DNA of 63,989 bases, counting the filler, from Basidiobolus ranarum (Eukaryota): NCBI GenBank assembly GCA_040143965.1. It is 3 parts of 3 records of this genome, joined end to end, with 100 filler letters (N's around TTAATTAATTAA, not from the genome) between each part and the next. Parts side by side here need not be neighbours in the genome. Positions count along the whole stretch, not along the records: positions 22,156 to 44,008 come from JASJQH010007070.1; 2 more parts are not named here. The stretch is one strand, 5' to 3'. The notes below the pieces were generated by a model that was not told the DNA's origin, searched no databases, and saw only the letters and a list, made by a program, of their open reading frames with translations. Position numbers and translations under genes: made by a program. How positions within the stretch are numbered: the stretch's first letter is position 1; each line of letters begins with the position of its first letter. This document shows, piece after piece, positions 1 to 63,989 of this stretch.

Positions 1-968
1 ATCTTAATGAAAGAATAAAAAAATTAGAGACAATAAAAATGTCAGATGTTGAACCCAAATTCCCCGAGAAATTATCATTAATGCCTTACTATTGAGCAAG
101 GGAATCAGGCACATACGAAACTTCTGGAGACATTCAAGCTCAGATTGTGGAAGCGACGTAACAACATGGGAATGAATATCTAGACTCATTGCTTTGCTGT
201 CCATAATAGTGGCTCGTGCAACACAATATTTTACAGATGGTGTTGTTGTGAGAACAACGCTCAATAACTGATTGGACCGTAATGGGCCACAAATGGAGAA
301 CGTGATAACTAAATATCCGAATGATCCTAATATATCCATCGTCGCGTACCCTTCCATTCTTGAATACTCATCTGGACTGGATGAACCTGAAATTGCCAAA
401 AAAGTACATATGAGTAGATCTGTCTTCTCGTAAAAATTGTGCCGATCCCAGAAAGTACTAAACCTAGTGAATTAAGAATAAAGGAAGTTACAAAGAGCAT
501 GCTCCTTTTGCAAGCTCGTACACCGAGATAGTGTATATCCTTCTTGGCCAATGCAACCATTGCTCACGCCATCCAAATGTGGAGGCCTAGAATGCTCTTT
601 GGACACACTCCTACACTCGCATTCATCGCGTTCTTTGGATTAATTTGTTTCATTTCTGTAGTTAGAAGTGGAGATAGATTGAGTCCTCAATCGAATGTGC
701 AAGGGATTCAATGTACTATAGGGAGCATGTAAGTTGTTCTATGGCTTTATTGATATTCCAGGTTCATCTGGCAGGTTGCTCTACTGGAAGTCTAGATAAA
801 ATCTCACTGCACATAATTCTTACATTTTGAGGGATATCAAAGTTTCCTTTTTGGATTGATTTCATAGCAACCATCCAGATGATTGATTGCCCTTATTACT
901 CTAAAGGAGATGATCCAATTTCAACAAACATATACAAGATTAGGGGTTGTAATGAAGTATAAACGCTT

Positions 969-1598
969 TCAAATATCTGCTGCGGACGTTGATGGCTTCA
1001 GCAGAGTGCGTCTTGTCGGAATTCTTATTCCTTGCCTCACAAAGCATTTTGTGAGCTCTGTAGGCTCACATCCTCCAGGGAAATCCTTCGCTAGATATAC
1101 ATTAAATGGCTTGGAGAAAACCTGAGCTTCAATCAAAGAAGGCCCGCTGAATGAACTCTGATTCAGGTTGAAAAACGAAAAGCGTAAGGTAAATCGCCCT
1201 TCAGTTCGAATTGAAAGATCTGGGAAAACGAAGTATACTCCGGGTTCTCCTACAGTATTTAATAGATTATATGCGGAGGATGTTAGAGATCCTAGTAAGT
1301 TGCGCGCATATCGGGGTGCATTAAGGGCTACCACAGTAGTTCGTGGCAATGTGGTAGCAGAAGGGATGGAAGAGGGATGGACAACTAGATCTCGATTTTC
1401 TAAACTGTCTTCGGACCACAAGTCAACATGAGCCAACAAAAACGATATATCCACGAGGTTCTTTATAACCTTTCCTTCCTCATCGAACCCACTTACTTTC
1501 ACTATCGGTGGAGGATCTAGAGACCTCCTCTTATCACCAAATCCACTCATATGGGCTTGTGTCGGTTGTTGAACCACCTCAAGTAAGTATTGGATCAT
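969..1598 (-). CDS. Velvet-domain transcription regulator (VelB/VosA-like), single exon
   Basis: Motifs YLLEVVQQP..HMSGFGDKRRSLDPPPIV, RNLLGSLTSSAY, FVFPDLSIRTEGRFTLRFSF and SKPFNVYLAKDFPG..EPTELTKCFVRQGIRIPTR are typical of the velvet domain. Likely start is the ATG at 1598, not the ORF-track TTG at 1778. Confidence 0.9.
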   Translation of the reverse strand: MIQYLLEVVQQPTQAHMSGFGDKRRSLDPPPIVKVSGFDEEGKVIKNLVDISFLLAHVDLWSEDSLENRDLVVHPSSIPSATTLPRTTVVALNAPRYARNLLGSLTSSAYNLLNTVGEPGVYFVFPDLSIRTEGRFTLRFSFFNLNQSSFSGPSLIEAQVFSKPFNVYLAKDFPGGCEPTELTKCFVRQGIRIPTRRTLLKPSTSAADI

Positions 1599-2997
1599 CA
1601 ACGACAAAACTAAATCTACTGGGGAAAGTTTCACAGCACTATAGATCAAATTGTACGGAGTGAGAGAGGCAAGGTAGGGCAAGGAGATAAAAGTCCTTAA
1701 ATATAGGAAAACGGTGTACCAATAACAAAGCAGGAGGATGAAAATAATGTGCAAGCACCTCCAAGCCTTATATACCAAAACTAATCACTACCATTTCTGT
1801 ATTTACTGAGTACAAAATATTGCCTATTTACCCTGCTGGAACATTGGATTTGTAAACGGCTGGATGTTGAATCAAATGTTCTTTTTTGTCAAAGAAAAAT
1901 AAAGATTATTCTTAGAAAACAAACAAGACGTAGTTGTTTCCGACGTTCAGGGCACTCAGTGCATTCCAGAATAGAGTTCTAAAATCTAGAATCTGGACTG
2001 AAGATTGACTTTTACGCATACTGTGGACAAGGCAGTCCAACCACTACTACCATCCTCCCCGCCTAACAGACCCCGTGTTCCTGAATTACAATTTGGTCAT
2101 AGAGATACGATAACCCAATTTAAACTACAAAACTACATATTCCATTACCATAAAACCTACTTGGAAGCTGGTGCAACTATATTTGTCATCTCCGGCTAGA
2201 TTGTAACAATAGAAGCGCCTCTTGAACCAAATGGATAAAGCACATGATCAAGGAACTAATTAATTGAACCCAGATGGAATATGACATACCTAATCATGAT
2301 GAGTACCAAGTAATATTAGTGTTCTTATTGGCTTAGTCTCGGTGATTCGCTCGTACAAACCAGTTTCCATAATCTTTTTTTCGCAAACACTATCCAATTT
2401 ATGTTTAATGATATTAAGTATTAACTGTATCGAAGGTTATTAACTAAACATTACATGCATCAAATTCTGGCCAGAAAAACCTAATAAGCATTAAATCGTG
2501 ACTCTATTCTAGTATATCTTGATTTCATGTTTTGTCAATGCTGCAAATATCAGTTTGCCCTTGTTAATTATATATCGAATTTCTACGTGCAGATATTTAA
2601 TCTTACGTTAATTTAGTTTTCTGCATTCAAAACCTTGATTTTCGTACTAAAGTGGCTCGCCATAATCTCAAAAGCTATGTCAATGATTCGTCATTCTTAT
2701 CTACTAATCATTTCTTAACTCCTTTTCCAATCAAATAATTCACCTGTTTCTCTTGAGTTGGGCCATGTATCGGTTTTTCAAGTGCTATTTTCTGTTCCAG
2801 CTCATTTAGTACGACCCTAGCGAATTAACTGTCCATATTTCCCCCAATACCTTCGTAACCAGACAACTATAGACAGCGTATAGTAGTTTGTACCTTTGAC
2901 TACTATTATTAGCAACATATTGAACTTCATCCAAGTAACCATTTCAATTCTCCCTATTCTGGACTCTGTAAAACTCCTTTGTTATTAGCAGTATAAT

Positions 2998-3906
2998 ATG
3001 AGTTCTATTACTTCTGAAGTTGTAGAGAAACAAGATCCTATTCCGCAAATAAATACAGACGATATCACCAAAAATAATGGACAGTCAACTGACAATAATC
3101 AAATGGAAATACTTACTGAGGATGACCAGGAAATGGTGACAGTCTTCTCAGACCCAGTCAATTTCAATGTTAAGCACCCTCTAAACAACGCATGGACTCT
3201 TTGGTATGATAACCCTGGCAAAAAAACAAGCCAATCTAGCTGGTCCCAAAATCTTAAAGAGGTGGTTACTTTCAGTACAGTTGAAGATTTTTGGGGGTGA
3301 GTAACTATGTGTTTGTGTCTTTTCTCTATTTGTTTCTTATTTGATATCTTTAGAACTTATAATAACGTTGTGAGAGTTAACGATTTAACACCTGGCTCCA
3401 ACTATCACCTATTTAAGGAAGGTATCAAGCCAATGTGGGAAGATGCCGCTAATGAACAAGGTGGCAAATGGGTAATACAGTTTCCTAAAAAAACTGGCGA
3501 GGAAATCAACAATCTCTGGTTATATGCAGTATGTATTACTTCTGAGCAATTTTATCGATGTAAATTAGATATATAGCTTATTGTCATATCCTTTGATAGA
3601 TCTTATGTTGTATCGGGGAGACATTTTTATACGAGAACCAAATTTCTGGTGCTGTAGCCTCTGTTCGTAAAGGTTTCTACAGACTTTCTCTTTGGACACG
3701 AACATCAGATAGCAAAGAAGTTTGCGAAACTATAGGGTATGCTAAAGTTTACTCATATATACATTAGTTCGATATTCATAATTCTCATTTTTAGCTTACA
3801 CTTGAAAGAGGCACTAGGCCTTTCATCCAATCAACATATGGAGTTCCAATCTCACGCAGATGCCGCTCAAGGGGCATCTTTCAACAAAGAACGTTATGTT
3901 GTATAA
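2998..3906 (+). CDS. TIF45: Translation initiation factor eIF4E (class I), 4 exons
   Basis: [66 protein letters not shown] introns near 3297-3353, 3529-3599 and 3737-3794; stop TAA 3904-3906. Confidence 0.93.
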
Positions 3907-4687
3907 ATTGTTTATAGCTTTGAAAGTAACCAAAAAACTGAAAGTCCCTCTCTTTAGAAGGGAAAATATCTCAGTTTCTTACAATATCTTATTTATGATA
4001 TGAACTTTACGAATATCATAATCTATTCTTTTCTATCGTTTCATATACCCCAAATTTTAATCTCATTTTCAGCCTTTGTTATCCCACTATTTTAAAAGAT
4101 ATCACTTGGAGTGATAGCGAAAGTCCCAACAGGAATTTAGTCTTGGATTAGATCCTTGTTATTACCACAGAATACACCTTTAACGGTTGTATTGTTAAAC
4201 AGATTCAAGCTTACATATCGGCTCAAAGAACTTGTCTTGTATTATGCTGATTACGCTAACAAAAAATAGACATTTTTTGGATTGCAAACCTAGCCTTTGA
4301 AATTTATTTTCTTTGGAAAGAAGCGTAGATGCATATACAGATTGAGATGGTAGGTGAGTGGTCCTAGAACTTGCTCCACAAAAGGTATCCATCAATGAAC
4401 AAAAGATAAAGCATATATGCTTATATTAATGCCTACCATTTGTTTTTATAATCGAGCATTCATTTTGGGTTTGAAAAATTTACTCCAAATAAATAGCTTA
4501 TGACGTTGCTAATTGCATGATTTTTAATAATCTAAATAATATGGAGTGATCAAGTCATCTATTTGAGCAAATAGTATCTTGGCTGATCGAAATTGAAAAT
4601 CAGTGACTTCAGATTGTATGCGCTTACAATCAACATTTAGTATTTTAATGAACTTGAGCACCGGTTTTGTAGAGTACGGCGTTTAAT

Positions 4688-7523
4688 ATGTTCTATTCCA
4701 AAGATATTCTTACCAAGAAGAAAGGTGGCTTTGGCATAATATGGTTAGTGGAATGCATTGCTTTTTTAAATTTTTCAAATCTAATGGGGGTTTCTTAGGC
4801 TTGCTGCTACACTAGGTGCCAAATCTCATGTCAAAAAATTATCTAAGAAAGATGTTAAAAGCGTAAATGTGATTCAAGCATGGTACAGTGTTCAAATTTA
4901 ATCCTTATAACGATATAAATCTGACCTAAAAAATTGCTAGTGGATTTTTGGCTTCACCACCTGAACCACTTGCTCTCCGATTAAGCTCTAATTTAATGGT
5001 GGGAATTTCTCGGGTCTACAATCAGCAATACGATATGTATTATAGTACGATTTATGCAGATAGTTCTATCATTATCATCTTATTGCCTATTAATGATTCC
5101 TTTGATAGCTGAGGTGAATAATTTGTGGCAAAATATTAGGAACCACCTGATGGCATTAGAGTCGGAAAATGTAACAATGGCGGTTCCTGAAGCACGGTCT
5201 GTATAGGTTAGAATAGAGAAACTAAATATCCATAGTATACTAAGTTTCTATATACATAGCTTTGAAGCCATTACGCTGAGTGAAGATTTTGAACTCTCGG
5301 GCCTTACTCTTGCCGCCGAAGATGTACTCTTTTGTTTTATAAATTAATCATTTATAGATTATTTATATTTATCAAATTACAGTTATATGCAGCAGATTTT
5401 GGATGGATTATGACCTTGGAATCCCGAAGGGGTTTAGTCCAAGCAGCCGAGGGTTCAGGTTGGTTACTAATAGAGTAATAACTGTGAGGTCTTGTACTAA
5501 CTTATTTTGGTTTAAGAAATTTTACCTTCTGCTAGTAGTGCTTTAATAACCGTTCCAGAAACCCCATTTGAGGGGGAGTTCTCTATAGCTGATATTGGAC
5601 CTGGAATGCTTTCTGAGGATATACTTGGTGCTGAAGAAGTGTAAGCGTAATTTGTTGGATCATTATCTGAAATGTTCAATATTTAATTATTTTTCAGACC
5701 TGGTCTAGTGTTTGATTTCGAAGGAAATTTGACTATAGCAGAGGGCGCTGAAGTACCACAAATGCAAGGGTTTACTTTTGATGAAGGCGAACTAATGGCA
5801 AGAGTTCAAGAGGAGCATGAACTTAGGGCTGGTGTTCAAATCCCCCCTCAGCGTCAGGTATATAATTCTTGTATAGGGTGATTAGTTTTTTCAGATTTTT
5901 TATTGAGAGTATATCGTTGACTGTAGGCTCAATTATTGGAAAGATACGGAGTACCTTTAGAAACAATAACTGAACTGACTCGAGGGCCTTCTGAAATTGA
6001 GGGGGATTCTATGTTAGCAGGAGTTTTTCAAGAACCTGGTCAACTTAGACGAGAGCGCCGTGGCTCTCGGTTTGTGCTCCGTGATCAATATACAGAGTTA
6101 GCTGAAGGAGAGGTTGGCTGGCGCGAGCAAATGCGACAAGATATTGAGCAAGCCGCAACTGAAACTAGATTAAAGGTATATATCATTTAGAAATATTTAC
6201 AATCTAAATAGATCTAAAATTGATTGCAATTTAGTCATTAAGACGACGCAATAAAACCGAGGCAATCAGGCTTCTCAATGAGCCAAGTATCAAAAGTAAG
6301 CTGACATTAGTAAATCAGTCAATGAATTCGATAAACTCTAACCATATATTAGATTACGCAGACGAAATCCAAGATATGTGGGTTGACTCTGTTACAAAAA
6401 AAAAGAGATTAGGCACTAGTGGTAAGAGATAATAGTATAACCTCGTGCATGTCTTCAATCTGACAAAACATCAACAATAGTTGTAAGTGAACACAAAAAA
6501 AGACAAAGAGCTGGTGAAGAAATAGTTACCAGGGCTGAAAGCCGACAAATACCATTCGCAGAGATTGAAGTTAGTAGTATTGGATCACGAGGCGAGATGG
6601 AGGTATATCTTGGATATTTTTCCCAGTTAGGAATAATCTAACAAATTTGGAATCTAGATGGAATATGGAGAACCAGAAGTCTTAAGAGCATTACCTTCCG
6701 ACAGAGAAAGTATTGAAATGGCTAGACACGTTATGCCATGGAATATTGGATATGATACTAGTTTCCGAAGACCGAGCAGTATTGAAACTGGTACTGTTTA
6801 TATAAAACTCATTTGCCTTTCTTTATACTAAACAACATGGAATATTTCATAGAAAGTACTGGTGTTCCTTCATTAAGTGAGCGAGAATTTGCTCCTGAAA
6901 CTCCATGGGGTAGAAGGTACACAATAAGTCTACTTGAATACTCTATATGCTTATTTTTACAATTGTTACCTTTAGACGCTCTAGTATAACGGCAGCATCC
7001 CCCATTGGAGTTACCACGCCCATAACGATGGAAGAATTCTCGCCTTTAGGACTTGCAGAAATTGGGTTTAGAGAAACTAGATTTGGTAAAACAGTCATCA
7101 TATTTTGAATCACTAAACAACCAGGATCTCAAAAGGAACTTTAGGTGAGACTGCCTACTCCACCATTCAAGAAGGCGAACCTACACCATTAATTGCTGAG
7201 GGTGAAACTGCAAGATTTATGGAGTATGTCAAATATCTCTATGAATAGCCATAGACTACACTTTGACACTTGTTTTTAGATATACAAAGTCTCTTATGAG
7301 ACAAGCAAATGTGTTTTCAATACACTTCAGCGATCTTATTCCGCCTCAATCTTCGAGAAGTACAGCATCGCAGGCTTTTTATCATATCTTAGGTATATAT
7401 GTACATTTTTTAATACCATACTATATCTTATTCAATCTCCATTTAGTTCTGGCTTCCAAAAACCTTGCCCAGGTGCATCAAGTTCAACCATATTCTGATA
7501 TAACTATAGAGTTCCCATCTTAG
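4688..7523 (+). CDS. rec8: Meiotic cohesin kleisin Rec8 (Rad21/Rec8 family), many short exons
   Basis: N-terminus MFYSKDILTKKKGGFGIIWLAATLGAKSHVKKLSKKDV..PEPLALRLSSNLMVGISRVY resembles fission-yeast Rec8. C-terminal winged helix RSTASQAFYHILVLASKNLAQVHQVQPYSDITI. Separase-like ExxR sites EPEVLR and SIEMAR. Confidence 0.88.
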
Positions 7524-9158
7524 TATGCTATATTATATTATATTTAAATCTAGCCCTTTGTCGCTTTTTTGATGACGCCACCAGTGGACCTAACTCATCC
7601 TTTTACATTGTTATATTAACTCTCGAAAATCATTGCTAAGAATATATATCGCTATATTGAATATAAATCAATATCAAATTTACATGTTCAAATTCGTTGG
7701 GTTACTGAAGTTTGGTTATAACTATATATAGAAAAATCAGCAGTCTTCATGTGCACCCCTACCATAGTAAATAATATTGTAAACACTGCGTTGACTCCAA
7801 CATGTTTGAAGCCGAAGGGATTAGCTCTACTATAATACCATCGAGATCAAGCTCTTACAATTCCTCTCTACTTGCAGACTAGTGATTTATGGGAAGGGTG
7901 CTGTTCAACCTACTCGTTTTACTTTTCTGGAGTTTTTGAAATCACTAGCAGCACAAGTCACTTTAAATATAGTGTGTTGTTGGGGGAGCGATCCCAGTAG
8001 ATTCAATAATAAGAATCATCATCACAATTCTCTTGCCTATTTTCTACTTGGCACAATTTCCAGGTAATCGAAAGGTTGATCAATTTCTAGAATTAATCAT
8101 TCAAAACATGCTATCAATAAAATGATCAAAAAACCCGTTGGACCAGAAACAACGGATGCGATGAGATTAGTTCATGAAGCACAGCTTCGTATCGTAACTA
8201 AATGGATTAATGAATTCATGGTCACTGCAAATTTAGCAGTTCTTGGAGCACCTGAAACTTTTATATCAGTAAATGCATAGGGTAAATCTACGAATAACTT
8301 ATCTATTACTCCTAGGAGATTACTCTTCTCCTTTTCGATAGGGAACGAGGTAATCATCGAAAGAAAATGTAAACAACACTCAAAGCTTGGCTGATTAACC
8401 AATTTCTTATAAAGAAAGATCATGACAACAAAGATTCTCGGTGCCATATTTCTAGAGGACACCATAATTAGCAAAGCACCGAATGAAACACACATCCATT
8501 GACGTGGCGTGTCTTATGAAGCTAAAAACAGAGGGAAGAAGAAACGTAAAGATAGAGCTAGTGGCTGAAGTAGATCACAATGGTATTCCAACTGACACCG
8601 TAGAGATAGAGGCTGCGTGCGAACCGCACGATCCAAGAGATAACATCAATTATTTCCTCTTTTATCATGTGATAAATAGCAATCATTCATCTATTTGTTG
8701 CAAATATTTCTACAATATCGATGGTACTTGCACCAAAAACGATTAACTCGGTCTGTTACCAGACTAAAGTGGCATCAAAACCTTATCGAATTTTGCCAAG
8801 TAATACGAGTGAAAATAATCATGCATGGCCTCAATCCAAACACACATAATCAGAGCATGCAGTTATGCTGAAGATAATGTAAACATTGGCACATGAACCA
8901 AAATTGGTTAGTAATTTGTGCAATAACACCACACCCAATTACTAATTTAGATTTCGGCTCCGAAGAATCTTTCTACAACGACAGGTGCCAAGTGATGTGT
9001 AGACCACAGATCATGGGGTACCCAATAAATTTACAGCATGATGATTTTTGTCAAATGGTCAGCATAATTAGCCAAGTATGGGTATCTCTGGTGGCGTATA
9101 AATGTATATCAGTAGCCTCCGGAACCTTATCTATCCTCACCCTTATACTTATACGCGT

Positions 9159-9758
9159 ATGATTGCCTCTTACAATACATCCGACATGCTAGTAAAGTCC
9201 GATTCAATGTCCACATCTACCTATCCTACTGTTTCTCTAGTTCAAGCTAGAAAAAAAGACGACCTCTCCCATGAATATATCCCCATCTCTAATACAGAAG
9301 TCATTTCCAAAGCCTATGTTCTTGACAACTTGCGAAAAATGGGGTCAATCTTATTCAATAACCCTGATTCGACGAACACTTGTCTTCACCTAAATGATGA
9401 GAGAGGGAATACCATGGAACTTTGGGTCCATGATTTCTACTTTCTACATGAGAGTTCCTTACTTTATCAACTCTTACACCAATTTTCGAAGCCTAATACC
9501 CCTGAAACTGAAAATTCAAATCCATACGAGCTTTCTATCACATCGCTGGAGGATAAAGAGAACCATCATGTTTATGTTACAGTGCCTTCGGTGAACGGAA
9601 TAGAGCATCTTCTTCGCTGGGTATACACCCGAGAGGACAACGAATGGCTCATGTCCATGAACGAAGAGAATTTCGAATCTATCATGGAGAACGTGGCGTT
9701 TCTTCGATTGAATCAAGAGGCCTACTATGTGATGGCATTATTTTATGAGAATTTATGA
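9159..9758 (+). CDS. Stand-alone BTB/POZ-like protein, paralog 1 (intronless)
   Basis: LFNNPDSTNTCL..WVHDFYF..SSLLYQLL..EHLLRWVYT..MENVAFLRL fits the BTB pattern. Clear similarity to 10406-11005 and 16736-17335. TATAAA at about 9096 supports the ATG at 9159. Confidence 0.7.
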   Translation: MIASYNTSDMLVKSDSMSTSTYPTVSLVQARKKDDLSHEYIPISNTEVISKAYVLDNLRKMGSILFNNPDSTNTCLHLNDERGNTMELWVHDFYFLHESSLLYQLLHQFSKPNTPETENSNPYELSITSLEDKENHHVYVTVPSVNGIEHLLRWVYTREDNEWLMSMNEENFESIMENVAFLRLNQEAYYVMALFYENL

Positions 9759-10405
9759 ATTCGACAGTTTCATGAATGATTTGTAAATTTAGTGGGCGTA
9801 AGTAAACCCGACATGTAAATAATATCTGACCATTCATAAATAAAATTGAACATCTAATTCGTATTGAACTGTTATACCGAACACCAAGATGCATACTTGA
9901 GCACTAAAATGGAACCACACTAATTGGTGGTCCATACACTCAATTCAAAATCATATGTAATACCTAATTTATATCCTTCATTTGCAATCAAACCCAAATT
10001 AAGCATGGTAGCACGATTCCGATCACTAAGTGTTGGCCATCTGACCAAGCTTCTAGGCTAACCGTAAGAGAGTGAAGGGTCTTTATTGCCATTGATTCGA
10101 TATTTGGTACTGCAGGTGTTAGGTACTAATCCCTGCTATGACTGTTAATCATTATGGTGATTCAACCTGGAAGGTACCAATGCCATCGGACAAATAAAAG
10201 AGAGGCGTTTTATTAAGAAACATTCACATTATGGTAAAGTCGCTACGGCAGTTGATTACGTTCCCGGGAACTCTATTCGATCCATAATGTGAATATGGAG
10301 AAATACAGGAGCAATTAAATATACTGCTGCTAATTAAACAATCTATGTACATATCTTTCTTTCTGCTCTTTATACAATGTCGAATATTCTGAAGACATCT
10401 TGCTG

Positions 10406-11005
10406 TTAGATGTTTTCGTAGAATTCGGCCATCACATAATATGCATCTTGGCTTAGACGGAGAAACGCCACGTTTTGCATGACTGAATCGAAATTACATT
10501 CACTCATTGTTAGCAACCATCTTTCATCGTCGTGGGTGTATATCCATCGGAGAAGTTCTTCGAACCCATCTACTCACGGAACCGAGAGGTGAATATGCCA
10601 TTTCCCGTTACAATCAGCTGTGGTTTTTTCATTTTTAGGATTGAAATATTCGAGATCTTCTAGCAAATGAGTGTTCAAATGAGGGCTTCTGTGAAGCGCT
10701 CTGAACAACACCGGACTATCACGAACAAAGTAGAAGTCATGAACCCAAAAGGTGGCCGTCTCACCATGTTCGTCATTGATATGAAGGCAAGTGTTGGTGG
10801 AATAAGGATTATTAAATAACACTTGCCCCATTCCATGTAGATTGTGGAGTACATTTATCTTGGTCACTATTTCAGTCTCTGATATGCGAATGTACTCTTC
10901 AGTTGCTTTGTCAATGACTTGAGTTTTACCCATAGCTGCTCCAGAATTGGCTGCAATGGTATAATCCTGAGAAGGAATTCCATCAAGAAAGTGAGTTGCA
11001 AGCAT
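10406..11005 (-). pseudogene. BTB/POZ-like paralog 2 with a single in-frame TGA at 10574-10576
   Basis: Reads HIHLSVP*VDGFEELLRWIYTHDDERWLLTMSECNFDSVMQNVAFLRLSQDAYYVMAEFYENI*. The frame continues colinear with the paralogs after the TGA, where they have Ser. Confidence 0.75.
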
Positions 11006-14000
11006 AGTTCTTGATTGACTGGCAATGAACTAGTGATGAGTATTTAATTGATATTTAAAGGAGTGATAAGTGTAGAATAATGGTGAGCCAAGAGTTTTTA
11101 TAAGAACTTAATCTACTTTAGGGGGAATGATCGTTAACAACGGGTGAGAAATGATAGACGTTATGAAGTTGCTTTCTTGGAGCTTAAACTGGCTTTACTA
11201 TTTACCCATCACCAATGAGTCATTCAATGGATAAACCATCAAGCTCACCCAGAACGGAAAAGCTTAAAATCCGAGTAAGTCCTTTCTATGATTCTTTGTT
11301 CAATCCACTGGTATATAATTGAAGATACATTCTCACTTCAATTAAGTATACTTACCGATACCTCATCAGATTGATTTGGATATTTCTCGGCTTTTTCTTC
11401 GAATAATGATCCCATTATCCGTGCAAATAGGCTTGAAAGCACCCGAGGCAGAGCACATTCAAAATCATACCAAATATGATCCTAACTACATATAGCATTA
11501 TCCCAGCTCCCTACTGCCCAAACGCTTACTCACTTTTACCGGCATTATGACGGCTTAGACATGGACATGTATGTATGCGAGAGGATCATTTCTTTGCCAC
11601 AAGTCTCCATTAAAGATTTCTCTCTCTAGGATTGACGAAATTCAAGTAGCAAGCAAACGCACTCAGGATAAAATCCAGCCTAAATTCCATAGGTATAGAT
11701 GACAGGAAAAGAGATCCACCATAGCTGTGGATGATACACAGTCCGTTTTAGATTCGATGGTTCTCGAGTCTTAGTAGAGATGTTTATTGAATTGTTCAAG
11801 ATATGACATATGAAACTGGCTTACCATAGTTCAGGATTGGCATATCCAATAGCATGTCTCTCTAGTGCCCACGGTGAAAAGGAATTGGAAGTTTGGATAG
11901 CTGATCATGCGCTCCTGTAATACACGCTTGAAGATATCTCCGTTTGGTTGTTATCAAGACATAACAAGCTTCATATTCCCCAGATTTAGTCATCCAAAAG
12001 CAGTATTAATTACTTGTGATTGTGGATGTCGATGGTTCACCCCTGTTTCTTGAGAGTATGTTCAAGTTCATTGTTCATTTGATTTAAGAATGAAAAGCGT
12101 AAATTACATTCATCTATTTCCTTATTCTATCTCCTCTTTTCTGGATTCCGGATAATATTTTTGGAATGTAGTTAAATCAAGTAAAACTAAGGTCATGCAT
12201 CCAGGATAGTTATATTCATTGCCAAATATTTCAACCATAGATACAAGTTACGCAGGGCTGCAACTACAGCCGTAACTGACATAGCCACCAAGATTACTTT
12301 GCATAGTAAGTGGCACATTCACAGCATCGTAGGGTATTCCTTGGCCCAACATGGCTAGTTGTTTAATAAAAGGTCAGTGATAAATAGCATAAAAGGTATA
12401 CGAGGGTGTTTAGATTGGTTCCTTGTATCAAGAGAGCCTCTTTTAGACCTTCGGCAGTGATATCCGAATGAGTATAAACTTGTCCGCGGATATTAAAGGA
12501 CAGAATACCGTTCAATACCTGTCTAAGGTAATCTTGGTGATTTGGAACATTTCTGCTAATCTAATATTGATTTAGATTTGTCAACTGCTCCAAAAATTTC
12601 CGGTTCTAACTTTTACCGTAGTGAATTATCAAATAATTATCTAGAAATCCTAGAGTGTTTTAATCGATTCTCGGTTTACAGGATATACCACGAGTATTGG
12701 GTGAAGAAATAGATCCGTTGAAAAGTGGGTTCCTGTCTGAGGAATATCTTTATATGTATATGCTAGGCTCCGTCGTGGCCTGCATGCAAAATGGGATACC
12801 CTATAGCTGGCCTACATTTGCTTCATTAACCACCATTCCTTCTCTACTAAGTCTGTACATCAATTTAAGAAGATATGGGATGATATGTAACTATATCGTA
12901 CTAAACAAACTCATCTAAATGGTTAGCATGCCAGCAGAGTCAGGTGAACCCGTAACAAATTACTAACCTGAATAGTATGTTAAACTTGGATAAATTTTAT
13001 CCATTTGGCAACGTGGGAGGGTAAATTACTTACCGGTGCTATTCCCAAACAGCACGTATTCTCAGCCTTTTTAGACTGTGCCATGGGAGTTAAGGTAATA
13101 ATTGGGTAATTTTTGATGGACGCCCACAACAACTACATGGATGTTAGAATTTAGTAAAAACAATTCCGATTTCATTCAATCTATGTGACGTACCCATCAG
13201 GTGTTTGTAGGTTTTGATGAGAACATAAATCTACCTGGTCAATATTATTGGGTTGTTTAGGCCAATCAACGATCTCACATGTCTGGGTATAAAGTTCTTC
13301 ATTGAAGAGAAAGCTTACTATTCTTATCGGACATTCACTGACCATAGATGTAACTCATTGGGAAATAGTCTGCTCGAGTATGAACGCAGATTTATCTAGG
13401 TAAAAATCGTGAATGAATTCTTGGAGTATCTGAAAAGGACTGAATCCTGAATCCCCAATATTTTAGTAAAGTCTCGATAATTATGAAATTTCCTCACAAT
13501 CACTCTAAGAAGTGAAAATCATAATTTATTTCTCATCGGTGCCGCGATAGTACTTCCTGATGTCAGAAGGAATAATATAATCTTTCTCACTTAAATAGTC
13601 CAAAAATTACTAGTATTAACCGTTGTTGCATACTCACCATCTAAACCTAAATTTCGGAGACTTACATAACTAAAAGCGGTTCCAAAGACAGTAGACTGAC
13701 TTTGGTTATGTCTGAGAGAAAAACTTAAACATTCACTTCGTAAGTGCTTACAAAACAAAGCAATAACAAACCGAAATCATAGGGGTGTTATCTTGGAGAA
13801 ATATGGCGTCATTCTATTTATTTCAACTGAATAACAAAAGTTGGTACGATATGGACCTAACTACAGTGCCTTACTTACAATAGGTCAACAAATTCAGCAA
13901 TTATCGCATGCTCTTGGGCCTAGCTTTACCCTGTTCTTCAGTCTCTGGATACACTCAAGTCTTAGCACCATTACAGTTCTCCTAAAGCCTTCAACAACTT

Positions 14001-14799
14001 CGGTCCGTAGCTCCTTGGTAAACAGTATTTTTTGAGTTTATATAGTAACAATAGTAACATTTTTAACTCATTTAAAGTATTAACGCATTCAACACTTAAA
14101 TCCAACTATAAGAGAATATAAAGTTCATCACGAATAAGACCAAATCAAGCACATGGAATCTTGTCTTCTAATTACCAGTACTGAATATGCAAGTCATTGC
14201 CACTCTAGGTCGTGTTGATGGGAATACCGTAATCTACTCGCTTTTATTTATACAATTACAATTAGGCGTTAAACATAGTAAGTACACCACATCTTGAAGA
14301 TATTGTAAAACAATCTGGACAGCTAAGGGCTTGAGAATAGGGAAACTTTCGTTCAATCCACCTAGGATATAAAGAACAAACTTTGTACTTATAATGGCCA
14401 AGCAATAGGCAATACCATGGATATATACCCTATATTGTTTGCGTAAGATGCATGGAATAACGTGAAACGTGCTTAGATGTCGCGGATTGGCTCCATATAT
14501 AGCATAGGAGTTGGCATTTCTTGACCGAACTGAAACCAGCTTCTTCAGAGGAGGTATTTGCATTAAATCAAGACTGTTATATCACAAGATAGTCCAATAT
14601 GAGAGAGCTAACATGAAGATGAAAATCGAAAATACTTAACAATGAGTAAGAATGAGAATGACAAGTAAAAAGAATTACATGGGGAAAGCAATATCTAAAG
14701 GTTGAAAATCACTTGAATTCGAGTTGTTCTCATTTCAAAAAGAAAAAAAGGGTTTTCGAGAGTCATATGTAGATATGTCACTTTTCATATCACTTCCTT

Positions 14800-15584
14800 T
14801 TAAAGCCTACGGGAATATTGTTCAATGAGAATCGAAAGTGTCTCAAGATCTGCTCTGCAATGTACCCGAGTGGAATTGTAGGTTGGAAGCTCTCGGGAAT
14901 CAGAAAACGATTGCCGTGAGTTTGAGTATGTCGCATAAGGTGGTGGTGCAAAAACATTGTCAGATGAACAATTGACTGGATGGCTTTGTAGTGAGTATCG
15001 ATTCAAATGCCTAGCTGATATTGTAAGTGATGCGGTATCATCAGTCAAGTTTGAAGTCTTAGGCATCATATAAGAGGTAATTAGAGATGAACTATAGTAA
15101 CTATTCTTGAGAAGATTCCATTGGTTTTCTATGGAATCAGCTGCTTCACCAAAAGAAATACCAGTCTTTAGTATAACGGGTAAATCTCGCTTTGGAAGAT
15201 TGGACTTATCATCGAAACGGTCGTAGTCTTGGTCTACCGTACCACGTATAATACAACGCCACGGCGTTAAAGTGAACTTTCCAACACGTTGGAAGTCGAA
15301 AGTCAACTTATCTGGAGCAATCATATTCGAACCTCCAGACATAAGTTCAATGTAAACATGACCATGCTTCCGAAACCATTTGAGAATGCTTTCACGAAAC
15401 CCATAAAATACAAAAATTGGTCGAAAACCAAGTGAAAGTGTCAACTTCTGACCTATTTTTGGTCGTAGAATCATGGTGTTACCAGCGTTGTCTGTATCGA
15501 TTGAAAAGTTCGATTAGTACCGATTTCAAAAACTCTACATCTATGTAAAGTATCTTCACCTTTCTCTAAGAATCCGTAACGCAT
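14800..15584 (-). CDS. Hypothetical protein with C-terminal PPPY/LPTY motifs, 2 exons (15584-15560, 15491-14800)
   Basis: Short first exon MRYGFLEK, intron GTGAAG...CTAAT...CAG, then spliced in frame into the 224-aa ORF. Confidence 0.6.
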
Positions 15585-16735
15585 GATATTTCAGAACAGG
15601 TGAGAAAAATAGTCAAACAAAAATGGCTCACAACTATTGTAGAGTTGAATGAATGAAGTGAAAAAATGGAATGCAAAGTGAGTGGAAATGGATGCTCAAC
15701 TATAAAGATGGTGAGTAGTAGTAGACAAGAGTGATCAAGAAAGATGGCACAATTGTAGGATGTTGGTATTGTAGGAATCCAAACGAAGGAAAAAGCAATT
15801 AGCACGACAATAAGAGCTGTACAAGGAGCCAGAGGTATGAGATTTATAAGGGGGAGTATTCGTAGTATTTCCCAAATATGGAGAAATCCATTTAAGTCAG
15901 CGTCGATTATACCCAACAATGGCAAAAAGCATACTATATAATATATATATCCTATGAGTAATATGAATGGACGTAACATAATAAATTATCAATTTTTGTT
16001 TGCCGTTAACATTGGCACCAATAGAGGACAAGGAGAAGCACAGTTTACTCGAAATTGACACGTTGCTCTTCAGGAAATTTCCGAATTTAATAATAGCAAG
16101 TAATTCAGCAACCAGAAATATCGCTCACATTACTTCATCGTTGGGCAAAAAAACTGGATGAGATCACATGGGAGGACAAAATAAACACCATGATACGGAG
16201 TGCTCAGCGCGAGCAATCACATTGCTGAAAATCAAAGAAGAATCACCATCATCGGAATCTAATAAATGTTTCGAGTGCTCATTGGATCATGACTAATTGC
16301 AAGCAACATTTTTGGACATTAGCCAGTCTGCTTGACTTCACTATTACGGATTTAACAAGCGGAGCAAATTACGCCTGAGAGCAATATCGATTTATGAAAA
16401 ACCAAAAGGTATCAAATGGAGGCACGAGACTGTTCTGTTCGATTCGGAATGTCAGATAATCCTTCGTATAGTGTCGCTATATATATATTTACAAAGGCTA
16501 TCCTCAATAGAGGAGGATTGCTTTGATTTTGCTACAGACTGGACTTCCATTTTGGGCCCTTCTATTTTCGTGGTTCAGCAAAGCTTCTTATAGATTTTAT
16601 TCGTGTCATTATTTAACAACAATTGATTATCGTACATAATGATTTGGAGTACTGTCTGGTTAATCAATGCAAGGCAATTACATATTTACAAGTTATTAGA
16701 CACAGGTGATGGCAAGCACGTGGTGGATGATGATA

Positions 16736-17335
16736 TCACAAGTTTTCATAAAATTGGGCTAACACGTAATAGGCTTCATGGCTGAGCCTTAGAAAAGCCA
16801 CGTTTTGCATAACAATATCGAAGTTTTCTTCATCAATGCATTGCAACCATTTCTCATCGTCTCGGGAATAAAGCCACTTGAGTATATCTGAAAATCCGAT
16901 GATGGAGGGTACTTTGATATATATATGTCTTTTCTCCTGGTCATTCTTCTGCTCAATCGTCTCTTTCTTTTCAATGATCATCTCGGGCTCGTTCGATAGA
17001 GAGGAACGACGGGGTGCACGGCACATGAGGCGATAAAGTAACTGACAGTCTTGAGCAAAGTAGAAGTCATGAAGCCAGAAATGTGCTTCATTGTCAAGTG
17101 AATCTCGGATATATAGACAAGTGTTGCTAGAGTAGGGGTTGTTAAAAAGATAGGAACCTACTTTCCGCAAGTTGCTTAATACGAAGCTAGTAGGAAGATA
17201 CTGATTCTCAGATATACGAATGCAATCTCGGCAGAGACTAGGGTCGGTGGAAGTGTTGTTGCGATCTATGCAAGCACCATCCAGTGCACACGTCTCCTGG
17301 AACGAGTTTGGGTTACAAGTAGTGGAAACGATCAT
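16736..17335 (-). CDS. Stand-alone BTB/POZ-like protein, paralog 3 (intronless)
   Basis: YLFNNPYSSNTCLYI..FWLHDFYF..DILKWLYSRDDEKWL..MQNVAFLRL..AYYVLAQFYENL; paralogous to 9159-9758. Confidence 0.7.
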   Translation of the reverse strand: MIVSTTCNPNSFQETCALDGACIDRNNTSTDPSLCRDCIRISENQYLPTSFVLSNLRKVGSYLFNNPYSSNTCLYIRDSLDNEAHFWLHDFYFAQDCQLLYRLMCRAPRRSSLSNEPEMIIEKKETIEQKNDQEKRHIYIKVPSIIGFSDILKWLYSRDDEKWLQCIDEENFDIVMQNVAFLRLSHEAYYVLAQFYENL

Positions 17336-18586
17336 TCAGTATTATAACTGCTTAGTAAGTGGTCTCTGGGAGGATTTATATTCGAGAGAGCTAGTGATTT
17401 GATTTGTTGGCTACATTTGGTTTAATTTGGGTGTTTTCTTATTAGGATATACTCACAAATTTGTAAGCGCAGATCTGCCACATTACTAACCATATATCAT
17501 TACTCAAAGATGTGCCACCCTTCCAAAGCTTGGTTTCGCTTTAATGTTCAACTAAAACAATGCAAATCAATTTGATAAATTAGGCCGCCAGTGACTACTT
17601 TTGGATTGTATTTGAGTGCTAATGTCCGTTGGTTGTTTTCGTTACCATATCAGTCATCGACCATCTCAAAGCCTCAGTTCTTTCGATCCATCGGTCTGAT
17701 CAGATCGAGTCAAGGTTAACTCATTTTGGTGATGCAGTACGGTATCGCTGGGGTTCAAGTAAGTAGTGCCTCTAGTTAAGGGTAAATGAGGTGCACATTG
17801 TTTATGGGCTAGCAAAACATGGTTAGTAACAGCCTATTCTCATATGAAAGAAGGAAGGTTAGTGTAACTTTCATCCTATTTACAGCACTGAACAGTTGGC
17901 CGTGACAATCGTAACGCCACAACACTCGTCAATGGCTATTGGCTCAGATGACAGTGCCAATGGTCTCTACACACAGCTGTATTCTATCAGAATATTGCTT
18001 AGTCTCATCTATCCAATGATTTTCACAAGAATCATCATGGCCCTTACAGCCTCTTGCTCTTCGATTACCAATCTTAATCAAATTAATTAATACAAAATCA
18101 GCGAGGATTCAATGTTTCAAAAAGGCAGCAGGCTTGAAAGAACCTTTGGTTTCCAACTGCAGCTATATAACATTGCACCATTGCGGACGTTGCTCGTTCT
18201 AAGCTCGTAAAGAATCTAAAACAAAAACAAAGTGCCGTTCTAGGTCTTCGATATTCTGTTGGTAAGATATATTTAGAACGGGGGTTCAAGAAAGAATCCG
18301 TGAATTCTTTTATTTGTGAACTAAGGTTGTCTAGGGTGATTTGAATTTTCAAACCTTATCACTCTCTAAGAACAAGAAATCTGTGGTCATGAGGGAATTT
18401 AAATAAAGTACATAATTTTAAAGAAGCAATATGTAGCAGTCAAATATTCGAATAAAACTTAAGGTGGGAAACAGAGATTCGAGTGGTATTAGGTATCCCC
18501 AAGTCGAATGTTGATGATGGCTAAATAGGTTATATGTTAAAATCGACGGTGTTACAAAAGGAGGAGGTTGGTTTCTAAAAGGAGAT

Positions 18587-19458
18587 TTAAAATTTTTTCT
18601 TCTTTTCGTCGACAGAAAACCCTCCAGGTCCGGTGCTGAGTAAAAGGATGAATCCACCCACAATACTCATGATTTGGAAAAAATTATACTTGACAAAATT
18701 ACGTGCATCAGGGTCCATATTGATTGACCACCAGTTGTTCATAACTACATTGAACAACATCAGAAAGATTATCATCATGAGCGCTGAGCATTTGGCCTTG
18801 AACCCGATGACAACCATCAAGGACATGATTAATCCAACTCCAGAACCGACTAGTTTTAAAGCAGTCAATTCTCCAGTTAAAAAGAAGGAGCCAAAGAGGA
18901 GAACCAGAAGAATGCGACCAAATAACGCAAAGTATGGACTACGATCTAACTCTTGAACTGACGGTAGACCTCCAAAAATTGCTTTGGGTTTGCTAGGACC
19001 TTCAGATAGAAGCATAAGAATCCCACCTAGCATGCTGATGTTGCGTAAAAAGAAGCTCCACTCCATAAACAACCCATATCCGAATATCTGAGAAACAACT
19101 GCCGTAAATAATCCAATTACCGCAAGGTGAGTTCGAGTCTTGGCTATGGCACAGAACGATCCTATCAACATGAGCTATTAGAAGGTTAGCTACGCTCTTG
19201 GAAAATCTGAATATCAAATAAGCCACTTACTCCGAGATTCAATGATAAGAATATATGATTAGACCCGTAGTGAAAACCACGATACTTCTCCAAATAGCGT
19301 AGTTGCTGGTCCCACTGGGTGTATATACGCAACGAGTCCTCCAAAAAAGCCGACACTAAAAGGAATCTTCCCACAATCGGAGTGAAATTTTGGAATCGAT
19401 TCATTGAGTGAATAATACGACGTTCACATTTGTACATCATTCTTTGAACTGTCTCCAT
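18587..19458 (-). CDS. ERV29: Erv29/SURF4 ER cargo receptor, paralog 1 (exons 19458-19231, 19174-18587)
   Basis: GRFLLVSAFLEDSLRIYTQW, FFLRNISMLGGILMLL, KYNFFQIMSIVGGFILLLSTGPGGFSVDEKKKKF with C-terminal di-lysine retrieval motif. Confidence 0.9.
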
Positions 19459-20845
19459 TTTTGGTTCGCTTAATATTCGGATGAGTGTTCTTTTAATAGT
19501 TGAGTTTGAAATATTATCAGAGCAAAAACTGATGGGAGTGGAAAGAGATGTGTATAGGAAGCTGATAGTACTAGTAGATATGATAGTAGTTGAGAGAAGT
19601 TGATGCGACGGTAAATTGATTGAGATTCATTGGTCTTAAATATTATGAGCTCAAGCTACCATTACCAATACCACATGCTAAAGTAACACAGGACTGAGAC
19701 TAACAACCCCATACAAAACTAACAATCGTAAGCATAGTAACCAAATGTCCGGGCGGTGATGAGGTGAGCAGACTGCAACACCCTAATGCCTCCATTGTTA
19801 GAGCGTCCTCTGGTTGCATTCAATATTGCCATTTAGGGTAAATGGCATGAAATTTGAGCATTTCATACAACTATAGTTAAAGATATTCTAAGTTCACATA
19901 GCCTGATCGATTTAATACGTATACACAGGTAAACTCGTCATGTCGATTTAATCTAGCCAGGGAATGTTCGTGAATCTCACATTTGATACATGGCAAACCT
20001 TTCTCCACACCTTCGCTCATGCGGAGGGCGATATCAAAAGACGGTATGATTTGATATAGAATTCCATAAGTAGGAGTCAGGGTAGGTGCATGGGAGCTGC
20101 ATCTGAGGTGTTTCGAATTTGATTAAACCACGTTATGCTAAATCTACAGACCTCCTATCTAAAGCGAATTTAGTTGTGGTCATGAGTGATATCTTCGAGC
20201 TATGTAGATGTAATAACTATTAAGATGTCTAATAATGCTAAAAAAAGTATATTTTGCGCCACATCGGTTCAAGGAGTATTCAACACAGTCGTCTGTCTAG
20301 AAAAGATGTTCCCAATACTCAACTTACTTGATAGGAGAGTGAAGCTCTGGCGGTATGGAATCATGAGGTTGAAGTAACAAGGTCATGAGACTGACTCCTT
20401 GCATTGTCTAAAGATTACGATGATAAAACTCAGTGATACAATCATACAGATAGTAATCCGTTCATCACGCTTAAATGATATGCAGCTGTACATGCATGCA
20501 GTGAAGGACTATTTCGCACTCAGGTACTTGTTTTTTTAACGCTGAAGGATAGCACAGTTGGTCTATAACATAGACTGTCAAATTCTATAGAATAGTGATG
20601 AAATAAGTTTAGGTAAGCACTTTTATCAATCGCTCTTTATAGAGATCGCTAACAGTTTGCATTGAAATGACAAAAAGTGATGACTGAATACCAATCTAGA
20701 CTGTAAACTACGATTCCCTCACACATTATGTAATCAAACTCTATTTTATTTTGAATTTCTATGCCGTGTAAATGTAGAAGTGGTATAAAATTTGGTATTA
20801 ATCCTATGGTATATGAGCGACAGGTGAAGGTCATGCCATCAAGTC

Positions 20846-21740
20846 TTAAAATTGCTTTTCCTTTCCATCCATCGACAATGACCCAGGTCCCAGGTTAACT
20901 AGCAGTAACAAACCGCCTACAATACTTAAAACTTGGAAGAAATCGTATCTCAAGTAATCTCTAGCCGGATGGTTATGATTTACTGACCACCAGTTATTCA
21001 TGAGAAAATTAAAAGCCGTCAAAAATAGAGCCAGCAAAACAGCTGAGAACTTCACTTTGAATCCGACCACAATCATGAAAGAAGAGATTACTCCCATGGC
21101 TGACAAAGTCAAGCTCATAGGGGTTACTTGTTGCGGAAACACCAAATAGAGAGACAGCATAATCAACAGGATTCTTCCAGCAAGCTGAAAGTATCTGCTA
21201 GGATCAAAGTGATATGGTGCGAGCAGTCCCGGAAAGTTGGATTTAGGTTTGGTTAAGCCTTCAGCTAGAAGCATCAGTAATCCACCAAGAATACTAATGT
21301 TTCGAAGAAAGAATTGGAATTCGAGAAACAATCCATACCCTACGATTTGAGATATTACTGCAGTAAACAGTCCACCCACTGCGATCTTAGTGTGCTTTTT
21401 AGTTATTGCCAAAAATGAGCCGGCTAGCATTATCTAAATATTGTGAATGCATAGATGAAAGTAGATACATTAAAAACAATCTAGGGTCAATTTTGTCAAG
21501 CACACATGTAAATACCGAAACATTCAAGCCGAGAAAGATCTGGCTGACAGTAGAACTAAGACCACGTTGGTTTCGAAGATAATTGAGTTGTTCAGACCAT
21601 TGAAATATAATCCTGGAGGAGTCTTCAATAAAACTAATCACTACAAGGAGTCTTGCCACGCCCGTGGTATACGATTTGGATGGAAAGAGGTAGTTATATT
21701 GGTAGTTGATTTGCTCTGAGATATGTCGAAGAAGTTCCAT
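20846..21740 (-). CDS. ERV29: Erv29/SURF4 ER cargo receptor, paralog 2 (exons 21740-21516, 21433-20846)
   Basis: ARLLVVISFIEDSSRIIFQW, FFLRNISILGGLLMLLAE, RDYLRYDFFQVLSIVGGLLLLVNLGPGSLSMDGKEKQF; same intron position as paralog 1. Confidence 0.88.
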
Positions 21741-22055
21741 GATGAGTGTATTAGAGGCAAGTTAGTAAGATATACTTCAGAGGATCTTGAATCAAGAAAA
21801 ATAAGAATTCGAAGTTGCCTATTCTAGTCTATATTTTTCATGAATTATTTATAGTTGCGTTTCGGAAGTTTTCAAGGAAAATCCCCCGAATACACCAACT
21901 TGAACAATACGACCAGGTCTCATTGAATAGACCATATGCCGGAGATTTGCACCTATCTATAGGTCCTTAAATGTATGTTTGTATGCAGAGGATATAAAAA
22001 AGATCCGTCTACATTAATGTACGTTAAGGATAACAAGTCTTTACCAATTTATCAT

Positions 22056-22155
22056 NNNNNNNNNNNNNNNNNNNNNNNNNNNNNNNNNNNNNNNNNNNNT
22101 TAATTAATTAANNNNNNNNNNNNNNNNNNNNNNNNNNNNNNNNNNNNNNNNNNNN
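22056..22155. other. Scaffold gap (N run with TTAATTAATTAA all-frame-stop spacer)
   Basis: N runs flanking TTAATTAATTAA at 22100-22111. Confidence 0.98.
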
Positions 22156-22401
22156 GCGTTCAGCCCCACCTTCAGCAGCTAAGTGGGGGTTGCGGGTAGC
22201 CTCACCAATGTTTTGTTTGGCTGTACCCTTGGCTGAGTGAGCATTACCTGAACTCTTCTGTTCAGCAGCTAGCTTTTGTTGTTCAGCTTCTACTTGCTTT
22301 TGTTCGCCCTTGGCGACCATACTTTCACTGTTGAACATCTTTCCGACTCCTTCCTGGATATTACCAGCGGCGTTTTTAGCGGCAGCAGAGATTTTAGACA
22401 T
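22156..22401 (-). CDS. CsbD/LEA-like small hydrophilic stress protein, 3' end truncated by the gap
   Basis: MSKISAAAKNAAGNIQEGVGKMFNSESMVAKGEQKQVE..AHSAKGTAKQNIGEATRNPHLAAEGGAER contains two CsbD-like repeats; TATA-like tract upstream. Confidence 0.7.
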
Positions 22402-23244
22402 GATATATTTAGTATTGAAGATGATATTATGAGTTGGTTTTCTGGTTTTATGTGATTGAAGTTGTCTATATATATATTTTTTATCATCAAGATTTCTGAA
22501 TGCGGCTGAGAATCTGGTGACGTCTCGATTTTGCAAGACGTCAGATTTGTCCCATTTCGTTAGTACCACATGCCCAGTATTTTGGTACACTACATCACCA
22601 TATGGAGCAAATTCGGACATTCCATTTTATGTTAGGTAATTACGTATTTCGCTTATTGATTGAAATTATTAAAATTTGGCTTTAAAGTACTGTTACCATC
22701 TATAGATTAACTCAGAGAACTGGAAAGAACAGTTGATACTCGAAATATAGTAGTATATCGTTCTCAATGAAATAAAATACACTAGGAGCCCTACTTCTAA
22801 TATTAGATTGGGATTGTTGAGAAGTACATTTATTGTTCTACTATTCTAGCCAGAACCCTGAACCTGAAGAGATAGTCCGTTGAGAACGCGTACTACATTC
22901 TGCCTCATATATCCGGCAGCTTGAACCTTCTTGGTTCTACATAGTGGAGGGTCCTTCACCAGCAATATTCTCGTAAGAATTATGAACGAGAGCAATACCA
23001 GCGAACCTAGTGCCGGATGAGAAAATTTAGCAGAAATTGGATTAATAGTGGAATGAGTGATATGATGGCTAGTCCCGGCTGTGTGACTATGAAGGGAGAT
23101 ATTAGTACCAACAACATGACTATATGTCACTGGTGTCAATGTGATGGTTACTAAAAAAATGTCAGCAACTCTAACACCTACTCTTTTAGTTGAATCATTC
23201 AACTTCCTAACGTGAGCCAAAAATTTCTGCGATAGAGCCCAGCT

Positions 23245-23446
23245 TCATGTATGGGATGTTGGCCAGCTCAGTAATATTTTGTTTGACTGAGCGTACGTTA
23301 CTCGAACTCTTTAATATCTCTGTCGTCTTTTATTACTACGTTTCTACTTATTCTTGCTCACTCTTGGAGACCATACTTTCACTGTTGAACATCTTTACGA
23401 TTCCTTCCTGGATGTTACCAGCAGCGTTCTAAGCAGCACAAGTGAT
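23245..23446 (-). pseudogene. Decayed copy of the CsbD-like gene
   Basis: Near-identical DNA to 22290-22395 (gaccatactttcactgttgaacatcttt...ttcctggat). Translates AA*NAAGNIQEGIVKMFNSESMVSKSEQE*VET***K...KQNITE with multiple stops. Confidence 0.8.
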
Positions 23447-24122
23447 CTAGGGAAATTTTTGAATCATTTTGGATATGTTTTGTAATTGGTTTTGGATTAA
23501 TTTAATGATGATTCTTTTTTACTTAAACTATTTGGCTATTTACTATTTTGGTTTACTTTTATTAGCTAATTTTGGTTATAGTTTGTTTATTTCTTTTTGA
23601 TTGCATTAGATCACTATATACCCGTCTCTGTGTATCCTGTTATTTGTGACGTTTCTTTTCCTCATTACATCAAAACAGTACTAATGACGTTGTTTCTCTT
23701 TGTTTATTAAAAAGGAAATATGCTCATATACAAACATCTCTGTCTACAGCTTTGTTCGTAATAGACAAGTCTTTTTGTAGTTATAAAGTCAAGTTACTCC
23801 TTCCTCAGTTACCAATTAAATCCATCCATTCAGTATCTATCAATATAACCACCAAGTGACGTTTTGGTTATTTACATATTATCCATAAAATGCATACAGT
23901 CATTGATAAAATTACTTCAATACTGCGGAGAAATTCCATTTGCACGTGTTTGGTCGTATATGCTTTATAATTTATGAGATGTCTCCTGTTCTTGTTCATT
24001 TTCATACACCTATATTAACCAAATATACTGACTTTAAATTAATAATTGGAGAACACTTCCGTAATTACAGTTTAGTTTACTTTGGTCAAAAGTATAGATT
24101 AACTAACTTACTTTAGATACCA

Positions 24123-25187
<1,065 letters not shown>

Positions 25188-25740
25188 ACAAAACCTACTT
25201 TGTCTAGCTTTCAGTAGATGTATTTATGAATATTGATTCGATCTCGATCCCCTTGATTAGGTGATTATCTTTAATTTCTGACAGAATAAACATTTACTGT
25301 CAGTTACAAGATCATCGGTATCAAGTTTGCTACAGAATCACTAGAAGAGAAGGCAGAGTGGCTTGCATGAGTGGATACTTGTGTAAATTAAACAATGCTA
25401 GGTTGCGAAAATGACATAGAATACGAAACAAAATGGTCGTGTTATGTGAAGTAGATTAATCGGACAGGCGTGTGGCTAATGAATACCACCTTTTCATGAT
25501 TCGTTAGATCAATCAAGTGAGCCCAATTAGTTCAGGCAAGGCTCAAATTATCAAATGTAAAAAATGAAGATCAATTCGGAGTTGACGGTTATTACTTATA
25601 TACTGTCACATTCTAAGCAAATGCACAGTGGAAATAATCGGTTCTTGTACTTCCAGTTACCTCATGGCGAACAGTTACAAAACGTATCTGATGCATCGTA
25701 TTCAATCTTTCTAACCATTCCCAATGACCCACCTTCCTAA

Positions 25741-25756
25741 CCGAAACATGTTTCGG
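25741..25756. promoter_or_regulatory. Perfect 16-bp palindrome CCGAAACATGTTTCGG just upstream of a TATA-like element of the tyrosinase-like gene
   Basis: Self-reverse-complementary; followed by TTTATATA and then the ATG about 50 bp downstream. Confidence 0.35.
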
Positions 25757-25806
25757 GTTGGGTTTATATACGAATCTAACTACTGTTTCCCAGGGAAGTG
25801 GCGACT

Positions 25807-27150
25807 ATGTTTAGCTCCAAAGTATCTACTAGCCTCTATGTGCTGGTTTCTTTATTGCTCTCGACTATTGTCGTAGAGGCTGGGTACTCCGGTTGTGAGA
25901 CAGTGGGCACTCGTAAAGAGATTAGACAGATGAGAGCTGAGGAAAGGGACGCCTTCGTGGATGCAGTGAACAAATTCAAATCGACCCGGTTGTATGATAA
26001 CCTAGTGGTGACCCATTCAGGCTATTATCAGTTTGGCCACAACAGTTCTGCTTTCCTGCCCTGGAATCGATACTATCTGCGCCAATTTGAACAAAACCTT
26101 CAACTAATTAATCCCTTAGTCACTCTGCCATATTGGGTAAATGAAATTCTTTAGACCATCTAGGAAAGTTCGATGTTAACCAAATATTCTTTGTAAGGAT
26201 TGGTCACTGGATTCTCAAGCACCAGAAAGAAGCACCATTTTCAAATGGTTCGGTAGCAATGGAGGTTCTTACAAGAATTATTGCCTTAGAAATGGTGCTT
26301 TTTCGGGTTGGAAAGTGCAAAATCCAAAGCCTACTTGCTTAAGACGTGCATTCGATGGAGGAGACAAACTTTCAGCATTCCCACCACCTGAAGTTATCAG
26401 CTATATTCTGAAGGCATCGAATGACTTCAAAGAGTTCACCCGATTCATTGAACAAGGAATTCATGGACAGGTGCTACAAACAATCAACGGAGATTTGGGA
26501 ACGATTTTTGGACCAAATGAGTAAGTAACAATTCGGACTGAGTAAGAATCATTATACGACTAATATTGTGAATTTATAGCCCGCTCTACTGGCTGATACA
26601 TAGTTTTATTGACAAAATATGGGCAGACTGGCAATCGGGAAGTGTTCATCGTTTACTGAACTACAATGGTATCAACAACCAAGGAGGTAACGTAGCCCAT
26701 TGTGATTTAATCGTACCTTGGGCCGTCCCAGTATCAGCAGTACTTGATACACTCTCGCCAGGCCTCTGCTACTCCTATTCTCCCAGCGTTAGCTCCAAGC
26801 TTATGCTGCCTGATCAACAAGTTTGGAGAAATGATCATTTCTACCAATCACCTAATCCGTTGGATCGTCAAGATGGTTACCACCTTCGTAAGCCAAGAAA
26901 TTTATCCAAGCAGTGGATCGACCAGTATGCACTGAACAACGGTCAAGTACAAAAAACCGAGAATATTTTGCATTCGGTGATAGATAACTTGAATTCTATG
27001 GATTACCAATCTCTAGTGGCGTTAGATAAGAGGGCATTACTAGAGGACTCTTTGGATACAGAGTATCCCAGTGAAGTTGGATATGCTGACTTGAGACTTC
27101 CCGACTCTAGTTCATTAAACAACTTTTGCCCTGTAATAGCGCGATCATGA
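25807..27150 (+). CDS. Secreted tyrosinase-like (type-3 copper fold) protein, 3 exons, with degenerate copper sites
   Basis: Signal peptide; RKEIRQM..ERDAFVDAV, YDNLVVTH..GHNSSAFLPWNRYYL, VTLPYW|DWSLDSQAP, CLRR, IHGQVL..GD, PNDPLYWLIHSFIDKIWADWQ. Confidence 0.85.
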
Positions 27151-27747
27151 TTACTCGAATAAAGCATTATTTGAAATTCGCAGAGTTTGTTAATCGTGTA
27201 TTTCTAGGAACGTGCGTCTTTACTACACTATATAGAATAAATGGCCAAGAACTTCATCAATAAAAGTGCACAGTAAGTCGATTTATGAGGATATTTGAGC
27301 TAGTGCCATACTTAAAGAATCATCTAAATTATCTTTAAGCGCTCTGCATGCATTTCATTAATTAGCCCCTGATAAGTGGATGGTAGGGTGAATCTTCTAC
27401 CGCTCTTCCCAGTTACATAAACGAGATACATACTGATGATGTAGATTAAAAGAGACAATATTACTACAGGAAATCAATCATCATAAAGCTTGCAGAAATC
27501 ATGTAGCTTACATACTCCTACATCAAAACCTCCTAAAGATCCATGAAATGGAATATAAATACCCACCAACCTCATGTTTACCGAATCATATCAATCATTT
27601 AAGATTTTCATAAAATCTAAAGCTTCTACCTGGCTTTACATTCCATTCTCATAACCATTTGGCATTTTATAACAAACATATATTCTTACATCTAATTCCA
27701 ATTTCTCTTTGGATCTCTTATTAACTTCTTCATTTAATTCGTACACT

Positions 27748-29394
27748 ATGAAATTCACCTGGGTTTACGCTTTATTTTTCATCTCCTCCGTGGTTGCTTT
27801 ACCAACCTACAAAAAGGAAGACTGTGATAAGTCGGTAGATGCGAATGGAGGCAAGGGATCGGGTGCTGATACTTATAATTCCAAGGATTCTGCTGGTAAT
27901 GGTTCTTCATATGACACCAGTGATCATTCGGGCGAAGATAGCGGACCGACTTACGACGACCAAGATTACTCTGGTGGTGGTAAGGGTAGTGTAGAATCTG
28001 ATCATGAATCAAGCAAAAACAACGAATATGAGAGTGAAAGTCATGATGACTATTCTGGGGGCAGCGATAACCATGATGAGACATACTCTGGTGATGGCAA
28101 TGGCAGTTCCTATGACACTAATGATTACGCAGGCGATCATGAAGTCGAGTCCTACGAATACTCAAATAGCCACGGCAGTGGTGGATCTTATGACCATGAA
28201 GGCAATAACTCATATGATGTTAGTAACCATCAAGAGGAGGATGATTATGAAGGCAGTGGTGGTGGAGAATATAGTGACAATGATGACAGTGATAGTGATA
28301 GCGACTCTGATAATGAAGATTACAAGGGAGATGATGTCGAACACCATGCTGGATCATACAATACCGAGAATTACCTCAATGATAGTGGTGATGTTGATTC
28401 CTACAACAACGGGGATTATGAAGGTGAGGGTAGTGGTGGGAACGAATCTTATAACACCGAAGATTACAAAGGCAATGATGGCGGTGAGGAGGATTCCTAC
28501 CACGATGAAGACCACGAAGGTGAGGGTGATGGCGGTGTGAGCTCTTACAATAGTGAAGAACATGCTGGTGGTGATAACTCTTATAACGACGAAGATTATG
28601 AAGGTGAGGGTAGTGGTGGTAACGAATCTTACGACACCGAAGATTACAAAGGCAATGGTAGCGGTGAGGAGGATTCTTATCATGATGATGACTACGAAGG
28701 TGAGAGTAATGACGGTGTGAGCTCTTACAATAGTGAAGAACATGCTGGTGGTGATAATTCTTACAACAACGAAGACTACGAAGGTGAAGATAGTGGTGAT
28801 GAAGGCTATCATAACGCCGAGGACTATGAAGGCGAGGGCAATGGTGGTGACTCATATCACACCGAAGATTATGAAGGAGAAGGTGGTGAATCGTATGATG
28901 TCGGAGATTATTCCGATGGTAACGGGGAGCATGAGGACCACGACGCCCAAGAATATTCTGGTGATAGTGATTATGATCATTCCTATGATGCTGAAGAAGA
29001 TTATGGAGGTGCCGGTAGTGGAGAGTACAGTGATGAGGGTAAGGATGAAGGGGATCACGACGAAAGTGATGATTGCGAACATGAGACCACTGGGTACAGT
29101 AGCCATGATAACACCAAGGACCATGATGCTGAAGGGCACGAGGATTGTGACCATAAGGATATGCACCATTCACATGAGAAGGAAAGTGACTTGGCAGACT
29201 CAGGCTATGAAGAGTCTTCTCATGAATATGGAAGCGGGCAAGTCGAGGCCTATCACGATAAAGAAACCCACGAAAGTGATTGTGAACACCAAGCTGAAGT
29301 TGCCTCCGAGACTGGGAAAAGTTCTGGATACGATACCTCCGACAAATCTGGGGAGTATAAGCCAACTTACAAGTTACGCAGAAGAATACTCTGA
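27748..29394 (+). CDS. Secreted low-complexity acidic Asp/Glu/Gly/Ser/Tyr/His-rich repeat protein
   Basis: Signal peptide MKFTWVYALFFISSVVALP; long intronless ORF of SY.xEDYEGEG repeats; His/Cys-containing C-terminal part with a basic tail; TATAAA at about 27554. Confidence 0.85.
   Translation: MKFTWVYALFFISSVVALPTYKKEDCDKSVDANGGKGSGADTYNSKDSAGNGSSYDTSDHSGEDSGPTYDDQDYSGGGKGSVESDHESSKNNEYESESHDDYSGGSDNHDETYSGDGNGSSYDTNDYAGDHEVESYEYSNSHGSGGSYDHEGNNSYDVSNHQEEDDYEGSGGGEYSDNDDSDSDSDSDNEDYKGDDVEHHAGSYNTENYLNDSGDVDSYNNGDYEGEGSGGNESYNTEDYKGNDGGEEDSYHDEDHEGEGDGGVSSYNSEEHAGGDNSYNDEDYEGEGSGGNESYDTEDYKGNGSGEEDSYHDDDYEGESNDGVSSYNSEEHAGGDNSYNNEDYEGEDSGDEGYHNAEDYEGEGNGGDSYHTEDYEGEGGESYDVGDYSDGNGEHEDHDAQEYSGDSDYDHSYDAEEDYGGAGSGEYSDEGKDEGDHDESDDCEHETTGYSSHDNTKDHDAEGHEDCDHKDMHHSHEKESDLADSGYEESSHEYGSGQVEAYHDKETHESDCEHQAEVASETGKSSGYDTSDKSGEYKPTYKLRRRIL
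28414..28790 (+). repeat. Intragenic 180-bp (60-aa) tandem duplication
   Basis: gattatgaaggtgagggtagtggtgg(g/t)aacgaatctta and gtgtgagctcttacaatagtgaagaacatgctggtggtgataa each recur 180 bp apart. Confidence 0.9.
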
Positions 29395-29636
29395 AATGAT
29401 CAATAATAATCTATCATAGATTTATAGTTGAATTGCATGCAATATATTCGAATAAAGTATTCTTTCTATTACATTATTTTGCACAGATCATATATTGCAC
29501 CTAATTTTTTATACTGGTTAGCTTAAATCTAATAACAGGATTTTACTCATTAGATTTCAATTTGGCATGTATCGATGAATTCTGGATATTTGGTCGTCAC
29601 TCATTTCAATCCTAATCTATACTTGAACGCTAATAC

Positions 29637-31246
29637 ATGTCCTTGTCAAGCAACACGAAAAGAAAATTAGAGGAAGCTTTATTAGCATTAGACGGTGCAT
29701 CTGCTACCTCTACTCCCCAAACAACACCCTCAAAACTGTTCAAGTTCACTACACCCAGGTACAGCATAGCTAAGATCTCTGTTCATTAGAGAAAAATGGC
29801 ATTGGAAGAGGACTTTACATAACAGTTGCAATTTTTTAGGACGCCCTTAAATAAAACTCCCATCGCTAAATGTACTTCTACATCTGGAGAGAATTCCCCT
29901 ATTCCTGATCCAGGCTCTTTGTCTCATTATCGACCTTGGCATAGACAAGATTTTCTGAAACGCTTGGAGACTTTTAAGATATCCTTTTTTTTACCTTTCT
30001 CACTCTGAAAGCTGGATCTTTTTTGTTTTAAATGTAATTTAATGCTCCCTTAACAAAATTGATACGTGTCGACTTGGTATTCCAAGCCCAAGGTACTTAA
30101 TCCCATTGAATGTTCTCGTTATGGCTGGACTAACTCCGCGACAGACAAGTTGGAGTGTAAAATGTGCAATGCTAGACTTCTGTGCTCCATAAGTGAGAGT
30201 TTGGATGCGGAAACAGGTATTTATACTTGTCAAAAACTACAATATGCGAAGGAGTTACTCACCATGGAATGTGGTATAATATAGTTGAGGATCTGGGCCA
30301 AAGATATCACGAACAATTAACTTTATCTCACAACAAATCATGTCCCTGGCGTGACCATCCCAGCGATTGTAAGCAAAAGAGTTTTTTATTTATCTCTCAA
30401 GCATAAGTGCTAACAATACTATTTAGACTCAGTATACAAGTTTCCGGTTTCCACTTCATCGAATTTGATAAATGGGTTTCATGAGCGAATCCAAGCTTTG
30501 AAGTTGATTGGCAAAGAGATCCCAGTTGTTATGAGTGATTTGGTAGAGTTTGTAGTTGGAAGAGCATAGCATTCATTCCCTCGTTAACATGGTTTATTTA
30601 GCCTGAAGATCAAATCGAATTTATTATTCATTCAGCACGAGTAGATCTTGAAGAAGCTTCACCATCTATGACTAAAAGTTTGGTTTGTCTATCGCTCTTT
30701 GGGTGGACTAATACCAAAATTGCCAATCGACATGGTTTAAAATGTGAGTTATGTCACCGTAAAATAGGATTGTGGATGTTTCAAAATTACACTTTAGAGG
30801 ACAAGAATCCCCCGTCTACTCCACCAGTGCTTGTGGCAAGTAAGGTTGAGGCAGACGCAGTTCATCCTGAAAGCCTGGACGACTCCAATTCAGCAAAAGA
30901 GGAACAGTTGGAAGCCTTTGACTTGGTTAATGAACATCGATGGTATTGTTCTTGGATCAATGGCAATATTAACGATTCAAGTATTGAGGAGGTCTCCGAG
31001 GAAGAGAAATCACTTGACAAGCCAGGGTGGAAACAAATCTTAGAAGCACTTGAGAAGCCCCAAGGAAGAGCAACAAACGCTGATTCTTCTTCTACTCTTG
31101 CTGATGCTAGTGGGTCGAGTAGTTCAACTCCTGAAAAAGTAAGTTATACCTTGGCTATGCATTCGTCATATTTCACTTGCTAAATGATTTCTTTTTAGCC
31201 CAAGGATGTTGTATCCTATATTCGTAGTATGTTGGGTGGGTCTTAA
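29637..31246 (+). CDS. Rsm1/Pml39/NIPA (ZC3HC1)-family C3HC zinc-finger protein, contains an AT-AC U12 intron
   Basis: YRPWHRQDFLKRLETFK|VSTWYSKPKVLNPIECSRYGWTNSATDKLECKMC, HNKSCPWR, LSLFGW..LKCELCHRKIGLW, FDLVNEHRWYCSWI. Confidence 0.88.
29979..30065 (+). other. U12-type (minor spliceosome) AT-AC intron
   Basis: 5' ATATCCTTT, branch point TCCCTTAAC about 12 nt before the terminal AC. Removal joins the conserved RLETFK and VSTW in frame; retention introduces a TGA. Confidence 0.9.
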
Positions 31247-31669
31247 CTTATATTATCCAATTAGTTATCTCAAGTGATTCAGAAAGCCATTGACAAATAG
31301 AGTAAATAGAACGTATGATTTCTCTGTAAAAAATAAAAGCCCCCTTTTCTTTGGGCCCCTAAATTGCTAATAATTAGGACATGTATGATATTAGGGTAGT
31401 ATGGGATGTTTGGATCTCTTTTGTGGTTATAAGTTATTTAATTGGATATGTATATCAACGAACAAGGACAACGTAATATTTGGGATTTACTGTGGCTTAT
31501 TGGTAGAAAATCATCAAAACCATTCCGGAAAGAGTGGGCATATAGGGAAAGAATCCGAGTAAATAGGTGACTGCGCAGAGGTCTAGAAATACCACGCCAG
31601 GTTTGTGGTTTCTTCGATCTTTCCCCCTATTTACTACTACTGCTATAGTGTGAGCTCGCTAGTAAAGAA

Positions 31670-34600
31670 ATGTGAGTATTCTTTAAGTATGAATTATTCA
31701 AACATAAACCAACTCAAATAACTGACTTGATATTTATCAAGGCTTGTTGCATCAAAGTCCATTTCGACTGCTGCTCTGTACACACCGCGGCCACGATTCT
31801 GGCACGCTTATGTATGGCCATTTTTGCCAGTCTATCCTGCTTGGTTATATATTTATTTATTTAGATATGAAGAATATCTTGGATCTCAAGAATATACTTT
31901 TGTTTCAGTCATCGCGTTGCTTTCCGTTCACGCGCTTACTTTCTTAATTTGCCAATGGAGCATCAACATTTACGCCCTGCTAACTTGCCAAAAGGTTCAT
32001 AGTCTTAATCATATGCAATTATCTAAATCTGAACACTCGTTTATTTACATAATGCTTAACTACTAGGAATACGATCCTTTCCAGGCTAAACTCATCAAAA
32101 TCACCCCTATCAAGTCTCGTGGCTCTAGCGCGCTATGCGATCTTATTACAAGTGAGGTAACTGAACAAGTGATATTCTTCACTTTTATGAACGTTTTTAC
32201 TCATTTTTTCTTCTCATATCCAAAGGATAAACAATTATCATTTTTCTTTCAAAAGAAGAAGTACATTTTCTCTAAAGAGAGACAGTGTTTTGAGAGACTT
32301 CAATACCCATGTGAAAATCAACCTCCACTAGGAGTTTTTCAAAGCTCAAAAGGCTTAGAAAGCGAAGAAATGGTCAATGCTGGTTTGATCAAATACGGGC
32401 ACAATCGATTTGATATTCCTTTACCTACTTTTCAGGAATTATTTGCTGAACACCTCGTTGCACCATTCTTTGTATTCCAATTGTTCTGCGTGGCACTTTG
32501 GTGTTTGGATGATTACTGGTACTATTCGTTGTTTACCTTGGTGATGTTGCTTGTTTTTGAATCTACTGTAGTGTTTCAACGTTTGAAAACTCTTAAAGAA
32601 TTTCGCTCTTTATCCATGCAACCTTTCAAAATTCATGCTCGCCGTAATGGGAGATGGATTGAAGTACAATCTGACGAGTTGATCCCCGGAGATCTCTGTT
32701 CTATTGTAAGATCAACCGAAGAGACTGCAGTTCCTTGTGACATGATTTTAGTGGATGGCTCATGCATTGTGAATGAAGCTATGCTTTCCGGTGAATCCAC
32801 TCCCTTGTTGAAAGAATCGATCTCTCTTCGTAATCCTGAAGATGTACTGGATATGGAGCTCACCGACAAGAACCATATGCTATTTGGTGGCACAAAGATA
32901 CTACAGGTAACTCCTCCCTCCAACCTGGAGCTTAGTGCCCCAGATAACGGTTGTGTGGCCTACGTTTTGCGTACTGGATTCGGCTCTGCACAAGGAAAAC
33001 TTGTTCGTACTATGATCTTTAGTACTGAGAGAGTTTCAGCCAATAATATGGAAGCATTTATGTTCATTCTTTTCTTATTGATTTTCGCCATCGCTGCCTC
33101 TGCCTACGTATGGATTGAAGGTACCAAGAATGAGCTAAGAAAGAGATCCAAGCTAGTTTTGGATTGTATTTTGATTATTACCTCAGTCGTACCACCGGAA
33201 CTACCTATGGAGCTGTCTTTAGCTGTCAATTCGTCTCTGGTTGCCTTGTCCAGGTATGCTATTTTTTGCACAGAGCCATTCCGTATACCCTTCGCTGGTA
33301 AGGTTGATGTCTGCTGCTTTGACAAAACTGGCACCCTGACTGGCGAGAATCTAGTGGTTGAAGGAATTGCTGGCCTCGGAAAGGAACCCAAGAATCTATT
33401 AAACCCTAAAGCCGTTCCTGTTGACTCTATTTTGACTTTAGCTTGTGCTCATGCACTAGTTCTATTGGAGGACGGTATAGTCGGAGACCCAATGGAAAAG
33501 GTTTCGTTGGATGCTATTGGGTGGGGTTTGGAACATGGAGATCGAGTTATTCCTATAGGGCAGAAAGGCACTTCTTTACATATCCTTAGACGATTCCAAT
33601 TCTCTTCAGCTTTAAAGCGTATGTCCACTATCTCTAAAGCCTCATCACCTGGAGGCAACAGCCGACAGTATTTCGTTGCTGTTAAAGGTGCTCCAGAAAT
33701 TTTACAGAAGATGTACAAGCGCGTCCCTCAAGATTACGAAGATATTTACAAATATTATAGTCGTCGTGGTAGTCGTGTTTTGGCGTTAGGTTGCAAGCGA
33801 CTAACTACACACCAACTCAAAGAAGATCAAATCGCTCATGTTGAAAGAGATTTTATCGAATCAGAACTCGAGTTTGCTGGCTTTCTTATCTTCCATTGCC
33901 CTCTGAAACCCGATTCTAAGAGAGCTGTTGCTATGTTAAATAATTCTTCCCATAGGGTCGTTATGATCACCGGTGATAACCCCCTTACAGCCTGTCATGT
34001 TGCAAGCGAATTAGATATCGTTGAGAAGGATGTGTTGATTTTAGATTCACCTGAATCTGGTATTCTTAAATGGCACTCAATTGATGATCAGGTAGAAATT
34101 ATGCTGGATGCAGAGAATCCCAAGTTTGACGTAGAGTTAGTAAAAAAATACGATATGTGTTTGACCGGTACAGCGCTACAATACCTTGAAGGGAAAGAAG
34201 AGATATCCAAGTTTCTCAGATACGTCTGGGTTTACGCTCGAGTCTCTCCTGGTCAAAAAGAACTCATTCTAAACGGGCTCAAGCAAGCAGGATACGTAAC
34301 TCTAATGTGTGGTGATGGAACAAATGATGTAGGTGCCTTAAAGCAAGCAGACATTGGTGTTGCTTTATTAGACGGTACTCCAGAAGACCTTGAGAAGATT
34401 GCTGCTAAAGCTCGTTTGGAACGCGCCAAACAAATTTACGAACAGCAAAAAAAGATGGCAGAGAAATTCAACATGCCCCCACCACCACCACCAGCAGCTT
34501 TAACTCAAGCAATTCAACATGCTACCAACACCATCGAGAACCCTACCAATAGACCTAGACCAGTTGCAGGTAGAAATCCTCAAGAGCAAGTTGCCAATCT

Positions 34601-35481
34601 ATCCGAGAAGCTTTTACAAGAATTGGATGACGAAGTACCTGTGTTGAAATTTGGTGACGCTTCCGTGGCCGCACCTTTCACCTCGAAGTTATCCTCCGTT
34701 ATGTCTATTTGCAACATCATTCGCCAAGGTCGCTGTACATTGGTAGCCACTATTCAAATGTACAAGATTCTCGCTTTAAATTGCCTTATTTCTGCCTACA
34801 GTTTGAGTGTAATGTACTTGGATGGAGTGAAATTCGGTGATTATCAAGCAACTATCTCTGGAGTTCTTATGTCCATCTGCTTTTTGTGCATTTCCCGCGC
34901 AAAACCACTGGAAGAGCTCTCTAAAGAGAGACCCCAAGCCAATATCTTCAACTTTTACATACTTTTATCGGTTCTGGGGCAATTCGCAGTTCATATCGTC
35001 TCCCTCGTTTATATTACGTATCTATCCAAGACATACGAAGAGTAAGTTAATCTTGATGTAGTTCACCCATTTGAATAGAAAGCTAACATTCGTATCGAAA
35101 TGAATTAGACAAAAGCCAGTCAACCTGGATGGTGATTTCGAACCCAATCTACTAAATAGCGGAGTGTATTTGATTTACATTTCCATGCAAGTCTCCACTT
35201 TTGCTATTAATTATCAAGGCTATCCATTCCGTGAGAGCTTGAAAGACAATAAGATGATGTACTATGGCTTGGTTACCGTTGGTGGAATTGCTGTTGTTGC
35301 AGCTACCGAATTTGTGGACGAATTGAACAGCTGGCTTCAATTGGTTCCGTTCCCAGTTCCTTTCAAGTTGAGAATGATTGTCACACTCTTCCTTGATTTC
35401 GGGTTATCTTATGTCATTGAGATAGTCACTAAGCATTTCTTTGCCAATAATTTACCCAAAGATATCGTGAAGAGAGACTAA
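31670..35481 (+). CDS. SPF1: P5A-type ATPase Spf1/ATP13A1
   Basis: APFFVFQ, LSGESTP, VVPPELPMELS, CFDKTGTLT, FQFSSALKRMS, VKGAPE, MITGDNPLTA, MCGDGTNDVGALK, QGRCTLV. Start codon is AT|G split by intron 31672-31741. Confidence 0.95.
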
Positions 35482-35971
35482 ACCAACCCTATTCTCCTAC
35501 ATAGATTTAGTGACCATCTTCGCTCCTCTATTTCTCCTTAAATGTTATTCACACTACTACAATATTATTCAATAAAACACAAAAAGGACACAACCCTAAC
35601 CCTAGCATGTCATTGTTCTACCATCAGCATCATCATCATAGGTACACTATTAAGGCATTAGCTCACAAATAATTGATAGTGAAATTAAGGGGTTTAGGAG
35701 CATATCTTAGGATTTACCTCTCTATGGGATTGCTGATTAAGAGGGGTTTAGTTAAAATCGATTGTTGATTGGTTCTTCGATTAAATTATCCCTTCCCCTT
35801 CTGCTCTATTGCTTACCATAGTTGGCTTGACAACCGCTTTCTACTTTTAGATAACGTTGGTTTAGTTGCTGATAATTCATTCCCTCATCTTGTTACCTTC
35901 AATAATACATTTCACTGTTTATCGTTTGACATTCCTCTATCCCTACCTTCTCGTAGCGTTTGAAACTACAC

Positions 35972-38076
35972 ATGGCCCCTCTCACCGGTTAGTTCAACCA
36001 CGTATATAATCCGGGTCTATTTGGGTGTGCTAATATTCGTTGGTTTATTTCTTAACTCTTTAAACTTTTCTCTACTGTTTGAAATAGTGGACAATCTCAC
36101 TAATGGCTCGTCCTCAGCTCCTAACGGACACAAAGTAAGTATAATCATCCAGTTGAATATGTCGAAACTATGTGCACTTTTCCCAAGCAGGAATTTTATC
36201 ACACTTATGTTGTACTTTAATAACCGTTGAAATCTAGTCGCCCGTTAAGAAAGGACTTCAAGGTTATGTTGGCTTTTCTAACCTTCCCAACCAAGTTCAC
36301 AGACGCTCAGTAAAAGAGGGTTTCTATTTCACTTGCATGGTCGTTGGTACTGGATTATTGTTTACATAGCATACATGATAGAAATATACTAAAATATCAT
36401 TTCAGGAGAGTCTGGTTTGGGAAAATCTACCCTAGTGAATACTCTTTTCAATACTACACTTTACCCACCAAAACAACAGTCCCCTTTACTAGAAGAATCC
36501 CCTAAAACTGTTGAAATTCAAGCCATCAGCGCAGGTAATAGAGAGTTCAAGATAACATCAGTTAATGCTCATCCCATTATTGAATCGATTTTCTTCAACA
36601 TCCAGATATCATTGAAAGTGATGTTAATCTGAGATTAACTGTAATTGATACTCCCGGGTTTGGTGATTACATCAATAACGAAGATAGGTATGTCAATGAA
36701 GTAGATTTCTCCTATTTCCCATTTACTGATCCGATTTTTCGCTGGATAGTTGGAGGCCTATCCTTGATAATATCGAGTCACGGTTTGATGCCTATTTGGA
36801 GCAAGAAAATCGAGTTAATCGTCACCGTATGGTAGATAATCGAGTTCATGCGTGTATCTACTTCATCGCTCCTACTGGGCATGCGTAAGTGATATAGATT
36901 TGAGTGACAAAAAACTGGCTGTTCAATTCTTTGCCTTTCACCAACAGACTCAAACCTCTCGATGTCGAATTCATGAAGCGTCTTCACACCAAAGTCAACC
37001 TAATCCCAGTGATTGCCAAATCGGATACTTTGACTGAAGAGGAGATTCAAGGGTTCAAACAAAGAGTAAATATTTCACGCAGCTATCAGAGGTATCAATC
37101 AGTAACTTACTATAAATTTAGATTCTCTCCGATATTCAACATCATGGAATTGATATTTTCAAACCTTCACCTTACGCTAATGATGATCCGGAAACCATTG
37201 CGCAGAACCAAGAAGTAGTGGTATGTTTATCCGGATACTTCTTCTTTCAACTTCAACACGGTATTAATACTTCTGAGCAATAGAATAAAATCCCCTTCGC
37301 TATTGTTGGTAGCGATAAAGAAGTAGAGGTCGACGGTAAGTTGGTTCGTGGACGTAAATATCCTTGGGGCGTCATAGAAGGTAATCATATATCTCCATTA
37401 CGAAATTCACCACGCATTGGATTAAAGCGAGTTCTTTTCATTAGTCGATAATGAGGAGCATTGTGATTTTATCAAACTTCGTCAGATGCTCATCAGGTAT
37501 GGTTCAATCTACATTATTCCTATTTTAAAATCTAACTCTGGTCTGTAATAGAACTCATATGGAAGAACTTAAGGAACACAGCAGTGCCCTGATTTATGAG
37601 AATTATCGTGCTTCAAAGCTTCAAGCATTGGGTATCGAACAAGACCCATCAGTCTTTAGAGAAGTCAAGTAAGCCACGTCTCATAGTTCTTTTAGCGTTA
37701 ATTCCAGATCGTACCTAATGGATCGTTCAAGTCCCCTAGCCAAGATGGAGGAGGAGCGTAAGATACATGAAAATAAGATGGCCAAGATGGAGGCTGAAAT
37801 GAAAATGGTGTTCCAACAAAAGGTTCAAGAAAAGGAGATCAAATTAAAGCAAACTGAGGATGAGGTAGATAGTACTTGAGGGAATTTCCCATGCATATTC
37901 GACACGGATTAACTTTGAATTTCATTTCGTAGCTCTACAACCGCCACAAGGAAATGAAAGAAGCTTTGGAAAAGCAACGCTATGAATTAGAACAGAAGAA
38001 GAAGAAACTTGAGGCCAGTGAACGACCTGGTACCCCAGAGAAGAGTAAAAAGAAGACATTTGGATTTAAAAATTAA
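35972..38076 (+). CDS. CDC3: Septin, Cdc3/AspB type, many exons
   Basis: [65 protein letters not shown], and the coiled coil [21 protein letters not shown]. Confidence 0.92.
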
Positions 38077-38429
38077 ACAATGGTGGTTTATGTTCACCTC
38101 GATATCGATGCTTCTATACACGAGTTTATATCTATTTAATTCCTTTTTATTTCCATCGAAATCTTTGTTGGGGCAAGTAAAGCTCTGCTCTAACTCTTTC
38201 ATTGCCAGATTCTCACTAATCCCTTGTTAACATGATTAACTGTGGAGAGATCGAATTCAATAGCACTTACAACCCCTACTTTTCTCCATTCGTCTCTATT
38301 TTTAACTACATAATCACTTTTTTAGCACCTACGGGTTTGTTACTCTGTTAAGAGGATAAATAAAGTTTATAAATGACTCAATGTTACTTGTCAAAGCTCA
38401 TCTTCTATCGCGTGTTACTCACTCTGCAG

Positions 38430-38509
38430 AAAACTATTTCAACTCAGCATTATCCTTATCTACTTATTAAAAACTATTTCAACTCAGCATGATCCTTATC
38501 TACTTATTA
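38430..38509. repeat. 40-bp direct tandem duplication between the septin and NRPS 3' ends
   Basis: aaaactatttcaactcagcat(t/g)atccttatctacttatta occurs twice with one mismatch. Confidence 0.9.
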
Positions 38510-38783
38510 TAGTTATCGAGTAATGGCTGCTAATTTGGATTTCAATGGACTGCTTAACATCTTTAGCTTACCAATGGCTATGAAGAATGTTTTTAGGCGA
38601 TTTTGTATTGAAATGGCAAATTAAAGGTTACCTGAGTCGTTTTTTGACTTGATTTAGACTTCGTCAAACGATCTCAAATGAATTTCAAGTATAATTCAGA
38701 TTAATATTTATTAGTTATTGAGAGTGTTTAATTTGGTTCACTTTGAATGCGGCTTTATATTTACAACATAATATCCATCTGTT

Positions 38784-41700
38784 CTATTGAAGTAAGGGTT
38801 GTAATTTTTGAGCCAAGGCTTCCACATGGGGATCAAGAACAAATGAGTAGTGATGTCCGGGTACTTTGATGATCTCAATCTCTTTGGCATCCAAGATTGA
38901 AAACAACTCTGCCCAAACAAGCTGTGGATCAGGTGCCATGATATGCTTTTCAGTAGCTCGAAAAACCGTCACTTTTCCGGGATAGTGCTGTAGCTTATAG
39001 CTGTAAGTAGCCCTGAGAGTACCTACTAAAACGTCAATAATCCTTCGATCCTTGGAACTATCTGCGTCACCAGAAAAAACCCCCACTTGTCTGGATTTTT
39101 TTACTATATATGAAAGTTGCTCCTCTATGGAGAGATTCTCCAGTTCTTGTGGTTCTACTAGGTTATCGAACCCAAGCATTCCGCCATAAACCCGGGAGAG
39201 TACTCCCACGAGGTATTTATCATCAATAACCTTCCTTTGGTCGAGAATAATTGGTTTGTAGGAGTCCAAGATCGCTAGTAAACTAACTTCATGTCCTTGA
39301 CGCATTAATTGTAGCGCAACTTCTAACGCTACCACTCCTCCAAATGACCATCCACCTACTTGATATGGACCATCTGGTTGATGAGTGGTGATCACTTTGA
39401 CATAAGCATGTGCCATATCTTCTACCGTTTCTAATGGAAGTTCTCCTTCGTTAAATCCGGAAGCTTGGATTCCATAGAATGGATAATCTCCACCGAGATA
39501 ACGAGATAAGCTTACATAACAGAGAACGTTCCCTCCTGCTGGGTGTACACAGTAGAATGGACGTTTTGTACCACCGGTTTGGATGGGCACAAGATTGGAT
39601 TGAGTCACATTTCTATCCCCCTTTTTATCCTTCAAGAATTCGGATAAAGAAGCAATAGTAGAGTAAGTTAGTAAAGTGGCTAAAGGTAGATCTATACTAA
39701 ATTCCTTCTTGATTTCGGAAACAAGATTAATCGCAAGAATTGAATCACCACCTATGTGGAAAAAATCATCATAAATACCAATGCACTTTTGCTTTAAAAC
39801 TGAACTCATGATGGCTTGGAGTTCTTGTTGAAGTGCATTTTGAGGGGATACTCTCTGGCTATCTCGTTCGAAGCTAGACTCATCTGGGATTGGTAATTGT
39901 TTACGGTCTATTTTTCCGCTGGAGTTGAGTGGCATCTTAGATATAGTAACAATACTGCTAGGAACCATATAGCTAGGTAAATACTGTGCCAAATGGCTAC
40001 GCAGACGTTCTTTATCCAATTCAGTATCGGAATTTAAGGGGACCACATATGCCACGAGTTGTGGAGATGAATGACTTTTTATCACAGTTGTCACGGCTTC
40101 TTTCACTTCGGGATGTTTACCAAGTATATGCTCGATCTCCCCTAGCTCAATACGATACCCTTTGATCTTGACCTGATAATCCAAGCGATTTACATACTCA
40201 ATCACTCCATCCAAACGAAAGCGAGCCAAGTCACCAGTTCTATATAACTTCCCATTCTCTATTGAATATGGGTCAGGAATAAATTTTTCGGTAGTTAGAT
40301 CCTCTTTGTTGAGATATCCTTTTGCAACGTTTACTCCTCCAATGTAGATTTCCCCTGACATCCCAACTGGAACTGGCTGTAAATGTTGATCTAACAGGTA
40401 TATCTGCGTGTTAGCAATTGGTCTCCCAATGGGAACAGTTGTCTCTGAACTAGGTTGACATTCCCACCAAGTGACATCAATCGCAGCCTCCGTAGGTCCA
40501 TATAAGTTGAATAATTGGCACTTCGTCTCTTGGAAGAATTTTGTTTGTAGATCAGTAGGTAACACCTCTCCACTGCATACTACCCGTTTTAAGCACTGGC
40601 ACTTTTTCAAGTTCCCACTTTCAAGGAAGGCTCGAAGCATTGAGGGGACAAAATGAACGGTTGTAATATTTTCTGATATGATAAGTTCAGCAAGGTAGTC
40701 GGGATCTTTATGCCCTTCCGGCTTAGCTATGACTAAACTTGCTCCTATCATTAGAGGCCAGAAGAACTCCCAAATAGAAACATCAAAACCATACGGAGTT
40801 TTTTGCACTATAGCCTCTGTATCGTTGAGAGATAGTGCTTCTTGCATCCATAGCAGTCGGTTACAGATTCCACGATGTGTATTAATGACACCCTTAGGAT
40901 TTCCAGTAGATCCAGAGGTGTAAAGAACGTAGGCTGGGCTTTCAGGTGACCCTTGTGTAGGTGGATCAAGGGTTGACAAGGTAGAAAGCTCTGAGCAATC
41001 CCCATTAAGGCAGATCGTAGTTACACCCGAAATATCAGAGATCAAATAGGTATATTGAGTTTGAGTTAAAATAACGGGAACACGAGCATCCTTAAGTATG
41101 TATAGTACTCGCTCTGCTGGAAGCATCGGATCAATGGGCACGTAGGCACAGCCACTCTTCAATATTCCCAGTAGAGCTATGACCATCTCGAAAGAGCGCT
41201 CCATACACACACCGACCATAGTCCCTGGTGATACTTTTAATGATAACAAGTAATGCGCAAGTTGATTTGAACGACCGTTCAGTTCGGTATAGGTGAATGA
41301 TTCATTCAAGAACGTGACCGCTACTGAGTCTGGGGATTTTTGTACTTGTCTTTCAATCCAACTATGAAGTGTACGGTTCAAGTCATATTGGCGTTTAGTT
41401 TGATTCCATTCAAAGAGGATCTGGTGCTTTTCTCGTTCGGAAAGTAGTGGAATTCGAGAAATTGATATGTCAATGTTAGTTGTGACTGCTTCTAGCACTG
41501 TACAAAAGTTCCTCAGTAGCTGGTGAATGCTAGCTTCTTCATACCTGCTTCGATTGTAAATACCCCGAAGTGTCATGGAGTTTTCTTGGTCAATGACCAC
41601 CAAATTTAAACCAAACTTTGATAATTCAATGGGGTTATTCTCTCTCGTGAGCGATATTAGAGATGAATTCACGTTATACCTATTATAGAAGGACATGACA

Positions 41701-42320
41701 ATTTGATGTATAGGAGAGTCAGTGACGTCACAGTTAGGAGGGTACTCCTCTGAATACAAATGGAATGGGTATTGCTGATGACTTTTAGCTTTTTCGATCC
41801 CATCATTGACTTCTAGAAGAAACTCTCGAAATGATTTATCAGCTGAGATGGCTTGTCGAATGGGAATGAGATTACTTGTGGACGTTTTAGGAGGTGGTGC
41901 TACATAAAGTGCCGTCAAAATGTCTTCCGAGTTAGTGTAACGATGTAAGAGTACTTGAAATGCCGCTAGCATCAACGGTGTCTTTGTGGCTCCAAATTGG
42001 CGAGAAACACTCTTCAGTTCAGATAATAAATCGTTGGGGACTAACACTTCAGGGTAATATGTATCGAGGTTAGTGGAAACTCTTGGTAGCTCTAGTACGG
42101 GTAAAGGCTGCTTTAACGTTGTACGCCAGAATAACTCGTCTTCGGAGGTATATGCATTCTCAGCAGTTACTTTTCTTTCTGTATTTTCGTTGGACTGGAC
42201 GGTTTTGCCACTTAATCTTTCAAAGTCAATATTGAAGGAGTTTAATTGTTGGTAAGCATAGCCATTGATAAAGGAAGATTGAGAGGTCATTGCTGAGTTC
42301 AGAAGAGGTTGATGTACCAT
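38784..42320 (-). CDS. mysE: Intronless bacterial-type NRPS (partial C-A-T-TE), Ser-activating, MysE/shinorine-synthetase-like
   Basis: A-domain cores YTSGSTGNPKG, FDVSIWE, NLYGPTE, YRTGDL, QVKIKGYRIELGEIE, NSSGKIDR; pocket approximately DVWHVSLID (Ser code); PCP FFHIGGDSILA; TE GWSFGG. TE lid segments DDKYLVGVLSRVYGGM, DVLVGTLRATYSY and EKHIMAPDPQLVW match my recollection of cyanobacterial MysE (Ava_3855). Confidence 0.85.
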   Translation of the reverse strand: MVHQPLLNSAMTSQSSFINGYAYQQLNSFNIDFERLSGKTVQSNENTERKVTAENAYTSEDELFWRTTLKQPLPVLELPRVSTNLDTYYPEVLVPNDLLSELKSVSRQFGATKTPLMLAAFQVLLHRYTNSEDILTALYVAPPPKTSTSNLIPIRQAISADKSFREFLLEVNDGIEKAKSHQQYPFHLYSEEYPPNCDVTDSPIHQIVMSFYNRYNVNSSLISLTRENNPIELSKFGLNLVVIDQENSMTLRGIYNRSRYEEASIHQLLRNFCTVLEAVTTNIDISISRIPLLSEREKHQILFEWNQTKRQYDLNRTLHSWIERQVQKSPDSVAVTFLNESFTYTELNGRSNQLAHYLLSLKVSPGTMVGVCMERSFEMVIALLGILKSGCAYVPIDPMLPAERVLYILKDARVPVILTQTQYTYLISDISGVTTICLNGDCSELSTLSTLDPPTQGSPESPAYVLYTSGSTGNPKGVINTHRGICNRLLWMQEALSLNDTEAIVQKTPYGFDVSIWEFFWPLMIGASLVIAKPEGHKDPDYLAELIISENITTVHFVPSMLRAFLESGNLKKCQCLKRVVCSGEVLPTDLQTKFFQETKCQLFNLYGPTEAAIDVTWWECQPSSETTVPIGRPIANTQIYLLDQHLQPVPVGMSGEIYIGGVNVAKGYLNKEDLTTEKFIPDPYSIENGKLYRTGDLARFRLDGVIEYVNRLDYQVKIKGYRIELGEIEHILGKHPEVKEAVTTVIKSHSSPQLVAYVVPLNSDTELDKERLRSHLAQYLPSYMVPSSIVTISKMPLNSSGKIDRKQLPIPDESSFERDSQRVSPQNALQQELQAIMSSVLKQKCIGIYDDFFHIGGDSILAINLVSEIKKEFSIDLPLATLLTYSTIASLSEFLKDKKGDRNVTQSNLVPIQTGGTKRPFYCVHPAGGNVLCYVSLSRYLGGDYPFYGIQASGFNEGELPLETVEDMAHAYVKVITTHQPDGPYQVGGWSFGGVVALEVALQLMRQGHEVSLLAILDSYKPIILDQRKVIDDKYLVGVLSRVYGGMLGFDNLVEPQELENLSIEEQLSYIVKKSRQVGVFSGDADSSKDRRIIDVLVGTLRATYSYKLQHYPGKVTVFRATEKHIMAPDPQLVWAELFSILDAKEIEIIKVPGHHYSFVLDPHVEALAQKLQPLLQ

Positions 42321-44008
42321 GCTTCAATGCTCAATACTTTTCACAGAAATTATTCCAATCGACTGCGTTGGTGTTACATCCCCCTGATTAATAACCTTTA
42401 TCAGATATTCGTCATCACACAGTTGCTTGGATCTTTACTACAATCAGCTCTTTAGCTTATCATTCAATAGCACGTATGACTAGCCATCAAAGTGAGCAGG
42501 CAGTATGAGCGATGTGTGTCACCTACACTATATATATATCAGAATATTGCACCGAATAGTCCCCGCCCTCCCCGATTTGGATATAAATAAATAGCAACTT
42601 CAGATCGACGATCTCATGTGTTATATCAGGTGGCATAAAGTCCAACTTATTCCAACTTAATTAGCATACTTTAACTTGATTTGATTGAACCATTTGGCTA
42701 ACTTAAACGTAATGTGATTTAGCCTAACCCTGTGGAGATGATTTATACTTTTAGAGTGTCACTAACTCACAATGAGTTAAACAGTCAAAAATTCATTTAG
42801 GGTTGGGTAAGTTAAACAGTCAAAAATTCTTTATATAAACATAAAAAGTTTAATACAATAATTTTTTCAAAATCATAGCACACTCGTTTTAGGACTCAAG
42901 TAAGTACCCCATTTAAAATAAGAGTAGAGCACAAACATAGTACAAAGTGAGTTTAAACATTTCTAAAATCACTTTACTGTATTCATAAGAAATCAAGATA
43001 AAAAGGTGACTTCCAAATGAGCTAACTATCAATTAAAGGTAGCATTATTAATATTGTTATGTCGCTGTGGCTGAATGAACCAGTATTGACCAAAGATCTC
43101 GAAGAATTGCGTATCTAGATTGCGTATCTAGATAAATTTGCATATATATCTTTCAGATTCATGCGGATTTGGAGTGATAGTGAGTTTGAGAGATGCTATT
43201 ATTTTGATTTCTGAAAGCTTTAGCTGGGGGATGATACTCTAGTAAGTAATGAATCGCATACCAATATAAGATGTTATCTTAGCTTGAATGTGATCATATA
43301 TTTCTGCAACTTACTATGCATTTACCTAAACTATCTAACTATATTATTACAGGCGTAATCAATGCTATAATATGGGAGCAGCTACGAACACCTCGGCATA
43401 TATTTTTACAAACAAAAAGAAGGGTTTGTGCCGACAATCGCCATTGATTTGCTCTCTGATCCTTGCCCTCTGTATATAGAGTTGAATAACGATAATAAGA
43501 AAAATACAAGCAATTTAGAATCCCAAATAGAGATCGAATAATGTACCCATGTTGAGCATATAGAATAGTATTAGATGGTTGGTTGAATAGAGATCATGGT
43601 TATCAGGTCAAATCTAATGGTGAAGTGTTTTCACTAATGGCAGTAACGACAGAATAACTCCTCTTAACTTGATTATCGTATGGAAGTGTATGTTGATTCT
43701 CGTATGAAAGTGGCCTGTTTGTCACAACAACATCGAAATCAAACTTCTCAATTGAGTCGCATTGTCTTTATGAAACCCAGTAAAATAGTAACAACACTTG
43801 GATTATAAATTCTATCTATTTAGCAAGGGCATTTATTGTTCTAATCAATTATTTTACAACACCTTGAGTTTTGTTTGATTTTCAGTCGTTGTTTCTTAGG
43901 GTTAGGGGGGAGACAGTCACCCAAAGGTGAAATCTTTATTTCAAACAAAACAAAGAAGCCATAACTACTTTTGTAGTTTCTTAACTAATGTATGGAGATC
44001 AGGAGTAT

Positions 44009-44108
44009 NNNNNNNNNNNNNNNNNNNNNNNNNNNNNNNNNNNNNNNNNNNNTTAATTAATTAANNNNNNNNNNNNNNNNNNNNNNNNNNNNNNNNNNNN
44101 NNNNNNNN
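44009..44108. other. Scaffold gap (N run with TTAATTAATTAA spacer)
   Basis: N runs flanking TTAATTAATTAA at 44053-44064. Confidence 0.98.
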
Positions 44109-44956
44109 TGAGATCTTCTAAGTTTGTAAAAAGTATTTAAAGTAAGTTCCAATTGAGGAGAATGGATAATATCTTAGTGAAATATAAGACAACTAAGTAC
44201 TGAGCACCCATCTAATCTTCGCAAAAAAAGGAAATCCAACACAACAGAAGATGATGATCTTAAATCCATATAGTTTCCATTTTTGACAATGCGCTCCATG
44301 ATTGGCAGAGATTCCGGCGTTTAAATTGACGGTGATACAATGTGGTGTCTATGGAAGTTCAAGCATATGCATGGACTCGATCACATGTGTAGTTGAGATA
44401 TCGTACATACTATAGTTTATAAACCTCATACAATCCGAAGCGAATGTCTGATTGATCATTATGACACCTAACAATAAGACTGCATATGAGTCATAGCGAT
44501 CAAGCTACACCCAAGTGTAATCAAGTAGAGGCTCCATCTCGAAATGAGTCAAACTATATCATACCACGAAACATAGGTATGGTGGAAGTGACATGTTTTA
44601 GGATTCGTCGGAACACTGGGTTCAACAATTCAGATGATGCAGGTAGGATCCTTGGCAACATCAGTATGGAGCTGATATATTTTATTAATGTGTCGTACTT
44701 TGTTACAGATTACATTCTTGAGGTCTCTGTGAAAACTATCAAATTTTAGTGAAGTTTTTCCACAAATTGATAAGTATTTGGAATGGATGTTGACGATCGC
44801 GCGTACAGCTTGAATCTTCATTTCAGCCTGTAGTGGGGAATATTGACAAGGAAAAATATAAAAAATAAAGCAACTCATAAATACAGTAAAATATAGGTAT
44901 AAGTTAAAAATATATATACTTTGCCTTTCACAAAGCTGTATTCTTACGGTGAGTAC

Positions 44957-45631
44957 TCAAATCGAGATGCCAGAAAAGGAATCAGAAGTAATGGTCGAGA
45001 TAGAAGCAGAATCGTCAGAGGTTTTATTGTAGATAGCTCCTCTAAGCTCAATTACCTGTTGTTCGATGCATCGTAGAATTTCCTTAGTAGAGCCTAGCGT
45101 AACTCCTACACTAATGAGTTTATCTTCCCACTCAACAACCAGACTAAATAATCTTTTCCAGTCGGACGCACTGTACCCTAGGTCAGAAGCTAGAAGCCTA
45201 GCATGGTTTTGCAGTAAGGATTTCCACTTCTCTCCGATCATGTTCGAAAATCGGCATCTTTTAATCTGATAACTTTGAACAGGGCTCTCCCAAATCCATA
45301 TCAAATAATGTCGTGGATCAGTGGACGTGAGATCAAACTGTTTAGCAAATCTTGTTATAGACAGGGTCAACGATGTGAGTAAGTAAAAGCGTTGCTCGAC
45401 GTTTAGTTCTCTTCCACGCCCACCTAAACACTCGTACCAATAGATCAGACGTTCGAAATCAGAGCTTATCTGAGGATTTCTTTCGACGTCATTCTCCTGC
45501 ACAAAACTGGCTATCTTGGAAATGTCTGAGTGGCGACTACATGCTTTCAAGACCAATAGCTCCAACTGTTCTTTATTTAGACTCGAGATGTGGTTAACAA
45601 GTTTTGAATTTAGCATAGTGATGTGCAACAA
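44957..45631 (-). CDS. Hypothetical helical protein (intronless ORF, likely ATG at 45616)
   Basis: 224-codon ORF with protein-like composition (LNKEQLELLVLKAC..WKRLFSLVVEWEDKL); no family recognised. Confidence 0.55.
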   Translation of the reverse strand: MLHITMLNSKLVNHISSLNKEQLELLVLKACSRHSDISKIASFVQENDVERNPQISSDFERLIYWYECLGGRGRELNVEQRFYLLTSLTLSITRFAKQFDLTSTDPRHYLIWIWESPVQSYQIKRCRFSNMIGEKWKSLLQNHARLLASDLGYSASDWKRLFSLVVEWEDKLISVGVTLGSTKEILRCIEQQVIELRGAIYNKTSDDSASISTITSDSFSGISI

Positions 45632-46682
45632 AAAGAGTTGGTTTCAGTTGGTATTTGAAAGCGCCTTGTAGTTTTAAGATCTCTTAGAAGAATCAGCTGA
45701 ACTGGACAAAGGAACTGAGAGTAGAATCTGTTTTAAGTTGTGAGGCTGAGAAAATCACTCTTAAACCTGGAAATCTATTATCCATATGAATTTATGGACT
45801 GTTTTTGAAGCCAGTTCCAAAAACTCGTATTTTCATAATCATGATCAAAATAATCAACAAATATGGAAATATGGGAATGAACTCCGATAAACTAAGCATA
45901 GGTTGCCCCCCCTATACGTTCTCATTTAGACTTCAGTTAAACTTGTTATGTAGACAATGAAGATACCATGGCTTCTCCAGCAATTATCGACACACATCCA
46001 AATGCCCTTATCAGAAGAATAGCGATTAAAGTCTATATGATAAAGATGGGAGGACAACTTGAACACCAGATATCGCTCAGCGTACCTAGGTGTGTTTGTA
46101 ATCTGTGTTAGACCTTCCCCAACCATTCTAAATACGATGGTTACTATGCAACATCATTGGATTGTCTTCTTGTTTAGTGTCCTTACTAAAAAGTTAGAAT
46201 TGAGGGTAATTTTGCTCAATACATGGCCCCTTCCATCTGGGATTTCTCACAAATAGCAATGAACGAGTATATTCAAGTGACGGTGATGTTGGAAACATCA
46301 ACTCAACAACGAGTGTGACTGTTTATTTTCCTAAATGTTCAGTGTCTTGGTTTTCAGAATAACACCTCAAACCATGAATCGCTCTGTTGCTAGTTACAAA
46401 TATCTCCGTTCTAATTAAATTGATTTCCTCAAACACACCTATTGCAGCACTAATCCCTTATTTAACTCGTAATATTTGAACCTTAAGCTCTTGCTATTTC
46501 AGAGGCCCTTGTTCTTCTTCCTATCGAGATTCCTCTTGTTGCCAATTCCACAGAAATAACTTGGTGCCCCTCTTTCCATAAACGAAAGAAGGGCTTTCTT
46601 AACCTGAAACGTTCTTCTTCGAGCCCAATCAGCGTTCTCTACTCTTTCTTTCAGTAGAAGAAAAGTTGACGACCTGATATCC

Positions 46683-47856
46683 ATGTGTTCAACCGACCTC
46701 AAATTAGAGAACTCTCATGGTCACAATAAGTCCAAACGAATTCAGAGAAGAGCTTTGAGTTAGTAAAACAGCAAATTTTGAGTGAAATCGTATTTCTACT
46801 AAAATCCCTTTTGTTTAGTTGCAGATTCAACTAGCTCAGTATTTTGTAGAACTAAACCCTCAAATTATTCCTCTCTCTCTTTAGAAAAGAAAATGGATAT
46901 CGTCAATGCGGAAGTACTTGTTGGTTCGTTTGAAGGTATAAAATCAACCAAAACAGCCGTTAAAGAAGACTATTTTGGCCAAGAGCTTCGAAAGGACATC
47001 GGCATAATGAAGGAGGATTTCTTAGGGTTTAGAGAACATATAACTAGTATGTGGTCTCACCTGGAAGGTTTACAAGAACAGACTACGCAGGCCCAGAAAG
47101 AAATTAACCACAACGAGCTATGTCTAGGTACCATCCAAAGCACTCTGTATTCTATAATATATATTGACAGAGTTGGAATCAATTAATTTTGTATATAGAA
47201 AACCTCGAGGCTGAATTAAGATTTACAACTGAAGCGGTATTTCATGTTAAAGAAGAACTTGACTATCTGGTCAATTGTCAGGATTATTCTCAAGAGTCAC
47301 TTAAAGAGTCTCTGAGAATAGTCCAATATGAAATAATTAAGGTATTTGCTAATTATTTGACGACGTCGATTTTAAGTTCAAAAATTGAAAAATGAATCTA
47401 GCTATGTGATGAGCACTATAAAACTCATGACCAAATTCTGGCATATCAAACAAAGTTTTCTCAATATGAAAACTCAGCGGAGCATTGGTTTGACGAATCT
47501 AGGCGATACATACAAGTCACACAGCTTAGTATAAGAACTTTAACTGAGTTACGACTTGACCAAGTATGGCCAAATTATTGGTTTTCTTTTTACTCGATCT
47601 CACCTATTGCTTACAGGATATTCGAAAAAACACCAACTGTAATCACCACGACGTTAAACCTCGCTTTAATTTACCTAGCCCTATCAACACTACAAATCTA
47701 CCTCCTCCGAAAGGCACATTGATGAGTCCTTTAGAAGGACTTTTACGCTACTATCTAGATGCTACTAGGGGGCTTATAGACATCGTTAAGCTTTCCAGCT
47801 ACACAAAACTAAAGGAAGAAATAGGAGTACTACATTCATGTAGCTTGTATCGTTAG
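46683..47856 (+). CDS. Hypothetical coiled-coil protein, multi-exon; start uncertain
   Basis: Consecutive + strand ORF pieces (46893-47186, 47189-47395, 47401-47563, 47618-47856) separated by GT-AG intron-like stretches; heptad-like E/Q/K/L content. Confidence 0.45.
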
Positions 47857-48379
47857 CTGTACTAATTCCCGATCAAACGTAAATATGTAAATAAATATTA
47901 ACATAACCACTGTCTATACAGCGTTTCACAAACAGTACTAGGAACTTTCTCTAGACACAGCTGTTTGTAATTGTTTCTTGTTTGTACGTGCTGTAAATGG
48001 AGAGTTGAAAGGTTCGTAACTGTTTTCGAGCAATACCAGTTAGCTGGCCATTATTGTATTCTCAGTTGGATATCCATGAAAAGGCATATACGGTACGAAG
48101 ACACCAACTCAAGAAAATCAGTCAATTACTAAATGTTGACTTTGTTGCATTATAATCGGTCTGTCATATCCAAATCACTCATAGCGATTCACTTTGAATT
48201 AGTAAAATAACCCAACACAAGACGCCGATTAGAAATATTAATACCAATAACAAGAAGGTAGTGGAGCTTTGAAATAATGCCAATATGCATATGTTGAGTC
48301 ATTGTCGAAAAGGGACGAACGTTTAATAAGTATTGTTTGGAAGATAAACTGAACGAGTGAAACTATATCATCTGGAAGT

Positions 48380-48861
48380 TTATTTCACTTTGATGTTGTA
48401 CTTCTTTTGGAAGTCTCCGAAATCTTCTTCTTTCTTTTTATAACTTTGAAGAAGCTGTTCTATGACTTTTTTAATCTATTTATTAAAGATAACTAAGTTA
48501 ATATGATATTTACATTTATCAACTACATCAAAATACTTACGCCATCTTGGTTCATCTGAAGAGCAGGCAACACATCCTTCACCGTACGCTCAACTAAAAC
48601 ACCTCCAACCAATCGGTAGCACTTACGTTCGGCATCTAGGGGGGAGATAGTGTCGATGACAAGTCTGTTTAGAAAAAAGGAAAGTAAGCTTTTGAAACGG
48701 AAGGGGATGAAAGCCTCAAAGGTAAAAGTAAACAATATTTACTTATGCTCTTCTGATTCCATCTCTAGCTCTCCGACTTTTTGAGCAATAGCTTGAAGCT
48801 CCTGCTTCATGCTATTGAATTGAGCGACGATCTCTTGGTCACTTGGTTTCTTTTCAGACAT
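48380..48861 (-). CDS. GIM4: Prefoldin subunit 2, 3 exons
   Basis: MSEKKPSDQEIVAQFNSMKQELQAIAQKVGELEMESEEH..LVIDTISPLDAERKCYRLVGGVLVERTVKDVLPAL..FQKKYNIKVK*. Confidence 0.92.
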
Positions 48862-50169
48862 TGTGATGAAAGAGCAATGAAAGATACAAGGCTCGAAATA
48901 AGAAAAATGTTGGTTGAAAAAACCGACATTTTTTGATCGCTTTGATAGAAAAAAATTGTGAAAAATAACGCGATGTTCATCTCGTTAAACAGTGAATTAA
49001 ATATGTTGCTTATATCGAGTAATCTAAGCAAGATAAATCTACATGAATCCCGGATTTTCTCGTGACTCATACTACACCTGAATGTTATTCTCACTTAATG
49101 CTCATGGGACTGCGTTGTAACTTTTGCTTAGTTCAACCATTGGGCAAAATTGGGGCTTAATGAGAGTGTAGTATTGGTATACGTATACTCCATACTGCTT
49201 TCATGTTCAAATTTCACAATGTGAAGGTAGAAGGCAGGAAGATCAACGGTCAACAGCAACATTATTCCGTTGTATACTGGTTTCAGGATTCTATATTAAT
49301 TAGGACTCAAGACATGTCTTACATGACCCCCTCATTATGGCCAGAAATGTATAGCCGCTGAGTACTTGTATAGAAGTTTCGCTGTCACTTGGGATTCGAC
49401 TGAGGTTAGTTTGATTTCACGTGCAATTCTTTTTGTGCAAGATGATCCAAGCAGGTGAAGTGTATTAGAGAAATAAAGAGCACAGTGAGTGGCACTTCTA
49501 ATGCCCCTCCAGAAAATTATTTTCTTGAGCGGCGACTTACCACTATGCACTCTTGACAGCCTGTTGAAGATTCATATAAGCTCTGCACCCCCTGATCGAG
49601 AGGACCAGCGTTTGCAGCTAGCTTTCATGTTATATGTACGCATCGGATATTCTTAGGAAGGCTAATTGATAGCTTCGTAGGTAATTAAGTTGATTACCAA
49701 CTGTTTCAGAAAATATCCAGTGCTTCCACAGAACCCCTGATTATGTAGTGTTTAGCTGATCGCAATGCTTGATGTGTGATCTAGACTGATGGCTCCAATG
49801 CATCATGTCAAACGCACAGCTATGGAAAACTGAAGTACATCATTGGATCCTCCTCAGACACTTGATTGATACTAGATTGTTTTTAAATTCTCCTGGAAAA
49901 CAGCCCGGTTTTGCATTTGGCAGCTCCACTATCATGGTTGCGAAAACATCGGAAAAGGACTGATAAATGCCTCTAATTAGACTCTGCTATTTATTCCTCC
50001 ATATTAAGATTACTACATATATATAGCTGCATTCTGAACATTACCCTTTCATCTTTTCTACTTGGCACTTCAAGAGTTCTTGCTGAAATATAGAGTTATC
50101 AAACCTCGAAGTAACACTTCTTATTTGCTGAACCTCCTTTGATAACTTGAAGAGAACCACCCTCCCATA

Positions 50170-51763
50170 ATGACACATATATCTCCTAAGAACTTATTAA
50201 AGAAAGCTGTGAAAAGTGCGAGTAAGGCTTCTAGTCGTACTGCCACCCCTGCTAGTAGCCGTCATGCCTCTGATTTGGAAGAAGATGGGCTTTCTGAAGG
50301 TTCTGACTCTACACTAGATTCTCTCTCTAGTTTCCAAGACGATATGGGTAATGTAGATTGGAGTGATGAGTTGAAGAAAAATATTGAAGAATTATCCGAA
50401 AAACGAACAACGTAATAGTTTGTACAATTTTAGTGTATCGCTGTCACAAACAAATTAACTGGTTAATTTTCAACTTGTGAACAGTGCTCGCGAGTCTACC
50501 TTACTGAGACTTGCCAAGATTCTGAGCCACAAATATTTGGACGAAGATCTCTATTTGCAGCGTGACACTATAATGGATACCCTTAAGAAATGTATCAAGC
50601 GATCCGGAAGTGTCCAAGAAAGGATTTTGGCAGCTAAAGGTATGGTATTTTGGTTGCTTGATAATTAGCCCTGAATAGAGATCTAAATTTGTGATAGTGA
50701 TCGTTCTATGCTTTATTACGCTTGGTGCCGGTGAGGAAAGCCTTTACAAAGATGTTTCTCCAATTCTAAAATCCATTGTACATGATACCACTGAGCCTGA
50801 TGTTCTCTCAGCCGTAAGCCTCCTCCTTCAGAGTCTTGTTCAAATATACAATTAACATGTTCATTAGGTCATCAATTGCTTAGCTGTTATTTCCTTTGTT
50901 GCCAGTACAGATGAACTTGAAACTCTCAAGCTTATGGATATGTTTACTGTTATATTCAAAGATTCTCATCGGTCACCTCAAACAATAGTGAGTGCTGTAA
51001 ACGCCCATGGCTTATTGTTCACAACCCTTGGTGGGTCTTCTCGCATCACTCGTAGCATTTTTGACAGGTGAACAACCCTCTATACTGATTCTTACAATAT
51101 CATTTATTCACCAATTTGTCCAGCACAATGCCCATCTTGACCCGGCTTCTAGAATCCTCCAATGTCGAGATACGCGTGTCAAGTGGTGAAAGTATGGCAC
51201 TGATGATTGAGATTCTACGCGACAATTGTGTAAGTGATACAACTATAGAAATCAAGTAGCCTGCGTACTACTGCATTTTCTAGCATTACTGATGAACTCT
51301 CCTTTATTAGGACTCTCCATTCCGATATGATAGAATGAAAACTCTCATTGCTTCATTAAATTCACTTGCTACGGATTGCAGTAAGCACCGTTCAAAGAAA
51401 GATCGATCGGCTCAACGCTCAGCATTCCGGGAGATTATTGGCTCAATTGATGACGAGCAATCTCCAGAATTGAAGCTTAAATTTCGTGGAGAAGTCATTA
51501 CCTTTACTGGTTGGAGTGAGATTAAACAGCTCAATGCGTTCCGTGAAGCACTCACTGAAGGCCTGCATGTGCATTTTCAGTATAATGATCTTCTCCATGA
51601 TATCTTTGAAGTTTCTTTTACACCTGATATGGAGAACGATAGTCAATACTCGTCAAACTATGTTATCTCTCCAAGCTCAGAACTATCAAAGCTGAGGTCA
51701 CAGGACATGGCTAAGCAGCGTCAGCGACGTGGCAATCGTGAGGGATTGAATGACTACTATTAG
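50170..51763 (+). CDS. IFRD1/IFRD2 (interferon-related developmental regulator)-family armadillo protein
   Basis: IEELSEKR..RESTL, LLESSNVEIRVSSGESMAL, LATDCSKHRSKKDRSAQRSAFREI, W..IKQLNAFREALTEGLHVHFQYNDLLHDIFE. Confidence 0.82.
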
Positions 51764-52309
51764 ATCCGAAACTATTATCTGAACCGCATATATTCACCCT
51801 TAGCAATATAGTATTAAGCTTTTACATATTTATAAATAGTATTTTGAATCACATAAATAGCTTCATCAATACGTACCAACTTCTTGACTTAACACGCTTA
51901 CATAGAACCCCAAGGTTTTCTCTTTCCTCGTCTAATTCAGTTATCTCTTCTATAATATGGAATAGGAATCTACTAAATGAAATTACTATAAACCTTAGTT
52001 AACCCTCTTGATAGAGAGAACTTCACAGGAACAACAGAATTATTCAAATGAAGCAAAGTCTTTAATATCTTAAACAAATTTGCACACGGTTACTGCATAC
52101 TATTACGAGAAAAGAACAGAATCCAACTTTACACTAGTATTCATAATATCACCATATTTTGTTTATATATATTGATCATAGCTAGAAGAGATTTACTTTA
52201 TTCGTTTTTAAGGAGATTTGGATATTATTTGGTGAAGCCAAGCTAAATACTAAATATTGGGTATAGATAAATGGAGCAAGTGAATCAGTCAACGTGATGG
52301 CCGTAATTC

Positions 52310-54844
<2,535 letters not shown>

Positions 54845-55353
54845 TTATTACGAAGGAGAATAAAACAAGTGCCAATAAATGCAATAGGCTTCAATTAAGT
54901 GGTGATATAAAGAGCGTTCAAACTTATGGAAACAGTCTCGTGAGAAGTTAGAAGAAAGGAGATAGGACGGTCACGCAGCGTTCCGATTATGCCTAAATTA
55001 TTATATGGATGAGGCGGTGCTAGACACGTTACCAAACACTATTTACCAGATTAGTAAGTGACTATCATTCAAATAAAAATAAGTACAAAGGATATCATAC
55101 TAGTTGAGCCTTACTTGTGACGAGGAAGGCAAGGATTGGTTCATCATATGCTAATACGACTGCTACTTGACATTAAATCATCTCCCCCCTAATCCCAATG
55201 CCAAGTTTCTGCTGTATACAATGCCAATATCTGCCCTGACAACCAACCGATTTAAACAAGCTTTGAATAAAACATAGAACATTGAGTTATTAAATAATTA
55301 AAACTAACTGCATTTATTATTTTCAGGGCTTCTTTACAATCAGAGAAAATGAA

Positions 55354-56668
<1,315 letters not shown>

Positions 56669-57140
56669 ACTAATCTAAAATCAACGTTATATATGAACAA
56701 ACTCTGTAAGCTTGGGATTTATTTTCACTCCAAGCTAAGGTTTAAAGTTGAAAGATGACGTTCTGGAAATGACTTTTGTCTGATTGGCTCTATCTGAACA
56801 AAAATGTAACAATCAAAATATGAGCGATCAATCGTCGATAATCGACTATGAATTGATTGATCAGCACTGTTAATTTTAATGTTTGCAATCACTTTTCTCC
56901 AAGATCAAAAAGCGTTAGGAAACTATGGAGTAATTACATTATTGTACTAACGCTCAACCAGGATTTGATTGAGACAAATGAGAGAACTTGGCCATATTTA
57001 TAAGTTCACTATCTAAAATACTATCGTAGGGTGTAATGTTTGATGTCATTTATCTTAAGAAACACTGATATAAAGAGCTTTTTGCAAATGATACAGTGAT
57101 CTTTGACCAATCATAAATTAGAAATACATGATTTATATAT

Positions 57141-59723
57141 AAAACGAAAAATGCATGCATCAATTGTCTTTACAGAAAACCAAATGCTTAGAGAAAGAAT
57201 TCATGGTATTTTAAAAAGGGTCTGGAATCGAAAGAAAGAGATAGAAGAAGAAAAAGGTAAACTTTCACTATATATATAGTGGACGGTTTGTTTAATACAC
57301 ATACTATCGTGTTTAGTAGTAGTCAGATGCAAGGATTGTAGGAAACCTGGGCATCAAAATGTAGAGTAGCCTCTGACAACAGCTCGAATGCGATATATGT
57401 GTGTAGTTGGCACAAAGCACAACAGAAGTAATGTGTATGAAAAGAACGAAACAAAAAAACAAAAGACTAACGCAAAGAGGTACACTGAGCCAGAAGAAAG
57501 TAGTCCTGTACGTTTGAGCTGTCATGAAGAAGGCCATAAGAGCTCAAGATCAAAGGACTGCCCAAATCACAACATGATTAAACAAGAGCAAGTGCAAAGT
57601 CTTTTGGGAAATAACACTACAACTGTGACGAGAAAAATTAAATTAGACACAATGCTTAGACCAGAGTACAAGACGTTGATTACAAATAAAGTTCTGGCAG
57701 TATCCGATGAAGTACGAAATAGTATGATACGTGCCCAGTTATTCGTAAACTACTACGTGATTACTCATGCAGACCAAGCTGTCGACAAGAAAGTTTTTAT
57801 ACAAAACTTCTGGTATTGTATAACACAAGTAGTCTTGAGGAAAACACCAAGGCTCTTCCGAGTGATTACTTAGACTGTTGGAACAGCTTTTCCTCTAGAC
57901 ATAACGTAACTTATAGCATGGACCCATCTGTTAACGGGTATAGCCATTGTGTAACCGCTGCCTGCGTTGAAATATCTACCGCTTACACAAATTTGATTGT
58001 GGAGTGTTTTGAGGCTAGACTGAAAGCATTATACATATACATGTAGCCAGAGAAAGGTCTTGTAAAAAAAATTGCCTATGCCTATTGTTATCAATATGTT
58101 TGTGGAGGCACTCATGTCCTGAGGCTTACAATGATAAAATGCCAGCGATTGAAGAGATATGCAGAGAATTGTCAGCAATAGACATGCCTAAGCCAGTTAC
58201 GCTTGTAACCTTGTCTGCCTCTCCTGGAGCATACATTCCTATGCTAGCTAGCATTACGAGAAAGTATGAGCGCCAATACCAATTACAGCAACGGCTAGCA
58301 CAAGAATCGCAAGATCTTCCTCGCTTATTTTCGTTATGTCCTGTACCTTCTTTAAAGTGGAGGTTTATAACAGTGAACCCAAACGCTCTTTCGTCTTTTT
58401 CTGGTATAAAAATGCCAACCACTTATGAAGCTAAACTTGAAATGTTTAACAAGGTGTTTGATTTCAAGAGACTAAGATTAGATAGGTAGGTATACGAGCG
58501 TTTATTCATATACCCATTTGCTAACAAGCACTTGTATAATAGCTTCCAAGATCTACCAGACCCAAACAAATAGAGAAAACTAGCATTTTCAAATTTGATC
58601 AGAACTGACAGTTTCACTGCAGATATTGTCCTTTAAAAAAGTGTTAAAAACAAATATTGATGACTATACTCATTATTCTGGCCAAGATCTTGACATTTCG
58701 CTGCTGGGAGATGTTATGAAAAACGAAAACATAAAAGATGTTTCTCTTTGTGCAATAGATCCTAATCGAAACCAAGTATTCGCTGCCTCGTATGGTGATG
58801 GTGATATTTCTCACCAACTTAGAAGGTGTTCTACGTTGAAGGACTATACATACACAGGCTTCAAAAGGCATGCAAAGCGGAAAATGGAAATAATGTGTGT
58901 TGAAGATATGAGCACCATTTTTAAAAATACTCCAACAGCAAAAACAGTTAACACTTCGTCATACTTGCAATATGTCACTTACATTTTGCTGCACCTTCAG
59001 AAAATACTGGCATTCAATCGTCATTCTACAGCCAAGAATCATTTTCAGTTGTATCAAGACGTGCAAAGGGCTAGATAAGAAATGGTAAACATTTTGGTTA
59101 ACGGTGGTAGAAAGTATAATAAATCAAAGCGAAAGAACACAAAGAAGAATAGGAAGAAAAGAAAGAAACATGCAAACTATGGCAGTAAACAAGAAGCACA
59201 AATAAATTCAAAGTAAGTTCAGGAAACATAAAAGTGATTACCATATTCATTTTAGTGTTTCCTTAGGAGAGCCACCAGATACTGGAAGCCAGAGCAATTC
59301 CAACACCATAAAGACAAGTTGCCCATCATATCTTTCGGTAATGGAATGTTTGGAAAAGGTTCAGTCAAGTTTAACAGCCTCAGAACTGGGGTCACTGGGG
59401 TACTTTGGCGTCAGCTTAAATCCAGACAAAAATCTGGTAATTTTTTACTTGCTATTGTAGACGAATTTCGTACTTTAAAGGTAATGTTAGTCTGTTTTTA
59501 TTTCACGATTATACATCTAACACTTTTACTTATATAAACATGTCATTCATATAATGAAATATTTCTTATTGAAGCAATCACTGATTTAAATAGTGTTCTC
59601 GCTTGCAAAAGTTGCGGAATGATATGGCAACGTGATGTCAATGCTTCAAAGAACATCTTCAAGATTTCCAAAGACGTAATCAGATATCATGGGCGTCCAA
59701 CAGCGTTTTCTCGAAGTCAGTAA
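57141..59723 (+). pseudogene. Fanzor1 (eukaryotic TnpB/Cas12-related RNA-guided nuclease), intron-containing, disrupted
   Basis: RuvC-I SLCAIDPNRNQVFAA, IISFGNGMF, rearranged RuvC-II IVDEFRTLK, Zn ribbon plus RuvC-III VLACKSCGMIWQRDVNASKNI, FSNLIRTDSF, N-terminal CCHC knuckles. Several frameshifts and stops. Confidence 0.85.
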
Positions 59724-59800
59724 CTTTTGTTACCGTTTTTACTACATCGCCGTCCCGAACACGGTTTCTCTTTTCAGAGATTTAGATTTTTACAGGTAAA
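59715..59800 (+). ncRNA. Candidate Fanzor omegaRNA scaffold
   Basis: Directly after the Fanzor stop: hairpins GTAAC-TTTT-GTTAC (59720-59733), CCGT..ACGG (59750-59764) and TCTC..GAGA (59767-59780). Position matches where omegaRNAs are normally encoded. Confidence 0.35.
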
Positions 59801-59847
59801 TTGTCTGCAAAATATTCCTTATTTGTCTAAAAACTAACGTTGTTTCG

Positions 59848-59951
59848 TCTCAAATCAAATTCTTAATTGTCTGAAAAACATTTCCACTCATCTCATCTCA
59901 TCTCAAATCAAATTCTCATTCGTCTAAAAAACATTTCCATTCGTCTCAATC
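59848..59951. repeat. Subterminal direct repeats with about 53-bp period
   Basis: tctcaaatcaaattct at 59848 and 59901; gtct(g/a)aaaaacatttcca at 59869 and 59922. Confidence 0.8.
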
Positions 59952-60233
59952 TTAAGTTTAAATACTGTAGCTACAAAAACATTTAGTGGGATTCTTCACA
60001 GCAATTGATACTTTGACGAAAAAGGTATAGAGCCAATCAAACAAAATAGCATATATATACATTTTATACTCTCTTTTCCTATGACTGGGAAGAGAATCTT
60101 CTTAAGAGTAGAATACAAACTCACCAAAAACAAGATTAGAAGTGTCTACAGCGCTTTTGTGAGATAGTCTCTCAAAAATTTTAACTTGCGTGTAAATAAA
60201 ATCTATTGATCAAAAGGATACCGAGTGAGTATC

Positions 60234-62289
60234 ATGGCTCCCAAAAGAAAAAACTATGTAAACCTACCCGATGAGCAAGAAGTATCAACAACTTCTCCTT
60301 CTATACCGCAAATGACTCAGCTTAATGAAGCCTCGACGTCTCATTATAGACGTACTAATAGTAGGCAACCAGCTTCAGAGCTACCTTCTCAAATGGAACA
60401 AGACGATGAGACAGCCTGGGTTGAAGCCGAAGTTAGCAACATGGAGACTTTTGAATTTGAAGATAATGAAGAGTCACGGCGCAGCACTATAAGTATTGCA
60501 GCCGAATTTATGAAAGTAAGAGGACACGGATATTGTAGCCTCGTACCTAACTTACACGTGTTCTTTTTAACTCCTAGGATGGGCTCAAGAAGAAGCTCTA
60601 CTTGTTACTTGAAGATCCCTCTTCAACCCCGGCTGCTTTTGTCGTAAACGTTTTTGTCTCTTTCATGATCGTATTAAGTGCTGCGGTTTCTACTGTTGAG
60701 ACTATCCCTGCTTTTCATTATGCTGGGACTTCTTTGTGGTATTCCTCACTGTTTTTCTGTTTGATATGCAAATAGAAACTCACTCGATTTATTTATTATT
60801 CGTAGGTTTAATTTTGAAACTACAATCGTACTACTTTTCACAGTAGAATACCTCTTAAGACTTTATGCTCATTCCGACTCTCGAGAACAGTTACTTCAAT
60901 TCATAATAGGTAATTTTAGTTAAAATACGCTACATGGATGATATTAACATCTAATATTAGCGCCTCTCTCAATTATTGACGTTATTGCCATTGCACCGTA
61001 TTATGTCGAACTGATTCTTGAGCGTGATACGGTGAGATAATGCTGCCTTTATACGAATCGTGTTTACTGCTCGCGCTAAAGAACTTACATCTAGTCTTAT
61101 GAATTCCGTTTTACTATTCTTCGGTTATTCCGACTGTTCCGTGCCTTCCGTGTTTTTAAATATTCATCTCTTATTCAGGTATTCCAAAATCTTGCTTTTT
61201 TCTCTAAGAATTTGAGAATTGACCCTGATCATGGATATCTCAGCTGTCGATTGAAGTTATGTTGATTGCCATCAAGAAAAGCTCTGACGCTTTATATGCA
61301 CTCTTTCTCTTCTTCATGTTGACAATTATCGTTTTCTCCAGCCTGGTTTATTTTGTCGAACGAGGTATGCGTGGTTACATTTTTTCATGTATTCCTAATT
61401 CTAACATAACAACGGTAGGTGTGTGGGATGAAGAGAAGAAGATGTTTATTACCTCGAGTGGCGGTCCCAGGTAATGAATCGGATCGTTTAACTCCCACAG
61501 ATCTAGGGAAACTAAATTTATATCACCTCAGCAACTTCGACAGTATTCCGGCTTCTTTTTGGTATGTTATTGTCACTCTGACTACAACTGGATACGGTAA
61601 GTCCGAGCCACTTGTGCAGTTTTCAATGAACACCTTTTACTTATTACTAAATATGTAGGAGATATGGTTCCAGAAACATTCATTGGCAAATTGATATCTT
61701 TCCCAGTTATGATGTGTGGCATCTTGGTAAGAATTGCAAGCACATAACGACCATTGAATGCAAGTAACACATTTTATCCATAGCTCATAGCCCTTCCCTC
61801 CATCATTGTTGGTCGGCACTTTACTGTAGTCTGGGACTACACAAAGAGACATCGACCAAACCAAAGAGTGAGCTAAAGTGCGAGAGTAATACCAAGTTAT
61901 GCCCTACTAAACTTTTTATTCTCCAGCTTCCAAATAATCAAGAGGAAACCGGTGGTCATGATCCACTTGGTCCTGTGGGGAGATATTCCAGTAAAGATCA
62001 AGTATTTGTGTAATCTACCGTTGGAACAATTATTAACATCAACTTTTTAGTATCTGACCTCACCCATATGGATGCCTTTCGCACACTCACTCCTGATCCT
62101 GCAGATATTCATCGCGATTACTCGATATTAGGCAATGGAGGTGGTAGCGAGTATCGCGATTTGAATGATCAAGTGCAGTCCATGATAGAAGTTCAACGGA
62201 CAAATCAAGCAATGATTCAAAAAATTCTAAGACTCTTGGAAGCACAGAATTTAAGCAGAAATGAAGATATGTCATTAAAAGACGATTAA
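60234..62289 (+). CDS. Voltage-gated (Kv/Shaker-like 6TM) potassium channel, many exons
   Basis: LLLEDPSST, STVETIP, FTVEYLLR, IIDVIAIAPYY, S4 ILRLFRLFRAFRVFK, FSSLVYFVE, pore [25 protein letters not shown], S6 GILLIALPSIIVG. Confidence 0.92.
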
Positions 62290-62852
62290 AGAGGCACTTG
62301 CCATTGATTCTATTGGCATCGTCTTGATGCTATTCATACGTGATAGATCGATGTACTTGAGCAAAACAATTAATATATCTTCTACTGAACATAAATGCAA
62401 TGATACATATAGATATGTCGTATTAGCTTCTCATTTCTCTAACTTTTACCGAAACAGAGTTAAATAACTACCATTCTCTCGTAGCTAGATAAAGGGCATA
62501 TCAGCAACAAGCACACCATGTAAACGAAAAACTGTTACTCTGATTTGTTTACATCACCCACTTATTAATTAAGCATTTAATAATCATCTTGATCCCCTTT
62601 GTGAGAGGAAAATCGATCATTTGAACCAGTAACAAACCAGTCCACTTTTGGCGTTGTTTTCGTTTTAACATTTTATTCAGACAATAAGAACCAATTGAAT
62701 TTTGCTGAAAATACGAAAACAAACAAGAGAACCAACTATATCGTAACGTGTTTTTGTTTTTGTACATAATCTCGTGATCCATATACATATACTTCAAAGT
62801 TATTCATTTTCCCCACAACGTTCAAGTGATACTCGTTTTCTTAAGGATTACA

Positions 62853-63989
62853 ATGGAGGAAGGCATGCATATAGTAGAAAACCGAGTAGCGTCCTTCACT
62901 GAAGCAAAGTCAGCTTGGCCGCATCCTGATACTTTTATCGTTGCTCCTTCGAATGTATATATGATAATTCTTTCAAGAGAAACTTGTTATGTTTGCTTGT
63001 TCACTAACATATTCTTATCGACTTAAGTTGGCTGAAGCTGGTTTCTACTTTGATCCACATTATGCCGAAGATGATAATTGTGTGTGCTTCCTTTGTCAAA
63101 AGTCTTTGGGCGGCTGGGAAGAGCATGACAACCCGATTACGGAACACATTACTCATGCTCCATTTTGTGCATGGGCAAAGCTCCTATGCTCACGTCTTTT
63201 TGTAACCGGAGAAGATATTCCTTTGGAGAATTATGATGAAGACGATTATATCCCTACCTCAGGATTTATGGAAGCTGCTCGCGCAGCAACTTTTCAAGAT
63301 CTATGGCCTCACGAATATAAAAAAGGCTGGCTTTGTAATGTAAAAAAGGTAAACCTCTTCATAAGAGATGATTATTTATTTTGTTCTCTGTTTTCATACC
63401 AGTTTCACATAACACTTCGGAATATTTCCTTGTAGATGGCCAAAGCTGGTTTTCATTATAATCCAACACCTGACTCTGACGATACCGCCTGTTGTGCCTA
63501 TTGTAATACAACACTTGATGGTTGGGAACCACGTGATAGTCCAGTGTAGGTTTTATGATGTAACTTGTCTTTTGTTTGCACAGTCTAATCGTCCATTTGT
63601 AAACAGTAAGGAACATCGAAAAAGAGCACCCACATGCCCTTTTTTTTCTAAAGATCTCAAGACTACCTTAAAGAAAATGAAAGAGGTAAAGTCAACTTGA
63701 AATTTCATTTTATTCTACCTTATTTTAACTCTATTTTAGACTATTGAAGAAGAAGCAGATATTTCTGCTTCATCAAGAAGCTCTCGGAGAGGGGCCACAC
63801 GCAATAGTGCTGGTATCGAGGCTTCCCAAACTCAACCAGAGCTCAAAAAGCGAAAGGGTACTAAAAGACAGAAGGAACATTAGAGTACATAACACCAGTA
63901 AATGATTATATTGAGAATTTAACTAGAGAACAACTTTTAGGTTTATCATTCTTATTATATATAGGTGTAATTATATGGTGCTTTTCTTG
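62853..63989 (+). CDS. BIR1: Bir1/survivin-like protein with two BIR domains; probably runs off the window
   Basis: ENRVASF..WPH, LAEAGFYF..DNCVCFLCQKSLGGWEEHDNPITEHITHAPFCAW; second repeat ARAATFQDLWPH..MAKAGFHY..DDTACCAYCNTTLDGWEPRDSP..EHRKRAPTCPFF. Confidence 0.9.

Follow-up and report, generated by a model that had tools for sequence, protein, structure and literature searches.

The locus and its genomic setting

The window (the whole stretch of DNA analyzed; 63,989 nucleotides, filler included, from the Basidiobolus ranarum assembly GCA_040143965.1) holds 19 open reading frames of at least 150 residues, the longest of which is a nonribosomal peptide synthetase (NRPS) gene of the MysE type. 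It is a single open frame on the minus strand with an ATG start, 1178 codons, and a stop (38784-38786). Because stops should make up ∼6% of codons at ∼40% GC by simple arithmetic, the chance of 1178 stop-free codons is ∼1e-33. The gene lacks introns and is colinear with its bacterial homologs (884 residues, 13 gaps), in agreement with an earlier interpretation made from the DNA alone (hereafter the sequence-only reading), which had described an intronless frame of 1178 residues. The features of the region are as follows.

22056-22155, no strand: second artificial joiner, N44-TTAATTAATTAA-N44 (sequence)
36238..38076, plus strand: septin gene, split into 10 or more short coding pieces whose frames alternate (Pfam PF00735, Septin)
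38077..38783, no strand: intergenic spacer of 707 bp separating the septin and NRPS genes, which converge (sequence)
38784..42320, minus strand: MysE-type NRPS gene, whole (ORF, Pfam, colinear alignment to P0263)
42186..42320, minus strand: N-terminal ∼45 residues without a homolog in relatives, start at M1 or M11 (alignments to relatives start at residues 17-64)
42321..44008, no strand: region upstream of the NRPS gene to the contig end, 1,688 bp (no ORF of at least 100 residues, no mysC)
44009..44108, no strand: artificial contig joiner of N44, a 12-base six-frame stop palindrome, and N44 (sequence)

The window consists of three contigs joined by N44-TTAATTAATTAA-N44 linkers with stops in all six frames; its Velvet, SURF4, and Sec23 genes are therefore carried by contigs other than that of the NRPS gene. 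Physical linkage to the gene is confined to the contig at 22156-44008, whose 21,853 bp are exactly the length of the longest contig on record for this protein. The assignment of the host to fungi is drawn in part from the artificially joined contigs; the Sec23 exon on one of them matches Basidiomycota, Mortierellomycota, and Glomeromycota equally well, at 74%, within the longer length bin only. Within this assembled contig the NRPS and septin genes are arranged tail to tail, and their stops are separated by 707 bp without a single N. The septin gene begins near 36238 and ends with a stop at 38076; one of its pieces matches the Pfam Septin profile with E = 3e-18. The claim that an intron-rich septin gene lies about 700 bp away in unbroken sequence thus holds for this gap-free contig, but the window as a whole is not one piece. 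The contig also carries genes for a P5-type ATPase, which is eukaryotic, and NuBaID, and an intron-bearing tyrosinase gene. Hexamers of the AATAAA type occur 23 to 72 nt past the NRPS stop, inside the spacer.

The third-position GC content (GC3) of the NRPS gene is 0.366, compared with 0.36 to 0.44 in host exons and 0.26 to 0.30 in five of six cyanobacterial mysE genes. The RSCU correlation does not discriminate between the two (0.747 to host exons; 0.747 to cyanobacterial mysE), and the lean toward the host is limited to GC3 and some codon pairs. A tblastn search of the whole window for mysA, mysB, and mysC, with the proteins of locus L001 as queries, returned only noise (best E 0.13), as the sequence-only reading had stated for these genes. 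The bacterial context, in which all three stand alongside, is accordingly not found in the 21.9-kb contig, of which 1,688 bp are visible upstream of the gene. The contig tyrosinase was also considered as a gene cotransferred with the tyrosinase of the Scytonema mys neighborhood (L089) and was rejected (28% over 114 residues); seven other neighbors of L089 gave no matches.

Domain architecture and active sites

The domains of the encoded protein (herein the window protein), all on the minus strand, are as follows.

41415..42161: half condensation (C) domain, C-terminal lobe only, residues 54-302 (Pfam Condensation, profile 187-456 of 456)
40311..41354: adenylation (A) core, AMP-binding, residues 323-670, pocket DVWHVSLID plus K803 (Pfam, motif anchoring)
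39912..40139: C-terminal adenylation subdomain, AMP-binding_C, residues 728-803, with the A10 lysine (Pfam)
39633..39827: thiolation (T, carrier) domain, PP-binding, residues 832-896, GGDSI with Ser860 (Pfam)
38787..39608: MysE-type thioesterase (TE), residues 905-1178, Ser992 (GWSFGG), Asp1019, and His1157 (Pfam, alignment)

Since the Condensation match is limited to positions 187 to 456 of the profile, the architecture is half-C/A/T/TE. The sequence-only reading had given A-T-TE; these three domains are indeed present, but Pfam places the half C domain before them and the full architecture was misjudged. The N-terminal lobe of the C domain, with its HHxxxDG region, is missing from the protein. 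No trace of it as an upstream exon or pseudogene was found by tblastn with one query against the whole window, nor with seven C-domain N-lobes against 42150-44008 (best E 3.0).

The A-domain pocket, read at motif-anchored positions, is DVWHVSLIDK, which fits the pocket proposed earlier (DVW..H..SLID) and departs from the DVWHISLIDK of mys-linked enzymes at a single one of its 10 positions; 19 Ser-type relatives have DVWH[I/F/M]SLIDK. We take this pocket to be of the Ser type on the basis of Stachelhaus codes and statements in the papers. It is not exclusive to MysE, being present also in the outgroup modules L110, P0092, and L007. All four TE segments singled out in the sequence-only reading are present and are conserved in each of nine aligned cyanobacterial MysE thioesterases. 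Ser88, Asp115, and His253 (TE numbering) are among the 104 invariant columns of the TE alignment, and the window protein retains both this triad and the carrier-domain serine. The Pfam Thioesterase match covers residues 921-1028; the C-terminal half of the TE diverges from the generic profile. The protein therefore has what marks a MysE: a single A, T, TE module in which a C domain is optional, MysE-type TE motifs with Ser-Asp-His, and a Ser-type pocket, one of the pocket types (Ser, Gly, or Pro) reported for MysE. C-bearing MysE forms are mentioned in the available text of PMC10666671 and PMC12232313.

Relatives and their gene neighborhoods

The window protein is 56% identical to P0263 (75% positives) over 884 residues, and 66% identical in the TE alone. 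P0263 is an 888-residue A-T-TE protein that NCBI and UniRef list under Trichormus variabilis ATCC 29413; from source name, length, and architecture, it is taken to be the characterized MysE (Ava_3855), so that the likeness to this enzyme noted in the sequence-only reading is real. With MysE (Anabaena/Trichormus variabilis ATCC 29413), an NRPS-like shinorine synthase, the window protein shares the A-T-TE core, 9 of 10 pocket positions, the TE motifs, the Ser/Asp/His triad, and the carrier serine; it differs in its ∼300 extra N-terminal residues (the half C domain), its eukaryotic contig, the absence of adjoining mysABC, and its long branch.

Identity to other NRPSs falls into tiers. Among the 63 of 141 proteins that spanned the A-T-TE region, identity is 55 to 57% to 15 MysE-type proteins, 48 to 51% in a second tier, and at most 45% to generic modules. 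TE identity is 61 to 65% to MysE from genomes and up to 72% in metagenomes; its distribution over the 80 loci kept has a gap, with 22 loci at 55% or above and 58 at 42% or below, so that MysE-type loci span 55 to 72% and generic NRPSs reach at most 42%. Generic termination modules (AB3403, 4zxh; EntF, 5ja1; SrfA-C, 2vsq) have the domain order and core motifs in common with the window protein, and 4zxh aligns over residues 58-1174, but they stay below these limits and have no mys neighbors. For most TEs of solved structure, the match is confined to TE residues ∼5 to 120.

In 5 of the best 11 cyanobacterial genome matches, homologs of mysA-mysB-mysC stand immediately before the NRPS relative (49 to 57% identity); the same arrangement is found in Nostoc parmelioides and on seven metagenome contigs. 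The order DHQ-synthase-like protein, O-methyltransferase, PRK06849-family protein of 435 to 456 residues, NRPS recurs at L001, L088, L102, L103, L105, L106, and L112-L118. An NCBIfam search of the neighbor genes found no mys-specific model, the third gene matching PRK06849 “hypothetical protein,” so the mysA/B/C labels were assigned from gene order, Pfam domains, and the way the papers describe Ava_3858-3855; no solved structure matched the third (mysC-position) gene by sequence. Two cyanobacterial members, L107 and L108, lack mysABC within ∼8 kb. Among the best 79 NRPS loci across all prokaryotes, the only one with mys genes is the top match.

Cyanobacterial MysE variants with a half C domain are L102 (G167, 1138 residues), L089 (Scytonema sp. 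NUACC26, 1151 residues), L107, L108, and L120. They have the same half-C/A/T/TE layout as the window protein and the same Pfam break (profile ∼187-191 to 456; 191-456 in L089). L102, which lies directly after mysABC, is 50% identical to the window protein; L089 is 44% identical, and the pocket of its group is of the glycine type. Because the trees place the window protein (P0001) with neither half-C group, its truncation seems to be independent.

Of the other 119 proteins among the best 120 TE matches, 54 carry an organism name: 53 are cyanobacterial, and one, the only other eukaryote-labeled member, is P0334 from the chromerid alga Vitrella brassicaformis CCMP3155. This 1372-residue protein is of the MysE type, with serine-type motifs visible in the alignment; unlike the window protein it has a full-length C domain, and the two are 43% identical overall. 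In a collection of 15 billion proteins, the window protein was seen once, on a single contig.

Phylogeny and sequence constraint

In a 62-row tree the window protein lies inside an 18-row clade (support 97) and a 20-row clade (100). A careful 41-row tree also places it inside the MysE core clade (90/89) and the family (100/100), and the mixture-model tree (LG+C20) recovers the MysE family at 100/100 and a Ser-type clade at 81/89. An approximately unbiased (AU) test, for a group chosen after the tree was seen, rejects a clade of the 25 core rows that leaves out the window protein (p = 0.0024). The protein is thus nested among sequences of the cyanobacterial donor lineage, and its TE does not group with generic lipopeptide TEs, the outcome that would have spoken against the sequence-only reading. 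The exact sister shifts with sampling, being L118/P0015 in the 41-row tree and Vitrella in the LG+G4 and mixture-model trees. The grouping with Vitrella has support of 99 (LG+G4) and 89/72 (LG+C20), but it unites two long branches and is flagged as potentially spurious; the two proteins have the same residue at 7 of 21 conserved columns changed in both, compared with 7 of 12 for L118.

The 33 cyanobacterial rows share 261 invariant columns; the window protein keeps 244 of these (93.5%), whereas it matches 278 of 593 variable columns (46.9%). The 17 losses are mostly conservative changes. Cyanobacterial rows left out in turn keep at least 96.3% of invariant columns, more than the window protein, and its end branch is ∼3 times the median (0.67 vs. 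0.22 in the 41-row tree; 0.73 vs. 0.23 under the mixture model). The long branch and the lower share of invariant columns could reflect relaxed constraint.

Alternative explanations

The best explanation, to which we assign a probability of ∼0.7, is that this gene is a serine-type mysE of cyanobacterial descent that entered a eukaryotic genome, most probably a fungal one, by transfer and now stands alone and intron-free beside a septin gene. The acquisition from cyanobacteria proposed in the sequence-only reading is supported by the identity to P0263, the MysE-family trees, the mys-linked relatives, and the eukaryotic flanks. An ordinary NRPS termination module, of the kind known from siderophore or lipopeptide synthesis, that has a serine pocket but no relation to mycosporines is hardly credible: the C-A-T-TE order is generic, three outgroup modules have an identical Ser-type pocket, and NCBIfam gives the window protein only generic NRPS names, all under the cutoff, but the protein sits inside the MysE family at 100/100, on the MysE side of the gap in TE identity, and its closest relatives have the mys genes that 78 of the best 79 generic loci lack. 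It is also improbable that the gene is a piece of cyanobacterial DNA, derived from a contaminant or an associated organism, that was misjoined to a eukaryotic contig. The contig ends just 1.7 kb from the gene, one contig is the sole record of the protein, and a Nostocales-like GC content (∼0.38 to 0.41) would be near that of the host; yet the closest known sequences are just 50 to 60% identical, and no second bacterial gene flanks the NRPS, whereas 12 related loci have mysC immediately upstream. Moreover, the ORF-free flanks of 0.7 and 1.7 kb are unlike dense bacterial DNA, GC3 is that of host exons rather than of five of the six cyanobacterial mysE genes, and the septin stop follows within 707 bp without an N.

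A rival that we regard as unlikely, while giving it real weight, is that the transferred gene is resident and open but lies outside any host mycosporine pathway, whether for want of an acceptor, because it is silent or decaying, or through repurposing to other serine-transfer chemistry. The missing mys genes on the contig and in the window, the long end branch with its 17 lost family-invariant columns, a C domain without its catalytic lobe, and the record from a single contig all fit such a gene, as does the description of fungal clusters, in the available text of PMC10057719, as DDGS-OMT-ATPG only, giving aminocyclohexenones. Against this, the 3.5-kb frame is still open in AT-rich DNA, invariant columns are kept at twice the rate of agreement at variable ones, every catalytic residue is retained, and the C-domain N-lobe is lost as well from cyanobacterial enzymes inside mys clusters (L102, L089).

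Proposed pathway and implications

If the transferred MysE is expressed and primed by a host phosphopantetheinyl transferase (PPTase), it would be expected to act as the cyanobacterial enzyme does in the account available from PMC10666671. The A domain would adenylate L-serine, and the T domain would take it up in thioester linkage to its phosphopantetheine arm; the unusual TE would then move serine to C1 of the mycosporine core, which in cyanobacteria is mycosporine-glycine, and an O-to-N rearrangement would yield the imino-mycosporine shinorine, a UV sunscreen, as the likely product. The half C domain would be a structural remnant with no catalytic role. MysD performs the same step, adding a second amino acid to C1 of mycosporine-glycine, with an unrelated fold and mechanism in which the acceptor is phosphorylated (PMC10666671, in part). 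A cluster such as the DDGS-OMT-ATP-grasp mycosporine cluster of Phaffia rhodozyma would supply the acceptor ring if the host had one; the text available from PMC10057719 describes the Phaffia cluster without a further amino-acid-adding enzyme, and tblastn did not find it in the window. Cyanobacterial MysE is functional in Yarrowia and S. cerevisiae given an Sfp-type PPTase (PMC12232313, in part).

In the literature searched we found no report of a native eukaryotic MysE, although supplementary tables, which lay outside the search, might list one, and no account of early-diverging fungi acquiring an NRPS from cyanobacteria. The full-C, half-C, and no-C forms make a natural series for probing the role of the vestigial C domain, and a MysE already adapted to a eukaryotic cell is relevant to shinorine production in yeast (PMC12232313, in part). 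Vitrella may have acquired a MysE of this lineage as well, which, if true, would point to a MysE branch spreading among eukaryotes.

With an intact, intron-free MysE copy on a fungal-type contig, a fungus may have acquired by gene transfer a biosynthetic step believed to be missing from fungi. A 2023 study describes, in the text available from it, only DDGS, OMT, and ATP-grasp genes for fungal mycosporines and only oxo-mycosporines as products (PMC10057719), a view that an intact and constrained MysE on a fungal contig contradicts. The production of imino-mycosporine-like amino acids (MAAs) by a fungus thereby becomes a testable question. We suggest only tentatively that this fungus combines the products of its own DDGS, O-MT, and ATP-grasp enzymes with the captured cyanobacterial MysE to make shinorine-like imino-mycosporines; if so, it would provide the first example in fungi of a native NRPS step that forms MAAs.

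P0001 Resembles Cyanobacterial MysE

P0001, the MysE-like nonribosomal peptide synthetase (NRPS) of Basidiobolus ranarum, was searched against a 5.8-billion-cluster protein collection; 7998 candidates were scored and 1546 matched at E ≤ 1e-20, the best 120 of which carry bacterial names only. At full length, P0001 is matched best by cyanobacterial C-A-T-TE proteins of ~1320 to 1360 aa (49 to 51% identity). An 888-aa A-T-TE protein found in a TE-only search (P0263; source name T. variabilis ATCC 29413), taken to be Ava_3855, is 56% identical to P0001 (75% positives, 13 gaps, over 884 residues). The four TE segments that the sequence-only reading had given as nearly those of Ava_3855 are conserved in all nine aligned mys-linked thioesterases, as are TE Ser88, Asp115, and His253 (P0001 Ser992, Asp1019, and His1157); the likeness claimed in that reading is real. 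TE identity to P0001 splits the 80 kept loci into two groups (22 at 55 to 72%; 58 at ≤42%). Solved TEs, like the Pfam model, match mostly the first 120 TE residues only; the MysE hallmark is the C-terminal half.

A prokaryote search (one genome per species) gave 79 loci. In the top one, from a Microcoleaceae metagenome-assembled genome (L001), a DHQ-synthase-like gene, a Methyltransf_3 O-methyltransferase, and a 456-aa PRK06849-family protein directly precede the NRPS, the same order as Ava_3858-3855 (mysA-B-C-E in the available text of PMC10666671); mysA/B/C-type genes were found at 0 of the remaining 78. A P0001 match at E ≤ 1e-250 occurs in 11 of 401 sampled cyanobacterial genomes: five directly after mysABC, one with mysC within 7 kb, and five with none within ~8 kb. 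In Nostoc parmelioides, mysABC is followed by an 893-aa A-T-TE protein 57% identical to P0001, and Scytonema sp. NUACC26 has, 5.5 kb from mysABC, a 1151-aa half-C form with the same Pfam break as P0001 (profile positions 191 through 456 in the Scytonema protein). In metagenomes, mys genes adjoin the NRPS at 7 of the best 26 TE loci examined.

The extended Scytonema neighborhood (L089, 1-20000; L091, 5696-10614) holds this glycine-pocket half-C MysE together with a tyrosinase, an FAD monooxygenase, a second O-methyltransferase, EamA and BT1/MFS transporters, a TauD-family dioxygenase, and two mysC-like genes before mysB-mysA. A metagenomic NRPS after mysB-mysC (L112, 3254-6375) shows the highest identity seen, 60% to P0001 residues 515 through 1177; the part matching residues 150 through 512 is only 40% identical and in a different frame, which could reflect a frameshift or the exchange of half of the A domain.

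P0001 Groups within the MysE Family

The A-T-TE region was cut from all stored proteins spanning it (63 of 141) and one duplicate was removed; later subsets were hand-picked. In the resulting 62-row tree (LG+G4, quick), P0001 belongs to clades of 18 rows (SH-aLRT 97) and 20 rows (100), each of which contains all six mys-adjacent rows. A careful 41-row tree including metagenome rows makes it sister (93/99) to L118/P0015, a full-C form adjacent to mysABC, with a core clade at 90/89 and the MysE family at 100/100. By an approximately unbiased (AU) test, a clade of the 25 core rows that leaves out P0001 was rejected (p = 0.0024); this group was named post hoc from the tree.

Besides P0001, one public eukaryote record holds a MysE-type protein: P0334, labeled Vitrella brassicaformis CCMP3155 (a chromerid alga), a 1372-aa family member with a full C domain. 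Its identity to P0001 is 57% in the TE and 43% over the whole protein, and the two tend to group together. Adding it (59 rows, LG+G4) paired P0001 with P0334 at 99, a join that was flagged for long-branch meeting; a careful 32-row LG+C20 PMSF tree gave (L118,(P0001,P0334)) at 86/72 and 89/72, with the Ser-type clade at 81/89 and the MysE family again at 100/100. Shared derived states leave the P0001-Vitrella link unsettled. The proposed comparison of MysE with generic NRPS modules thus places P0001 firmly in the MysE family, and these trees give good support to its position nested within the cyanobacterial sequences; its exact sister is not fixed, being L118/P0015 or the Vitrella protein depending on the tree. 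Published accounts, in their available text, describe MysE as cyanobacterial only, and our literature search found no report of a native eukaryotic MysE; supplementary tables could list eukaryotic homologs.

The Gene Lies on a Eukaryotic, Probably Fungal Contig

P0001 is encoded by one open frame of 1178 codons from ATG (38784-42320, - strand), the longest of the 19 window ORFs of at least 150 aa.

Pfam domains of P0001 (residues)
54-302, Condensation (profile positions 187-456 of 456 only)
323-670, AMP-binding
728-803, AMP-binding_C
832-896, PP-binding
921-1028, Thioesterase

The A, T, and TE domains described earlier are present, but the bare A-T-TE layout is not: since the Condensation profile matched only at 187 through 456, the layout is half-C/A/T/TE. 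PDB and NCBIfam searches returned generic bacterial NRPS names only.

Blocks of N44-TTAATTAATTAA-N44 occupy window positions 22056-22155 and 44009-44108; the TTAATTAATTAA 12-mer equals its reverse complement and gives a stop in all six frames. These blocks are artificial joiners with no biology. The window is therefore at least three contigs strung together and gene neighborhood across joiners is unreal; only genes within 22156-44008, the 21,853 bp between the joiners, are linked to the P0001 gene in the assembly. This length agrees to the base with the contig size recorded for P0001.

Other features of the P0001 contig
22156-22626, -, CsbD-like ORF at the very start (PF05532, E = 1e-13)
25780-27150, +, tyrosinase with its coding sequence in three parts, 12 kb from the P0001 gene
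27673-29394, +, acidic repeat protein, a 573-codon frame with a signal-peptide-like start, then Asp/Glu/Gly/Ser/Tyr-rich repeats
NuBaID/zf-C3HC protein
P5-type ATPase
septin, at least 10 short coding pieces, ending at 38076

The septin and NRPS genes lie tail to tail with 707 bp and zero N between their stops, in agreement with the unbroken ~700 bp reported previously. The P0001 gene is flanked by 0.7 and 1.7 kb without ORFs, and AATAAA-type hexamers after its stop codon are weak evidence. GC and GC3 are similar across all three contigs. Velvet, SURF4, and Sec23 lie on the neighboring contigs, not P0001's; for Sec23, the best named matches are fungal (74%). We take the host to be a eukaryote, in all likelihood a fungus. 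GC3 of the P0001 gene is 0.366, that of host exons 0.36 to 0.44, and that of cyanobacterial mysE genes 0.26 to 0.30 in five of six (L118, 0.50). Several discriminating codon pairs take the values seen in the host; RSCU as a whole correlates equally well with the host and cyanobacterial mysE pools.

Upstream mysC, present in 12 related loci, is absent on this contig. As the CsbD family is mainly bacterial, the CsbD-like ORF might be another gene of foreign origin, or just a fungal representative of the family. The tyrosinase shares only 28% identity with the one near Scytonema mysE, which gives no hint that it and mysE were transferred together. A Pfam search assigned the acidic repeat protein to no family; in its low-complexity DNA (27673-29394), long ORFs overlap on both strands.

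Catalytic Features and the Half Condensation Domain

The pocket of P0001 (DVWHVSLIDK) differs at one of 10 positions from that of its mys-linked relatives (DVWH[I/F/M]SLIDK); a half-C subclade has DILQLGLIWK and another clade is proline-like, codes that we take to denote Ser, Gly, and Pro. These three types mirror the MysE classes reported in the available texts of PMC10666671 and PMC12232313. The Ser pocket alone is no MysE marker, because three outgroup modules also have it. The proline-like sister clade (L109, L121, L125, L131, P0335, and P0336), some of whose named members are marine filamentous cyanobacteria (Moorena, Okeania), corresponds to what the available text of PMC12232313 calls "proline-type mysE"; in L131, mysC lies ~5 kb upstream.

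P0001 has an intact carrier serine and TE triad. It retains 244 of the 261 columns (93.5%) invariant across 33 cyanobacterial Ser-type rows (leave-one-out range for those rows, 96.3 to 100%), whereas among the 593 variable columns it has the majority residue in only 278 (46.9%); the 17 changes at invariant columns are mostly conservative. Substitutions on its long branch (0.67 to 0.73; median, 0.22 to 0.23) have therefore stayed away from the sites that are fixed in the family, a sequence pattern that indicates purifying selection together with a degree of relaxation or adaptation.

No remnant of the C-domain N-lobe was found upstream of the P0001 gene by tblastn. In our reading of a MAFFT alignment of seven full-C N termini (L001, P0007, P0009, P0014, P0243, P0244, and P0334), the HHxxxDG equivalent keeps the first His and the Asp in 7/7, the second His, which is catalytic, in 1/7, and the Gly in 0/7; the canonical motif is missing from all seven. 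Because full-C, half-C, and C-less forms interleave on the tree, the MysE C domain looks vestigial, which suggests repeated erosion, and the half C domain of P0001 is no argument against activity. By analogy with cyanobacterial MysE, as outlined in the available text of PMC10666671, P0001 would adenylate serine and thioesterify it onto its carrier domain, which fungal phosphopantetheinyl transferases (PPTases) may prime, as they can prime MysE in yeasts (PMC12232313, available text); its TE would then move the serine to C1 of a mycosporine, yielding an imino-mycosporine.
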